Shown: positions 1 through 64,000 of the stretch, piece after piece
Layout of the letters: each line of letters opens with the position of its first letter
Numbering within the stretch: position 1 is the first letter of the stretch
From: Candidatus Micrarchaeia archaeon
Lineage (GTDB): Archaea > Micrarchaeota > Micrarchaeia > CABMEP01
DNA length: 64,000 nt
Direction: 5' to 3'
Assembly: GCA_038886535.1 (NCBI GenBank)
Contig: JAVZXS010000001.1
Coordinates: forward strand, 1 to 64,000
Made by a program: the position numbers and the translations under genes
Notes under the pieces: generated by a model
Told to the model about the DNA's origin: nothing
Seen by the model: only the letters and a program-made list of their open reading frames with translations
The model's database searches: none

Positions 1-62
1 TTATGAGGGGGGCTAAGTCGTAACAAGGTATCCGTAGGGGAACCTGCGGATAGATCACCTCC
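1..62 (+). rRNA. rrs: 16S rRNA, 3' end (partial)
   Basis: AAGTCGTAACAAGGTA, helix 45 and anti-SD GATCACCTCC ending at 62. Confidence 0.98.
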
Positions 63-214
63 AATTTATTAATTAAATTGGTTTCAAGTGTGCACAATTC
101 CATTTCGTTATGAATTATAATTATAGCGCATCAAGCAAGGCACTGAATGTTGTAATTGAATTCTGAAGTATAGATCATGGGCTCGTAGCTCAATGGTAGA
201 GCGCCTCCTTTGCA

Positions 215-287
215 AGAACTTTCTTAGGAAAGAAGTTTCATCAAGACTTCTTTGATGAAACTTTCTTTATAAGAAAGTTTCCAAGAT
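215..287 (+). other. tRNA-Ala intron 1 (canonical 37/38, 73 nt)
   Basis: Central helix TTTG(209-212)/CAAG(282-285), bulges CA^A and AT^A; long internal inverted repeat. Confidence 0.93.
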
Positions 288-309
288 AGGAGGAGGCTGC
301 GTGTTCGAA

Positions 310-341
310 ACGTGGTCTCCTACAAGGAGGCTGTGCGTAAT
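310..341 (+). other. tRNA-Ala intron 2 (non-canonical 59/60, 32 nt)
   Basis: Central helix TTCG(304-307)/CGTA(336-339) with one U-U mismatch, bulges AA^A and AT^T, intron hairpin 311-335; removal restores the TTCGAAT T-loop. Confidence 0.9.
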
Positions 342-400
342 TCACGCCGAGTCCATAACGCGTCTTCCGAATGGATGATGCGTGCATCATGCGAATATAC

Positions 401-420
401 GTTTGAGTGAAAGACACGAA
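401..420 (+). other. 5' strand of 23S pre-rRNA processing stem (pairs with 3628-3647)
   Basis: GTTTGAGTGAAAGACACGAA is the exact reverse complement of TTCGTGTCTTTCACTCAAAC. Confidence 0.9.
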
Positions 421-2795
421 GCAGTGATAATCACTGTATTTGTGAGTGCTACGCCATTCAGGGGATGGCTAGGCTTGGTTTTCAGGCAGACGTGGCAAGC
501 TGCGATAAGCGACGGGTAGCTGCAAGCAAGCGTTGATCCGTCGATCTCTGTGTGCCTGGCGACAGGTAAACACGCGGTGAATTGAAACATCTTAGTAGCC
601 GCAGGAAGAGAAACCAATCGGGATCCGGTTAGTAACGGCGAGCGAAAGCCGGAGAGAACAAACTGAATCCTGTGCAGTAATGTACAGGAGATGTGGGCGT
701 CTCAACCATCCTTTACTGGAGCTGAAGTCAGCTGGAACGCTGCGCGATACAGGGTGAGAGCCCCGTAAGCAAAAGGTAGAGGAGGGAGACGAAAAGAGTA
801 ATACTGGTTGGTAATCCAGTATGAAGATGGGTGGAGCAACATCCAATTCTAAACAGGTAACCAAGACCGATAGCGGATTAGTAGCGTGAGCGAACGCTGA
901 AAAGAACCCAGAAATGGGAGTTAAAAGTGCCTGAAACTGAATGGTCACAGGTTGATACGGTATGAAAGGGACGAAGGAGTCAAAAGGAAGCAGCAGCAAT
1001 GCTGTTGTACGATGACTCTGGACCAGTATCGTATCGTACTTCTCGAATCAAGATCCAGGGAGTAGATAGTAGTGGCGAGCCGAAAGGCGGAGCGAAAGCG
1101 AATGCACGCAGTGCTGAACGAGGTGCATCGTACGAAAGTGCGTTTAGTCACTATTATCTGACCCGAAACGGTTGCGATCTACACTGGAGCAGGCTGAAGC
1201 CGGTCTAACGACTGGTGGAGGGCCGCAACTAGTGCTAGTATATCTGCTTAGGTGACTCCTGTGTAGGGGTGAAAGTCCAATCGAGCACCGCGATAGCGGG
1301 TTCCTCCCGAAGCATCCCTCAGGATGACCCCTGTGGAGATGGATTGTGGGGTAGAGCACTGATTAGAAAGAATAGGTTCGAAAGAGCCTGCTTTCTTGTC
1401 AAACTCCGAATCTACAATCATCGTAGAAGCAGGGAGTCGGGTTTCGCTGGGTAAGCTAGCGAGCCGTGACGTGAACGAACGAGTCTTGGGTTAAAGCCCC
1501 TAAATTCCAGCTAAGTGTGAAGCCACAAGGAATGTATATTTCTAGACAGACGGGACGTAGGCTTAGAAGCAGCCATCGTCTAAGCAACGCGTAATAGCGG
1601 ACCGTTCGACACCAACGTTTGTTGGGGGAAATATACAGGCCGAAAATGTACGGGACTAAAGCTGGATGCTGAGACCCAAGGGCACACCCGAAAGGTGTGA
1701 TCCGGTAGGGAGGTGTGCGGTACGGAGAGAAGTTGGGGCGTGAGCTCCAATGGACCGTATTGCAATAAATATCCTGGAGTTAGTAGCAGCAAATACTGGT
1801 GAGAATCCAGTACGCCGAAAGCCCACGGTTTTCTTGGCAACGTTCGTCAGCCAAGAGTTAGTCGGTCCTAAGTCTCCAGCTAATTACTAGGAGACGAATG
1901 GGAAACAGGTTAATATTCCTGTACCATAGTGGTAGACGCGGCAACGCAAGGTAGGAACATGACGTCTGGGGCTAGGCAGAGCAGGGGAGACCCTGTTTAA
2001 GCGACATAGTACTGCGGAGTCTCGTTATGAGGAGAAGCAGTATAAGGCGCGAATAGCCCTCGTTTGAGGGTTCTGTTGAGGCCTTGGACCCGTGAAAAGT
2101 GGTCCTATCCGATCCACTATGACCGTACCTAGAACTAGTACAAGTGTGGCTAGCTGAAAAGGCTTAGGCGTGGTAGGGGAACTCTCGTTAGGGAATTCGG
2201 CAAATTAGACCCGTATCTTCGGTAGAAGGGTTGCCTGCGCTTGTATCTTAAGGTGCATGTGCAGGTCTCAGTAACAAGGGGAGAGCGACTGTTTATCAAA
2301 AACACAGGTAACCGCAAAATCGTAAGGTCTAGTACGGTTGCCGATGCCTGCTCACTACCAGTACCCGAAAATCTCGTTCAAGAGATCTAAGGGCTGGCGA
2401 AGAGCGGGGATAACTCTGATCCTCTTAAGGTAGCGTAATACCTCGTCGCTTAATTGGCGACTTGCATGAAGGGCATAACGACTCTCCCACTGTCCCAACG
2501 AGGGACCTAGTGAACTCACTGCTCCGTGAATATGCGGAGGAATCCTAGTGGGAAACGAAGACCCCGTAGAACTTTACTATAGCCTGTTGTTGGAACTCAG
2601 GGATTGTTGCAGAGAGTAAGTGGGAGCGTAGAAACCTCGGTTGCGGCTGAGGTGGATGCGAAAGTGTAACACCACTCTTCAATCTTTGTGTTTCTTACCT
2701 GAAAGGGGACAGCGGCAGGTGGATAGTTTGGCTGGGGCAGTACGCCCTCAATAAGGAAATAAGGGCGCCCAAAGCTCTGCTCAACCCGGTCAGAA

Positions 2796-2908
2796 ATGAC
2801 CGCATGGTGGCGGATGATATAATGAACAACCTCTGACGCAGCATCCTACTGCGATTTAGTGATGAGGTTGAACAGCGAATGACGCATATCATCGTGCGGC
2901 CACTGAAA
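2796..2908 (+). other. 23S rRNA BHB intron in helix 84 loop (~E. coli 2310/2311), 113 nt
   Basis: Central helix TCAG(2790-2793)/CTGA(2903-2906), bulges AA^A and AA^G, intron stem 2797-2810/2889-2902; splicing restores ACCCG GTCAGAAGT CGGGT. Confidence 0.93.
2810..2885 (+). ncRNA. Putative intron-encoded box C/D guide sRNA targeting the U2552 equivalent (3295) of 23S rRNA
   Basis: Box C-like ATGATAT 2814-2820, D' CTGA 2833-2836, C' GTGATGA 2859-2865, D-like ATGA 2879-2882; 12- and 13-nt spacers both complementary to the A-loop at 3291-3303; GCG/CGC terminal stem. Confidence 0.7.
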
Positions 2909-3050
2909 GTCGGGTGAAGACGGTTAAAGAGAAATGCAGGGCTGACTGTGTCCTTAAAAGCGTGGGACGCAGAGGCGAAAGCCGGGCTTAACGAACACTG
3001 AAATCCTTTTGTTAAGGGCTCAGTCTGTCAGACAAGTTACCTCGGGGGTA

Positions 3051-3148
3051 ATCTTCTCAGTTGCACCACATCACCTTGGACATACACTCCTCTCCAATAT
3101 TCATTATCGTATTTTTATTGTCCTTTTCTGTAACTGTGAAGACCCAAA
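3051..3148 (+). other. 23S rRNA BHB intron in the peptidyl-transferase centre (E. coli A2450/A2451), 98 nt
   Basis: Central helix GGGG(3045-3048)/CCCA(3143-3146), bulges TA^A and AA^A, 14-bp intron stem with one mismatch; splicing restores GGGGGTAACAGGC. Confidence 0.93.
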
Positions 3149-3175
3149 ACAGGCTCGTCGCGGGCGAGAGTACCC

Positions 3176-3220
3176 TGCGACAGCTTAGTCTTCGTTAGAA
3201 CACTAGTCTGTCGCGTACAT
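3176..3220 (+). other. 23S rRNA BHB intron in helix 89 (~E. coli 2477/2478), 45 nt
   Basis: Perfect central helix GTAC(3170-3173)/GTAC(3215-3218), bulges CC^T and AT^A, stem GCGACAG/CTGTCGC; splicing restores GAGAGTACCCATCGAC. Confidence 0.92.
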
Positions 3221-3808
3221 ATCGACCCCGCGGCTTGGTACATCGCTGTCGACCTATCTCATCCTGGGCGTGCAGGAGCGCCCAAGGGTTGGTTTGTTCA
3301 TCCATTAAAGAGATACACGAGTTGGGTTCAGTACGTCGCGAGACAGTACGGTAGTATCTACTAGGATTGCATCTGCCTGAGGGGAACGCCCCACTAGTAC
3401 GAGAGGAACATGGGACGGGCGCCTCTAGTGTACCGGTTGTAACAAGCATTGCCGGGCAGCCACGCGCCAAATCATAAGACCTGAAAGCATCTAAGGTCGA
3501 AGGATTGCCCAAAACTAGGCAGACGTGAGAGCGGGTAGCAGACCCGTTTGATAGGTCAGTGGTGTAAGCAGCGAGCTTACGCGAGCTGCGAGCCAGCTGA
3601 TACTAAATCTCCTTACTCACAAATCTTTTCGTGTCTTTCACTCAAACTTATTTCTTATTTTTCTTTAAAATTATACTTCCCTAGCGTAAGCTCTTTTGAG
3701 TAATCTGATATATTTATATTCCTTTATTTGCATATTATATTATTCACAGATATGTTCTGTGATCTGTTTTAATTGTATCTACAATTTTATCTATTTGTAG
3801 GTGAAAAA

Positions 3809-5023
3809 ATGGCAATTACTAACAAATATGAAGTAATTATTGTAGGCGCAGGACCTGCTGGTTCTGTATGCGCAAACTTCCTAGGAAGAGAAGGTAGAAA
3901 AGTACTTTTAGTGGATAAGGCAAAGTTTCCGAGAGACAAGACTTGTGGAGATGCTTGCAGTGGAAAGTCCATCTCGGTTCTCAGGGAATTAGGAATTCTT
4001 CCTGAAATTAAGAAAGTTGCACATGGAGTAAACAATGGAGTGATCTTCTCATCACCAAAAGGAACAATCCTTGAGATCAGAACTGAAGGCCAAGATGGAT
4101 TTGTATGCAGAAGAGAAATACTTGATAACATTCTATTCAAGGCAGCAAAGAAGTATGTTGACACTTTAGAAGAATTTACTGTTACTGATTTAATTAAGGA
4201 TGGAGAACAAGTAATAGGAATTGTAGGAAAAGATAAGAATGGAAAAGAACAAAGATACTATGCAAATGTTGTTGTTGGTGCAGATGGTGCAATGTCTGTA
4301 GTTGCACAAAAAGTAGGTGTATTTGAAGTTGATCCTGCGCACCATTGTGTTGCAGTAAGAGGATATTATGATGGAGTAACTGGAATGAAGGATGTTATAG
4401 AGCTTCACTTCACAAAGACAGCAATACCTGGTTATTTCTGGATATTTCCGTATGAAGACGGAACCGCAAATGTCGGATTAGGAATGCTTACAAAAGATGT
4501 TAAGGCTAAGAACATCAATCTCAAAGAACTAATGGAAAAGGAGATTAAAGAAAATCCAATGTTTAAAGAAAGATTCAAGAACGCCAGGTTAATAAGTGAG
4601 ATTAAGGGATGGAGCCTTCCATTAGGTTCAAAGATAAGAAAACATATAGCTGGAGATGGATGGGTTTTAATTGGAGATGCAGCCTCTTTAATAGATCCTT
4701 TCTCTGGAGAAGGAATGGGTAATGCGATGCTTAGTGGAAAGCTAGCTTTTAGAACTATAAGCAAAGCACTCAGAATGGGTGTTTACAGTAAGAAAATATT
4801 GAGCGAATATGAAGAAGAAATAAAAAGAGAACTAAAGAGTGAGCTTGAGATGAGTTACTTATTACAGAGATTAGGAAAGATTGAATTCCTTCTTAACTTA
4901 GTTATAGATAAAGCAGCAAAGAACCCAGAAATAAGAAAAGAAATTACATCTATGATAGTGAATGAAGAAGCAAAGAAGAACTTCTCTTCTCCTCTATTCT
5001 ATCTTAAGCTTCTATTTAGCTAA
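3809..5023 (+). CDS. Geranylgeranyl reductase family FAD-dependent oxidoreductase
   Basis: VGAGPAGS, FPRDKTCGD, GYFWIFP, GDAASLIDPFSGEG; ATG at 3809 after GGTGA. Confidence 0.92.
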   Translation: MAITNKYEVIIVGAGPAGSVCANFLGREGRKVLLVDKAKFPRDKTCGDACSGKSISVLRELGILPEIKKVAHGVNNGVIFSSPKGTILEIRTEGQDGFVCRREILDNILFKAAKKYVDTLEEFTVTDLIKDGEQVIGIVGKDKNGKEQRYYANVVVGADGAMSVVAQKVGVFEVDPAHHCVAVRGYYDGVTGMKDVIELHFTKTAIPGYFWIFPYEDGTANVGLGMLTKDVKAKNINLKELMEKEIKENPMFKERFKNARLISEIKGWSLPLGSKIRKHIAGDGWVLIGDAASLIDPFSGEGMGNAMLSGKLAFRTISKALRMGVYSKKILSEYEEEIKRELKSELEMSYLLQRLGKIEFLLNLVIDKAAKNPEIRKEITSMIVNEEAKKNFSSPLFYLKLLFS

Positions 5024-5166
5024 TTTTAAAATTTTTTCTTTTCCTATTTTGTGTTTTTATTGAATCGTGTTTTTCATTCCTTTTCTCATTTTATTTTTTC
5101 TCAATAGTATAAATAGTTGAAAGTATCTTTTTAATGATTATTAATAACCAATCTTCTTATAATTAG

Positions 5167-5241
5167 TGCTCCGATCGGGATTTGAACCCGAGTTTCAGCC
5201 TTGAAAGGGCTGCGTCCTTGACCGGGCTAGACGATCGGAGC
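5167..5241 (-). tRNA. tRNA-Glu(TTC)
   Basis: Cloverleaf; anticodon arm CAGCC CTTTCAA GGCTG; GGTTCAAATCC. Confidence 0.97.
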
Positions 5242-5297
5242 TTAAAGAAAAAACTAGTAGAATATAATATGTACAAAAAGAAATAAATACCTTCCTT

Positions 5298-5888
5298 TTA
5301 ATCTCTCTGATGGAATATCTTTTCTATCAACTCCTGTCTTACTTCTTCAAAAGGTTTTACTGTTTCTAGAGTTATCCATTTAGAAAGATAGCCCTCACTA
5401 GCAAGTTGTTTATATCTTAAATTTGCTTTTAATAAGAATTCTTCATCTCTTTCAAATCTCGTATATCTTTTCTTTCCTTTCATTCTTTCTATTGCGATAT
5501 CTGGGGATATTGAAAGGTAAACAATATAGTCTGGTTTGATTACTCCTATTGTATTTATTAATTCCTTTGCTTTTGTATAATTTATTCTTTGAAATGCGAT
5601 CGTTGTAAGTACATATCTATCTGCAATAACCCAATATCCTTTCTCTAAATCTTTTTTTATATATTCTTGATCTTTCATTATATCTGCAAGAAATAATAGA
5701 AATTGGGATTCTGAAGATAGTTCTATATCTTTATTTAAGAAGTTTTTAATCGGTCTTCCAAATATCCCTGCTTTATCAGGATATTCATAAAGTTTAACTT
5801 TTTTCCCTAATTTCTTTAAATGTGAAATGAACGCATGAACGTGTTTTGTTTTACCAGAACCGTTTATTCCTTCAAATACTATGAACAT
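5298..5888 (-). CDS. tmk: Thymidylate kinase
   Basis: FIVFEGINGSGKT P-loop, DRY motif, KPD. Confidence 0.93.
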   Translation of the reverse strand: MFIVFEGINGSGKTKHVHAFISHLKKLGKKVKLYEYPDKAGIFGRPIKNFLNKDIELSSESQFLLFLADIMKDQEYIKKDLEKGYWVIADRYVLTTIAFQRINYTKAKELINTIGVIKPDYIVYLSISPDIAIERMKGKKRYTRFERDEEFLLKANLRYKQLASEGYLSKWITLETVKPFEEVRQELIEKIFHQRD

Positions 5889-5982
5889 AAAATTATTTTG
5901 TCAGATTAATTTAAAAGGTTATGTATATCTAAGTTCGAATACTAATATAAATAGATAAATAAAAATAAAATAAAAGGAGATT

Positions 5983-6303
5983 TTATCTAAGGAAAGAAAA
6001 GTTTGATGTACCTTCATCCTCTCTAGATGTAGATTGCGGTGGTGTATAGCTATATTGCATTTGGCTTGCTCCTTTTGAAACCACAATCACATCTTCGAGT
6101 GATCTAACGTTCTTATAGAGAACGGTTTTTTCTTTTATTATTCTTTGTGCATCTTCTCTAGATGCTGTGTGGATGCTCTCAAGAGTAAGTCTGACTACCT
6201 CTCCTTTCTCCACGTCAACAATAATATCATATACTTTTCCAAGGTATTTTCCTGTATCGGAAAAGATATCCATTCCATATAGTTTACTTAAGCGGATTGA
6301 CAT
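5983..6303 (-). CDS. PRC-barrel domain protein (CdpB-like, cell-division associated family)
   Basis: LSKLYGMDIFSDTGKYLGKVYDIIVD pattern typical of archaeal PRC barrels; start moved to ATG at 6303. Confidence 0.8.
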   Translation of the reverse strand: MSIRLSKLYGMDIFSDTGKYLGKVYDIIVDVEKGEVVRLTLESIHTASREDAQRIIKEKTVLYKNVRSLEDVIVVSKGASQMQYSYTPPQSTSREDEGTSNFSFLR

Positions 6304-6367
6304 ATTTATCGCCTCTAATCTAATATGTAATAATATATTTAAAAATATTACTTCTTTCCTATTATTT

Positions 6368-6691
6368 ATGAGACGAGAAGAGAATAAAAGAAAAGAGGAT
6401 ATATTTATCAAAACGAATGGTATAATATTGAATTTATTACTTCAAGAAGAAAGAGTAAAGATTAGTGATATATGTAAAAAAACAGGTTTGAGTCTTCCCC
6501 ATGTAATAAATATAGTTAAGAGACTTGAAAATTTAGGTCTTTTAACAACGAAAAAGGAAAAGAAATTTAAATATGTAGCGCTTACTGAAAATGGTATTAA
6601 AATAGCAGAAAAAATAAAGGAATTTATAAATTTTATTAACGAAGAAGATTTAATAAATTTAAATGATTATAAAAGGAAAATAAAAAGATAG
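6368..6691 (+). CDS. Winged-helix (MarR-like) transcription regulator
   Basis: ISDICKKTGLSLPHVINIVKRLENLGLL...VALTENG; start moved to ATG at 6368. Confidence 0.8.
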   Translation: MRREENKRKEDIFIKTNGIILNLLLQEERVKISDICKKTGLSLPHVINIVKRLENLGLLTTKKEKKFKYVALTENGIKIAEKIKEFINFINEEDLINLNDYKRKIKR

Positions 6692-6725
6692 AATAAAAAC
6701 GAAAAAATGAGCAAAATAACTTGTT

Positions 6726-7070
6726 TTATAATAATTTAAGATCTTTTGTATATTTATCTATTTCTTCATCATACCATGGACCTATCACTAAACATGTAAT
6801 TGTATCTGGTTCTAATTGTGTAAGACCTGCATCTCTTATTAATTCGGATGGTAAATTGTCTTTAACCTTTTCATAGAGTGATATCAACTCTGACTCTGAT
6901 TTTATTTTCAATATTGCTTTCTTTTGACCTGAATTTAACCACTCTAAAATTAGTTGTTTGTTTTTCTGCTCTACTTTAATGAAACCTGTTACTGCTGCGT
7001 GTGCTGCGTGTGCTGCCAACTTTCCTTTACCTATCTTTAAATCTTCTCTAAAAATAATTACTTGTTTCAT
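6726..7070 (-). CDS. pth2: Peptidyl-tRNA hydrolase, Pth2 type
   Basis: KQVIIFREDL, GKGKLAAHAAHAA, GQKK, IRDAGLTQ, IGP. Confidence 0.95.
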   Translation of the reverse strand: MKQVIIFREDLKIGKGKLAAHAAHAAVTGFIKVEQKNKQLILEWLNSGQKKAILKIKSESELISLYEKVKDNLPSELIRDAGLTQLEPDTITCLVIGPWYDEEIDKYTKDLKLL

Positions 7071-7132
7071 AGTATATAATGTTCCATAATGGTTTAAAAA
7101 AGTAATCTACATATATAATATATTACTATTTT

Positions 7133-7205
7133 GGGGTCGTGGGCTAACCTGGTATGCTGACAGCTTTGGGAGCTGTTGATCTGAGTTCAAATCTCAGCGA
7201 CCCCA
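7133..7205 (+). tRNA. tRNA-Pro(TGG)
   Basis: Cloverleaf GGGGTCG/CGACCCC; anticodon arm ACAGC TTTGGGA GCTGT. Confidence 0.97.
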
Positions 7206-7346
7206 TTTAATTTTGTCACTTATTTTAATCTATTTAATGTTTAAGTTCTGACATAATTTTATAATCTAAGAAATATATCGGTATAAATATATAGCAAAAA
7301 ATAGGAAAAGAATAAAAAAGAAGAATAAATAAAAAAAATAAAACGC

Positions 7347-7562
7347 TTACGCATTCTTCATTTTTGCTTCGTATACGTAACCGTCCTTTCCGACGTAGTA
7401 CATGAAGCCTGGCTTCTTTGTGATCTTTTCTGTTCCCACTTTTGCCTTCTTTCCTTTTTTGTTCGCCTTCATTGGCGCTTTCCAAACATATCCATCTTTA
7501 CCAACGTAGTAGAGATATCCTTCTTCTCTCTTAATCTTTTCATTTCCTATTTTCTTTCCCAT
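7347..7562 (-). CDS. Small basic two-repeat protein, function unknown
   Basis: 71 aa with two copies of K(I/V)GxEKIxxxxG(Y/F)xYYVGKDGYVxxAxMK; GAGGTG RBS upstream of ATG 7562. Confidence 0.85.
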   Translation of the reverse strand: MGKKIGNEKIKREEGYLYYVGKDGYVWKAPMKANKKGKKAKVGTEKITKKPGFMYYVGKDGYVYEAKMKNA

Positions 7563-7716
7563 TAAAAACACCTCGTATATATAATCAGTATTATCTATAA
7601 TATTTAAAAATGTATTCGATTGTATTCGGAAAGATAGAAAACAATTTAAATACAACAGTTTAATAAATATGATTAAATATTTAATGGAAATTATCTAAAT
7701 AGAATGGTGTGATAAT

Positions 7717-8127
7717 ATGGGTATTTTAGATTTATTTGGCAAAAAAGATGTCAGTAATGTTGCTAAGAGGGTTCCTTATGAAGTGAAAACAAGTATTAAT
7801 CCAATCCGTCTTTCAGCACATAAAATAGATAGATGTGATTTAGAAATTAAAATAAAAAATATAACCAATGAAACAGTATTAAGTTCCGTTGTAATAGAAG
7901 TAGGAAATGGGCTTGCAATGGATCAAACAGGGATACATAAGACAAAGGAAATTCGTGTTGGATATTTAAATAAAGGTGACGAATACACTGTGATTGTCCC
8001 GATTTGGTCTAATGTTATGACTAATCCAGGTAATATACCAGTTAAGATAAATGTATATGTCCATTATAGAACTTATTCTTATATTCTTAATGGAGTTAAA
8101 AAAGAATTAAGTATTCGTGTTGTTTGA
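7717..8127 (+). CDS. Hypothetical protein, probable Ig-like beta sandwich
   Basis: 136-aa ORF with GGTG RBS and alternating beta-strand pattern. Confidence 0.7.
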   Translation: MGILDLFGKKDVSNVAKRVPYEVKTSINPIRLSAHKIDRCDLEIKIKNITNETVLSSVVIEVGNGLAMDQTGIHKTKEIRVGYLNKGDEYTVIVPIWSNVMTNPGNIPVKINVYVHYRTYSYILNGVKKELSIRVV

Positions 8128-10155
8128 AAATGTTTCTTTTTTGTTTTTAGACTCTTTCTCTATTTTTTCTTCATTTATTTCTGATTTTGAATTAGATTTA
8201 CAGTTTTGATTTAAACATTTTTGATATTTTTGTTTTCCTTTAATGATCCAAATTTTCGGTGAATCGCAAATTTCACATTGCCCAGCATAACTGAAAAGAT
8301 ATGTTAGAGGTAATGAAAATGTTACTCTGCATTTTGGATAATTGCTACACCCTAAGAATTTATTATTTTCATAATTTATTATTTTAAGATAACCACCGCA
8401 CTTACATTGAGCAAATTTTTCAGATTCTTCTAAATTCGATTTTAATTCTAACCCTATTTCTTTCTCATGGTTAGATAATTCATTTACAATTGTAGATACT
8501 ATTTTTTTAGCATCTTCTATTACTTTATCTTTTGAGATTTCTTTATTCTGTATTTTTTCCATTTCTTCTTCCAATTGACGTGTTAAAATTGGATCTAAAA
8601 TCTTTGGTGAATATTTTTGAAAAATTTTATATATTATTCTTCCTAAAGGTGTCACTTTAATTTGCTTTCCTGTAATATATCCTCTTTTATATAAAGTATC
8701 TAAAACTATTGCTCTAGTTGTTTTTGTTCCTATGTTTTCTTTTTCCATTAGTTGTAATATAGATGCAGGTGTGTATCTTTGTGGTGGGGTTGTTTTCTTT
8801 TCTTTTATTGTTAATTTTAATATATCGACTTCTTCGTTGTTTTTGAATGGGTTTTTATCTTCTTTTTCTTTCATATATGGATAAAATTCGTACCATCCTT
8901 TTCTCGTTATTTCTGATAATTTTGTTTTGTAAATTTCACCAGCATCTAAAGTTACTTGTATTTCTTTTATTTCTACAGGATCTGCAAATGAAGCAAGAAA
9001 TCGATGTACAATTAAATTATATATTTTTTCTTCATCTGAAGTTATCTTTTCTTTCTGTCCAGTTGGATGTATTGCTGGATGTACATCTTCATTCTTACCT
9101 TCTTTTGGTTTAAATTTATTTTCTTTGATTAGTTTGTTTGCTAATGTAGAAAAATGAGGATCTAGAGAAAGTTTTTGTATTATTTCTTTTACATTTATCT
9201 GAGGTGGTAATTTTTGAGAAGAAGATCTTGGATAACTTATCATTCCTTTTTCATATAGTGATTGTGATAAATCTTGTGTCTTAACTGGAATAAAACCATA
9301 AATCCTATATGCTTCTGTTTGTAGAGATGTGAAATCAAATGGAGGTAGAGGATATATTTTCTTTATATTTTCTTCTAATCTTATTATTCCTTTCTTTTTT
9401 GTTCTTTCTTTTGATTTTTCTGCTTCTGCTTTAGATCTAAATGGGTTTTTTTCATGCGAAAATTCGATGTCTTTTACTACTGAATACAAAACCCAATAAG
9501 GTTCAGGTTTGAAATTTTCTATTTCATTTTCTCTTTGAACAAGAAAATGAAGCATTGGTCCTTGAACTCTACCAATAGAAAGAGATTTATATCTTCCAGC
9601 GTTTTTAATAGCGTTCATCACAGATCTACTTAGATTAATACCGTAAAACCAATCTATTGTGTGCCTTGCTTCACCTGCATATGCATTATAGATATCAAAA
9701 TCTATTAAATTTTTATATGAATTATAAAGCTCTTCTGGGGTGACAGTTGAAAATTTCATCCTTTTCGCTTTTTTAATATCGCTATATTTTCTTATAATAT
9801 TATAACCTATTAAACTCCCTTCTATATCAAAATCAGTTGCATTAATAACTAAATCTGCATCTTTAATTAAATTTTCTATATTTTCTAAATAGTCTTTAGT
9901 ATAATACGTGTTTTTATTTACTTTATAAGAAGGAACCCATTCCAAATCAAATACAGGTGATTTATTTTGTTTTTCTTTTAACGTAAATAGATGACCTACT
10001 GCTGGAACTACATAAGCAGAAATATCTTCGTTTTTTAATTCAAAATATTTTACTTTTTTGTAATATTTAGTTGTTAGTGTTTTGAAATCTTTTTTGATTG
10101 CATATGCTATTTTTTGTGCTACAGAAGGTTTTTCTGCTAATATTAATATTTTCAT
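8107..10155 (-). CDS. topA: DNA topoisomerase IA
   Basis: AEKPSVA, ATDFDIEG, SIGRVQ, catalytic ISYPRS, C-terminal Zn ribbons. Confidence 0.97.
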   Translation of the reverse strand: MKILILAEKPSVAQKIAYAIKKDFKTLTTKYYKKVKYFELKNEDISAYVVPAVGHLFTLKEKQNKSPVFDLEWVPSYKVNKNTYYTKDYLENIENLIKDADLVINATDFDIEGSLIGYNIIRKYSDIKKAKRMKFSTVTPEELYNSYKNLIDFDIYNAYAGEARHTIDWFYGINLSRSVMNAIKNAGRYKSLSIGRVQGPMLHFLVQRENEIENFKPEPYWVLYSVVKDIEFSHEKNPFRSKAEAEKSKERTKKKGIIRLEENIKKIYPLPPFDFTSLQTEAYRIYGFIPVKTQDLSQSLYEKGMISYPRSSSQKLPPQINVKEIIQKLSLDPHFSTLANKLIKENKFKPKEGKNEDVHPAIHPTGQKEKITSDEEKIYNLIVHRFLASFADPVEIKEIQVTLDAGEIYKTKLSEITRKGWYEFYPYMKEKEDKNPFKNNEEVDILKLTIKEKKTTPPQRYTPASILQLMEKENIGTKTTRAIVLDTLYKRGYITGKQIKVTPLGRIIYKIFQKYSPKILDPILTRQLEEEMEKIQNKEISKDKVIEDAKKIVSTIVNELSNHEKEIGLELKSNLEESEKFAQCKCGGYLKIINYENNKFLGCSNYPKCRVTFSLPLTYLFSYAGQCEICDSPKIWIIKGKQKYQKCLNQNCKSNSKSEINEEKIEKESKNKKETFSNNTNT

Positions 10156-10310
10156 TTACTCACTCAATTAATATTTAAATGATGTTATAGTAAAAGATAA
10201 TAAAAAGATTCAAATATAAATATATCTATTATTCAATTTTATAATACCTTATAGTACTGGGAGGGGTTTATTCTACTAATAATAACAAAGTATTTGGAAT
10301 TTAATTTTAT

Positions 10311-10559
10311 TTAACTAGAAATATATTGAATACTGTTTACTTTCAGTTTATAATATTCAATCCAATCTAAATAATCTTCCAAAAATTCATCTACTATTTT
10401 TTCTTCATTCTCATTTACTATAAAAAATTGATTTTTATTAAATAATTTTTTAATTATTTTCGAATTTATTTTTTTATAATTGTAATAAAAACGTCTTTTT
10501 ATAGTATTTAATGTGTTTTTATTTAGACTTTTAAATTTATAGATATATAAAACATACAT
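10311..10559 (-). CDS. Hypothetical protein, possibly ferredoxin-like (Cas2/VapD-like) fold
   Basis: 82-aa ORF fills the gap; beta-alpha-beta pattern MYVLYIYKF...KRRFYY; lacks the Cas2 catalytic Asp. Confidence 0.5.
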   Translation of the reverse strand: MYVLYIYKFKSLNKNTLNTIKRRFYYNYKKINSKIIKKLFNKNQFFIVNENEEKIVDEFLEDYLDWIEYYKLKVNSIQYISS

Positions 10560-10560
10560 A

Positions 10561-10578
10561 TTGTAACTATAGTTACAA
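10561..10578. promoter_or_regulatory. Perfect 18-bp palindrome, probable protein-binding site
   Basis: TTGTAACTATAGTTACAA immediately upstream of the 82-aa ORF start. Confidence 0.5.
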
Positions 10579-10672
10579 AAATTTAAATAATTGTCTATAT
10601 TACTTGAATTTACCCCTCTCTCTCCTTAAATAGAATTTAAATTTTATTAAATAATTTTACGAAAAATTCGAC

Positions 10673-12586
10673 TTATTTACTTTCGTTTTGTTTATATACA
10701 GATAATTTTTCGATATATTCATTAACATTTTCATTTGCAATTTTATTTTTTGCTTTAGGTAATAAGATACTAAAAACACTACCTTTACCAACTTCAGATT
10801 TAACAAAGATATCACTATCATGTAGTTTCATTATTTCTTTAGCAATTGCAAGACCTAAACCACTACCTTCTTTTTTATATAATTTAGATACACTACTTCT
10901 TTGAAATCTTTCAAATATAGATTCTTGTTCTTTTTTAGGTATACCTGGTCCTGTATCAATAACATCAACTTGTATCCAATTCTTATCTTTTTCAAAAGCA
11001 TTAATCGTAACAGAACCTTTATCGGTAAATTTAATAGCATTATGAACTAAATTTGTTAAAACCTGTGCTATTCTCTCAGGGTCACCATATACTTCTCCTA
11101 AACTATCAGGTGTATTCCATATCAAAGTCAAACCTTTAGCTTCTGCAAGATTTCTAAGAGAACATTTATCTTCTAAATCTTTAAGTTTGAATGGTTTCTT
11201 ATGTAAAGTAATAGCTCCAGCATCTAGTTTTGAAAGATCTAATAAATCATTTATTAATTTAGCTAATCTTTTAGCCTCTTTATCAATTATCTCAGCAGCT
11301 TCTTGTTGTTTTTCAGTATTCGGTCCTAAAACTTTATTTCTTAATAAAGAAGCATAACCTTGTATATTGGTAAGAGGTGTTTTTAGGTCGTGTGAAACCA
11401 TACTTACGAATTCTGTTTTCATCTTATTTATTTCAGAAAGTCGTTTATAATCTTCTTTTAATTTTTCCCTTTCTCTGATAGTCTCATCTTCGTTCTTCTT
11501 TTTCTCTGTAATATTCCTAAAAGTCATACTGTATTCAGTAGATGAGTTTTCATGTATTAAAGGTAAAGCACTAACTGAAAAATAAAACATTTTCTTTTTA
11601 TTATTGTAAATTCTAAATTCTTTATCTTGAAAACCTTTTCTTTGTTTTTCTGCTTCAGTAAGCGTTCTAACAAATTCAGGCATATCTTCAGGATGAATTA
11701 TTTCAAATATAGAAGGATAAGGTTCTTTATAACCTAATTGTTTTTCGAATTGTTTATTTACAAATTTGAATTTTCCATTTTTATCAATTATACAAATTAT
11801 ATCAGTAGTATTATTCACTAATTGTTCATACTGCTCTCTAACAACTCGTATCTCTTCATTCAATTTAACTTGTTCGCTTTTATTTTTTAGAATAATTATG
11901 AAGTTTGAATCTAATTGAAATATCTTCACAAAAACAGGTATTGGGTTTTCACCTAATATAATACCTTCACTTTCAGCAGTATTTTTTTCATTTGATATTT
12001 CATTAATTTTACTATTTAATTTATTTATCTTAACAAAGTCTTTGATATTCAAATCTTTAGCTATATTAGGAATCAAGGTTTTTGTTTGTGAATTAAAAGA
12101 AACTATCTTTCCATTTTTTTTAATTTCAATTATAATTTCATCGATATTTTCCAATATACTTAATCTTTTTCTTATTTTTTCTAATTCTTTTTCTTTAGAT
12201 ATTTCTTTAATAATTACAACTGTTGTAAGACCTAAATTTAATTCTTTAGTTTCTACTTCGACTTTTCTATTTTTAGAAATCAAAAAATTATTTTTAATCA
12301 AAGAATTTAGTTTTTTACCATTGATTTCATCAAGTTGAATTTCTGTTACTTCAGTAAATTTATCATTTATCGCGATAACATTTTTCTTTTCATCAACTAT
12401 AACAGCTGGAGAATCTAAGTTTTTAAAGAGTAAATAAAGAGAATCATTAACAAGATGTAGATTTTTACTTGTTTTTTTAATATCTAATTGAGTTGGTTGA
12501 TTTATTTTATTATTCTCTTCAATATTAGTATCTATTATTTCTATTATTTTTGTTTGTATTTCTTTGTGATTAGTTTCATCAGTCAT
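10673..12586 (-). CDS. Cytoplasmic PAS-domain sensor histidine kinase
   Basis: H-box SHDLKTPL, N-box NLVHNAIKFT, DTGPGI, IFERF, GSGLGLAI; PAS motif IHPED; no TM helices. Confidence 0.95.
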   Translation of the reverse strand: MTDETNHKEIQTKIIEIIDTNIEENNKINQPTQLDIKKTSKNLHLVNDSLYLLFKNLDSPAVIVDEKKNVIAINDKFTEVTEIQLDEINGKKLNSLIKNNFLISKNRKVEVETKELNLGLTTVVIIKEISKEKELEKIRKRLSILENIDEIIIEIKKNGKIVSFNSQTKTLIPNIAKDLNIKDFVKINKLNSKINEISNEKNTAESEGIILGENPIPVFVKIFQLDSNFIIILKNKSEQVKLNEEIRVVREQYEQLVNNTTDIICIIDKNGKFKFVNKQFEKQLGYKEPYPSIFEIIHPEDMPEFVRTLTEAEKQRKGFQDKEFRIYNNKKKMFYFSVSALPLIHENSSTEYSMTFRNITEKKKNEDETIREREKLKEDYKRLSEINKMKTEFVSMVSHDLKTPLTNIQGYASLLRNKVLGPNTEKQQEAAEIIDKEAKRLAKLINDLLDLSKLDAGAITLHKKPFKLKDLEDKCSLRNLAEAKGLTLIWNTPDSLGEVYGDPERIAQVLTNLVHNAIKFTDKGSVTINAFEKDKNWIQVDVIDTGPGIPKKEQESIFERFQRSSVSKLYKKEGSGLGLAIAKEIMKLHDSDIFVKSEVGKGSVFSILLPKAKNKIANENVNEYIEKLSVYKQNESK

Positions 12587-12642
12587 AATATAATTTCAAT
12601 AATAAGTTTTTAATTCTTTTATACTAAATTATATTAGATATT

Positions 12643-13854
12643 ATGGAAATAGATGATTTAAGACTAGAACAAGATATTCTTACTTTTCTTAAAGCTAGAG
12701 ATAAAGCTATGGAAACTAACGAAATTATAAAAGAGTTCTCAAATGTTACACCAGAAGAGGTTAAAGGTGCATTAGTAAGATTAAAAGCTAAAGAGAAACT
12801 TGAGGCTAGAAATATTGGTCAATTTGATTTCTGGTACGTTCTTGAAACACAAAAACCCAAAAAAATATTAATTATAGAAGATGACAAAGATATAAACAAC
12901 TTAATACGTCTGACTTTGGAAGGGGGAAAATACGAAATAAAATCAGCTTATGATGGTATTGAAGGATTGAAAGAAATTAATATATTCAAACCAGATCTTC
13001 TTATTTTAGATTTAATGTTACCTGGTATAGATGGATTAGAAATCTGTAAAAAGGTAAAATCAAATCCCGAGACAAAGAACACAATAATAGTAATAGTTTC
13101 AGCTGCAGATGCAACTGTGAATAGATTTTTCGGGATTCAGTATGGTGCAGATTACTATATCAAAAAGCCATTTGACCCTATGGAACTTCGTGCTCTAGTT
13201 AATATATTTCTAAATAAAAGTGGTGAACTTTTTGATCCTTTAGTTGATTTACCAGATGTAGAACGTTTAATAAAAAACATTAGCATGTATTTGAAAGAGG
13301 AGAATAGCAAATTTATAAAATTAGAAATAGAAGGAATAGATCAATATGAAGAAATTCATGGCGAAAAAGGAAAGATGAAGCTTATTAGATTGATTTCACA
13401 AATGGCACAAGATAAAATAAACGATTTCAGTGAAAAAATATTCTTATCATATTTAGGTAATTCTTCATTTTTATTCGTTTCGGAAAACGATTCAATATAT
13501 AATTTACTTTCCGAATTGGAAGCAGAATTTAGGAGAGTAAATCAATTTATAAAGCAAAAGCAACTATCAAAATCATTGTATCAAAAATTAGAGAGTGGAA
13601 GAAAACCAGAAGAAGACCATCCAATAAGACTCGCTTATTATGAAATAAATATAGAAGCATTTAAAAAGCAATTTGAAAAGAATATAATTAAAGACTATTC
13701 AGAAGAAGCAATACAAGCAAACATAGCCGCTATAAGAAATTATTCATTAGATCAAATTCGCACATTATTTGAAAATTCAAAGAATGTAGACATTACAATA
13801 AAAGAGATAGGAGGTACTTTAAGAATAACAGTAGGTAAAGAAGGTAAGCGTTAA
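12643..13854 (+). CDS. Response regulator: N-terminal wHTH, receiver domain, degenerate GGDEF-like domain
   Basis: IIEDD, LILDLMLPGIDG, KPF receiver motifs; DPLVDLP...LSYLGNSSFLFV resembles a GGDEF fold. Confidence 0.85.
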   Translation: MEIDDLRLEQDILTFLKARDKAMETNEIIKEFSNVTPEEVKGALVRLKAKEKLEARNIGQFDFWYVLETQKPKKILIIEDDKDINNLIRLTLEGGKYEIKSAYDGIEGLKEINIFKPDLLILDLMLPGIDGLEICKKVKSNPETKNTIIVIVSAADATVNRFFGIQYGADYYIKKPFDPMELRALVNIFLNKSGELFDPLVDLPDVERLIKNISMYLKEENSKFIKLEIEGIDQYEEIHGEKGKMKLIRLISQMAQDKINDFSEKIFLSYLGNSSFLFVSENDSIYNLLSELEAEFRRVNQFIKQKQLSKSLYQKLESGRKPEEDHPIRLAYYEINIEAFKKQFEKNIIKDYSEEAIQANIAAIRNYSLDQIRTLFENSKNVDITIKEIGGTLRITVGKEGKR

Positions 13855-14187
13855 TTATTTAAGAATTATTTGATCCCCTATCTTTATTTTATTTTTCTTT
13901 ATAAAACCAGATTCGGCCTCTATAACATATCTATACGTTATTCCAGGTTTTATAATTTTCCAAGATTTTATTTCAAAATATTTTCTAACAACCCAATTTT
14001 TATCTAAGAAAATAATATCAAATTTAGGACAAAAAAAAGAGTGGAATGTATAATTAACATCGAAATCAAAATTAAAAATCATCCTTTCTTTTACAGAATC
14101 TAAGAACATAAGCCCTTTTAGCTTTTCACTATCCTTCCTTAATATTTTATATTTATTTACTATTATTTTCTTCATTATATATCCCAT
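13855..14187 (-). CDS. DUF192 family protein
   Basis: KLKGLMF, HSFF..FDIIFLD, YVIE pattern. Confidence 0.8.
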   Translation of the reverse strand: MGYIMKKIIVNKYKILRKDSEKLKGLMFLDSVKERMIFNFDFDVNYTFHSFFCPKFDIIFLDKNWVVRKYFEIKSWKIIKPGITYRYVIEAESGFIKKNKIKIGDQIILK

Positions 14188-14313
14188 TTCAGTACTAAAT
14201 CTTTCTTAACGTTAAATTTATATATACTACTGTTTATATTATAATAAAGCTAATTTAATTGGGCGACTAACAAATATATTTTTTTTGATTTTAAACTATC
14301 TTTTGGTGATTAA

Positions 14314-14967
14314 TTGGACACTAATATTAAAACAGGTACAACTACAGTAGGAGTAGTATGTACTGACGGTATAATTATAGCAGCAGAAAAAAGAGTTACT
14401 GCAGGTGGAATGGTAGTAATATCTGAAGATATCGAAAAAGTAAGGACACCTGAAAAACACATCGCATTTGCTGCAGCAGGTCTGGCGGGAGATCTTGAGG
14501 CGTTAGATAGAATTTTATCGGTTGAATTCAGGCTTTTCAGAATAAGAGAAGGAAGACCTATATCTGTTGATGCAGCAGTGTCATTTTTACAGAATTTATT
14601 ATATCAATATAAATTCATGCCTTTTTATGTAGCTATAATAATAGGTGGAGTAGAAAAGGACGGAACTCCAAAATTATATACTTTGGATCCATCAGGTTCC
14701 GTAACACCTGTTAAAGATCATACAGCTTATGGCGGTAGCGGCTGGTTTTCAGCACAAGCAGTTTTAGATGATCTCTATGAAAAAACAACAATAAACGAAG
14801 CAATCCCGATAGTAGCAAGAGCGATAAACGCAGCAAAGAAAAGAGACACAGCATCAGGTGGTGGAATAGATATTGTAGCAATAACAAAAGACGGAATAAG
14901 AAAATATAAACCAGAAGAAGTTGAAAAAATATTAGAAAAATCAAAAGAAAAGAAGAAAAAATATTAA
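14314..14967 (+). CDS. psmB: Proteasome beta subunit
   Basis: Propeptide KTG/TTTVG, AAEKR, GSG, RDTASGG; TTG start after GGTGA. Confidence 0.96.
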   Translation: MDTNIKTGTTTVGVVCTDGIIIAAEKRVTAGGMVVISEDIEKVRTPEKHIAFAAAGLAGDLEALDRILSVEFRLFRIREGRPISVDAAVSFLQNLLYQYKFMPFYVAIIIGGVEKDGTPKLYTLDPSGSVTPVKDHTAYGGSGWFSAQAVLDDLYEKTTINEAIPIVARAINAAKKRDTASGGGIDIVAITKDGIRKYKPEEVEKILEKSKEKKKKY

Positions 14968-15007
14968 TCATTTTATTCTATCATTTAACTTTTCTAAAGT
15001 GTGAAAA

Positions 15008-16909
15008 ATGCAGAACTTACTTTCTGAAATATCAAAAAAGATAGAGCAGTTTATTCCAACTGGTTGTTCCATATCAAAAATAGAGGCAGAAGGCCCGGAT
15101 ATAATTCTCTATATAGACAATATAGAGAAATTTTACGCCTTCGACAACCCAGTTAAAGACATAGCGAACGCTCTAAAGAAAAAAGTAATAATAAGGGCAG
15201 CATCAAATCTCTTAATGAAGCCAGAGGAAGCGAAAGAAGTAATCACAAAATTAATACAACCAGAAGCTGGAGTGAACGAAATAAGATTCTCACCAGAATT
15301 TCACGAAGTATGGATAGAAGCATACAAACCGGGCCTTGTTATAGGTAAAGGTGGATCTACATTAAAAGAAATCATAAAATCAACAGGGTGGGCACCAAAA
15401 GTTTTGAGAACACCGACGCTACCTTCAGAAGTGGTTAAAAGTATAAGATCGACAATGCTTAAGGAAGCTGAAGCGAGAAAGAAATTCCTTTTAAAAACAG
15501 GAAAAAGAATATTTTCAAATACAGAAAAAACATCATGGATTAAAATAACTGCATTAGGAGGTTTCAAAGAAGTTGGAAGGTCATGTATTTTTTTAGAAAC
15601 ATCAAATGATAAAATAATTTTAGATGCTGGTTTGAAATTCGAAGCAACAGATACAGCAAAAGATTTCTATCCTTATGTATCTACATTAAATATTCCATTC
15701 GATGAAATAAACGCAATCGTCTTGTCACACAGTCACTTAGATCACTGTGGTTTTATCCCTTATTTCTTTGCAATGGGTTACGATGGTCCAATTTATTGTA
15801 CTCCTCCAAGTAGAGATCTAATGGCTTTATTAACATTCGATTACATTAAAGTAATGAAAAAACAAGGTCTTACTCCTCTTTACGAAGAAAAAGATGTAAG
15901 AAAAGCACTTTTACATTGTATCACAAGAGATTTTGGAGAAGTAACCGACATCAGTCCAGAAATAAAACTTACACTACATAATTCTGGCCATATTTTAGGG
16001 AGTTCAATAGTACATTTACATATAAGCGACGGCTTACACAATTTAGTTTATAGTGGAGATATAAAATTTAGTCATACAAAACTTCTAAACCCAGCAGTTA
16101 ATACATTTCCTAGAGTGGAAACATTAATTTTAGAAAGCACTTATGGAGGAAAAGATGATTTCCATCATCCAAGACATCAAGCAGAGGAAAAAGTAATAAA
16201 AATCACTATGGAAACTTTAGCAAAAGGAGGAAAAGTCTTGATACCTGTTTTCTCTGTAGGAAGATCTCAAGATATAATGCTTGTATTTGAAGAATTTGCA
16301 AGAAGAAATCCAGATAAAGCAAACTTTAAGGTATATATAGATGGAATGATTCTTGAAGCATCAGCAATTCATACTGTTTATCCAGAATATCTAAAAGACA
16401 GTTTACAAAGAATGATTTTAAGTGGAAAAAGCCCATTCGAATCACCAATTTTTGAAGTAGTAAAAGGAAATAGACAAGAAATAATAGATGGAGAACCTTG
16501 CGTAATTCTTGCTCCATCTGGAATGATGACAGGAGGACCTTCTGTTGAATACTTTAAAGCACTTGCAGGAGATCCTAAGAATGCTATCATATTTGTCGGT
16601 TTTAATACTAATTATTCATTGGGAAGAAAAATACAGAAAGGAGAGAAAGAAGTAGCTGTTGTAGGAGAAGATGGTAGACTGGAAACTATTCAAGTTAAAT
16701 TAAGAGTTGAAACAGCAGAAGGATTCAGCGGTCATAGTGATAGAAGACAACTGATGAACTATATAAAAACTATGAAGCCAAAGCCATCTTTAGTATTGAT
16801 CGATCATGGTGAACCCAAGAAATGTGAGGAGTTAGCAAATTCAATTTCAAGATCATTAGGAATAGAATCAAGAGCTCCTATGGATTTAGATTCAATTAGA
16901 TTGAAATAA
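15008..16909 (+). CDS. aCPSF1/FttA beta-CASP ribonuclease with KH domains (transcription termination factor)
   Basis: KPGLVIGKGG, LGGFKEVGRS, SHSHLDH, GHILGS, FSGHSD; conserved psmB-aCPSF1 order. Confidence 0.96.
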   Translation: MQNLLSEISKKIEQFIPTGCSISKIEAEGPDIILYIDNIEKFYAFDNPVKDIANALKKKVIIRAASNLLMKPEEAKEVITKLIQPEAGVNEIRFSPEFHEVWIEAYKPGLVIGKGGSTLKEIIKSTGWAPKVLRTPTLPSEVVKSIRSTMLKEAEARKKFLLKTGKRIFSNTEKTSWIKITALGGFKEVGRSCIFLETSNDKIILDAGLKFEATDTAKDFYPYVSTLNIPFDEINAIVLSHSHLDHCGFIPYFFAMGYDGPIYCTPPSRDLMALLTFDYIKVMKKQGLTPLYEEKDVRKALLHCITRDFGEVTDISPEIKLTLHNSGHILGSSIVHLHISDGLHNLVYSGDIKFSHTKLLNPAVNTFPRVETLILESTYGGKDDFHHPRHQAEEKVIKITMETLAKGGKVLIPVFSVGRSQDIMLVFEEFARRNPDKANFKVYIDGMILEASAIHTVYPEYLKDSLQRMILSGKSPFESPIFEVVKGNRQEIIDGEPCVILAPSGMMTGGPSVEYFKALAGDPKNAIIFVGFNTNYSLGRKIQKGEKEVAVVGEDGRLETIQVKLRVETAEGFSGHSDRRQLMNYIKTMKPKPSLVLIDHGEPKKCEELANSISRSLGIESRAPMDLDSIRLK

Positions 16910-16972
16910 ACCACAATTTATTTTTATACCTGTAAGTAAAGATTTAAAAATAATATTTTTATTATATCAAAT

Positions 16973-17224
16973 ATGATAAAATCTAAATCTAGAAATAATA
17001 AAAAAGGTCAACTTTCTATAGAGTTGATAATAATTCTCGCAGTACTATTAGGTGTAGTTTTTTTAGTCGCATCAAAGATGCGAGAATCAGCAGAGAAAGC
17101 ATCCAGCTCGATTCAAAACACTTCAGATAAGATATATGGGCAGATAGAACAAACTACAAGTGGTTCTGCAAGTGAACCTTCTCCAACTACAGCATATAAG
17201 ATCTCTCACTTATATCAATGGTAG
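16973..17224 (+). CDS. Class III signal peptide (type IV pilin-like) protein
   Basis: KKG/QLSIE followed by a hydrophobic helix. Confidence 0.88.
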   Translation: MIKSKSRNNKKGQLSIELIIILAVLLGVVFLVASKMRESAEKASSSIQNTSDKIYGQIEQTTSGSASEPSPTTAYKISHLYQW

Positions 17225-17225
17225 A

Positions 17226-17657
17226 ATGATGAATGCAGTAGGGGATTTAAAATCACTAGATAGGAATAAAAAAGGTCAACTTTCTATAGAATTCTTATTA
17301 ATTTTTGCTATTTTTTTATCTATTCTTTCTCTCTTTCTTTTGAATTTTATAAAAGTAAACAATAAATTCCAAATTGAAATCAATAAAATTTTATTATCTA
17401 AATATTCAAACGATTTAGAAAACTCAATAAATTCATTATGTATTCTCGGTGACGGCAATGAACGTATGATATACCTTTATTTTCCTGAAGAAGTTAAAAT
17501 ATCTATAAATAAAAACGAAATAACCTTATCTTCAAATATAGAAAACAAGTCATTTTTTTCTAAATGTAATATAGATATGAGTGGAGACATAGCTGTTAAA
17601 AAAGGAATAATAAAAATAGAATCAAAAAATGGAAAAATAATTTTATCGAATCAATAA
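17226..17657 (+). CDS. Class III signal peptide (minor pilin-like) protein
   Basis: KKG/QLSIEFLLIF; start moved to ATG at 17226. Confidence 0.85.
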   Translation: MMNAVGDLKSLDRNKKGQLSIEFLLIFAIFLSILSLFLLNFIKVNNKFQIEINKILLSKYSNDLENSINSLCILGDGNERMIYLYFPEEVKISINKNEITLSSNIENKSFFSKCNIDMSGDIAVKKGIIKIESKNGKIILSNQ

Positions 17658-17661
17658 CGTA

Positions 17662-18189
17662 TTACAATCCGAGCATACTAGCTACTATTTCTGGCTTAAA
17701 TATTGAAAGGTTATTTATATCTGCTATCGCACTAGAAACAACAAGCGATACTAAATATATAACTGCAGCAACTATTATAGCAACTGCAATATTACCATTC
17801 TTTATTTCACCTAATTCATCTATACCTACAGTCATTGAATCTAAAACTCTTATTGCAACATAGATTGCCAATATCGCAATTAAAACAACAACACCTAATT
17901 GTATAATTGCCATTATAAAAGAAATTATGAATAAAGGAATGGAAACCCCACGAAGAAGAATGTTATCGAATTGAGCCACTCCTTGCTTGACAATATTACC
18001 TATTGAGAGTATAAGAGAAGCAAGAATAATTGCAACTGCAATATTTCCTTTTTTTAGTTCTTTTATTTCATCTATACCTTTAGTCATTTTATCATAAAAT
18101 CTAAGACCAAGATATACCGATAATACAGCAAACAATATCCCTATAAAAATTTGTAGAAGGAAAATTATTATTGAAAAGCTAAGATCCAT
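17662..18189 (-). CDS. DUF350-like membrane protein with internal duplication
   Basis: Two copies of MTxGIDExxE(L/I)KxGNIAVAII. Confidence 0.85.
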   Translation of the reverse strand: MDLSFSIIIFLLQIFIGILFAVLSVYLGLRFYDKMTKGIDEIKELKKGNIAVAIILASLILSIGNIVKQGVAQFDNILLRGVSIPLFIISFIMAIIQLGVVVLIAILAIYVAIRVLDSMTVGIDELGEIKNGNIAVAIIVAAVIYLVSLVVSSAIADINNLSIFKPEIVASMLGL

Positions 18190-18314
18190 TATACCACCGT
18201 TTTTTATATATTTAGTCACATATATTTATTAGGTAGACATTGCACTGATAAATATATATAAAGTATGTTTTTATTTCTTTCTAATAATGCAAATAAATTT
18301 ACAAAGGAGATAAA

Positions 18315-19478
18315 ATGTTAATCGGAATAACAGGCAAACCATCAAGTGGAAAATCAACTTTCTTCTCCGCAGCAACAACAGTAGATGTTCCAATAAGTCC
18401 ACGTCCATTTACAACAATAGATCCTAATAAAGGAATTACTTATGTTGAAGTTGATTGTCCTTGTAAAGAACTAGGAGTCGTATGCAATCCTAAAAATGGG
18501 AAATGTGTTAATGGAAAAAGATTTATTCCAATAAATCTATTAGATATTGCAGGCTTGGTACCTGGTGCACATGAAGGGAAGGGACTTGGGAATCGTTTTC
18601 TAGATGATATTAGGTCAGCCGACGTTCTTATTCAAGTTGTAGATGCTAGCGGAAAAACAGACGCAGAAGGTAATCCAACTGAGAATTATGACCCTATTGA
18701 AGAAGTTATATTTCTTGAAGAAGAATTAATTTATTGGATAGATAGTATCATAAAAAGAGGATGGAGTAAGATCAAAGGTAGAGATATAAAAGCGATCCAT
18801 GAAATATTAACAGGATTAAATATATCGATGGATGAAATAGAAAAAACAGCAAAGAAGTTGAATCTTCCTTTAGAAAGAATAAATTGGAGTGATAATCAAA
18901 TACTTGAATTTTGTAGAGAAATAAAAAAAGAAGCAATACCAGTTATAATTGCAGCAAACAAAATAGACATTCCTGGAGCAAGAGAAAATTATCTAAAATT
19001 AAAAGAAAAATTTCCAGATAAGTTAATAATCCCGACTTATGCAGATGGTGAGCTAGCTTTAAGGAAAGCTGCTAAAAATAATATCATTAGATATACTCCT
19101 GGCGAAAATCATTTTGAAATAATAAATGCTAATGAACAACAAAGACAAGCATTAGAGAGGATAAAAAAAGTCATAGAATCAAATGGTGGAACAAGAATTC
19201 AAGAAGTAATAAATAAAGCAGTTTTTGATTTTTTAGGTTTAATAGTTGTTTATCCTGTAAGTGATGAAAATAAATTTTCAGATAATTTTGGAAATATACT
19301 ACCAGATGCGATATTAGTAAAGAAAGGAACAACCGCACTTCAGTTTGCAGCAAAAATACATACAGACCTTGCGAAAAATTTTATATATGCAATAGATGCA
19401 AAGAGAAAAATAAGAATAGGAAGAGATCATATTCTAAATAACGGGGATGTTATTAGAATAGTTTCAGCAATAAAGTAA
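18315..19478 (+). CDS. ychF: Obg-family YchF-like GTPase/ATPase with TGS domain
   Basis: GKPSSGKST, PFTTIDPN, DIAGLVPGAHEGKGLGNRFL, NKID, IHTDL. Confidence 0.93.
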   Translation: MLIGITGKPSSGKSTFFSAATTVDVPISPRPFTTIDPNKGITYVEVDCPCKELGVVCNPKNGKCVNGKRFIPINLLDIAGLVPGAHEGKGLGNRFLDDIRSADVLIQVVDASGKTDAEGNPTENYDPIEEVIFLEEELIYWIDSIIKRGWSKIKGRDIKAIHEILTGLNISMDEIEKTAKKLNLPLERINWSDNQILEFCREIKKEAIPVIIAANKIDIPGARENYLKLKEKFPDKLIIPTYADGELALRKAAKNNIIRYTPGENHFEIINANEQQRQALERIKKVIESNGGTRIQEVINKAVFDFLGLIVVYPVSDENKFSDNFGNILPDAILVKKGTTALQFAAKIHTDLAKNFIYAIDAKRKIRIGRDHILNNGDVIRIVSAIK

Positions 19479-19493
19479 CGGCAATAAAGTAGT

Positions 19494-19808
19494 TTACAAT
19501 CTATATATTTGTAAGTGTGGTATCTTTTCTTTTCCTATATATTTACAGTTTTTTATATCGAATCCAAGATCTTGTATTAATTTTATCGATTCTTTTCCTA
19601 CTACATTTATAGAAGAAGCAGATTTAATTTTTTCTTTTAATTCGTTAACATCTTCTATAATCTTACCTTCGTAAAATTTTTTATACTTAATTAAATCAAG
19701 GCATAATTCACCTTCTCTATATTTCTTTCCTAGTACTGACTCATCACATATAGCTATTACAATTTGTTTATTTCGTTCCATAATGTTTACTAATACTCTT
19801 TCTTTCAT
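19494..19808 (-). CDS. DUF424 family protein
   Basis: AICDESVLGK, FYEG, NVVG, IPHLQI. Confidence 0.85.
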   Translation of the reverse strand: MKERVLVNIMERNKQIVIAICDESVLGKKYREGELCLDLIKYKKFYEGKIIEDVNELKEKIKSASSINVVGKESIKLIQDLGFDIKNCKYIGKEKIPHLQIYRL

Positions 19809-19830
19809 TATAAACCCTTTTGTAATTTAA

Positions 19831-20475
19831 CTAATTCAATTTAGAAATTATCTCCTCTTCATTCATAAAACCAAAATTAATTTGATCATTTATAATAATT
19901 ATTGGTAATGAACTATCTGTTATTTCATATTTCTTCTTTAATGCATTTATTAAACTTGTATTTATCGAAAGATCAAAAGTATATACTTTAGTATTCGTCT
20001 TAGTTCTTGCAGATGTTATGATCTCTCCTTGTTTCTTACAAATTTGACAGATTTCACTATTTACAAAATATAAGATTAAATTCTGCTTTTCTCCACAGAT
20101 TTGGTTTACTTTTTTAGCTAATAAATAATCTCTAAATTCTAGTTCCATATAATTTATTTTAACTTCTTCATCTATACCTTTTCTATCTTCCATAAATTCT
20201 ATCTGTTTTCCAAGTTCATATGTCTCTGCGTCAAATTTAACAATTTCACTTTTTATGTATTCGCAATAACTTTTATCATTTTCAAGTAGTAATAAATTTC
20301 CAACTGCAATAACTTTGTTATTTAAATTTGCTATTTTTTCAATCATTTGCTCATAGACAGTTTTTTCTATTTGTAATCCAAACCATATACCTATGCTAAA
20401 TATTAGTAAAGATATAACAAAAGCAGTCAAATATAAGTCCCAGCTAATCTTTCTTTCTAATTTCTTTAATGCCAT
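19831..20475 (-). CDS. Membrane-anchored protein with C-terminal thioredoxin-like CxxC domain
   Basis: N-terminal TM helix; CQIC and LPIIIIN cis-Pro motif. Confidence 0.7.
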   Translation of the reverse strand: MALKKLERKISWDLYLTAFVISLLIFSIGIWFGLQIEKTVYEQMIEKIANLNNKVIAVGNLLLLENDKSYCEYIKSEIVKFDAETYELGKQIEFMEDRKGIDEEVKINYMELEFRDYLLAKKVNQICGEKQNLILYFVNSEICQICKKQGEIITSARTKTNTKVYTFDLSINTSLINALKKKYEITDSSLPIIIINDQINFGFMNEEEIISKLN

Positions 20476-20494
20476 AAAATCACCAAATATTCTT

Positions 20495-21676
20495 TTACCA
20501 TCTTTGTTTTTCTCCTTTTAATTCTTTAAATATAGCAATAAACATAAATAACGTTATTAGATAGCAATATAATATAGTATATATTATCAAATACCTTTTC
20601 TTTATTCTATTTTCCTTCATCTCTTTTAATGCAATTACTGTCCATGCTAACGTGATAATAAGAACTATTGCTGACAATATATGGATAGGTTCTATAGTGA
20701 GAAGAAGTTTGTCAAAAACTAAAAAATTACCTTTTGAAACTGCAGTAGCTACGGCCAAAGAAACAACAATTAATAGAACTATAGAAAGTACACTATAAAA
20801 CATTACAAATACTCCAAAGTCACCGTATTTAGGATTTATAGTATAGGCATACTTAAGTACATTCCTAAATCCACCACGATGCCATCTTTCTCTTTGTCTC
20901 ATGAATGAAGAAAAGTCTTTAGGAACATCAGTATAAACAACAGCATCCATGCAACTCTCTATTTTATAATTTGCAGCCTGTATTCTCAATGCAATTTCTT
21001 GATCTTCCATTATATTATTAGGGTCAAATCCGCCAACAATGTCAAATATTTCTCTTCTGAAAGCACTGAACGGACCTGGTGTTACATAAACTCCATTAAT
21101 CATAGCAAATAATCTTCTATTAAATATTGTAAATAAATATTCTAATCTTTGGAGCTTCTCAAGGAAAGTCATATTTTCTCTTTCCTTCACTTTTACAGCT
21201 GAGGTAACAGCTGCTACATCATCTTTAAAGTAAGAAATCATTTTTCTTAGACTATCTTTTTCAATGTATGAATCAGCGTCTAAAGTCACTATAATCTCTC
21301 CTTTAGCTTTTTCTATTCCTTTATTCAAAGAATCTGCTTTTCCACTATTTTTCTTATTTATCAATTTAACTCTTTTATCTTTAATCGTCTTTACAACTTC
21401 AGCAGTTCTATCAGTAGATCCATCATTTACGACAATAATCTCAATTTTGTCTTTTGGATAGTCTGATTCCAAAACAGATTTTATAGTATCTAATATAGTT
21501 TCTTCTTCATTATATGCAGGAATGATAAAGCTCACAGTAGGTTCATATTTAGTTCTTTTTGCACGCTTTCTAACTTTTTGTCTATTTTTCAAATATATTA
21601 ATAGCATTGTTGTAGTAAAAAAAAGAACTAAGAACATCATAATATATTCTATTACTCTATTAAATTGAAGGTTCAT
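20495..21676 (-). CDS. Processive GT2 glycosyltransferase (cellulose synthase/PgaC-like)
   Basis: IPAYNEE, NDGSTD, DAD, ED, QRERW, flanking TM helices. Confidence 0.93.
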   Translation of the reverse strand: MNLQFNRVIEYIMMFLVLFFTTTMLLIYLKNRQKVRKRAKRTKYEPTVSFIIPAYNEEETILDTIKSVLESDYPKDKIEIIVVNDGSTDRTAEVVKTIKDKRVKLINKKNSGKADSLNKGIEKAKGEIIVTLDADSYIEKDSLRKMISYFKDDVAAVTSAVKVKERENMTFLEKLQRLEYLFTIFNRRLFAMINGVYVTPGPFSAFRREIFDIVGGFDPNNIMEDQEIALRIQAANYKIESCMDAVVYTDVPKDFSSFMRQRERWHRGGFRNVLKYAYTINPKYGDFGVFVMFYSVLSIVLLIVVSLAVATAVSKGNFLVFDKLLLTIEPIHILSAIVLIITLAWTVIALKEMKENRIKKRYLIIYTILYCYLITLFMFIAIFKELKGEKQRW

Positions 21677-21686
21677 TTTAATCCTC

Positions 21687-22853
21687 TTATATTCTTTTTA
21701 CATCCATAAATTCTCTCAAAGCACTAGTTGCGTATGCTCCTTTTGTTAATTTAAACTTTAATTCGTATTCATCTTTATCTTTCTTAATATTTAAATCCTT
21801 TACATTAACAAGCAATGGACGCCAAGAACCTTTTAGGCTAATATCAGGGAGATCACGAAGTTTAAAATCACCAATCTCTATACCTTCTTCCCATAGTATA
21901 TCTTTTACTATATTATTTGGTTTACTATCATATCCAACTATTTGAGCGCAAACAACGTCATTTCCAGGAGTATTTACATCTATAAATCCATATTTATTAA
22001 ACCCACAAGTTTTATCATTTGGCATAGGTTCAAGCAAATAGTTTTTTATTCTATAACTTAATTCTAAATTAAATAAGTATGATTGATATGATTCAAGTAT
22101 TAATTTTAAAATAGAATGAGGAATGATTTTTAAAGCACGCATAAAATCCTTAGGATCTTTCTTATCTTTAAGAAATCTAACAATTTTTTTCTCATATAAA
22201 CCAAAATTATTTAAATTATCAATATCATCTATATTTTCATTTTCAGGTATTTGAAGTAGATTTTTAATTGCAGCTTCATAATTCTTTAACAACAAGTACC
22301 TTGCAACTTTAACATTCGTAAATCTAATTCCAAATCTCTGCGGTCCAAAATAATTAGGTATTTTATCTTTATTATCTTTCATTATTTCATCAATATTATC
22401 AATATTTTCAACATCTTTAATTCTTACAGCAAAACAATTTCCAGTTAATTCACCTGTCTTAATCTTATATTCTGTATTCCATGATTTCACTATTTCTATA
22501 TTTTTTACATCCTTAACTGCATTAAGGAGTTTTTCAGGTGTAATATCTTTACCTTTCCAGCAAGAAACTAATTGATATGTTATAGCATTTTTATCCTTTT
22601 GTCCAGCAACACTAAATCTATCTATTTCTACCTGAAGTCGTTCTGATATAATTTTTAGTGCTTCATAAGTAGTATAATTTTTCTTTTTTAATACAAATGT
22701 AATATATTCTGTTTCTTTCTCTTCTTTGAGATTCAGCTCTTTTACATTTTTCCCATCAAAAATTTCTTCAACTATAAATCCTTCGGGTTCTTCAATTCTT
22801 TTTCCACCACAACCTTTCTTTTTAGAGAGGTGTGATAAAGAGTTAAAATCCAT
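21687..22853 (-). CDS. truD: tRNA pseudouridine(13) synthase
   Basis: FIVEE, AGQKDKNAITYQ, GNCF, PNYFGPQRFG, GAYATSALRE. Confidence 0.95.
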   Translation of the reverse strand: MDFNSLSHLSKKKGCGGKRIEEPEGFIVEEIFDGKNVKELNLKEEKETEYITFVLKKKNYTTYEALKIISERLQVEIDRFSVAGQKDKNAITYQLVSCWKGKDITPEKLLNAVKDVKNIEIVKSWNTEYKIKTGELTGNCFAVRIKDVENIDNIDEIMKDNKDKIPNYFGPQRFGIRFTNVKVARYLLLKNYEAAIKNLLQIPENENIDDIDNLNNFGLYEKKIVRFLKDKKDPKDFMRALKIIPHSILKLILESYQSYLFNLELSYRIKNYLLEPMPNDKTCGFNKYGFIDVNTPGNDVVCAQIVGYDSKPNNIVKDILWEEGIEIGDFKLRDLPDISLKGSWRPLLVNVKDLNIKKDKDEYELKFKLTKGAYATSALREFMDVKRI

Positions 22854-23017
22854 TAGATCCCCAATTAAATTTCTTCTAAAACTATTAAAACATTTCAAAT
22901 AGAAAGATTACTTGAAGAAAGGGTTGATGTATTTATATTCTTAATTTTAATTTTTAGTGGAAGTATGGGAAGCACGGCTAAAAGAAAAAATATTTATATT
23001 AATTAGATTAATCTAGT

Positions 23018-23033
23018 AAGATTTATAAATCTT
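23018..23033. promoter_or_regulatory. Palindromic TATA element
   Basis: AAGATTTATAAATCTT, a perfect 16-bp palindrome containing TTTATAAA between divergent truD and rtcA. Confidence 0.55.
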
Positions 23034-23050
23034 TTAGATATTATACTAAT

Positions 23051-23128
23051 AGAGGGTACATCGAATTTTGTACATCTGCCTCAAATTGGTCGCCTCGCCA
23101 GTGCGAATGCACTGGCCTCTTTCTTTTC
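23051..23128 (+). ncRNA. Candidate small structured RNA or rtcA leader
   Basis: GC-rich island with hairpins GTACA/TGTAC and GCCAGTGC-GAAT-GCACTGGC, closing AGAG/CTCT pairing, T-rich tail, TATA box about 25 nt upstream. Confidence 0.45.
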
Positions 23129-23145
23129 ACAATAGGTGAAATTCA

Positions 23146-24159
23146 ATGGATCCAATTATAATAGATGGCTCGATAGGTGAAGGAGGAGGTCAGATATTAA
23201 GAGTCGCATTGGCTCTTTCTTGTATTACTGGGATTCCATTTAATATAAAAAATATAAGGGTAAAAAGACCAAAACCAGGCTTGCAACCTCAACATCTCAC
23301 TTCTGTAAATTCACTTTCATTGATTACAAAGGCAGAAGTACATGGAAACACGATAGGTTCTACAGAACTGTTTTTCAAACCTAATAAAATAATAGGAGGG
23401 TATTATGAATTCGATATAGGAACAGCTGGGTCTATTTCACTTCTTATGCAATCAATCCTTCCAGTAATGTTATATGCAGATAGACCTTCTAAAATAACTT
23501 TCAAAGGTGGAACTCATGTTTCACATTCTCCTTCAATTGATTATTTCGAAAATATATTTTTACCTCTTATCAGAAAAATGAATGTTAACGCAGAAATACT
23601 TGTAGAAGAGTTTGGATGGTATCCAAAAGGAGGAGGAAAAGTAATTCTCTTTGTAAAACCATCTAATATTGATTCAATATCATTGACTGAAAAAATAAAT
23701 CTAAAATCAATAAATGGAATTATATCTCAATCAAACCTTCCTGAAGATATTATGGAGAGAGAAGAAAAAAGTATAAGAGAGATCTTTCCAGGTATTATTC
23801 TAAATAAAAGAAATAAAACATCATCTTCAGCAGGTAATTCCATAACTCTTTGGGCAGAATATGAAAATACAATATTAGGATATGATGTTTTAGGTGAAAA
23901 AGGTTTAAAAGCTGAAAAACTAGCTTTAAATTGTGCAAAAAACCTAAACAAATTAATAAAGTCAAAAGGATGTGTGGATGATTGGATGGGGGATCAACTT
24001 TTAATATATATGGCTTTAGCATCTGGAGAATCTAAAATAAAAGTTAATAAAATAACAGACCACATGCAATCATGTATGAACATAATCCCTCTCTTTACTA
24101 GAAAACAGTTTAAAGTAGATAGAGGAATCATTTCAGTAGATGGAATAGGAAATAAATAA
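23146..24159 (+). CDS. rtcA: RNA 3'-terminal phosphate cyclase
   Basis: DGSIGEGGGQILR, PGLQPQHL, GTAGSISL, GGTH, GWYPKGGG, DQL, catalytic His in TDH. Confidence 0.96.
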   Translation: MDPIIIDGSIGEGGGQILRVALALSCITGIPFNIKNIRVKRPKPGLQPQHLTSVNSLSLITKAEVHGNTIGSTELFFKPNKIIGGYYEFDIGTAGSISLLMQSILPVMLYADRPSKITFKGGTHVSHSPSIDYFENIFLPLIRKMNVNAEILVEEFGWYPKGGGKVILFVKPSNIDSISLTEKINLKSINGIISQSNLPEDIMEREEKSIREIFPGIILNKRNKTSSSAGNSITLWAEYENTILGYDVLGEKGLKAEKLALNCAKNLNKLIKSKGCVDDWMGDQLLIYMALASGESKIKVNKITDHMQSCMNIIPLFTRKQFKVDRGIISVDGIGNK

Positions 24160-24187
24160 AGAATTGATTATTTATATCAGTGGTTTT

Positions 24188-24832
24188 ATGAGATTACTTT
24201 TACTTGATGCAATAGGAATTTTTTCAGTATTAATAGCAGCATTTTTAGTATATATTCTTTCAGGTCCTTTTGCAATTCAAAATCTTATAATAGCATTAAT
24301 TTTTTTGATAATTGGAGTTGGGATAACAAAATATATGTATGAAGAAAAGAAAGAGAAAGGAGTATACGAACATGAGAGAAGTTGGCAAAATGTACTTTCA
24401 AACTCATTATTTCCACTTATTTCATGTGGATTTTATTATATAACTAATGAACCTGTATGGATATTATCTTATGTTTCTGCTTTTGCAGGTGCTATGGCAG
24501 ATAAATTTGCCTCTGAATTAGGTGTACTATCTCCAAATCCAATATCATTAGCTACACTCAAACCTGTAAGGCAAGGTACTTCTGGAGCAATTTCAATTTT
24601 AGGAACATACCTATCCTTTGTCGGCGCTTTAATAATAGGTCTTGTAGCATATTTTGTATATTCTTTTAATCCTTTGAATATATTATTAATAGGATTCTTT
24701 GGTTTTCTTGGAAGTTTAGCAGATTCGATAGCGGGAGTATTCGAAGAAAAAGGATTAGGAACTAAAAGTACATCGAATTTTATATGTACTCTTGTCGCTG
24801 GAATTTTAGCTTTTGTTTTCCTTAAATTTTAA
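24188..24832 (+). CDS. DUF92 family membrane protein
   Basis: RSWQNVLSN, ADKFASELG, GTSGAISILG, DSIAG. Confidence 0.88.
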   Translation: MRLLLLDAIGIFSVLIAAFLVYILSGPFAIQNLIIALIFLIIGVGITKYMYEEKKEKGVYEHERSWQNVLSNSLFPLISCGFYYITNEPVWILSYVSAFAGAMADKFASELGVLSPNPISLATLKPVRQGTSGAISILGTYLSFVGALIIGLVAYFVYSFNPLNILLIGFFGFLGSLADSIAGVFEEKGLGTKSTSNFICTLVAGILAFVFLKF

Positions 24833-24877
24833 TTTGTAAGTTATTAGACTTTTATTACTTTCTATCTAAATTTATTT

Positions 24878-26401
24878 ATGGCTTTTAAAATGGAAATAGA
24901 TAGAAGAAAATCTATTAATGAAATGATAAAGTCTTCATTCTGGGCATATGCAGGAATTTTTTTTATATTATTTTTAGGTCTAATATCAACTGTAATTCTT
25001 GCAAGGCTTTTAGATAAAGAAAATTGGGGTATCCTATCTACAATAATAGCAGTTGTTTCTTTTCTTTCTTCTATATCTGAAATAGGTTTAAATTACTATA
25101 TAGTTTACATTTCATCAAAGTATGATAAAAGCAAAAAAGAATTAAAAGAGAAATTAGCATCGCCCTTAAGATGGAAATTAACAATTATATTCTTAATCGC
25201 ATTCTTAATGTTCATATTTTCTGAAAACATAGCATCTTTCTTTAATATGCAAGACGGAGCTAAATATTTTCAAGCGGGTTCTATCTATTTTATATTTTAT
25301 AATCTTTTCATAGTTCTTTCAGGAATTCTTGATGGAATTAAGAAGTTTAGAGAGGAATCAATCATCTCTACAATTAATCAACTATTAAGACTAATATTGT
25401 CTGCAGGACTTGTGATTCTTGGGTTTGGTATAGATGGAGCTATAATAGGGTATATAATATCCGTTGTGATAGTGACTTTTATTCAATCATATATTCTAAG
25501 AAATTTGATTTCATTCTCAGGTAAGGACGAGGATTCATTACAGGATATGTTTTCATTTGGGTTCTTCTATGGAATAACTTCAATAGCAGCGACGTTTACG
25601 ATGTGGACGGATTCAATAATGATAGGATTCTTCCTAGGTACGACTTCGGTAGGTATATATCGAATTGCTGTTTCTATCGCTTCTTCTAGTTCTTCACTAC
25701 TTAGTGGAATAAGTAAGGTCAGTTTTCCATATTTCACTTCAGCTGAATCAGAAGGCAAAGACTCCTTTGAAAATTTAAATAAAGCAATCAAATATTTACT
25801 TTTCATATCTTTACCTGCAGTTTTTGGTCTAGCTTTACTTTCAGATTCAATAGTAAATGTTTTTTTCGGTCTGCAATATATAGATGCAGCATTTCCTTTA
25901 ATGATTTTATCTTACTTTATTTTTGATGGTGTTATTACAGGAATGATAAACTCATATTTAGGTGCAAAAAAACTAACGAAACAGATCGGAATTTGTGCAG
26001 TTTTGGCATCAGTTATAAACATAACCCTAAACTTAATTTTAATTCCAATCATTGGCATCATAGGTGCTGCAATAGCATCAGTGGTTTCAAGGGCATTAGG
26101 TTTAGTAGTTATGGTTAAATGGAGTGAGAAAATTCTAAAAGTTAGATTCATATTTCCGATAAAAGTTCCATTACTATCATCTTTAATAATGGCAGGAGCT
26201 ATATTATTATTAAGATTATTTTTCGATCCAGGCACTTCCTTTATTAATTTATTTTTATTTATCTTATTTGGGATAAGTATATATTTAATAACTGCAAATA
26301 TACTTGGATTTAAGGTTTTAGATTTTATTACTAAAATTTTGAATGCTTTAGTCCCACAAAAAATTTTAAGATCAGTACCTTATCTAAATAAGATTGAATA
26401 A
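24878..26401 (+). CDS. Wzx/MOP-superfamily flippase
   Basis: About 14 TM helices; LARLL..ENWG, TDSIMIGFFLG...VGIY, LNLILIP..GIIGAAIA. Confidence 0.9.
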   Translation: MAFKMEIDRRKSINEMIKSSFWAYAGIFFILFLGLISTVILARLLDKENWGILSTIIAVVSFLSSISEIGLNYYIVYISSKYDKSKKELKEKLASPLRWKLTIIFLIAFLMFIFSENIASFFNMQDGAKYFQAGSIYFIFYNLFIVLSGILDGIKKFREESIISTINQLLRLILSAGLVILGFGIDGAIIGYIISVVIVTFIQSYILRNLISFSGKDEDSLQDMFSFGFFYGITSIAATFTMWTDSIMIGFFLGTTSVGIYRIAVSIASSSSSLLSGISKVSFPYFTSAESEGKDSFENLNKAIKYLLFISLPAVFGLALLSDSIVNVFFGLQYIDAAFPLMILSYFIFDGVITGMINSYLGAKKLTKQIGICAVLASVINITLNLILIPIIGIIGAAIASVVSRALGLVVMVKWSEKILKVRFIFPIKVPLLSSLIMAGAILLLRLFFDPGTSFINLFLFILFGISIYLITANILGFKVLDFITKILNALVPQKILRSVPYLNKIE

Positions 26402-26420
26402 TAATTAAAAAGGTGAAAAA

Positions 26421-27119
26421 TTGAGCGGTATTCACTTGGCAATAATTCCAGATGGAAATAGAAGATGGGCTAGAAAGAAAGGAAAATCTATAAAAGAAGG
26501 ACATTGGGCGGGAATACAAAAACTCAAAAAATTAATTAAATGGTGTAAAGACTTAGATGTAACCACACTATCAATTTGGATACTTTCAACAGAAAATATG
26601 CAAAGGTCAAAGGAAGAATTAGATGCCCTTTTTGATCTTTTCAATAAAATGTTAGACGAATTACTTTCATCAAAAGATTTCGAAAAGGCAAGGAAAGAAA
26701 TAAGTATAACTTTCGTTGGAGATTTTTCAGTTTTTCCTAAAGAAATAAAAGATAAAATTGATAAAATACATAAACTAACTTCGAATAATAATAAATACAA
26801 ACTTGGAATATTCTGCAATTATGGCGGAAGAAAAGAACTTATTGATGCAGCAAATAAAATGATAAAAGATGCAAAAATAGGCAAACTTAATGAAGTCAAT
26901 GAAAATATATTTTCAAAATATCTTTATGCACCACATTTAGGAGATCCCGACATTATATTTAGATCTGGTGGAGAAGTAAGATTAAGTGGTTTTATGCCTT
27001 GGCAATCAGTATATTCAGAATTATACTTTTGCAATAAATTATGGCCAGATATAACAAAGAAAGATTTTTATAATGCAATTGAGGAAATTAAAAAGAGGGA
27101 AAGAAGATTTGGAAGGTAA
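26421..27119 (+). CDS. uppS: cis-Prenyltransferase (polyprenyl diphosphate synthase)
   Basis: HLAIIPDGNRRWA, STEN, YGGR, RSGGEVRLSGF, RRFG. Confidence 0.96.
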   Translation: MSGIHLAIIPDGNRRWARKKGKSIKEGHWAGIQKLKKLIKWCKDLDVTTLSIWILSTENMQRSKEELDALFDLFNKMLDELLSSKDFEKARKEISITFVGDFSVFPKEIKDKIDKIHKLTSNNNKYKLGIFCNYGGRKELIDAANKMIKDAKIGKLNEVNENIFSKYLYAPHLGDPDIIFRSGGEVRLSGFMPWQSVYSELYFCNKLWPDITKKDFYNAIEEIKKRERRFGR

Positions 27120-27149
27120 GTTTTAATTATCCACAAATTAGATGAGTTT

Positions 27150-28547
27150 ATGTTGGGTTGGGAGATAGTTAAGGAAAAGAAAGATTATCTACTCTCCATT
27201 CCCCCGATATCTAAGGAAGAGGAAGAGATAATAGTTGAAATAACTAAACTATTTAAAGAGGAATCTAAAAACAAAGACATTTCTTCAAAAAACGTAAGGA
27301 AAGAAATAGCAGAACTTCTTATCGATTATTGCAAGTACCACCACATATCTTTAGATCCAGATCAAGAGAAGTATTTTGTCAATTATTTAATGTACAATAT
27401 TTACGGCTATAATGGAATAGAAGAATTTCTTCAAGATTCTAATATTGAAGAAATAGCAGTTATAGGTGTAGATAAACCTGTTTACGTTTACCATACTGAT
27501 AAAGGCTGGCTCGAAACAAATTTAAAATTCAGAAATCAAGAAACTGCGATCTCAGTTATTAACAAAATAGCAAGACAAGTAGGTAGGAGAATTACATATC
27601 AAAATCCTAAGATTAACGCAGTTCTTCCAGACGGTTCAAGACTACATGCATCAATCCCGCCAATATCTAATTTGGAAATGACTATAAGGAAATTTAGATC
27701 GAATCCAATAACTCCAGTTGAATTATTTCAGAAAAAAATTTATTCCTTAGACGCAATAGCATTTCTTTCTTTAGTATTTCAATCTGATTTTAATATCTTG
27801 ATAGCAGGAAACACTTCTAGTGGAAAAACAACTACTTTAAATGCAATGTTCTCATTCGTTCCACTTACAGATAGGATATTAATAATAGAAGAGACACCAG
27901 AGATAAATATACCACATCCACACAAAATCAATCTCCTTTCTAATCCAGAATTAAAAATAAATATGAAGAGTCTCGTTGAGGATAGTTTAAGAATGAGGCC
28001 TGATAGAGTAATAGTAGGTGAAATAAGAACTAAGGAAGAAACCGAAGCATTTATAGAAACTATACTTAGTGGTCAAGCAAGAGGCAGTTACGCAACATTT
28101 CATGCTCAGTCTTCTGAAGAATTAATTAAGCGAATGTTAACTTTAGGAATTTCAAAACACGATGTGACATCCATAGATTTTATTGTAATTCAAAGAAGAT
28201 TGATGAGATATGATCCAAATACAAGAAAATATTGGGAAGAGAGAAAAGGAATAGAATTAGCAGAAATGAATTCAGAAGGAGAAATAAATAAAATATTTCA
28301 AATTGACAGAAAAACAGGTGACATGGTGGGTGATCCATCTAAATCTTCAAAATATGAAGATATTGCTTTGAGCTTTGGCATGACTAAAAAAGAGTTAAAT
28401 GAAGAACTGAATTTCAGGAAAGAATTCTTGTCCTCTTTTCAAAAGCACTCTTTTCATGATTTTGTATTTAAAGTTCAAGAAAAATTTTTCTCAAATGTCA
28501 AATTATCATTAAGTCCAAATATGACCAATCAGCTTAGCATCTATTAA
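27150..28547 (+). CDS. Type IV pilus/secretion ATPase (TadA/CpaF/VirB11 family)
   Basis: LPDGSRL, TIRKF, GNTSSGKTT, IEETPE, LRMRPDRVIVGEIR, TFHA. Confidence 0.93.
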   Translation: MLGWEIVKEKKDYLLSIPPISKEEEEIIVEITKLFKEESKNKDISSKNVRKEIAELLIDYCKYHHISLDPDQEKYFVNYLMYNIYGYNGIEEFLQDSNIEEIAVIGVDKPVYVYHTDKGWLETNLKFRNQETAISVINKIARQVGRRITYQNPKINAVLPDGSRLHASIPPISNLEMTIRKFRSNPITPVELFQKKIYSLDAIAFLSLVFQSDFNILIAGNTSSGKTTTLNAMFSFVPLTDRILIIEETPEINIPHPHKINLLSNPELKINMKSLVEDSLRMRPDRVIVGEIRTKEETEAFIETILSGQARGSYATFHAQSSEELIKRMLTLGISKHDVTSIDFIVIQRRLMRYDPNTRKYWEERKGIELAEMNSEGEINKIFQIDRKTGDMVGDPSKSSKYEDIALSFGMTKKELNEELNFRKEFLSSFQKHSFHDFVFKVQEKFFSNVKLSLSPNMTNQLSIY

Positions 28548-28577
28548 TTTAATATGGAAATAATTTAAGGTGGATAT

Positions 28578-30272
28578 TTGAAAGACAGATTGCAAAATAT
28601 GATTAAAGAGTATTTCAAATCTTTAGAAAAAGAAGTAGCATTAAATTTATATCGTGCCGATATAGAGATTTCATCTTCCAAATATCTATTTTACTCCTTT
28701 TTATTTTCAATTATGTTAAGTATCATTTCTACATACTTTATATCTAGCCTAAGTACTTCTTTTGATTATCCGACTTTAGGAATTATATTTTTTATGTTAT
28801 CTATCGCGTACTTTCTTATTCTAAAAAGACTTCCATATTATATAGCAAAGCGAAGGGCATCTGAGATAGAATCAGATCTACCTATTGCAATAAGGTCTAT
28901 AGGGATTCAGTTAAATATGAAAGTACCGTTTGAAGTTGCCCTTGAAAATATAGCAAACTCAAACTATAAATGTTCAGTTGAATTCAAAAAAGTAATTAAT
29001 ATGATAGACAGTGGAACTTCAATACCAGATGCACTTAGACAAGTAACAGAAAGAGTAGATTCTCAAATAGTTAAGAAATTAATGGTACAGTTAATCCATG
29101 TTTATTTAGAAGGTATGGACGGGACAGAATTAAAACATAGTGCAGATGAATTAATTCATGCACAAAGATTTAAATTTAAAGAATTCTCTGCAAAACTTAG
29201 TTTTCTAAGTCTTATGTTTATAGCAATTTCTTCTATAGCACCAACAATGTTTTTAGCATATGTCGTAGTAGCAAGTACATATCTAGAGATGGAAACGTCA
29301 CCGAGTGATATTTGGTTCACATTTGTTGTTTTATTTCCACTTATAAATATCTTATTAATAATATATATAAAATCTACAACACCTGCAGTTCTTTCAAATC
29401 TATCAGAAAAATTTCTATCTAAAAAAGAAGAAATAATGCTAGATGAACAACTTAAAAATATGAAAATAAATTTAAAGTTTAAAAAATTTATAACTTACTT
29501 ATTTTTGATTTCATTTTTGCTCACTTTTATATTTTACTTTGAAATAAATTACTATTCATTACTTTTCCTTCTTCTTCCATTATTAGTATACTTTATCTTA
29601 TTATGGCTAATCGAAATAAGAGCAAACGAGATAGAACAACACCTTCCAGATGCATTAATGTATGCTGCTACACTTGAGTTAGGAATCCCAATGGAGAGAA
29701 TAATAGAAAACATAGCCAATGCAGGATATAGATCTTTATCTGATGAATTTAGAAAAGCATCAAGACAGATAAAAGTTGGAATTAGTGTAAACCACGCACT
29801 TCTTAATATGAAAGATAGGAATAGCTCACTTTTATTAGATAGAGTAATTTCACTTCTTATACAATGTTATAAAACAGGAAGAGATGTCCACAAAGGAATA
29901 AAAGAAACTGCAGAAGATATATTTGAGTTAAACATGCTTAAAAAAGAGCAAGCATCTTCTTTAGCATTGCAGAAATATACTATTCTTATTGGAGGATGTA
30001 TATTTGTTCCTATTATTTTAGCAGTAATCTTAAATTTAATATCAAACATTCAACCATTAAACAGCGATATTACAACTTTACAAAATAGAAATGAGATATT
30101 GACAGTTTCATACAATGCGGCTCAAATTTATATCATTATCTATGTACTATTATCTTCAATATTTATAGCTATGCAAGAAGGAAGACTTAGAACTTTTATC
30201 GGGTACTTTATTATTCTACTTCCTTTGGTTATATTTCTTTTTAATTTTGGAAGAGAATTTATTACTTTTTAA
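28578..30272 (+). CDS. Pilus assembly membrane platform protein (two TadC/T2SS-F domains)
   Basis: Two repeats, RRASEIESDLP and RANEIEQHLPDAL, each followed by TM helices; adjacent to the ATPase. Confidence 0.9.
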   Translation: MKDRLQNMIKEYFKSLEKEVALNLYRADIEISSSKYLFYSFLFSIMLSIISTYFISSLSTSFDYPTLGIIFFMLSIAYFLILKRLPYYIAKRRASEIESDLPIAIRSIGIQLNMKVPFEVALENIANSNYKCSVEFKKVINMIDSGTSIPDALRQVTERVDSQIVKKLMVQLIHVYLEGMDGTELKHSADELIHAQRFKFKEFSAKLSFLSLMFIAISSIAPTMFLAYVVVASTYLEMETSPSDIWFTFVVLFPLINILLIIYIKSTTPAVLSNLSEKFLSKKEEIMLDEQLKNMKINLKFKKFITYLFLISFLLTFIFYFEINYYSLLFLLLPLLVYFILLWLIEIRANEIEQHLPDALMYAATLELGIPMERIIENIANAGYRSLSDEFRKASRQIKVGISVNHALLNMKDRNSSLLLDRVISLLIQCYKTGRDVHKGIKETAEDIFELNMLKKEQASSLALQKYTILIGGCIFVPIILAVILNLISNIQPLNSDITTLQNRNEILTVSYNAAQIYIIIYVLLSSIFIAMQEGRLRTFIGYFIILLPLVIFLFNFGREFITF

Positions 30273-30285
30273 TTAAAACAAGCAG

Positions 30286-30357
30286 AGCCTCAGGCGAGAA
30301 TCGAACTCGCGACCTCTACCTTACCAAGGTAGCGCTCTACCCCTGAGCTACTGAGGC
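30286..30357 (-). tRNA. tRNA-Thr(GGT)
   Basis: Cloverleaf; anticodon arm CTACC TTGGTAA GGTAG. Confidence 0.97.
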
Positions 30358-30417
30358 AGGAAGTTTAGTATTATTATAGCAGTAAAGGGATTAAAATATT
30401 ATCATTATATTTATTTT

Positions 30418-31029
30418 ATGGCAAGGCGCAAGAAAGAATACGATTTTAGGTTTCCACCACAACTCCAAAAATTAAAGAGAGGTCCACAAATAATACTTCC
30501 AAAAGATTTAGGTGCAATTGTCGCATTTACAGGAATGAATAAAGAAAGCATAGTTGTTGATGCAGGTACTGGAAGTGGATTCGCCACTGTATTCTTTGCT
30601 TCTATAGCTAAAAAAGTCTATTCTTATGAAAATAAAAAAGAGTTCTATGAATTTTCAGAAAAAAACATAAAACGTTCAGGTCTTACAAATATTATACACA
30701 AATTCGGATCTGTATTTGAAGAAATTTCAAAAATAGAGGAAGAAATAGATGTAATTAATTTAGATCTACCCAACCCAGAAAATATTTTTGATTCGAATTT
30801 CAACCTAAGTGAGAATGGATATATAGTCGCGTATCTCCCTCATACAGAACAAGTTTCTAAATTCGTATCTGCAGCTACAAAAAGCAATTTCATTACATTT
30901 ACAATTGAAGTAATAGTAAGAGAGATAATTTCAAGAGAAAGAGGTACAAGACCGCAGAATACAGGAATCACACATACTGCTTATTTAACATTTTGTAGAA
31001 AGCAGAATTCAGTTGTAAAAGGTGAATAA
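30418..31029 (+). CDS. trmI: tRNA (adenine-N1)-methyltransferase TrmI/GCD14 family, short form
   Basis: KRGPQIILPKD, DAGTGSG, LDLP, TRP...HTAYL. Confidence 0.88.
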   Translation: MARRKKEYDFRFPPQLQKLKRGPQIILPKDLGAIVAFTGMNKESIVVDAGTGSGFATVFFASIAKKVYSYENKKEFYEFSEKNIKRSGLTNIIHKFGSVFEEISKIEEEIDVINLDLPNPENIFDSNFNLSENGYIVAYLPHTEQVSKFVSAATKSNFITFTIEVIVREIISRERGTRPQNTGITHTAYLTFCRKQNSVVKGE

Positions 31030-32169
31030 ATGAATCTTGGAAATATAGATTTTGACAATTTAGGTCCAGAAAAAATACTTATTGTTTCAGATAAAAAAAC
31101 AGGAATGAAAGGTTGGGTTGTAATAGACAACACAGTATTGGGCATTGGAAAGGGAGGAATTAGAATGACTCCAACAATTACAATTGAAGAGGTTGCCAGA
31201 CTTGCAAGAGTAATGACATTGAAAAATTCTCTAGCAGGACTTCCTTTCGGAGGAGCAAAAGCAGGTATATTGGCTCCTGCAGATGTAATTAAAGATCCAA
31301 AAAGAAAGAAAGAGTATGTAGTTGCCTTTTCAAAGGCGATCAAGTCGATATGTCCAAAAGAATATATTGCAGGACCAGACATGAATATTGGAGAAGAAGA
31401 GATGAGATGGTTTGTAGAAGCAAATGGTTCATGGAAAGCAGCAACCGGAAAGCCAAAGGATATGTGTTTTGGAAAGAATGGTAAGAAATGTGGGATTCCA
31501 CATGAATACGGCTCAACCGGTTTTGGAGTTTGTCAAGCTGCATTAGTAGGAATAGATTTCAAGAAAATGAACGTGAAAGAAACATCATTTGCAGTTGAGG
31601 GATTTGGAAATGTTGGATATTTTGCAGCAAAATACATGGTAGAAAAAGGAGCAAAGCTTGTTGCAATAAGCGACAGTAAAGGAACCCTTTATAATCCTGA
31701 TGGAATAAATTTTCAGGAACTGGAAAGAGTAAAGAAGGAGACAGGAAGTGTTATTAATTATAAACCAGGTAAAATACTTAATACTTCAGATCTTTTTGAA
31801 TTAGATGTTGATGTATTAATCACAGCAGCAGTGCCTGACGTAATAAACAAGGACAATGTGGATAAGATACGAGCTAAAATAATTGTTGAAGGCTCTAACA
31901 TCCCAACTAAACCAGAATATGAAGAAATACTGTATAAAAAAGGAATACTTGTTATTCCAGATTTTGTTGCAAACGCAGGCGGCGTTATCTCTTCCTATGC
32001 AGAATACAAAGGAAAGTCACCAGATGAAATGTTCAAAATAGTAGAGAAAAAAATAACATCTAATGTAAAGAAAGTATTAATTTTATCCAGAAAAGAAGGG
32101 ATAAAACCTCGAGATGCAGCAATGAAGATTGCTTTGCAAAGAATTGAGAAAAAAATGAAGAGACAATAA
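31030..32169 (+). CDS. gdhA: Glu/Leu/Phe/Val dehydrogenase, probably glutamate dehydrogenase
   Basis: KGGIR, MTLKN, GGAKAG, TGKP, GFGNVG, PDFVANAGGV. Confidence 0.9.
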   Translation: MNLGNIDFDNLGPEKILIVSDKKTGMKGWVVIDNTVLGIGKGGIRMTPTITIEEVARLARVMTLKNSLAGLPFGGAKAGILAPADVIKDPKRKKEYVVAFSKAIKSICPKEYIAGPDMNIGEEEMRWFVEANGSWKAATGKPKDMCFGKNGKKCGIPHEYGSTGFGVCQAALVGIDFKKMNVKETSFAVEGFGNVGYFAAKYMVEKGAKLVAISDSKGTLYNPDGINFQELERVKKETGSVINYKPGKILNTSDLFELDVDVLITAAVPDVINKDNVDKIRAKIIVEGSNIPTKPEYEEILYKKGILVIPDFVANAGGVISSYAEYKGKSPDEMFKIVEKKITSNVKKVLILSRKEGIKPRDAAMKIALQRIEKKMKRQ

Positions 32170-32171
32170 AA

Positions 32172-32258
32172 TGCAGGGGGTGGGATTTGAACCCACGAAG
32201 CGCCTACGCGCATAGGGTCCTAAGCCCTACCCTTTAGACCAAGCTCGGGCACCCCTGC
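32172..32258 (-). tRNA. tRNA-Leu(TAG)
   Basis: Cloverleaf with long variable arm; anticodon arm TAGGG CTTAGGA CCCTA. Confidence 0.97.
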
Positions 32259-32320
32259 ATGTCTGTAATATTTTTGTGCTTAGGTCACTAATGTTATAAC
32301 TATATCAGTTAAGAAAAAAT

Positions 32321-33043
32321 CTATCTATACATTGGAGATTGTATCTGTTCGTATGTTTTCTTGGCTTCTTTACTGTCTTTTATCAATTTCTTTAGTTTTT
32401 CTTCTATCTCTTCTCCTTCTTTCTTTAGTTTTTCTGTATCTATTTTTATATGTAGCAATTCACTTAGCTTGTCAAGGACCTTAGCTGCCCCTATTAAGTT
32501 GATGTTCATACCTCTGCTGGATGTAAGGATTGCGGCAGCAGGGAATTTTCTCACATATGCATTTGCCAATATCAAACCAGTAACACCAGTTGTTACTCCT
32601 TCTTTGACTATAGTCACACCAGCATCTTTCAGATCATTTTTAAGACCTTCTGTAGATGCAATCCCGAATACCTCATCCTTCGAAGCATCTATCCCAACGC
32701 CACCTAGTGATATAATCGCACTGAGTTTTTTATCCTCTCCCCACAAGACAATCTCATTCGCAACTGAACTTACTGCAGAGATAGGTATTACAAACTCTGA
32801 AAATAAAACAAGAGCATTGTATTTTTTAGATTGATATATCCTTGCAGCAGGCAATGGTTCTTCATTATGAATAGTACATAATGGCGGAAAAGCTTCTGAA
32901 TCTAGGTATCCAACTAGTTCCATATCCCATTCCTTAACCAAATGCATTGCTGCAATAGTTCCAATCATCCCAACTCCTGGGAACCCTTCTATCAATATTG
33001 GATTTTTTAGCTTTATCGGAGCAACTTCTACAATCTTTGTCAT
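32321..33043 (-). CDS. PAC2-family proteasome assembly chaperone
   Basis: LIEGFPGVGMIGTIAA, ISLGG, TGVTGLIL, IDTEKL. Confidence 0.88.
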   Translation of the reverse strand: MTKIVEVAPIKLKNPILIEGFPGVGMIGTIAAMHLVKEWDMELVGYLDSEAFPPLCTIHNEEPLPAARIYQSKKYNALVLFSEFVIPISAVSSVANEIVLWGEDKKLSAIISLGGVGIDASKDEVFGIASTEGLKNDLKDAGVTIVKEGVTTGVTGLILANAYVRKFPAAAILTSSRGMNINLIGAAKVLDKLSELLHIKIDTEKLKKEGEEIEEKLKKLIKDSKEAKKTYEQIQSPMYR

Positions 33044-33131
33044 ACCTATATATTGCTGGTTGGTTTTTTAAAATCTTTGATGTTTGCTTAGAGTTGATCT
33101 AGATGATTTTGACTTGGGATAATTTAAGAAG

Positions 33132-34037
33132 CTAGAATACAATCTCCGCAGAATCCTTTCCCACCACAACTGTATGCTCAAACTGTGCAACCTTGCTTTT
33201 GCTCACTTCCCTTAGAACAGGATAGGCCATTAAAGAACCATTTCTAATAAGTTCCATCAATGCGATTTTTTCAGCCTGCGTATTTGCATAATGTCTTTCA
33301 GCAAATGGCATTGTTTTTCTCTCCATAACAATCCTTTCCATCATTTTTCTAGCTTGTCTATTTCTAGTAGCCTCAAAACTATGTGCGCTGAATATTTCAC
33401 ATCTATCCATTTCACTTACATGCCCTGCTGCATTGCCATAGGTTACGAAAGGCTCTATTGCGATTATATCTCCTTCATTCAATATAGTTCCTTTCTTTGT
33501 TTCAAAATTAGGTATTATTGGATCACAATGAATTATATATCTATCAAGACCATGACCAGTCAAATTATCTATAGGTTTTAGTCCTTTTTTCTTCAAAGTA
33601 TTTTCAATTTCTTTTCCTATTTCTGATGTTGATATTCCAGCCTTTATTTTTGATACTGCATTCTCTAATGCTTCTTTTGTGGCATCAATAATCTTTCCAT
33701 GTTCTCCACTTAGGTCTATTGTGATTGAGCCATCTGCAATGAAGCCCTCTTTGTGAACCCCGATATCTATCTTTACTAAATCATCCTTTGCAAATACCCT
33801 ATCATCATTTACAGATGCAGTATCGTGCGCTGTTATTTCGTTTATCGAAATATTTACTGGAAAAGCATATCCTCCACCCATTTCCTCCATTTTCTTTTCA
33901 AGCGATTCGCATAGCTTTAGTATTGAATCACCTTCTTTTATTTTAATAGAATCTCTTATTTTTCCTGCAATCTTTCCAGCCTCAATAGTATATTTTATCT
34001 TTTCTTCCTCACTATACTCCTCATAAAAGTCATCCAT
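33132..34037 (-). CDS. map: Methionine aminopeptidase type II
   Basis: AFPVNISINEITAH, KIDIGVH, LTGHG, AIEPF, QFEHT. Confidence 0.96.
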   Translation of the reverse strand: MDDFYEEYSEEEKIKYTIEAGKIAGKIRDSIKIKEGDSILKLCESLEKKMEEMGGGYAFPVNISINEITAHDTASVNDDRVFAKDDLVKIDIGVHKEGFIADGSITIDLSGEHGKIIDATKEALENAVSKIKAGISTSEIGKEIENTLKKKGLKPIDNLTGHGLDRYIIHCDPIIPNFETKKGTILNEGDIIAIEPFVTYGNAAGHVSEMDRCEIFSAHSFEATRNRQARKMMERIVMERKTMPFAERHYANTQAEKIALMELIRNGSLMAYPVLREVSKSKVAQFEHTVVVGKDSAEIVF

Positions 34038-34053
34038 TTATTCACCTTTTAAA

Positions 34054-36423
34054 TTACATCCAATCTGAAAGAGAAGATTGTTTCCCTTCAAATATTATAT
34101 CTTCTTCACTGTAACCCAACTCACCAATTATTTTCATTACAGCAGGAAGTACTTGGTGATGAATGTAATATTCAGCATCATAATCATCAGCAAATTCAGC
34201 TATTTCTGCCTTTTCAGATATACTATTTCCTTTTTTAGTTATTATATATCCTACAATGGATCCAGGTCTTATTTCAATTCCCCTCTTTCTTGCCTTTTCA
34301 ACAGCTGAAATTTCTGGAGAAAGAACTTCATATTCTTCTTTTCTAAGTTGTGTATAAATAATCAAATCATCCTTTGACACTTTACCTTTATTTAGTTTTT
34401 CAATAACTTCCTTCACTATTGAGAGAGCCTTCTCCTTGCTGCCATCTATCAATATTGCCTCCAAAACCTTTCTCTGTGTTTCTCTTGCTATCTTAGACCA
34501 ATCTCTCCTTACAAGCTCAAATCCTCTTATCTTGATTTTGCCATCTTCTGTAACTAACGCATATTTCTTTTTTGCCCCTGTTTCTTTCTCTTGTTTTTTA
34601 GATACAAAAACCCCTCTTTTATAGATATTTTCTAATTCTAACTCCATAGTTTCAGGGAGCGTTTTGTTTATTTCTTCCATAAAATTGATAGCATCTTTTT
34701 CTGTCTTATTCTCAAGGAGAAGGAATATGCTGTCTGTGTCGCTATAAAGAACCTTAAATCCCTTTTCTTCAGCCCTTCTTCCTACTTCTTGAATGTAATT
34801 TCTTCCAAATGCAGTTATTGATTCCGCGCATTCTCTTGAATACCACCTTGATTTTGGATAGTTAAGCATTCCATATACAGTATTCAATACGATTTTTAGA
34901 GCAGCCACTCTAGCATTGAGCATGCTTACCTCCTTTTCATTTCCAGATTTCTGTGCTTCTTTAAGTTCTTTCTTTATTTTCTTTCTAAGCTCTAAAAGAT
35001 GAAGTATAGCAGAAGGAACCAAACCCTTTTCCTTTTCACAGAAGTAAAATCCATTTGGAGCCTTATTTCTTCCGTTCTTGCATTCTTCATGACCACAGTT
35101 AATAGTATATGGATCAATGTTGTGGGAAGTTATTATGGAAGGATACAGACTTCTGAAATCAAATACAGCGATTCTTTCATATATTCCTGGAGACGGAAGT
35201 TTTACATAAGCCCCTTGTATAGGCTTTGAAAAATCTTGAGCCCAGCTTGGCTTTTGAGGTATAATATATCCTCTTTTATAGCTTTCATCCATAAGCAATG
35301 ATTCCACCATCTGTCCTGTTGTAGAACCACTTATATTTGGAAGAGTTATTTTTGTTAGTCTAGCTAATTCTACTTCCAAAGGATAAAGTTTCTTGAAAAT
35401 CTCATGCGCTGCCTTTGCATCTTTTATTGCATATTCTAATAATTCCGTTCTTTTATTTTCATCATCCCACATTTTGTATATAGAAAACATGTCAACTTTC
35501 CAATCGTCTCCACCAACTAGCTCTTTGTAAACCTCTTCAAGAGTATGTCGCTCAAGCTTGATGGCCTGGGCAGCAGCAAGAATTCTTACTAGATAATAAA
35601 TATCAGAATGTACTCTACCTTCAAGTTTAGTGTGTGTTGTCATTCCAATTCTTTTTATCTTAGGTTCACTTCTTCCCCTACCTAGACCCAATTTTATACC
35701 AAGTTCTTTAGCTCTAGCTTGAAGATAAGGAATGTCAAAAACAGAGGAATTGTATCCTGCAAGAATATCAATATCTTTCTCTTCAATTAAATCACAGAAT
35801 TTTTCAATCATCTCTCTTTCATCTTTCACAATCAAAACATTTTCAGTTTTTCCATTTTTCCAAGTGATAGCCTCAGCTGTTTTGTCATTAGCATAGCTTA
35901 TGATTAGTGTTGGATCTTCATCTTCTCTAGGTATTCCATGTGGATTATATACTTCTATATCAAAGGTTAGAGAATTCAATGAATTGACATCCATTATATT
36001 TCCAATATCTTTTATACTTTTTACATATTTACCTTCGTATTCTATTTCCACTGTATTCATAGGTTTTAGATCTTTATCGATCAAGTATCTCTTATTAAAT
36101 TTGATATCTTTTTCATAAACCTTTCCTATTTCACTAAATATTTTAGCAAGAATCGGTATTTCTTTAGGGTCATTACAGGTTATTTTTTTTAATATTCTTT
36201 CCTCTCTTCCTATTCGCTTTTTTACCTCTTTAACATCTATTATTTCTATTCCATTATAAATTCCTTTTTTAATTTCTTGTTCAGTTTCTATGTAAAAATA
36301 AGGATAGAAATCTTTATCATAGAGTCTAAACATCTTTTTTCTTTTTAAAATTAATCTTATCATGCTTCTGTTATTTTTAGTTACAACATCAACATCAATG
36401 AGTATCGCTCTTATTTTACTCAT
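34054..36423 (-). CDS. polB: DNA polymerase family B
   Basis: FDIE, YNSSVFD, DFRSLYPSII, KIVLNTVYG, YSDTDS, KKKYA, RGFELVRRDWS, C-terminal PIP box QSSLSDWM. Confidence 0.97.
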   Translation of the reverse strand: MSKIRAILIDVDVVTKNNRSMIRLILKRKKMFRLYDKDFYPYFYIETEQEIKKGIYNGIEIIDVKEVKKRIGREERILKKITCNDPKEIPILAKIFSEIGKVYEKDIKFNKRYLIDKDLKPMNTVEIEYEGKYVKSIKDIGNIMDVNSLNSLTFDIEVYNPHGIPREDEDPTLIISYANDKTAEAITWKNGKTENVLIVKDEREMIEKFCDLIEEKDIDILAGYNSSVFDIPYLQARAKELGIKLGLGRGRSEPKIKRIGMTTHTKLEGRVHSDIYYLVRILAAAQAIKLERHTLEEVYKELVGGDDWKVDMFSIYKMWDDENKRTELLEYAIKDAKAAHEIFKKLYPLEVELARLTKITLPNISGSTTGQMVESLLMDESYKRGYIIPQKPSWAQDFSKPIQGAYVKLPSPGIYERIAVFDFRSLYPSIITSHNIDPYTINCGHEECKNGRNKAPNGFYFCEKEKGLVPSAILHLLELRKKIKKELKEAQKSGNEKEVSMLNARVAALKIVLNTVYGMLNYPKSRWYSRECAESITAFGRNYIQEVGRRAEEKGFKVLYSDTDSIFLLLENKTEKDAINFMEEINKTLPETMELELENIYKRGVFVSKKQEKETGAKKKYALVTEDGKIKIRGFELVRRDWSKIARETQRKVLEAILIDGSKEKALSIVKEVIEKLNKGKVSKDDLIIYTQLRKEEYEVLSPEISAVEKARKRGIEIRPGSIVGYIITKKGNSISEKAEIAEFADDYDAEYYIHHQVLPAVMKIIGELGYSEEDIIFEGKQSSLSDWM

Positions 36424-36471
36424 ATCACTACCTAAACTAAGAAAGGAAGAAGAAAATTAAGAATTAAGTTG

Positions 36472-36975
36472 TTATTTCTTTCTTTTTATAGCTGCAATAT
36501 CTCCTAAAGAGAATTGTTCAATTACTGCTTCTCTTATTCTCTTTCTTGATGCCATTCTTTTTTCTTCTTTAAGTGCATCTATTTCTTCATTTATATTATC
36601 GATTTCCTTTTTAATTTTTTCTCTCTCATTTTTCAGTTGAGAAATCTTACCTTCCATCTCTTTCAGAATTCCCATCTTCTGTTTGAGTTCTCTTATTTTT
36701 TTCAGACGTGTCTCTAAATTATGTATCTTCTTAGCTAATTCCTTCTCCACCTTTAGTGGGAGGTTTTTAGCTGTCGAGATCTTAAAGTCTAGCTGGTTAA
36801 TCTGCTTGATTATTCTTTTTTCTTCATCCGCAGAACCCAAACCGCTTGTTTTTCTGATTTTTTCTATTTCATTAGCTAGAGTTCTGATCTCTTCGCTAAG
36901 CTTTTTAACATTTTCAAGTTTTGACTTTTTTTCTGCTTCAAGTTCCTGTATTTGTTGAGTAATAGTGTCGCTCAT
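36472..36975 (-). CDS. Coiled-coil protein of unknown function
   Basis: Heptad-rich E/K composition over 167 aa. Confidence 0.7.
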   Translation of the reverse strand: MSDTITQQIQELEAEKKSKLENVKKLSEEIRTLANEIEKIRKTSGLGSADEEKRIIKQINQLDFKISTAKNLPLKVEKELAKKIHNLETRLKKIRELKQKMGILKEMEGKISQLKNEREKIKKEIDNINEEIDALKEEKRMASRKRIREAVIEQFSLGDIAAIKRKK

Positions 36976-37101
36976 CTATAAAATATGTCTAATTACATTT
37001 ATAAAGATTTTTTTATCTTGCATTATCTTTTTAAATCTTTTTTGCTCGTTTTTTATCTTTAAAAGTATTCTTTTTTATAGATTGCTAAATAAATATTCTT
37101 T

Positions 37102-39750
37102 ATGACAGAAGCGTATCATCTACTTTCAGTTAATCAAACATTAAATACTTTGAACACATCTAAAGAAGGACTGACTTCATCTGAAGCAAAAGCAAGACTT
37201 TCAAAATATGGATACAATGAAATACAAGAAAAAAGAAAAAAAACAGACATTGAAATTTTTATAGATCAATTCAAAAGCTTCCTTATTATAATTCTTATAG
37301 TAGCAGTAATACTCTCTTTTGCATTTGGAGAGTATATAGATGGAATTTTGATATTGTTAATAATCTTTCTTAATGCATTTTTAGGTTTTGTCCAAACAAA
37401 GAAAGCAGAAGAAGCAATAGCTGCCTTGAAAAAGCTTACAGTGCCTGTTGTTAAAGTATTGAGAGATAAAGAGGTAAAGAACATATCTTCAAGGGAACTT
37501 GTTCCTGGAGATATTGTGATTTTGGATACAGGAGATAAAGTACCTGCTGATTGTAGAATCATAAGTCAAATAAACCTGAAAGTAGACGAATCGGTGCTTA
37601 CTGGTGAATCTATCCCAGTTTCAAAATCTTCAGAACAAATAAAATCTCCTCAACCGATTCAAAATCAATCCAATATGCTGTTCATGGGGACGTCTATAGT
37701 ATATGGAAGATGCGAAGCAGTTGTAGTTTCAACAGGAATGAATACTGAGTTTGGAAAGATAGCACTTTCTATACAACAAGGAGAGGAAATCACTCCATTA
37801 CAAAGAAAATTGGATGAGTTTGGAAAGTTTATAGGTAAGGTTTTTCTTTTTATTTGTTTCACAGTCTTTATTTTGGGTTTGATAAATGGAATCGAATTTA
37901 TAACAATCGCAATAACTGCGATTTCTCTGGCTGTTGCAGCAGTTCCTGAAGGATTACTTGCATCTATAACGATAGCATTATCTTTAGGAGTAGCTACGAT
38001 GGCAAAACATAAGGCAATAGTAAGAAAATTAACTGCAGTTGAGGGATTGGGAAGTGTTACAGTTATATGTACAGATAAGACAGGAACCTTAACTGTAAAT
38101 GAAATGACAGTAAAGAGAATATGGAATATTGACAAAGAGTATAATGTTACAGGTGAGGGATATAAAAAAGAAGGAAAAATTTTGATCAATGACAAGGAGA
38201 TAGATAAACTTCCAGAGGAATTAAAATTAACACTGAAATCAGGTCTTTACTGCAACAACTCATTTATAAACGGCGAGCCAGTCGGTGATCCAACTGAAAT
38301 AGCATTGCTTTTATCTGCATACAAAGCAGGATTAGAAGATGATAGGTCAGAAAAAAATAGATTAGATGAAATCCAATTCGACTCAGAAAGAAAAATGATG
38401 TCTGTACTATATAAGTATGATAAGTCAAAGAATATAATATGGACAAAAGGTGCAACTGAAAAAGTGCTTGAAAGATGCGCATATGTAATGAAAGAAGGAA
38501 AAATAGTAAAGTTAACAAATCAGCATAAGAAAGCAATATTAAATAAAGAAAAAGAATATGCATCATTAAGCTTCAGAGTTTTAGCATTTGCAATGAAGAT
38601 TACATCTTCTAATAAGATAGTTGAAGACAAACTAGTCTTTTTAGGTCTTCAGGCTATGATAGATCCACCAAGACCAGAGGTTAAGAATGCAATAGCAACT
38701 TGTAAGAAAGCAGGAATAGATGTAATAATGATAACAGGTGACCATAAAGAGACTGCTATTGCGATAGGAAAAGAATTAGGTATAATGGATAATGGGCTTG
38801 CAATTACTGGTGCAGAGTTGGATAAGATAAGCGATTCAGAATTGAAGAAATTGATGCCAAATATAAAAATATTTGCAAGGGCATCTCCAGAGCATAAAGT
38901 TAGAATAACTAAGATACTCAAAGAAAATGGAGAAATAGTAGCAATGACTGGAGATGGAATAAACGATGCTCCAGCTTTGAAGGCTGCGGATGTTGGAGTA
39001 GCAATGGGTCAGACTGGAACTGATGTAACTAGAGAGGTTGCTGATCTTGTGATTTCAGATGACAACTTTGCAACTATTGTTAATGCTGTGGAACAAGGAA
39101 GAGGAATTTACGAAAACATAAGAAAGACGATAGCATTTCTACTTTCAGGGAATATAGCCGAAGTTTTCATAATATTTCTAGCAATACTTATAGGTCTTCC
39201 TCTACCTTTGGTTGCAATACAGATATTATGGATAAATCTGGTAACAGATGGTCTGCCAGCATTAGCTCTTTCTGTCGATCCAATCTCTAAGGAGGTCATG
39301 AATAGAAAACCAAGGTCTCCAAAAGAAGATATAACTAGTGGTTTGGAAATATATCTGATTCACTATCCTATAATATTGACATTCTTTTCACTTGTATCAT
39401 TTATTTATGTTTTAGAATCATCAAATGACTTGGTAAAAGCACAGACTATAGTATTCACATTAGTTGTATTTTTTGAGATGTTTCAATCTTTTGCATGCAG
39501 GTCTTTAGAAAAACCAGTAGGAAAAGAGATTCTTAAAAACAGATATTTATTACTGGCTGCTGTAGCAGCACTTGTTCTTCAAATGTCAATTTTATATTTT
39601 GAACCTATGCAAATGTTATTCGGTACAAAATCACTTACTGCTTTGGAATTAGTTGCGATAGTATCGGTGTCTTTAGTTGGATTCCTATATATCGAATTAA
39701 CCAAATCTTTGAAGAGTAAGGAAGTTCAAAGGCAATTAAATAAATCTTAA
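37102..39750 (+). CDS. P-type cation-transporting ATPase (type II, Ca2+-like)
   Basis: TGES, VPEGL, DKTGTLT, KGA, TGD, TGDGINDAPAL, NLVTDG. Confidence 0.96.
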   Translation: MTEAYHLLSVNQTLNTLNTSKEGLTSSEAKARLSKYGYNEIQEKRKKTDIEIFIDQFKSFLIIILIVAVILSFAFGEYIDGILILLIIFLNAFLGFVQTKKAEEAIAALKKLTVPVVKVLRDKEVKNISSRELVPGDIVILDTGDKVPADCRIISQINLKVDESVLTGESIPVSKSSEQIKSPQPIQNQSNMLFMGTSIVYGRCEAVVVSTGMNTEFGKIALSIQQGEEITPLQRKLDEFGKFIGKVFLFICFTVFILGLINGIEFITIAITAISLAVAAVPEGLLASITIALSLGVATMAKHKAIVRKLTAVEGLGSVTVICTDKTGTLTVNEMTVKRIWNIDKEYNVTGEGYKKEGKILINDKEIDKLPEELKLTLKSGLYCNNSFINGEPVGDPTEIALLLSAYKAGLEDDRSEKNRLDEIQFDSERKMMSVLYKYDKSKNIIWTKGATEKVLERCAYVMKEGKIVKLTNQHKKAILNKEKEYASLSFRVLAFAMKITSSNKIVEDKLVFLGLQAMIDPPRPEVKNAIATCKKAGIDVIMITGDHKETAIAIGKELGIMDNGLAITGAELDKISDSELKKLMPNIKIFARASPEHKVRITKILKENGEIVAMTGDGINDAPALKAADVGVAMGQTGTDVTREVADLVISDDNFATIVNAVEQGRGIYENIRKTIAFLLSGNIAEVFIIFLAILIGLPLPLVAIQILWINLVTDGLPALALSVDPISKEVMNRKPRSPKEDITSGLEIYLIHYPIILTFFSLVSFIYVLESSNDLVKAQTIVFTLVVFFEMFQSFACRSLEKPVGKEILKNRYLLLAAVAALVLQMSILYFEPMQMLFGTKSLTALELVAIVSVSLVGFLYIELTKSLKSKEVQRQLNKS

Positions 39751-39755
39751 ATCAA

Positions 39756-41063
39756 TTAGAAACCGAATCCTTTTCCTTTAAATAGCTTTTGTAGGTTTCT
39801 TTGCATACTTTTATTCTTCTGTAACTGTTCATACATCTTTTTCATCTTGCCAAATTGAGTTATAAATTCCTTTACAACAGAAGCAGGCACACCTGAACCT
39901 TTAGAAATTCTTTCTATTCTTGAAGGACTTTTTCTAACTAGATCTGGATTCTTTCTTTCAGCCTTAGTCATCGAATCTATGATTGATTCGTATTGGTTCA
40001 TTTTTTGCTCTCCCTGTTCAAGAACTTCTTTAGGTATATTAACCATTCCCATCATCTCAAACAGACCTTTCAGAGGACCCATATTTCTTGCAGCCTTTAA
40101 TTGTTTGTAGAAAGTTTCAATAGTGAATTCTTCAGGCATCTCTTCCATTCCTTCAGGCACTGCAGCTTTAACTTTTTCAATCAAAGCCTCGAAGTCAGGC
40201 ACACCTAAAAGTCTTCCCACAAATTTAGATGGATTGAATTCTTCTATGTCTCCTATCTTTTCTCCCACACCTATGAATATAACTTTCACGCCTGCAGTTG
40301 CACATGCTGTAAGTGCACCACCGCCCTTTCCGCTTCCATCCATCTTAGTTATTATAACTCCAGTTAGTCCAACTGCATTATTGAATTCTTCAGCCTGCTT
40401 CTTTGCAACCTGTCCTATGTCAGCAGATATTACAAGTATTCTCTCATCAGGCTTTGCAACTTCATTTATCTCTCTTAATTCGGCTATTAGTTCGTCATCA
40501 AGCGCATCTCTCCCAGAGGTGTCTATGATTATAACATCGTTCCTTAATTTTTCTAGGCCTTCTTTAACAACATCCTTAGCTTTGACACCTTCCCCTTTTC
40601 TTCCATAAAAGTTGCAGCCTACTTGCTTTGAAAGCTGTTCAAGCTGTTCATATGCTGCAGGCCTCATCATGTCAGCCGCAATCACACCTACGCTCATTCC
40701 TCTCTGTTTCAAATAATAAGCAACCTTTCCTACCTGCGTAGTCTTTCCCGACCCGAACAATCCACACATCATTATCTTTTGAGGTTTTAGCTCGAGCTTC
40801 CTTCCCTCTCCCATGATCTTAGTGAGTTCTTCATATACAATTGCATGGATGTGTTCGCTCATGCTTCTTCCAGCAGGAGGTTTTTCATGAAGAGAACGAT
40901 TTTCTATCTGCTTTGAAAGCTTGTACACTAACTCTATATTCACATCTGATAGTATAAGCGCTCTTTGTATCTCTTTTATCATTGATTTGACAGCACTTTC
41001 ATCTATTATTGCTTTTCCAGTTATTTTCGCAAGTGCTTTTCTTATTCCTTCTCCAATGTTCAT
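39756..41063 (-). CDS. srp54: Signal recognition particle protein SRP54
   Basis: GLFGSGKTT, DTSGR, TKMDGSGKGGGAL, M domain SMTKAER...RISKGSG. Confidence 0.97.
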   Translation of the reverse strand: MNIGEGIRKALAKITGKAIIDESAVKSMIKEIQRALILSDVNIELVYKLSKQIENRSLHEKPPAGRSMSEHIHAIVYEELTKIMGEGRKLELKPQKIMMCGLFGSGKTTQVGKVAYYLKQRGMSVGVIAADMMRPAAYEQLEQLSKQVGCNFYGRKGEGVKAKDVVKEGLEKLRNDVIIIDTSGRDALDDELIAELREINEVAKPDERILVISADIGQVAKKQAEEFNNAVGLTGVIITKMDGSGKGGGALTACATAGVKVIFIGVGEKIGDIEEFNPSKFVGRLLGVPDFEALIEKVKAAVPEGMEEMPEEFTIETFYKQLKAARNMGPLKGLFEMMGMVNIPKEVLEQGEQKMNQYESIIDSMTKAERKNPDLVRKSPSRIERISKGSGVPASVVKEFITQFGKMKKMYEQLQKNKSMQRNLQKLFKGKGFGF

Positions 41064-41085
41064 CTTATCACTATCTATTAATCAT

Positions 41086-42231
41086 TTATGGTTGTACCCA
41101 TTCTATTTCATAGTATTCATACTTGCTTTTAGGCAAGTTTATTCTTTTAACTCTGTAATATGTAACAGAAGTTTCCCTATCTACTATTCCAAGCATGACA
41201 TCTAATCCAATCTCCTTTGCTTCTTCTATTGCAGATGCGAGTTCATTCCCTCCAATCATCTCATCCTCACTAAGAGATACAAGTGCAAAGGAGGGACTGT
41301 CCTTTTCAGGTGTTTCAATATTGTTGTTTTTTCTATGATATAATAAGAAGCTTATCATTCCTTTTTCTAATTTTGTTTTCTTTCCAGGTATTGCAAGTAT
41401 GAAGGTTTTTCTTACCCCATGCGCAACCCTTATTGCTCTTGCCCATTCAGCAATTATCATTCTTTTTTCTCTTGGAAATACATGAAGAACATGTTTTGAA
41501 TGAGTCCAATCTTTTCCTTTTCCTGGCAATGCGCCAGGGAAATATATCCTGAAATGTGTTCCGAACTTGAAGCCAGTCTTCACTACAAATCCATTCATTC
41601 TCCAGTCTTCATAGACATTATACATTGATTCGAAATCGTTTTCTTCCTTCAATATTTTTTCCAATTCCTTTTCAGTCAAGTTAATCAGTTTCAGCCCACA
41701 ATTCTTAACAAGAAAATATGTCTCAAACTTATCTAACTTTAGGAACTTTCCTCTTCCTTCTGCCTTGTATGAACCATATTGTCCGATCCAATAATTATTA
41801 TAAAGCTCCTTTCCAATCTCTTCATTTTCCAATATTGCCATTTTATCGTCTTTGAAGAATATTGCTTCAGCCTGGATTTTTGGGAATTTTGTTTCTTTAC
41901 TTGGATATTTTACAGTGGGATTTTTTTCATATTTGCCATCTTTCTTGTATTTTTTAATTATCAGTCCTCTTTCTCTCCAATCACGGAATGTCATGTATTC
42001 TGCAAACATCTTTTCCTTATTGAATCTCTCTGCTATTTGCGAGAAGGTGATTTCCTTTCCATTTTCTATGCAAACAGCATTTCTCACTTCTATTAGATAC
42101 ATTGCTTCCTCAGGAGTTATAACTATCTCTCCCTTGCCTTTTTCACCGTAGTAAGATCTTCTCAGTGCTTCATAGTCTTCAGGATTTTTCACTTTAAGCT
42201 TTCCATCTTCAAGGAAAATAGTTATTGGCAT
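41086..42231 (-). CDS. endA: tRNA splicing endonuclease, probably epsilon2 (three-unit) type
   Basis: 381 aa; KTGFKFGTHFRIY, His in WTHSKH, RVAHGVRK; GSYK loop resembling the ARMAN-specific loop. Confidence 0.92.
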   Translation of the reverse strand: MPITIFLEDGKLKVKNPEDYEALRRSYYGEKGKGEIVITPEEAMYLIEVRNAVCIENGKEITFSQIAERFNKEKMFAEYMTFRDWRERGLIIKKYKKDGKYEKNPTVKYPSKETKFPKIQAEAIFFKDDKMAILENEEIGKELYNNYWIGQYGSYKAEGRGKFLKLDKFETYFLVKNCGLKLINLTEKELEKILKEENDFESMYNVYEDWRMNGFVVKTGFKFGTHFRIYFPGALPGKGKDWTHSKHVLHVFPREKRMIIAEWARAIRVAHGVRKTFILAIPGKKTKLEKGMISFLLYHRKNNNIETPEKDSPSFALVSLSEDEMIGGNELASAIEEAKEIGLDVMLGIVDRETSVTYYRVKRINLPKSKYEYYEIEWVQP

Positions 42232-42283
42232 ATGGTAATTATATCAAGTTAGGTTTAAATAAGATTCTTTTAATAATTTATTT

Positions 42284-42757
42284 ATGGTTGAAAATAAGGA
42301 AAAAATAAGGAAAGGAATAAGTGCCATAGTTTTCAGACTGAAAGATAAAGAGCCAGAATTCCTTATTCTTCATAGAATTAAAAGATGGAATGGCTGGGAA
42401 ATGTTGAAAGGAGGAAGAATTGGAAGAGAAAAACCGATGCATAATCTAATGAGAGAATTAAAAGAAGAAATTCATGCAGATCAGAAGAAATTAGGGACAA
42501 TAATTCCATTACCATTTAAGCTTAAATTTAAGACACCCAAAGATTATGTTAAAAAATATAGATACACAGGAATGGAATTTCAATCCTTTTTGGTTGAATA
42601 TAATGGACCTGTATCTATAAAAGGAAATGCTGTTCTTGAGCATGATGAATATAGATGGGTAAGCTATAAGGAAGCATTAAGACTTCTTACTCATGATACA
42701 AATAAGAACCTACTTAAAAAAGCATATAAAATACTTAAAGAGAAAATAAAACCATAA
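42284..42757 (+). CDS. NUDIX hydrolase
   Basis: WEMLKGG...RELKEE Nudix box, EHDEYRWV. Confidence 0.88.
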   Translation: MVENKEKIRKGISAIVFRLKDKEPEFLILHRIKRWNGWEMLKGGRIGREKPMHNLMRELKEEIHADQKKLGTIIPLPFKLKFKTPKDYVKKYRYTGMEFQSFLVEYNGPVSIKGNAVLEHDEYRWVSYKEALRLLTHDTNKNLLKKAYKILKEKIKP

Positions 42758-42768
42758 TTCTATAACTG

Positions 42769-43173
42769 TTACTTGCAGAGTACTATAACTTTTCTTTCCC
42801 TAGGTCCATCAAACTCACACAGCATTATACCTTGCCATGTTCCTAAAAGAAGCTTACCATTTTTAAAAGGTATAGTAACACTAGGGCCTATAAGTGCAGC
42901 TTTTATATGCGCAGCTCCATTGCCATCTACCTTATCATGTCTCCACTTTCCTTCAGGGATAATTTTAGATAAAGAATCTAGAAAATCATCACATACGGAA
43001 GGATCCCAATTTTCATTTATAGTTAATGCTGCAGTCGCATGCGGAACATAGACAAGACAAATCCCTTCCTCTATCTTCTTTTCTTTTGATTCTTTTCTTA
43101 CAATTTCTTCTACTTCTTTAGTTATATTTATTATTTCATTTTTTCTTTCAGATTTGACTACAATTTCATGCAT
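42769..43173 (-). CDS. yjbQ: YjbQ/UPF0047 family protein
   Basis: HATAALTINE, NGAAHIKA, LGTWQGI..CEFDGPR. Confidence 0.93.
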   Translation of the reverse strand: MHEIVVKSERKNEIINITKEVEEIVRKESKEKKIEEGICLVYVPHATAALTINENWDPSVCDDFLDSLSKIIPEGKWRHDKVDGNGAAHIKAALIGPSVTIPFKNGKLLLGTWQGIMLCEFDGPRERKVIVLCK

Positions 43174-43247
43174 ACATCTTTTTCTGTAGATAATTATTTA
43201 AATTTGAATATAGTAATCTTATTATTCTCGCTTATTCTAGTGATTAT

Positions 43248-44240
43248 ATGATTTCAGATAGACTAAAGTCGCTACTAAAAAAACAAAAATATAGATTTGC
43301 AGGAAGGCATTCACTCGTAAAGATATGTCATTACACCCAGTCTTCAATGACAAAAGATCAATGGTGCTATAAGAATAAGTTTTATGGGATAAGAAGCAAT
43401 CAATGTTTGCAATGTACAACCACTCCTTTCTGTTTTAATCAATGCATATTCTGCTGGAGAGCCCAACCGGGTGAAGTTGAAGCAGATACTGATTTAATAT
43501 TTTCAAACAAAATAGATCAGTGGGATGAACCTAAAGAAATAATAGATCAGATGATTGAAGCACAACGTAAATTGCTTTCTGGAATTGGAGGGCACTATAA
43601 TGTAAACAAAGACCTTTGGAAAGAAGCACAAAATCCTAAGCATGTTGCATTAAGCGTACTTGGTGAACCTATATCTTATCCAAAATTGAAAGAACTTCTT
43701 TCTGAGTTCCATAGCAGAGGAATGAGTACTTTTATTGTAACGGCAGGAAGTGTTCCAGGCGCAATCAAGAAAATGATTGATGAAAAATATTTTCCCACAC
43801 AACTATATCTTTCAATGAGTGGGTATGATAAGGAAAGTTTCGAAAAGATTATGCGGCCTAAAAATAAAGACGGATGGGATAGATATCTTACATCTTTGAT
43901 GCTTTTAAAAGAGGCAGGCAAATATACGAGAACAGTTATAAGAATGACTTTAATAAAAGGACTAAATTTAAAATATCCTGAAAAATATGCAGAATTGATA
44001 AAGATTGCACAACCTCATTATGTAGAGGTAAAGGCATATATGGCAGTTGGTTTTTCAAGGAAAAGAATAGGTTTGTCAGGTATGCCATATATGGAAGAGA
44101 TAAGAGAGTTTGCAGAGAAATTAGCAAAAGAAACAGGTTATATAGTAACAGATGAGCACAAAGATTCCAGAGTTGTTCTTTTGTCAAGGGATAAAGAAGC
44201 AGAAAAAAATAGATTTATTGATTTCTCAAAAATAAAATAA
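43248..44240 (+). CDS. taw1: 4-demethylwyosine synthase (radical SAM, Taw1/TYW1)
   Basis: HSLVKICHY, CYKNKFYGI, CFNQCIFCWR, GEP, EVKAYMAVGFSR. Confidence 0.94.
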   Translation: MISDRLKSLLKKQKYRFAGRHSLVKICHYTQSSMTKDQWCYKNKFYGIRSNQCLQCTTTPFCFNQCIFCWRAQPGEVEADTDLIFSNKIDQWDEPKEIIDQMIEAQRKLLSGIGGHYNVNKDLWKEAQNPKHVALSVLGEPISYPKLKELLSEFHSRGMSTFIVTAGSVPGAIKKMIDEKYFPTQLYLSMSGYDKESFEKIMRPKNKDGWDRYLTSLMLLKEAGKYTRTVIRMTLIKGLNLKYPEKYAELIKIAQPHYVEVKAYMAVGFSRKRIGLSGMPYMEEIREFAEKLAKETGYIVTDEHKDSRVVLLSRDKEAEKNRFIDFSKIK

Positions 44241-44243
44241 ATA

Positions 44244-44684
44244 TTATTTAACTAATTTTTCCAATGTTCCTATTAAACTATCAATAAGAAGATTATCTGC
44301 TCTTTTTATTATAGCAATCATTTTCCTTCTAGTAATTAAAGGAAATCTATTTTCTAATATCTCATCAATAGTTTTGATTTCTTTATCTTCAAAGATAGGT
44401 TTCCCATCTTTTCCTCTATTCTTTGCATTTTTGAATATTTTTATTATAATCTTTATATCATCTGCATTTAATGCAGCTAATTCTATTCCTGTTGATAAAC
44501 CTTGTACGAATACCACATCTCTTTCAACTCCATCCGCCATCAATCTTTTCACATGTGTGTATTCAGCAGGGGTGATCTTTCCTTTAATTAATGTAAGAAC
44601 TGACTTCAGAATATCGAGTCTTTTTCTAACCTCTTTTTTTGCATCTTTTTTTACATCTCTTTTTATTTTGTACATTTCAGCCAT
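44244..44684 (-). CDS. Hypothetical protein
   Basis: 146-aa ORF with GGTGA RBS; no recognised motif. Confidence 0.65.
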   Translation of the reverse strand: MAEMYKIKRDVKKDAKKEVRKRLDILKSVLTLIKGKITPAEYTHVKRLMADGVERDVVFVQGLSTGIELAALNADDIKIIIKIFKNAKNRGKDGKPIFEDKEIKTIDEILENRFPLITRRKMIAIIKRADNLLIDSLIGTLEKLVK

Positions 44685-44837
44685 ATGTTCACCTTAATTT
44701 AATATTCCATTTAATTTTTAATACTTTCTTGCAATCTTCTTTATTTCTACTTTTATATATAAATAGAAATTAATTTAATTCTATTTTACTAATGTATAAA
44801 ATATAATTATCAAAAACAGCACTTAATATGTGATATA

Positions 44838-46508
44838 ATGGTAATAACTTTACAGGAAATGGTTGATCAATCAATAAGGACAGTTTTTACCACTGATTGG
44901 TTTGCAACTTCAATAATGGCACTCCTTCTATCCGCAGCTTTAAGTGCTTTGGCCTGGATGCTCTCTTCTGCATTTCAATCTAACGAATTGAAAGGATGGG
45001 CAAGAAAAGAATTAAGTGAATTTATAGTTACTGCATTAATTTTATTATTATCGGTCCCATTACTTATGACAATAACATCTATAACAATTGCATATGCAGG
45101 CAGTGATCCATTCTTTTTAGCAAAAAGTTTTTTAGATAAAGTCGAGGACGATTTGACATATACATATAGTTATCTTTTCGGGCTTAATATAGTTTATAGT
45201 GGGGCAAGCACACTTACGATTGATCTATCAAAAATACTATCCTGGCTTCTAACGATGGTTGGGTCGATTGCTGGACTAACAGCAGGCGGAGTCGGTGCGA
45301 TAGCTGGAGGTCTTGGTGGTTTTGGAATAGCTAATCTTGCAAAAGCAGTCACAGGTCTTAAATTAGGATTAAGTCTAGGAGCACCATTCAGTATGGTTGC
45401 AGATATTATTTCAAACATTTTATCTGGATTAGTGCCTTTCTTGTTAGCATTCTTTGTGCAGAAAGAACTTTTGTTTTTCATACAATATACAGCGCTCCCA
45501 GTGCTGTTCCCAACAGGGGTTCTTCTTCGTGCATTTCCACTTACTAGAAAAGCAGGTTCAACTTTGATTGCATTGTCACTAACATTATTTATAGCATATC
45601 CATTGACATTAGCATTTGCATCTAAGATGTATGACGATACAAAGGCTGCAATATCTACAGGACAATTAGATTATAGGCCTGAAAGAGTATCAATTCCATT
45701 TTTCAGACTTTTGCCTGATGCAGGAAGATATTATCTAAATCAATCTGATAGATTTCTTTGGGATGTATTTACTCCAATAAATTACTCAATTTGGGGAGAT
45801 GTTTCATGTAATGAAGTGGGTTCAATTTATGAATCAAGAAATCCCCAAAATCCAGAACCACCTCCAGAAGATTATATGTATTGGAAAATAACTGAAAGAA
45901 CAACTTATCCACTCTGTCCAAGTCCGTATGAGCCATGTAGAGAGGAAACAATGGAGGTTTCAAAATGCTATAGAAAGATTCAGAAAGGAGAAATTAATTC
46001 ATCTGGAAGTATTGAATACTTATTAAATAACGAGAATATATTTCCAAACAATAAGGTTCATTCAATAATATTGGTTACTAAGCAAACAAGAGAAGAAGGG
46101 GTTAGAATTGTTTCAGAAGAGGTTAGGTTTTATTTAGGTGATCCATGTCAAGAAAACTTATGGTCAATTTTATGGTGCAAGTTAAAGGGGACTGCAGGAG
46201 AATCTCCAATTAATGATGTTTCATACTTGAATCTGGCTGTAACTGCAAGTATTGGAGGAATAGAGGGTGCGGCAAGAGCAGTCGGTCAGATAACAGGTTA
46301 CACTGTAACAAATTATCTCGCTACTCCATATGCTGCAGGAATGGCATTTTATGGTTTAACTGATGTACTTCCTAATATTCTGTTTCCATATGTATTTACA
46401 ATATTTGTTTTCATAGTAATCATATTTGTGACAATCTCTACATTTAGATCTATATCAACAACATTAGGTGGAGAAACAAAGATAATTGAATTAGGCAGAT
46501 TGGTTTGA
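44838..46508 (+). CDS. Multi-TM protein, CedA/VirB6-like paralog 1 (glycine-zipper segment, Cys-containing insert)
   Basis: KGWARKELSE; PTGVLLRAFPLTRKAGSTLIALSLTLFIAYP; C-terminal LGGE..LGRLV. Confidence 0.6.
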   Translation: MVITLQEMVDQSIRTVFTTDWFATSIMALLLSAALSALAWMLSSAFQSNELKGWARKELSEFIVTALILLLSVPLLMTITSITIAYAGSDPFFLAKSFLDKVEDDLTYTYSYLFGLNIVYSGASTLTIDLSKILSWLLTMVGSIAGLTAGGVGAIAGGLGGFGIANLAKAVTGLKLGLSLGAPFSMVADIISNILSGLVPFLLAFFVQKELLFFIQYTALPVLFPTGVLLRAFPLTRKAGSTLIALSLTLFIAYPLTLAFASKMYDDTKAAISTGQLDYRPERVSIPFFRLLPDAGRYYLNQSDRFLWDVFTPINYSIWGDVSCNEVGSIYESRNPQNPEPPPEDYMYWKITERTTYPLCPSPYEPCREETMEVSKCYRKIQKGEINSSGSIEYLLNNENIFPNNKVHSIILVTKQTREEGVRIVSEEVRFYLGDPCQENLWSILWCKLKGTAGESPINDVSYLNLAVTASIGGIEGAARAVGQITGYTVTNYLATPYAAGMAFYGLTDVLPNILFPYVFTIFVFIVIIFVTISTFRSISTTLGGETKIIELGRLV

Positions 46509-46522
46509 GTATGAGGGATTAA

Positions 46523-47425
46523 ATGGTTGTAAGTACTTGCCAGGCTGTATTTGATGTATGGACGTATATAGGGGCAGCGTCAGCACTTGCAATCGCATTA
46601 ATCGCTTTTCTTTATGCTTTAGGAAGAATACTTACAAAGAGTGAGCTTGAGTCATTGGCAAAGAAAGAACTTTCAGAGTTTTTCATTTCATTTTTAATAG
46701 TAATAGGCGTTGCTGGTCTTTCTTCAATTATATGTCAGGTTACTCCATACATAGTTAAAGATGTAATAGGTTACGGAGATCAATTTTCAGCATCATATGA
46801 TTATCTTAATACACTTATTTATAAGAAAGGAATACCAGCCATACAAAGAGTTTGGACTTCCTCTATTATTTTGGATTCAATATCTTCTGTTGAAAGCAAG
46901 TTCAAAATTGGTAAATCTTCTAAATTGCTAGAGCAGGCAGAGGTAAAGGTCAAGCCAGCAGTCATATTAAAACCACTTAGTAAGATGCTTGGCATATTTA
47001 CAGGAATATTTCAAATATTAATAGGAAGTTTGCAAGCGCAGATGGTATTCATTCAGTTAGCAGAGGCATTTGCTTTGACGCTAATACTTCCAATAGGAAT
47101 GATTCTAAGAGCAATTCCAGGATTAAGGAAAGGAGGTTCTTATTTGATAGCCTTCGCATTTGGCCTTTACGTCGTCTTTCCACTTATGTATGTTATGAAT
47201 TATTCTGTATATAAAATAATTGAGCCTAGCTTTGGCGAACTAGTTTCAGTTCAAGTTAATCCAATTGAAACATTTAAGTTGTCATCTGACATTATCAATA
47301 TATTTAAGTATTTTGATGAATTTTCATTATTATTCCCTCAAGCACTTCTGCTTCCAGCACTTAATCTTACTATAACAATTGCATTTATTTCATCATTCGC
47401 AACGTTTCTTTCTGAAATAAAATAG
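46523..47425 (+). CDS. Multi-TM protein, CedA/VirB6-like paralog 2
   Basis: ESLAKKELSE; PIGMILRAIPGLRKGGSYLIAFAFGLYVVFP. Confidence 0.6.
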   Translation: MVVSTCQAVFDVWTYIGAASALAIALIAFLYALGRILTKSELESLAKKELSEFFISFLIVIGVAGLSSIICQVTPYIVKDVIGYGDQFSASYDYLNTLIYKKGIPAIQRVWTSSIILDSISSVESKFKIGKSSKLLEQAEVKVKPAVILKPLSKMLGIFTGIFQILIGSLQAQMVFIQLAEAFALTLILPIGMILRAIPGLRKGGSYLIAFAFGLYVVFPLMYVMNYSVYKIIEPSFGELVSVQVNPIETFKLSSDIINIFKYFDEFSLLFPQALLLPALNLTITIAFISSFATFLSEIK

Positions 47426-47446
47426 ATAGATATCTGATGTGATTAA

Positions 47447-48634
47447 ATGGTATTTGAAATATTATTTGAATGGTGGGTTCCTGTTGCAGTTTTAATCCTA
47501 TTCATAACTCTTACATTCATTTCTTTAATCTATATGGTAGCAAGGGCTTTAGAGAATGATAATTTTAAGAAATGGGCCCAAAATGAAATATATCAGGTTT
47601 TTGCATCAGCTCTTATAATAGGCTCTTTATTCATATTTCTAGCTATAATTAATAATATTACATTAAATCTAATCCCTTTAATCGCACCCAATCTAGATTT
47701 TCAATGCAGTGGTGATAGCTGTACATTTAATACACTAAAAATAACTGCAGAGTCAATAAGATCGCAAAGCGGAGTAAAATTTGAATCTGTTCAAAAAGAG
47801 TGCAAGCAAGGATATTGCCATATAGAAGTGGCTAATTCGTTATTAGGTCAGTATTATGACATCATTCGTTTTTATTTAGGAAACAAGATCAGTGCTATAG
47901 GTTGGATTAGTGTGATTTCATCTTTCAAGATGCAATTATTAGGTTTTCACGTTTCTCCATTCTCCGGATTAACTCCTATATTAGATATTTATAAAAACTT
48001 CATTACATTTGGAACAAATTTACTTATACTTATAAAAGTAAATCAACTTTTCCTAGTATTTACTTCAGTTGCATTATTTCCAATGTTTTTGATTGCTGGA
48101 ATCGCACTACGTTCCATATCTCTATTGAGAGGTGTTGGAGGACTGTTATTAAGCATAGCAATTGGTTCATTCTTTGTTTATCCTTTCTTGCTATTGCTTT
48201 CTTTTTCAATTGTTTCACCAAATCCAAATTCTAATGTAATATATTTATCTGATGATAGTGGATTTGTTACTGATCTTCCAAGTCTGGATTCAGGTATTCA
48301 AGAAAATCAGATTGAATGGCTTTCAAGCAAATCTAGCTATACAAGTATAGTCGATTCAGTCAAAAAAGTGGCTCAATTTTCTATAAATTTATTTAACATG
48401 ATTGTAAACATTAAAGGAAATATCGGAGGACAGGAAGTCAGCACTGATTTTATATCTTACATGTTCTTTAGTTCGATTCTTCCTAATGGTTTTCTAGATA
48501 ATATGGCTTTCTTGTCCATGTGGATGTTTGTTCCATTTATAATTTCAATTTATTCACTACTGGTATTCATAAAGGAATTTTCTTCATTCCTTGGTGGAGA
48601 TATAGATATAGCAGGATTATCCAAGTTAATTTGA
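47447..48634 (+). CDS. Multi-TM protein, CedA/VirB6-like paralog 3
   Basis: KKWAQNEIYQ; AGIALRSISLLRGVGGLLLSIAIGSFFVYP; LGGD..LSKLI. Confidence 0.6.
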   Translation: MVFEILFEWWVPVAVLILFITLTFISLIYMVARALENDNFKKWAQNEIYQVFASALIIGSLFIFLAIINNITLNLIPLIAPNLDFQCSGDSCTFNTLKITAESIRSQSGVKFESVQKECKQGYCHIEVANSLLGQYYDIIRFYLGNKISAIGWISVISSFKMQLLGFHVSPFSGLTPILDIYKNFITFGTNLLILIKVNQLFLVFTSVALFPMFLIAGIALRSISLLRGVGGLLLSIAIGSFFVYPFLLLLSFSIVSPNPNSNVIYLSDDSGFVTDLPSLDSGIQENQIEWLSSKSSYTSIVDSVKKVAQFSINLFNMIVNIKGNIGGQEVSTDFISYMFFSSILPNGFLDNMAFLSMWMFVPFIISIYSLLVFIKEFSSFLGGDIDIAGLSKLI

Positions 48635-48657
48635 TTGAAAAGTAATATAGTGAGAGT

Positions 48658-49797
48658 ATGGATCTAAATAAAATTGTTGTATTAATTTTATTTCTTTTGC
48701 CGATTTTAGTAGCAGAAGTTCCGCAAACAAATATTCCAACACTAAGATCTGTACCTTGGGAATTAACGGTTTTAGCAGCAATAATTCTATCTCTAACGTT
48801 GATAGCTTTAGGTTTTATGCTATCAAAAGCATTTGGAGTAAAGGAACTCAGCGCTTGGGCAAATAATGAATTATATCAAATAATAGTTCTCTCCTTTATA
48901 GTTTTCTTAATATTTGGAATTTTAAAAATAGAAAGTATAGTTTTCGAAGCATACAATCTTTCTTCACCAAATTCGGCCAATCCAGCAATTGAAAATGCGA
49001 AGAATTATCTTTATTCTGTAAGGTCCTATCTCACATTTATTATGGGTGGGTTAATATCTGAGAAGATGATTTTTACAGGAGGAAAAATAGCAACAAGTAT
49101 GGGTGTTTCATCACTTCCAGATCTTAGCAATTTTATATCGAAGTTTGTGTCAGTATTTAGTGTAGTATCTATAGACATAGGTGGGGTTATAGATGTGTTT
49201 TTCGATCCTATTACAAAAATAATAGATTTAGCTATAAGCGGATTCGGGGTTATTTATGCTCTTAATTCCATGCAAATTTATTTCTTAGAGTTTGTAGAGA
49301 ATGTTGCATTTGTTTTTATTCTTCCATTCGGTCTATTCTTTAGAATATTCAACTTTAGTAGAAAAGTGGCAAATCTTTTGATAGTTCTTGCAATCTCATT
49401 ATATATTGTATTTCCATTGACTTACTTATTGAATCAGAACATGGTAGATGCAGTACTTAATGAAGGATTATCAGGGGATAAAAGTTGGAGAGATATTTTA
49501 GGCGCAAGAATGGATAAACAAACAGGTGTAGAGGGATGTACAATTGGAGATATGTTTTCAGGCAAGTTTTTAGAATGTTTGCAAAAATCTTCAAAGAACA
49601 TTATAACAGCCAGTTTCTCTACCGCCACGTACATTTTTAATTTTGTATTTATAATATTTACAGAAGCCGCATTCGCATTTATATTATTTACATTAATACC
49701 GATCATAGATTTTACTATAACAGTTGTTATAGCAAGGGAATTGGGTTCCTTGCTAGGCTCAGATGTATCATTTGGAGATTTAATTAAATATTTATGA
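48658..49797 (+). CDS. Multi-TM protein, CedA/VirB6-like paralog 4
   Basis: SAWANNELYQ; PFGLFFRIFNFSRKVANLLIVLAISLYIVFP; LGSD..LIKYL. Confidence 0.6.
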   Translation: MDLNKIVVLILFLLPILVAEVPQTNIPTLRSVPWELTVLAAIILSLTLIALGFMLSKAFGVKELSAWANNELYQIIVLSFIVFLIFGILKIESIVFEAYNLSSPNSANPAIENAKNYLYSVRSYLTFIMGGLISEKMIFTGGKIATSMGVSSLPDLSNFISKFVSVFSVVSIDIGGVIDVFFDPITKIIDLAISGFGVIYALNSMQIYFLEFVENVAFVFILPFGLFFRIFNFSRKVANLLIVLAISLYIVFPLTYLLNQNMVDAVLNEGLSGDKSWRDILGARMDKQTGVEGCTIGDMFSGKFLECLQKSSKNIITASFSTATYIFNFVFIIFTEAAFAFILFTLIPIIDFTITVVIARELGSLLGSDVSFGDLIKYL

Positions 49798-49886
49798 GTA
49801 ATTTGTATAAATTAAATTTAACTAGAAATGATCAAATTCATAATAAACAATGTAGATTGTAATGATCGATCATAGAGTGTGATTAC

Positions 49887-51455
49887 GTGGAAGGAATCGA
49901 TTTCATAAAAAGTAGAAAAATATTCATCTTTTTATTTCTATTTCTAGTTACATCTATTTTTGCCCAGTCAACACAAATAGAAAAAGCTAAGAAAATAGAA
50001 GATTTGAATAAGGAGGCATGTGAATTTACACTTACTAGCAATGATTGGAGAGTTTTATCAGCGATAGGATTATTATTGAGTGCAGTTTTTATCGCAGGCT
50101 TGTATCTTTATGGATCAGTTATAGATTCTTCATTTATAAATAAGGCCAAAGAGGAATTGTTTCAGCTCTTTTTCACCCTTGTCATTATAATATTTTTAGC
50201 GTTCATAGTTCAGACATTTATGTGTAGCGATATCATTTCTTCTATATTTAATTTGAATGATCCACCTTATATTGCATCTTATAATTATTTATCATCTGTT
50301 AAGAATTATATAATAAGTGCGGCTATAAAAATGGGTGCATTAGGATCTTCCTTATCATTAATCTCTTCATTTGAATACAAGTTAGACAGTTCAATAGCAA
50401 AGAGCGGATTATTTGGAGCGCTAATAAATCCGATCTCATATTTTTCAGATGCATCACTTGCTATATTCTCTTCTCTTGCAAGCGCATATATGGTTATTCT
50501 TATAATGATAAATATTTTGTTAATCATGCCTTTAATTTCTTTAAAGTTCTTTATTCCAATAGGAATAGTTTTTAGGTCGATATATCCATTTAGAAAATTC
50601 GGTGGAGGTTTATTAGGCATAGGAATTGCATTATACATCTTTATTCCAATAGTATTATTACTTAATAATTTGTTAGTCGGAAGTTATATATATGAACCGA
50701 TAAAGGAACTCAGTTTACAATGTCAGGATAATTCTGATTGTTATTCTCATATTTGTGAGTATAATTCTACACTTGGAATTAAAACATGTAATCCTATGAA
50801 AAAGGAAGGAGAGATCTGCAGAAATGATTTTGAGTGTCAATCAGGATTTTGTGATCCATCATCTAAAAGATGTATAAAATGTGTTTCCGAAGGATTCATT
50901 TCGGAAGGATTACCTTGTTGCAATGGTTTAATTTTAAATTCAACAACTAAAAGATGTGAATTAGGCAAGCTTCCTGGTCAGAATTGCATCTTCAATAGTG
51001 ATTGTGTACTTTCATTTTGCAAAACAGATATTTCAGGTATAAGAACATGTACTAGCTTAAAGAAGATAGGAGAATCATGTATGTTTGATGAAGAATGCAT
51101 ATCAAGAAGATGTATAGGTATAGCACCAAATAAAGTATGTGGAAGAAGTATAATTACAGAAGAGGATCAAAGTTCTATTTATGCTAGCGTTTCAGCATTT
51201 AGTTCAATAATGCCTGAAGATGCGCAGCAAATAATAACAGAGTTAGAGCTATCTAGATTCAATTTTGAAAATAGTGAAGGAAAGACCTATATAGATAAGG
51301 CATTTGATTATTTATTTAAGGATATAGTGATAACATTTATAGTAGGTATAGTATTGCCATTATTAAATCTAACTATAATAGCGAAGGCAACATCAGATCT
51401 ATCTCAAGCCCTTGGACAGGAGATTGAGACGGCAAGTATATGGAGATTAATATAA
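49887..51455 (+). CDS. Multi-TM protein, CedA/VirB6-like paralog 5 with Cys-rich repeat domain
   Basis: NKAKEELFQ; PIGIVFRSIYPFRKFGGGLLGIGIALYIFIP; four C-x2-[DN]-x-[DE]-C-x4-C repeats. Confidence 0.6.
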   Translation: MEGIDFIKSRKIFIFLFLFLVTSIFAQSTQIEKAKKIEDLNKEACEFTLTSNDWRVLSAIGLLLSAVFIAGLYLYGSVIDSSFINKAKEELFQLFFTLVIIIFLAFIVQTFMCSDIISSIFNLNDPPYIASYNYLSSVKNYIISAAIKMGALGSSLSLISSFEYKLDSSIAKSGLFGALINPISYFSDASLAIFSSLASAYMVILIMINILLIMPLISLKFFIPIGIVFRSIYPFRKFGGGLLGIGIALYIFIPIVLLLNNLLVGSYIYEPIKELSLQCQDNSDCYSHICEYNSTLGIKTCNPMKKEGEICRNDFECQSGFCDPSSKRCIKCVSEGFISEGLPCCNGLILNSTTKRCELGKLPGQNCIFNSDCVLSFCKTDISGIRTCTSLKKIGESCMFDEECISRRCIGIAPNKVCGRSIITEEDQSSIYASVSAFSSIMPEDAQQIITELELSRFNFENSEGKTYIDKAFDYLFKDIVITFIVGIVLPLLNLTIIAKATSDLSQALGQEIETASIWRLI

Positions 51456-51489
51456 ATTTTAAAAATAATAAAAAGAAGGAAGTGAAGGT

Positions 51490-52704
51490 ATGAAAAAATA
51501 CAATAAAAAAGCATTTACAAACGAATCAAAGGAATCAATTAAAATAGCAGCTTTCTTTCTTTTCCTATTAGTGTCTATTATATTTGCTCAAACATCTAGT
51601 CCAGGACAAGAGTTCAATAAAGTATGGACTTCTTCCGAATTTCCCTGGCAATTAATTGCCTTAATTGCGGTTTCTATTTCTTTTTTGTTCGCAGCCCTCG
51701 CTTATATGTTTTCTAAAATATTTCAGTCTTCTGATCTTGAAAAGTTTGCAAAATATGAGTTTCTTTATGCGTTATCTACTCTTTTGTTGGCAGTTTTTAT
51801 AGTAGCGGTAGTGGATGTACTTGCATTAAAGTCAGGCGAATTTGTATTTTTGCTATCTAAAAACATAAATCTGCCAGGAAGTGAAAAACTTATAGATTAT
51901 GTTTCTCAAAAAGGTTATTCTCCATTTTCAGTTGCAGATTTTTATTTATCTTCGCTAAATAAACTTGCAATCAAAAGATATCAAGATGTTTTCTGTATTG
52001 CATATCCATTCTTTGTGTTTACAGGAATAGACAAAAAAGAAGATGTGGAAACACAGTCTAAAGTGGGTTCTATATTTAAAGCTATTAGTAATTTCTTTGT
52101 TGGGAATACATTTACTTCGCAATTAAAGATTGCATCTTTCAATATATTTCTTACTTCTTTAAATAGAGCAATGTCTAACTTATCATATTTAATATATTCA
52201 TTATATTTCCAATTGCATCTTCTTTCATTTATCCAGCAAACAATGCTTACCGTGTTTCTTCCCATAGGAATTGTATTAAGAGGTTTTCCATTTGTACGAT
52301 CCATAGGCAACATGTTTATTTCTATAGCTTTAGGCCTGTATTTTGTTTATCCTATCACATTTAGTTTGTTTTTGACAATGGGAATGCAAGGTTCATCACA
52401 GATTTCATTTTTAGAGACATCTGGAAGAATGCAACTTTCTTGTATACAAGATCTTGTAACCAACATTCCATCATTACCTATAAAAATAACATCAATGATA
52501 ATAAAAATAAGTGGTGAAGGCGTAAGTGCGATTACAATGGAAATAAATGATAGTGTTAACGCTTTGGTCGGAGAACTATTCGTATTCGGTTTTATATTTC
52601 CGGTTTTATCATTAGTTATTACATATACTTTTATCAAATCTTTTGGAATTATATTAAATGCAGATATACAAGAGTTTGCAGAAGGTGTGGTTAAGCTAAT
52701 ATAA
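51490..52704 (+). CDS. Multi-TM protein, CedA/VirB6-like paralog 6
   Basis: EKFAKYEFLY; PIGIVLRGFPFVRSIGNMFISIALGLYFVYP; LNAD..VVKLI. Confidence 0.6.
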   Translation: MKKYNKKAFTNESKESIKIAAFFLFLLVSIIFAQTSSPGQEFNKVWTSSEFPWQLIALIAVSISFLFAALAYMFSKIFQSSDLEKFAKYEFLYALSTLLLAVFIVAVVDVLALKSGEFVFLLSKNINLPGSEKLIDYVSQKGYSPFSVADFYLSSLNKLAIKRYQDVFCIAYPFFVFTGIDKKEDVETQSKVGSIFKAISNFFVGNTFTSQLKIASFNIFLTSLNRAMSNLSYLIYSLYFQLHLLSFIQQTMLTVFLPIGIVLRGFPFVRSIGNMFISIALGLYFVYPITFSLFLTMGMQGSSQISFLETSGRMQLSCIQDLVTNIPSLPIKITSMIIKISGEGVSAITMEINDSVNALVGELFVFGFIFPVLSLVITYTFIKSFGIILNADIQEFAEGVVKLI

Positions 52705-52784
52705 GAGTAAAAGTAATAAGAGGAATCAATAAATATAAAAATGAAATTATATTATTTATATTATGTTGTATTTAGAGTGATTAT

Positions 52785-54548
52785 ATGCGTAACATAATTA
52801 AAATCTTGGTATTTTCTACATTCATAATCAGTCTAATTATAGCACAAGCAATACCAACATACATAATTTATGCAGATGCAAAGGAACAGACAAATAATAA
52901 TTACAATTTTTCTGCAACGCTTGTTTCCATTTCTGTTCCTGAAGATAGAACAACTTTAAAGGAAAAGTTAGAAACTGGAAAAGTTGATCCTTCAACAATA
53001 ATTAATAATTTTAAGTATTCACCAATCCTCTCTGCCAAAATATTAGTTTATTCAATCAACCCTGCCAACCAAGAAGATAAAAAATATGTTTGTGAATTCA
53101 TAACAGCTCAGGACGGAAGAGGAAGTTGTATAGGAAGAATTAGTGAATCTAATCCTATAATTCTCTTTATATTTGAAGGTAATTCAACTTATGCCCCATC
53201 TCAATTTACAATTTCAATTCCAAAACCATTTCCAATTCCGCCACTTAAGGAACTTGTGGACGCAAGTTGGCTAATTATATTCTTTATTATTGGAACGTTA
53301 ATTGCAGCTTTGTATGCTTCAGGAAGGGATCCATTGGCTTCATTAGATATAACAACTCCAAAAGCAAGAGGACCTTCTTATCCAAAGCCACAAAAACTTA
53401 AATTATCGAAAGCACCACAACTTCCTTTGATGGTTTATTCTATACCTGCTTCTACAAAAATAATTTCTGCAACATCTGCATTAAATAAATACGTGGAAAC
53501 TAAAGAGGAAAAGAAAATTCTAACAGAAATTCAAAAACAGGCATATACAAATCCATCTAAAGCATCAATAAATTTAGTTAAGTTTGTTATAGATAAGGGT
53601 ATTCTTAATAGACTTCAACAAAGAAAAGAATGGGCAGCTAAACAAATGAAAGAGACAGAAGAAAAACTTAAATTACAATCACCATATCCAAAAGGAAAAT
53701 TGACAGATGAAAAGTTTCGCAAGAGAATAGAAATCCAAGATCTTAGAGATAGATTAAGGATGTATAGAGAAGAACTTTCATCCGCTATTGAAGTAACGAA
53801 TAAGATAATCTCTGCTACAGCAGGAACAACTGCAACTAATCTGGATCCTGAAGTTTTTGGAAATACATTAGTAGAGGCAGAGAAAACACTATTAAACGAA
53901 ATAAAAGATAAAAAGCATATTAATAAAGAAACAAAAACAGTAAATATACAATCATTAGAGAAAGAATTAGATGAAAAGGTAGATAAATTAGTTAAGGTAT
54001 TAGTACCTAAGGATGTTCCAAGTGAGATAATTAATGAGCAAATTCATCCATTAATTAAAGCCAAAGTTGAACTCGACAGATTGTATATATCTAAGATCAT
54101 TGCAGCATTCAATAAAATGCAGCCAAGCGTAGAATCATTAATTAAGAAAGGAGATATCAATTTAAGTGAAATCAGAAAAATGAATTATATAGAAAAGACC
54201 AAATATATAACGAAACTAATCAATGAAATTAAACCAAAAGGATACAGACGAATAAACAAGGAGATATTACAAATTGCAATGACCAAAGAAGAATATGAGA
54301 ATATGATAGCAAAACTTCAAAAACTACTTAAGCAATACAGATCCGCAGTCAAGGTAAACGACGAAAAAACTAAAGATAAACTCACAATTCAAATTGGATT
54401 TCTTTATTACCAAATCGTAAGACGTGCTAAAGCATATTTAGAAAATATAAAAACAGGCAAATACGAAACAGAATTTACAATAGAAGGATTTGAAGAATTA
54501 TTAGCTGAAGAAGAGAAGCCAAAAGAGAAAGGAAAAGCAAACGAATGA
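52785..54548 (+). CDS. Single-pass membrane protein: signal peptide, beta-rich outer domain, long cytoplasmic coiled coil
   Basis: N-terminal hydrophobic stretch, internal TM WLIIFFIIGTLIAALYA, then helical K/E-rich region. Confidence 0.7.
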   Translation: MRNIIKILVFSTFIISLIIAQAIPTYIIYADAKEQTNNNYNFSATLVSISVPEDRTTLKEKLETGKVDPSTIINNFKYSPILSAKILVYSINPANQEDKKYVCEFITAQDGRGSCIGRISESNPIILFIFEGNSTYAPSQFTISIPKPFPIPPLKELVDASWLIIFFIIGTLIAALYASGRDPLASLDITTPKARGPSYPKPQKLKLSKAPQLPLMVYSIPASTKIISATSALNKYVETKEEKKILTEIQKQAYTNPSKASINLVKFVIDKGILNRLQQRKEWAAKQMKETEEKLKLQSPYPKGKLTDEKFRKRIEIQDLRDRLRMYREELSSAIEVTNKIISATAGTTATNLDPEVFGNTLVEAEKTLLNEIKDKKHINKETKTVNIQSLEKELDEKVDKLVKVLVPKDVPSEIINEQIHPLIKAKVELDRLYISKIIAAFNKMQPSVESLIKKGDINLSEIRKMNYIEKTKYITKLINEIKPKGYRRINKEILQIAMTKEEYENMIAKLQKLLKQYRSAVKVNDEKTKDKLTIQIGFLYYQIVRRAKAYLENIKTGKYETEFTIEGFEELLAEEEKPKEKGKANE

Positions 54549-54569
54549 AAATAAGCAAAAAGTGGTCTT

Positions 54570-56702
54570 ATGATCGAAGGCATCTTTAGAAACTTATTAA
54601 ATTTTAAAAACGAAAGATTTTTTCTTATATTTCTGGTTCTTACATTTGCATCTATCTTTCTTTTCGGTTGTATAAAAAAGATTGAACCAATAGACCAATA
54701 TATTAAAAAAGATAAAATTGAGTATCTTCAGCAGGTTCATTCATCTTTTAACAATTGTACAGTAATGGTCTGCGAATATTCTTCTTGGTGGATAAAAGTT
54801 TGGAGTTCAGTAAAAGGATATTTTTCAAAAGAAACCGCAAGTCTCGCAGGTAAGGAATGTACATTTCAACAATTTAATCTTGACGATGAAGAGGACTTAA
54901 AGAGATTGAATTCTATTACAGGCCTTACTAGAGTACTGGAAACTACTTCTCAATCAGGTTCGAGTTCTTCTCAAACCAGTTCATCATCTTCGAGTTCAAA
55001 GTTTATCCAATCTGTAATGATAGGAATAGGAGATAGTGCTTATGCAGGAGATGAAATATTTTCCAGCTGTAATGGACATTTGGGAATTAATCTTATTGAT
55101 GTCTCATCTATTCCAAAAGAAATAGAGAGCGACAGTGTTAAGAAAAGATTTACAGATATGAATGACTGTATATTAAATTCAGGTACTATTCCATTTTATA
55201 AATTTGGAAGGCTTGAAAGCTCTTTGAGTTTATTTGTAAAGAAGATAGAAGGAGAGGGACCTGCATTTATTTCCCCAGGATATGGTTTTAACAAATCTAG
55301 ATTTGATCCAAATATAATTTCTCCAATAGGTTCATTTTATTCTATAAATACAAGTTGCAAAAATTGTATTGTAACAGCTACAATAAATTATGGTGATCTG
55401 GATACATTAGATTATTATAAAAACTATCCATTAGACTGGGAGAGTATAGATGTAATTGCATTTATTGCAGATCTTAATTCATTTGACACTTGTGATCCTT
55501 TGATTTCTATTCAAAATGAAACAAATTCGCTTAAATCATTTGCTCAAAACATCACTGAGAAGTATCATAAGCCAGTGATAGTAATAGTGAAAGGGAGTGA
55601 GGGAAACAATGCAAAGAAAACATGCGAGTGGACTAATGAATCTATAGCTAGGTTTTATGATTATCTTATAAGGTCTATTCCAGATTTAGTTTCTTCAGGT
55701 GTTATAGGAATAATAGCACCAGATATTTCACAACTTTCTTCTGAAATGTATAATTCAATTAGCTTCTTCTGCTCTATTTATTATACACCAGCATCTTCCT
55801 CATTCAATTTTGCAACATACAGTATTTTTTCAAGAGAAGGTGATAAGCCTTCAGCTTGCGGAATGTATAAATCATCGACAACAATGTTTATGTTTGGTGA
55901 TGTAAAAAATTATAGTGAATTGCCTTTACCAAGAATAAAGAGAGATGAAACCTGTAATTCAAAATTGTTTTATGAGATATCTGTTGGACCAGGTACTTTC
56001 TTTAGCTCTTATTGTGAGAAGAATAATAAGTTTATATCTAACATTGCTTCAAAGTATTTTATAGATTCCTCCCTTTTCATGGCAACACTTCAGAAATTAG
56101 GTTATTATCAAAATCAGCTCCAGCAATATGAAAAGCACTGCGGAAATAAGTGCGAAGTTTATTCAAACCAGGAACAAAGAGATTTATGCTGTCTTGCAGA
56201 GACAATGGCATATTATCAAAATAAGACATTAAACAAGAAATCAGATATTGATGATATATTCCTTGCATATTTCATTGTGTATGGAACATTGAAGGGAGAG
56301 TCAGCTTATAAAGAAGAATTTAATAAATACTCACCTTCTGCAAACATGGAAAGAAAAAGCGAATCACCTATCATTTTATTAGAACCTTCCTCAAGTAATT
56401 CTAAATCAGTATATATGCAATCTTCATTCTGCGATCTTTATTTAACATTATGTAAAGAGTATCAAGATGTGTTCTATTGTATGTTATATGATCAGAATTG
56501 TAAATATCAAACCCCAACCATTCCTGAACAGCCTTCTTTGCCTACCCCACCTACGCCACCAACACAACCGCCAGAGCCTTCACAGCCACAACCTCCTCAA
56601 TCTCCGTCCGGAAGCGATCAACCTACTTATAATTTTGATAGTTCTATTTTACAAGTAATTAAGGATGCGGTTGCTGCAAGAGTAATTTGTGGACTAACTT
56701 AG
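54570..56702 (+). CDS. Cys-rich surface lipoprotein with degenerate glycoside-hydrolase-like and SLT/lysozyme-like domains
   Basis: Lipobox-like LFGC; SIDVIAF...KYHKPVIV; ISNIASKYFIDSSLFMA; Ser-rich and Pro-rich linkers. Confidence 0.55.
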   Translation: MIEGIFRNLLNFKNERFFLIFLVLTFASIFLFGCIKKIEPIDQYIKKDKIEYLQQVHSSFNNCTVMVCEYSSWWIKVWSSVKGYFSKETASLAGKECTFQQFNLDDEEDLKRLNSITGLTRVLETTSQSGSSSSQTSSSSSSSKFIQSVMIGIGDSAYAGDEIFSSCNGHLGINLIDVSSIPKEIESDSVKKRFTDMNDCILNSGTIPFYKFGRLESSLSLFVKKIEGEGPAFISPGYGFNKSRFDPNIISPIGSFYSINTSCKNCIVTATINYGDLDTLDYYKNYPLDWESIDVIAFIADLNSFDTCDPLISIQNETNSLKSFAQNITEKYHKPVIVIVKGSEGNNAKKTCEWTNESIARFYDYLIRSIPDLVSSGVIGIIAPDISQLSSEMYNSISFFCSIYYTPASSSFNFATYSIFSREGDKPSACGMYKSSTTMFMFGDVKNYSELPLPRIKRDETCNSKLFYEISVGPGTFFSSYCEKNNKFISNIASKYFIDSSLFMATLQKLGYYQNQLQQYEKHCGNKCEVYSNQEQRDLCCLAETMAYYQNKTLNKKSDIDDIFLAYFIVYGTLKGESAYKEEFNKYSPSANMERKSESPIILLEPSSSNSKSVYMQSSFCDLYLTLCKEYQDVFYCMLYDQNCKYQTPTIPEQPSLPTPPTPPTQPPEPSQPQPPQSPSGSDQPTYNFDSSILQVIKDAVAARVICGLT

Positions 56703-56740
56703 ATGAAATTAATTTTTTAGAAAAGAAGAAACAATAAACA

Positions 56741-57259
56741 TCACTTTTTAGGAATAATTGTTCTCAATATTCCACTTACTTTTTCTTTTGCTTTTCTAAA
56801 TATACTTATTTTTTCTGGTACATAGTTCTCCCAGAATTTAAACACTTTTTCAGCGTCTTTCATATCGAAAAAGAATATTACAGAATCAAATGCAGAAGTT
56901 ACTGCAACAATGTTAATTCTTTGCCTCGCTAAAGGTGAGGTAAGCTTATTTAAAAGACCAGGTGTGGTGACCATTTCAGGTCCATTAACACTGATCATGC
57001 CCAATCCTCTTCTTACAGCTATACTTTCAAATGAACTTTCTGCAGCCTCCTCAGTAAGATATATAACTGCCTTATCACTTTCAGCCTCATCAATAAAAAG
57101 TATCACTTCTTTTTCTCCAGTTGATATAGCATAAATTTGTATGTTTTTTTCAACTAAAGGTTTGAGAAATTTAGTAAGAACAGAAGGCGTGATCCTTGAT
57201 CTATCACCCGTGATACTAATCGCTGCAATTGGCCTTTTATAATGCTTTATAGTCAACAT
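56741..57259 (-). CDS. Stand-alone tandem ACT-domain protein (aspartokinase C-terminal-like)
   Basis: Two repeats ISITG..TPSVL and ISVNG..TPGLL..LARQRINI. Confidence 0.85.
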   Translation of the reverse strand: MLTIKHYKRPIAAISITGDRSRITPSVLTKFLKPLVEKNIQIYAISTGEKEVILFIDEAESDKAVIYLTEEAAESSFESIAVRRGLGMISVNGPEMVTTPGLLNKLTSPLARQRINIVAVTSAFDSVIFFFDMKDAEKVFKFWENYVPEKISIFRKAKEKVSGILRTIIPKK

Positions 57260-57287
57260 ATAAACACCATTGAATTTGATAAATAAA

Positions 57288-58184
57288 TTAAGAGAATAAA
57301 GCTTTTATTCTCTTCTTTAAGCTTGGATGTGTGCTTAGGATTTCAAGTGGATTATCTGGTTCTTTTTCTATTGCTGCCAATAAAGCATTTGGATCATTTT
57401 TGCTAATTGCATTAGCAACACTATTTGAAACTATCTCATGCTCGGCCACATATAAAGTACTCAAAGATTCATTCGTGCTGCCTTGTGGAATATTGTATGT
57501 AATTTTTACCAATGCTCTTGCTAGAGGCATTGAATCTTTCATTATATAAGCACTGTGTGCATCTGCATAATATTCTCTTTGTCTTGATAGCCACAGTACA
57601 ACTAATTGTCCTAAAAGTCTTGCAAGAATTGCACCAACAAATACAGCGATTGGGTTTGGTTTATCGTCTCTTCCGCTAATAAGTGCAACTGCGAGATAGT
57701 ATAACAATACAGGTATAACACTTGCAATAGTCATTATTACAACATCATTGTGCTTAATATGACCTATTTCATGTGCAATTACCGCTTCAACCTCTTGTTT
57801 ATTTAATCTCTGTAATAAACCAGTGTGTATCGCAATTCCAGAGTCATTTTTTCCTCTTCCAAAAGCGAATGCATTAGGCACTTGGCTGTTTACAATATAT
57901 AACTTCGGCTTAGGTATTCCAGATTCTTTAGCAATTCTTTCAACAGCAGCATGCAATTCCGGAGCTTCATTAATACTTACTTCTCTTGCTCCACTTACCC
58001 ACTTAACAATTATAGGACCTAAGTACCATTGAATTCCTAATAATATTAAGCTGAAAAATAATACTACAAATATAGATATTTCATTTCCAGTCAGAAGCAT
58101 TATAACTCCAAGTATACCTGCAATTAAACCAAATACCAGAGCTGTTGAAATCCAAACTTGTAAATCAGGAGAGCCTTTTATCAT
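57288..58184 (-). CDS. htpX: Zinc metalloprotease HtpX (M48)
   Basis: PNAFAFG, HEIGH, SRQREYYAD, STHP. Confidence 0.95.
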   Translation of the reverse strand: MIKGSPDLQVWISTALVFGLIAGILGVIMLLTGNEISIFVVLFFSLILLGIQWYLGPIIVKWVSGAREVSINEAPELHAAVERIAKESGIPKPKLYIVNSQVPNAFAFGRGKNDSGIAIHTGLLQRLNKQEVEAVIAHEIGHIKHNDVVIMTIASVIPVLLYYLAVALISGRDDKPNPIAVFVGAILARLLGQLVVLWLSRQREYYADAHSAYIMKDSMPLARALVKITYNIPQGSTNESLSTLYVAEHEIVSNSVANAISKNDPNALLAAIEKEPDNPLEILSTHPSLKKRIKALFS

Positions 58185-58208
58185 AATATCACCTTTTAAT
58201 CAAAGATT

Positions 58209-58727
58209 TTATTTGATGTTTATTCTCTTTTTCTTTTCTTCTTCTTTTGAAGGTTCAACTTTTTTGATTATAACTTCTAAAACGCCATTATTATATTTAG
58301 CATCCGCTGTTTCTGGCTTTATCTTTGCTGGAAGCTCAAGTTTCTTGTAATATTTCCTCTCAGGCGTATCTACTTTTATTTCAAGTCCCTTTTCAGTTGC
58401 ATTGAGTTCGATATCTTCTTTTCTCACACCAGGCAATTCAGCTATTATCTTAATATCATTTTTTTCATTTATTATATCAACAAGCGGTTCTCTTTTTTCC
58501 TCTATTCCTTTAGGAGTAATCTGTGGCTTATCTCCGAATTCCTGTATTATCGGTTTTCCATCTGGTCCTATCGTTATAGAGAACCCTCTTACAAAGGATT
58601 TTCCTTCTCTGGCTCTTTTTTCTAGTTCTTCAAAGTCCTCAAATCCCCTTGTCATTTCTTCAAACATTCTTTCAATCATTCTTTCAAAATCATCATCGAA
58701 AAAACTGAATCTTCGTCTTTTAACCAT
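58209..58727 (-). CDS. hsp20: Small heat shock protein Hsp20
   Basis: GFSITIGPDGKP, REPLVD, AELPGV, AKYNNGVLEV, C-terminal IxI. Confidence 0.95.
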   Translation of the reverse strand: MVKRRRFSFFDDDFERMIERMFEEMTRGFEDFEELEKRAREGKSFVRGFSITIGPDGKPIIQEFGDKPQITPKGIEEKREPLVDIINEKNDIKIIAELPGVRKEDIELNATEKGLEIKVDTPERKYYKKLELPAKIKPETADAKYNNGVLEVIIKKVEPSKEEEKKKRINIK

Positions 58728-58820
58728 TCTTCCACCACCAATATATATTACTTATATATATTTTTATTTTTATCTTTATAATATTTTTTATAAATTAGGT
58801 TAATAAATATCGGTGTTTTT

Positions 58821-59330
58821 ATGAGTAATTGGATAGTTCACTCAATTATAGGAATAATTCTTGGCATATTATGTATAATTATAAATTCAGGCATGGATCA
58901 AAATGTACTATTTGCAGCAGTTATAGCAACAGTACTTGGCTCATTAATACCAGATATAGATCATAAAAGAAGCAAGATTAGAGGAATTTTCAGATGGGTT
59001 GTTCTGATAATTCTTCTTTTCATTATCTATCTTTCAATTTCATCTTATTTTGGTATAAACCCAGATCTTTCAGCTCTGTTGAATGCAGATTTAGCTGTGG
59101 TTTTAACTGTGTTTGCAATTTCAGTTTTCATCGCATCAATAATCACATCATTCATAGAGTCATTAATACCTCGACATAGAGGGCCAGTACATAGAATATT
59201 TGCCTCATTGATGTATTCATTCCTTGTATTTACATCTGCGACATTCTTTGGATTCAGTGAAGCTGCGTTAATCGCGTTATGGGGCTTTATTGGTTATATA
59301 AGCCACATATTTATGGATATTTTAATATGA
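58821..59330 (+). CDS. Membrane-bound metal-dependent hydrolase (YdjM-like)
   Basis: H near N-terminus, GSLIPDIDH, HRGPVH, GYISHIFMD. Confidence 0.88.
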   Translation: MSNWIVHSIIGIILGILCIIINSGMDQNVLFAAVIATVLGSLIPDIDHKRSKIRGIFRWVVLIILLFIIYLSISSYFGINPDLSALLNADLAVVLTVFAISVFIASIITSFIESLIPRHRGPVHRIFASLMYSFLVFTSATFFGFSEAALIALWGFIGYISHIFMDILI

Positions 59331-59352
59331 TTTAAGAATAGATTAATTAGAG

Positions 59353-59463
59353 CGCGGGGTATGGGATTCGAACCCATATACCCTTTCGGGAACTGGTTTT
59401 CTCATAAACTTTTTTATAAAGTTTATTCGAGACCAGCGCACTACCAGGTTATGCGAACCCCGC
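59353..59463 (-). tRNA. tRNA-Ser(CGA) with 27-nt intron at 37/38 (59399-59425)
   Basis: Acceptor GCGGGGT/ACCCCGC, long variable arm, anticodon arm CTGGT CTCGAA^A ACCAG; relaxed BHB CTCG/TGAG. Confidence 0.95.
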
Positions 59464-59557
59464 ACTAATCTATTATATACTATTCATTACTGCTTAAAAA
59501 TGTTAATCTTAAAATAAGCTAGAAAAAATAATAAAAATTATTAAAAAATATTAAAAT

Positions 59558-59779
59558 TCAGTATCTTTTCTTCTGTTTTTTCTTTCGCTCGTATACACCA
59601 AGGCTCTTTCCACAAGAGACACAGTAGTATACTTTTCTTTTTTCCATATATCTCAAATCGTCAGCGCTTCTGAGGTCTGTAGTGTAAACAATCGGTCTGT
59701 AATCAACCACCGCTTTACCTCTTGGGACGCTACGCCCACAAGCATTACATCTTACTAATGTTGTTTTTCCTCTTCCCAT
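59558..59779 (-). CDS. rps26e: 30S ribosomal protein eS26 (short N-terminus)
   Basis: VRCNACGRSVPRGKA and YYCVSC zinc-binding motifs; GAGGT RBS. Confidence 0.88.
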   Translation of the reverse strand: MGRGKTTLVRCNACGRSVPRGKAVVDYRPIVYTTDLRSADDLRYMEKRKVYYCVSCGKSLGVYERKKKQKKRY

Positions 59780-59806
59780 TTTATAACCTCCTATGCGGTG
59801 AAATAA

Positions 59807-60568
59807 TCATATCTTTATCTGCGTTCCATCCAGCAAGAATACCTCAATTTCGTTCATCTTCAGTATTTTATCCTTAAGTAATGGCCCCAAGAACTTATTC
59901 TTTTCGTTGATTGGAGAGCCAATTATCAAAGGATTGAAAACCGGAAGAACAATTACAGAAATCTCTTTATTAATATTAGGATATTGGGTTTTTAATTCTT
60001 TTGAATTAAGGCTTCCTTTAACCCATACCTTTTGCTTTGTTTTGTATCCAAACTGGTCTTTGAATGAAACTGCAGGATGGGAATGAGCAACAATCAAAGT
60101 ATCTATTTGCTCAATCATTTCTTGAGAAGGCCATTTATGGCTATGTATTATGCCTACATTATCAATAATGATTTCATCAGCTGTTTCAAAATAACTCTTT
60201 AATGCACCATCATGATTTCCAGGTATTATTTTAACTTCGCAATACTGCTTTAATCTGAAAAGCATATCTGGTATTTCTATTGAAATCCTATGTTCAATCT
60301 CTTCCTCTTCTGTCATTTGTTGCCAATATTCCTTTTCTACAGGTATCTTATGTCTAATATCTCCTACAAGTATAAGTTGGTTGGCTTTTGTCTCTTTTAT
60401 TAAATTTATTATATTGTCAATCATTTGGTTTATCGCATTTTTCGCCAATTTTTCAGTTCCTAATTGTGTTTCTACTCCAATATGTAAATCTCCAATCACT
60501 AATGTTCTTTCTTTTCCTTTCTCTATAATGATTGCAGGCTCATTAGCTACAATCTTTATCTTTGCCAT
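59807..60568 (-). CDS. Calcineurin-like metallophosphoesterase
   Basis: GDLHIG, GD, PGNHD, AHSHP, LPVFN; start moved to 60568. Confidence 0.88.
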   Translation of the reverse strand: MAKIKIVANEPAIIIEKGKERTLVIGDLHIGVETQLGTEKLAKNAINQMIDNIINLIKETKANQLILVGDIRHKIPVEKEYWQQMTEEEEIEHRISIEIPDMLFRLKQYCEVKIIPGNHDGALKSYFETADEIIIDNVGIIHSHKWPSQEMIEQIDTLIVAHSHPAVSFKDQFGYKTKQKVWVKGSLNSKELKTQYPNINKEISVIVLPVFNPLIIGSPINEKNKFLGPLLKDKILKMNEIEVFLLDGTQIKI

Positions 60569-60619
60569 GAATAGAATAATAAAAAAAGTTATATATTCTT
60601 TTATATCCAATAAATTTCT

Positions 60620-61270
60620 ATGAAATCAAGAAGCACAATACTAAAAATAATAAATTTGTTGAAAAAAGAATATCCTGATGAATTTAATGGCTCAAATATA
60701 AGCAGAGATCCATTTAAGGTTTTGATTGGAACTGTTTTGTCTCATCAAACTAGGGATGAAAGAACAATAATTGCAAGCAATTCTCTTTTTGCAAGATTTG
60801 ATACTCCGGAAAAGCTTGCAAAAGCAAGTATAAACGAAATTAAAAAATTAATCAGGCCAGTGGGGATGTATAATACAAAAGCAAAGAGAATAAAACAGAT
60901 AAGCAAAATTTTAGTTGAAAAATACGATGGTAAAGTTCCAACAGAGTATAATTCTTTAATTGAACTTCCAGGAGTTGGTAGAAAAACAGCTAATATAGTG
61001 TTTACATATGCATACGGGAAAGATGAATATATAGCTGTTGATACACATGTGCATAAAATTTCAAACAGGTTGGGATTAGTTAAAACAAAAAGCCCTGAAA
61101 AAACAGAACAGGAACTTTATAAAATAATACCGAGAAATGAATGGAGATATATCAATGAATTATTTGTTCAACATGGACAAAAAATATGTAAGGCAAGGCC
61201 TTTATGTGAAAGATGCGTAATATCTAAGTATTGTGATTTTTTCAAATCCTTGAAAAAAGCAAAATTATAA
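60620..61270 (+). CDS. nth: Endonuclease III
   Basis: HhH LPGVGRKTA, VDTHV, 4Fe-4S motif C-x5-C-x2-C-x5-C. Confidence 0.95.
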   Translation: MKSRSTILKIINLLKKEYPDEFNGSNISRDPFKVLIGTVLSHQTRDERTIIASNSLFARFDTPEKLAKASINEIKKLIRPVGMYNTKAKRIKQISKILVEKYDGKVPTEYNSLIELPGVGRKTANIVFTYAYGKDEYIAVDTHVHKISNRLGLVKTKSPEKTEQELYKIIPRNEWRYINELFVQHGQKICKARPLCERCVISKYCDFFKSLKKAKL

Positions 61271-61315
61271 GGTTTTTTAAATTTATTCTACAAACTAGTA
61301 CTAAGGTGAAATATT

Positions 61316-61786
61316 ATGTTCAATAAAAAAGGTCAAGCTGCAATGGAATATCTTATGACATATGGTTGGGCTATTTTGATAGTCCTTGCTATAATGGCAA
61401 TACTTGTCTATTTAGTCAGACCACAGCAAATTGAAACATGCCAGGTTGCACAACCTTTTCAATGCGAACAAGACAAATATACTATCAATTCAACCCATCA
61501 AGTCAAGATAAGCTTAATGAACATGGGTGCTGTTACATATAACATCTCATCTGCAAACTGTCCTTCTACAGATAATACAAACAGATTGGTTGGCGGGCCA
61601 GTGCAGATAACACCTGGAAGCAGTGCAACTGTTGTTATAAATTGTGCAGCTTCAGCTAATATAGTTTCAAACCCACAATCAGGAAAGGATGTATTTAAGG
61701 AAAAGCTTAAAATAACATATTATCCTGCAAATTCGCCTGATTTTCCAAAAGCTCAGGAAATAGAATTAGTGGTTAAGTACAGCTAA
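61316..61786 (+). CDS. Type IV pilin (class III signal peptide), probable major pilin
   Basis: KKG/QAAMEYLMTYGWAILIV; GGTGA RBS. Confidence 0.9.
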   Translation: MFNKKGQAAMEYLMTYGWAILIVLAIMAILVYLVRPQQIETCQVAQPFQCEQDKYTINSTHQVKISLMNMGAVTYNISSANCPSTDNTNRLVGGPVQITPGSSATVVINCAASANIVSNPQSGKDVFKEKLKITYYPANSPDFPKAQEIELVVKYS

Positions 61787-61833
61787 TCTATTTCTTTATT
61801 TTCAATTTTTTTAATATTACTAGAGGTAATTTT

Positions 61834-62527
61834 TTGAATCCAAATATAAAGATAGCCGCTCTAGCTATTGTTCTTATTTTTGGATCAATATTCCTGAGCG
61901 GTTGCGCAGGTCAACCGAAACTAAAAAGAACTTTCAAGAGGTTAATAAGACTTTAAATCAAACAGAACAAACAAAAGATACAACTAAATCATCATCTTCT
62001 CTTTCAGACATATTTGCAAAAACCTCGCTATTAAAAGCATAAAATACGAATGTTGATGACAGGTTTGGGTTCTTCAGTTACTCAAACAGTTTGGCTGAAA
62101 GGAAATGAAATCAGAGATTTCTGCAGAAGTTGAGAAAATAATCAATATTGTTGATTTAGATAAAAAAGTAATATACAGCTATATGCCGTCTCAAGGAATC
62201 GCATTCAGGACCAATTTTGATTATTCTTCTCAATATGCTTCTCCAACAGAAAGCATAGAAAAATACAATCCAGTTGTATTAGGGAATGAGATAATAGATG
62301 GAAAAGATTGTGTTATAGTCCAGTATTCTATGGAGGGAATGCAGATCAAATCTTGGATCTGGAAGGAAAAGGGTTTTCCAATAAGAATTGAAACAACAAG
62401 CGGAGAAGAAAAAACATTTATAGAATACAAAAACATAGAATTCATAGAAATTCCAGATTCTGAATTTGAGCTTCCTGCTGGAGTACAGATATGGGTTAAT
62501 CCTTTTTTATTCTTTTTTAATTTTTAA
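61834..62527 (+). pseudogene. Frameshifted lipoprotein gene (LolA-like outer domain)
   Basis: GAGGT RBS, TTG start, signal ending LSGC; coding sense continues only through about four frame changes into the 62105-62527 ORF (GNEIIDGKDC, WIWKEKGFP, IPDSEFELP). Confidence 0.75.
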
Positions 62528-62564
62528 TCACATTGTTTAAAAACATTCTTCTCTAACTATTTTT

Positions 62565-64000
62565 ATGAAGCATATCTATTGGTTTGAGGAGCTGAATAAA
62601 GACAGCCTTCCAATCGCCGGTGGAAAAGGCGCCAATCTTGGTGAGATGATCCGGGCTGGTTTTCCGATCCCACCTGGCTTCGTAGTTTCTGCTGATTCTT
62701 ATTATGAATATATAAAAAAATACGGAATAGACAAATTGATTATAGAGACATTGGAGAATTTAGATGTGGAGGATACTGCAAAACTGAACGAGGCTTCCAA
62801 AAAAATTTCAAATGCTATTCTTTCATATGAAATGCCTGAAGAGATTGCAAACCAGATAATAGAAGCATATTCCCAATTAAAAAATAGAACAGGTTCGAAA
62901 ATAGAATATGTTGCAGTAAGAAGCAGTGCCACTGCGGAAGACGTACCTAGTGCTTCCTTTGCAGGCCAACAGGCATCATTTCTCAATATCTACGGGGAAC
63001 AAGCATTAATAGATGCAGTTAAAAGATGCTGGGCATCTCTTTTTACTCCTCGTGCAATCTATTATCGAGTGCGACAGGGATTTGAGCATTCTAAGGTGAA
63101 GATTGCTGTTGTTGTTCAGCACATGGTCCAATCAGAAAAAGCAGGTGTTTTCTTCACTGTGGATCCGGTTTCTCAAGATCCAAACAAGATGGTGATAGAG
63201 GCAGCATTCGGACTTGGAGAAACAGTTGTTTCTGGAGCAATTACACCAGATACATATATCATAAACAAAAGCACACTAGATATAATACATAAGCATATTG
63301 CAAAACAGGAATGGATGCTAATAAAATCTGAAAATGCAAATGTAAAGTTAGGTATAAAAGCAGAATATCAAAACATGCAAAAACTTGAAGATGAAAAAAT
63401 AATAGAATTAGCAAAAATAGGAAGAGAAATAGAAAAGCATTATAAGTGGCCACAGGATATAGAATGGGCATCAGAGGGAGGAAGACTGTTTATCGTTCAA
63501 TCAAGACCAGTTACAACATTGAAGAAAGAAGTGACAGAAAGTTTTGTCAGAGAGATGAAGCAAAAAGAGGTTGAAAATATAGAAGCATATCCTTCTGTAA
63601 GAACTGAAGAAAAGGTGGAAACAATGGAAACTGAGACAAAGGTAGAGAAAGGTTCAATAATACTTAGGGGATTACCAGCAAGTCCTGGGTTTGCAACTGG
63701 TAAAGTAAGAGTTATATTAGATATTTCTGATCTTCCATCAATGCAATCAGGGGAAATATTAGTTACAAAGATGACAACCCCTGATTTTGTTCCAGCAATG
63801 AGAAAGGCATCCGCAATTATTACAGATGAAGGCGGATTGACTTCACATGCAGCAATTGTAAGCAGAGAACTCGGTGTTCCTGCTGTGATAGGAACAGAAA
63901 AAGCAACATCTATTCTAAAAAATGAAATGCTTGTTACAGTAGATGCAAACAAAGGAATCATTTATGAGGGAAAGGTTGATCTTACAGAAGTACCAAAGCA
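62565..64000 (+). CDS. ppsA: Phosphoenolpyruvate synthase (runs off the window; absent from the ORF track)
   Basis: MKHIYWFEEL..GGKGANLGEM, AVRSSATAED, SFAGQ, PQDIEWA, QSRPVT, phospho-His GGLTSHAAIVSRELG. Confidence 0.96.
   Translation, partial: MKHIYWFEELNKDSLPIAGGKGANLGEMIRAGFPIPPGFVVSADSYYEYIKKYGIDKLIIETLENLDVEDTAKLNEASKKISNAILSYEMPEEIANQIIEAYSQLKNRTGSKIEYVAVRSSATAEDVPSASFAGQQASFLNIYGEQALIDAVKRCWASLFTPRAIYYRVRQGFEHSKVKIAVVVQHMVQSEKAGVFFTVDPVSQDPNKMVIEAAFGLGETVVSGAITPDTYIINKSTLDIIHKHIAKQEWMLIKSENANVKLGIKAEYQNMQKLEDEKIIELAKIGREIEKHYKWPQDIEWASEGGRLFIVQSRPVTTLKKEVTESFVREMKQKEVENIEAYPSVRTEEKVETMETETKVEKGSIILRGLPASPGFATGKVRVILDISDLPSMQSGEILVTKMTTPDFVPAMRKASAIITDEGGLTSHAAIVSRELGVPAVIGTEKATSILKNEMLVTVDANKGIIYEGKVDLTEVPK

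Follow-up and report, generated by a model that had tools for sequence, protein, structure and literature searches.

The window, by which we mean the whole stretch of 64,000 nucleotides analysed here, opens on the 3'-terminal 65 nt of a 16S rRNA and carries an archaeal 23S rRNA at positions 437-3625, as located with the Rfam archaeal LSU model. The host is a Micrarchaeota (DPANN) genome of 1.14 Mb in 40 contigs (G000, 88% complete), and the sequencing runs in which the sequence was found are labelled as hot-springs metagenomes. A complete 16S rRNA lies on a separate contig (G000:C23:1127-2654), and its presence there together with the 16S 3' end at positions 1-65 here is probably due to an assembly break in the rRNA operon. 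Comparison of the 23S rRNA with the Rfam model revealed a 114-nt insert in a hairpin loop, which we take to be that of helix 84 (H84). E. coli numbering follows the Rfam alignment and, for U2552, excerpts of Dennis et al. (2015, PMC4644070), in which it is the A loop's first nucleotide. The insert is a canonical BHB intron of 113 nt occupying 2796-2908, with two 3-nt bulges, a 4-bp helix between them and helices on both sides; repeated A's leave its boundary ambiguous by up to 2 nt. The features of the intron, its predicted targets and a candidate splicing endonuclease are listed in Table 1.

Table 1. Features of the H84 intron, its predicted rRNA targets and a candidate splicing endonuclease (window coordinates).
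Feature	Position	Strand	Remarks
BHB 5' exon strand: outer helix 2784-2789, central 4-bp helix 2790-2793	2784..2793	+	
5' bulge AAA, 3 nt, containing the 5' splice site	2794..2796	+	invariant in 14 introns
BHB intron (113 nt), 23S rRNA H84 loop	2796..2908	+	Rfam LSU insert; RNA-library contigs
Terminal stem H3, 5' strand, from the BHB to the C/D k-turn	2797..2809	+	pairs with 2890-2902
GCG, 5' strand of the canonical stem under the C/D k-turn	2810..2812	+	pairs with CGC 2883-2885
Box C, non-canonical AUGAUAU	2814..2820	+	aligns with RUGAUGA of free-standing homologues
12-nt D' guide complementary to the A loop; N+5 base A2828	2821..2832	+	
Box D' CUGA	2833..2836	+	
D'-C' linker hairpin CGCAG/CUGCG (2837-2841/2849-2853)	2837..2853	+	
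Box C' GUGAUGA	2859..2865	+	
D guide, 13 nt; N+5 base A2874	2866..2878	+	
Box D, non-canonical AUGA	2879..2882	+	
H3 3' strand 2890-2902, central-helix CUGA 2903-2906, 3' bulge AAG 2907-2909	2890..2909	+	
D guide target: PTC central-loop strand; predicted site U3247	3243..3254	+	
D' guide target: helix 92/A loop; predicted 2'-O-methylation site U3295 (E. coli U2552)	3291..3302	+	
Pfam tRNA_int_endo match in a 385-aa open frame; candidate BHB-cutting splicing endonuclease (EndA)	41377..41634	-	78.3 bits

Comparison with the 23S rRNAs of three other genomes (G009, G013 and G034) revealed two further insertions in the window 23S. One, of ~97 nt (3052-3148), lies inside a motif, between GGGGGUAA and ACAGG, has a BHB-like closure and adjoins the A2451 equivalent; the same place holds an insertion in G004 and one of ~400 nt in G007. 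The other is a hairpin insertion of ~45 nt in the H89 loop (3176-3220). No C/D boxes were seen in either.

RNA contigs from two metatranscriptome samples join position 2793 to 2907; the junction includes two ambiguous letters, and precisely 113 nt are skipped. These spliced contigs (depth about 2854 and 2488) cover 2654-2793 and 2907-3050. With 5-6 mismatches to the window over 284 positions, an identity of ~98%, they come from a close relative. The junction contigs could possibly reflect an intron-less DNA allele in that relative, but within the genus the intron is present wherever a genome's 23S extends as far as H84 (the 23S contigs of G001 and G008 end before it). The depth of the intron region in the RNA contigs was zero, and two raw metatranscriptome runs (X23 and X24) contained only 1 and 3 partly fitting reads, respectively, too few to inform on the intron RNA. 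Collectively, the sequence and the RNA contigs demonstrate the removal of 113 nt from a pre-rRNA with a BHB at H84. In addition to the candidate EndA in the window, the host genome has a second EndA-type match on contig C16 and encodes RtcB. The Pfam match to RtcB is split into two parts (1-52 and 46-426; L200, L201) within a single 1008-aa frame (G000:C2:11179-13989), as expected if an intein were inserted.

The intron contains the elements of a box C/D guide RNA, and every box, spacer and stem coordinate in a preliminary description of the window proved correct when checked on the sequence. That description had also cautioned that boxes C and D are imperfect, as indeed they are. Box C agrees with RUGAUGA at 5 of 7 positions and box D with CUGA at 3 of 4, and the same two variants occur in all eight genome-derived H84 copies. 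Box C retains the G3A4 required for tandem sheared G·A pairs with box D; the usual G-C pair is replaced by A·A, but this tandem G·A core is intact, as is the stem beneath it. A k-turn to which L7Ae is predicted to bind can thus be drawn from the sequence (GCG / GAU bulge / GA...GA / CGC), and covariation supports the stem below it. The internal boxes C' and D' are both present and the core of the D' guide, GAACAACC, is conserved throughout the class. The D spacer is one nucleotide longer than the D spacers of a congeneric intron (G004) and of free-standing homologues, which are 12 nt like the D' spacer.

The fold was examined in an alignment of 14 distinct H84 introns, eight rows of which derive from metagenome contigs. 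Scanning metagenome contigs with a sequence pattern gave 40 matches, comprising 16 further H84 sRNA-introns and 24 chance matches. The pattern fixed box C, the guide core and D' in the eight rows, which therefore carry no information on the conservation of these elements. For the fold consisting of the BHB, the terminal stem, GCG/CGC and the linker hairpin, 95.5% of the cells were paired compared to 30-45% when the partners were slid; 17 of the 31 pairs had changed on both sides, and the observed scores were reached in none of 500 shuffles. The 5' exon strand pairs with 2910-2915 (outer helix) and 2903-2906 (central helix) in 100% of cells, and 3 of the 6 outer pairs show compensatory changes. 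The central helix and both bulges are conserved in 14/14 introns. Changes on both sides were found in 9 of the 13 pairs of H3 (95.9% of cells paired) and compensatory changes in all five pairs of the linker hairpin. The GCG/CGC stem is paired in all ten rows with letters there and never varies. The loop of the linker hairpin (2842-2848) keeps a UCCUA motif in most H84 introns while its stem co-varies.

Conservation was uneven along the intron. Box D (mean pairwise identity among the 14 introns 0.91), box C' (0.79) and the D guide (0.77) were better conserved than the linker (0.33) and H3 (0.54-0.57). Two alternative helices, GATGATAT/ATATCATC and CAACCTC/GAGGTTG, had been raised in the preliminary description as pairings that could hide the boxes and guides. 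Across the 14 introns neither showed covariation beyond one pair belonging to the C'/D' motif, that of D' guide position 1 with C' position 7 (U-A to A-U), which largely answers this concern. Orthologous introns keep the boxes and guides, and covariation between guide and A loop is present as well (see below).

To place the intron among its relatives, a BLAST search with the intron alone was performed on 61 related genomes. The same intron was found in the genus and family; in other families, the matches were short free-standing RNAs with the same two spacers and the canonical boxes RUGAUGA...CUGA...UGAUGA...CUGA. When the class was searched with a sequence-only covariance model built from 11 seeds, 115 of its 151 genomes were matched (101 at E <= 1e-4), nearly always with a single copy. 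The window intron, itself one of the seeds, scores 57.1 bits, and it is the sole copy that the model detects in the host genome. These results indicate, from sequence comparison, that the core of the intron is homologous to a class-wide, single-copy, double-guide box C/D sRNA. One family (f5) largely lacks the sRNA, with matches in only 3 of its 21 genomes, all of them weak.

Inspection of the flanks of 114 loci revealed three genomic settings. Ninety-seven loci have no adjoining rRNA and eight, all from the window's order, are carried by the H84 intron (G000, G002-G007 and G009). The remaining nine occupy an insertion at another 23S position, just after H63 and corresponding to window ~2266, in genomes of five other families (G015, G050, G055, G063, G071, G099, G103, G144 and G150; loci L102 in G015, L014 in G050, L129 in G055 and L087 in G150, together with L211, L213, L221, L230 and L245). 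The boundary at this second site is a 4-bp helix, GCAG/CUGY, with two 3-nt bulges and a co-varying inner helix. The terminal boxes of the second-site copies are often degenerate (CGGA, CCGA or CCUA). Such degeneracy fits a relaxed constraint on the terminal boxes when a BHB stem closes the RNA, and the same trend in independent second-site introns suggests relaxed constraint rather than decay. H84 itself holds no insert in 21 genomes from other families. Introns recur at this position: unrelated inserts of 86 nt and ~29 nt, both without C/D boxes, occur there in G018 (L103) and G014 (L049), respectively, and G014 has a further insertion of ~930 nt near H84.

2'-O-methylation of U2552 is near-universal. 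The preliminary description had proposed that spacer 1, the D' guide, targets the equivalent of this nucleotide in the host 23S. Against 3291-3302 the spacer forms a wobble, a pair, a mismatch, eight Watson-Crick pairs and a final mismatch, which places A2828 opposite U3295 at N+5, and no better site for it exists in the organism's own 16S and 23S. Since 65 of 300 spacer shuffles reached an 8-bp run somewhere in the rRNAs, the complementarity in the window alone is not beyond chance; the significance of the match comes from the homologues and from covariation. Guides and 23S rRNA were parsed together in 35 genomes. In all 35, at least 8 of positions 2-11 of the D' guide are paired with the A loop, and the mean Watson-Crick run of this guide through position 5 is 9.1. 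Among intron-borne copies, a compensatory change joins an A loop UGUAC to the guide TGTACAACC (G007, L163, L177 and L159). In the genus of the window, a U at 23S position 3293 creates a mismatch at position 3 of the D' guide. An antisense match to rRNA with its target at N+5 is thus present, with covariation at two guide positions, and the assignment of spacer 1 is upheld: sequence comparison supports the view that the intron contains a C/D guide with a D' spacer aimed at the U2552 equivalent of its own host rRNA. A genome-wide antisense scan for targets was uninformative, returning hundreds of chance sites. Records of 23S-bearing 'plasmids' in an E. coli genome collection were unusable for numbering, as they are not E. 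coli rRNA.

These data also bear on whether the intron could be a relic, that is, a decaying copy of the sRNA that directs no methylation and persists because it is harmlessly spliced out. The non-canonical boxes C and D, the extra base in the D spacer and the mismatch in the D' duplex would suit such a copy, as would the failure to see intron RNA in the RNA contigs. However, a relic would not be expected to be the sole copy in the genome, nor to show, over 14 diverged introns, guides and boxes that have changed far less than its linker and stems. The compensatory guide/A-loop change arose within the intron-bearing lineage, and the degenerate-box trend recurs in the independent second-site introns. 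We therefore regard a relic as quite improbable.

The second spacer, the D guide, had been described as a further guide to U2552, with A2874 opposite U3295. The pairing itself is real in the window, where a wobble and six Watson-Crick pairs run through position 5, but our results do not support a second U2552 guide. On the strand of the PTC central loop, the same spacer forms seven contiguous Watson-Crick pairs with 3243-3249, and a bulge of one guide A would raise this to 12 of its 13 positions. The partner of the conserved core A(C/T)AGCG is the PTC sequence UCGCU(G/A)UCGG. At position 6, the guide base follows the base at Ec2505 in 35/35 genomes with zero exceptions (C-G in 25 and T-A in 10); the ten T-A genomes are spread over four families and may go back to one event. 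In 34/35 genomes, the PTC strand offers the D guide a longer Watson-Crick run through position 5 than the A loop does (7 versus 6 in the window). The longer run and the tracking of Ec2505 by position 6 together suggest that the N+5 target of the D guide is U3247, which lies 48 nt upstream of U3295 and which, by this offset, we take to be the equivalent of U2504. In the 40 PTC-covering sequences among 42 aligned Micrarchaeia 23S, the position that we read as E. coli A2503 (window 3246) is C in 40/40, and the Ec2505 position (window 3248) has A for G in 10/40. Both bases are unusual in the PTC and both are matched by the D guide.

Redundant double targeting, in which both spacers would guide methylation of U2552, has some features in its favour. 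In the window and four relatives of its genus with the 13-nt spacer, the D spacer gains a G·U and six Watson-Crick pairs on the A loop that bring A2874 opposite U3295, and this A-loop value is the highest for the D spacer among the 35 genomes. This gain coincides, in the same genus, with the change at 3293 that weakens the D' duplex and could therefore be compensatory. Positions 1-3 beside box D are nevertheless unpaired in this register and position 4 is a wobble, and G004, a member of the same genus with a 12-nt spacer, has only four A-loop pairs. Confined to five genomes of one genus and with guide positions 1-3 unpaired, the pairing of the D spacer with the A loop is at most secondary. Taken with the class-wide A(C/T)AGCG core and the longer PTC runs described above, this makes double targeting of U2552 unlikely.

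The proteins of a C/D RNP, fibrillarin, Nop5 and L7Ae, are all encoded in the host genome. As the preliminary description had suggested might be the case, RlmE was not found there in a scan for the FtsJ Pfam domain, with the proviso that the genome is 88% complete and the gene could have been missed. The sole FtsJ-like match is KsgA rather than RlmE. The stronger matches among the 61 relatives scanned are of two kinds: the one in G009 is TlyA-like and not RlmE, and those in family f5 are THUMP+FtsJ proteins that fall under the NCBIfam cut-offs. An FtsJ-domain match was present in seven of eight sampled f5 genomes, in open frames of about 360-420 aa. Both of the f5 proteins examined (L195 and L196) have the THUMP+FtsJ arrangement, with RlmM and the TlyA family as their respective best NCBIfam matches and rrmJ weaker in both, all below cut-off. 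In this family, which largely lacks the sRNA, an FtsJ-domain protein may replace the guide.

The antisense elements might instead act as a folding chaperone only, holding the A-loop and PTC strands in cis during assembly of domain V without any methyl transfer. The two targets share a domain and follow shortly downstream of the intron, and it has been proposed that double guides which bridge neighbouring rRNA sites help folding, according to excerpts of PMC7994747. We consider this very improbable, however, as an N+5 register on a near-universally methylated uridine has been kept throughout the class, the fibrillarin gene is intact and the free-standing homologues have fully canonical boxes.

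Together, these results suggest, with a probability of roughly 0.8, that the H84 intron represents the sole copy, in this organism, of a class-wide double-guide C/D sRNA that has moved to a BHB intron inside the gene it targets and guides methylation of U3295 and U3247. EndA would cut the BHB, and RtcB would join the exons and probably circularise the intron. L7Ae is expected to bind both the C/D k-turn, which sits above the long BHB-proximal stem, and the C'/D' motif, after which Nop5 and fibrillarin would assemble. The D' guide would then pair with the A loop and direct methylation of the 2'-OH of U3295, the U2552 equivalent, and the D guide would pair with the PTC strand 48 nt upstream and direct methylation of U3247, the presumed U2504 equivalent. 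The two sites, in the same domain V, are found 340-390 nt downstream of the intron, so that the RNP could act in cis on nascent pre-rRNA, before splicing, or in trans after excision.

A broader reading, which we hold to be slightly better than an even bet, is that a near-universal Micrarchaeota guide for U2552 and U2504, two uridines on either side of the peptidyl-transferase A site, has entered BHB introns of its own target rRNA on two or more occasions, at the H84 loop in one order and after H63 in five other families, so that the transcript delivers its guide, probably as a splicing circle or in cis. If this is true, rRNA modification would be self-encoded and stoichiometric with rRNA synthesis, and these introns would be an archaeal counterpart of the snoRNAs hosted in ribosome-related genes. 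Closure by the BHB stem would also replace the k-turn in end protection, leading to degenerate terminal boxes. The series of free-standing, H84 and second-site copies provides a natural experiment on guide genes moving into transcribed hosts. It bears on the relaxation of box constraint when splicing defines the RNA ends, and on the coupling in cis of modification to rRNA transcription and splicing. It would also give rRNA introns a function beyond selfish mobility.

Among curated Rfam families, none matched the intron at the gathering or E-value thresholds. The best weak match was to yeast snR52 (RF01195), at 17.2 bits compared to a gathering threshold of 45, and the intron is not a member of that family. 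We take snR52 to be the guide for the same uridine, Um2921 in yeast. Its guide and D' box align with the D' guide of the intron in the same register, a likeness that is due to the shared conserved target.

Guide-directed formation of Um2552 is itself already known: in the excerpts of Dennis et al. (2015, PMC4644070), free-standing C/D sRNAs are predicted to methylate the first A-loop nucleotide in five species. These sRNAs share the target nucleotide, the N+5 logic and the RNP with the H84 intron. They differ in that their genes are independent or overlap ORFs. In bacteria, Um2552 is made by RlmE/RrmJ/FtsJ, of which a homologue occurs in Haloferax (PMC2584109, in excerpt). The product nucleotide is the same, but RlmE is a stand-alone protein enzyme, and none was found in the host genome. 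Group I and BHB introns are reported in Micrarchaeota rRNA genes by Nawrocki et al. (2018, PMC6125680), the excerpted text of which does not mention sRNAs. The excerpts of the 2021 account of archaeal C/D sRNAs (PMC7994747) give ORF overlaps, clusters, tRNA fusions, tRNA introns and intergenic regions as their contexts, and do not list rRNA introns. The preliminary description knew of no rRNA-intron equivalent, and no C/D guide in an rRNA intron was found in the full-text literature searched, in which 'C/D' is unsearchable as such.

Eukaryotic intronic snoRNAs resemble the present case in that a guide RNA is released from an intron of the host transcript, but there the introns are spliceosomal, the RNA is trimmed by exonucleases and the host is not the target RNA (PMC7994747, in excerpt). 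The closest known system is the C/D guide in the euryarchaeal pre-tRNA-Trp intron, present in Haloferax volcanii and as sR50 in Pyrococcus. As far as that source's excerpts and the literature searched extend, tRNA-Trp is the only archaeal case described of an intron guide acting on its host RNA. Both there and here, a complete C/D guide lies in a BHB intron with its targets in the exons of the same RNA. In the present case, however, the host is 23S rRNA, the targets are 340-390 nt away in the PTC and A loop, and the terminal boxes are degenerate. The same sRNA is also free-standing in most relatives and occupies a second rRNA intron site in others. The feature is real and well supported. An intron-borne C/D guide is of a known kind, but here the host is the 23S rRNA of an organism that appears to be without RlmE, and the guides are predicted to act on two nucleotides in the core of the peptidyl-transferase centre.
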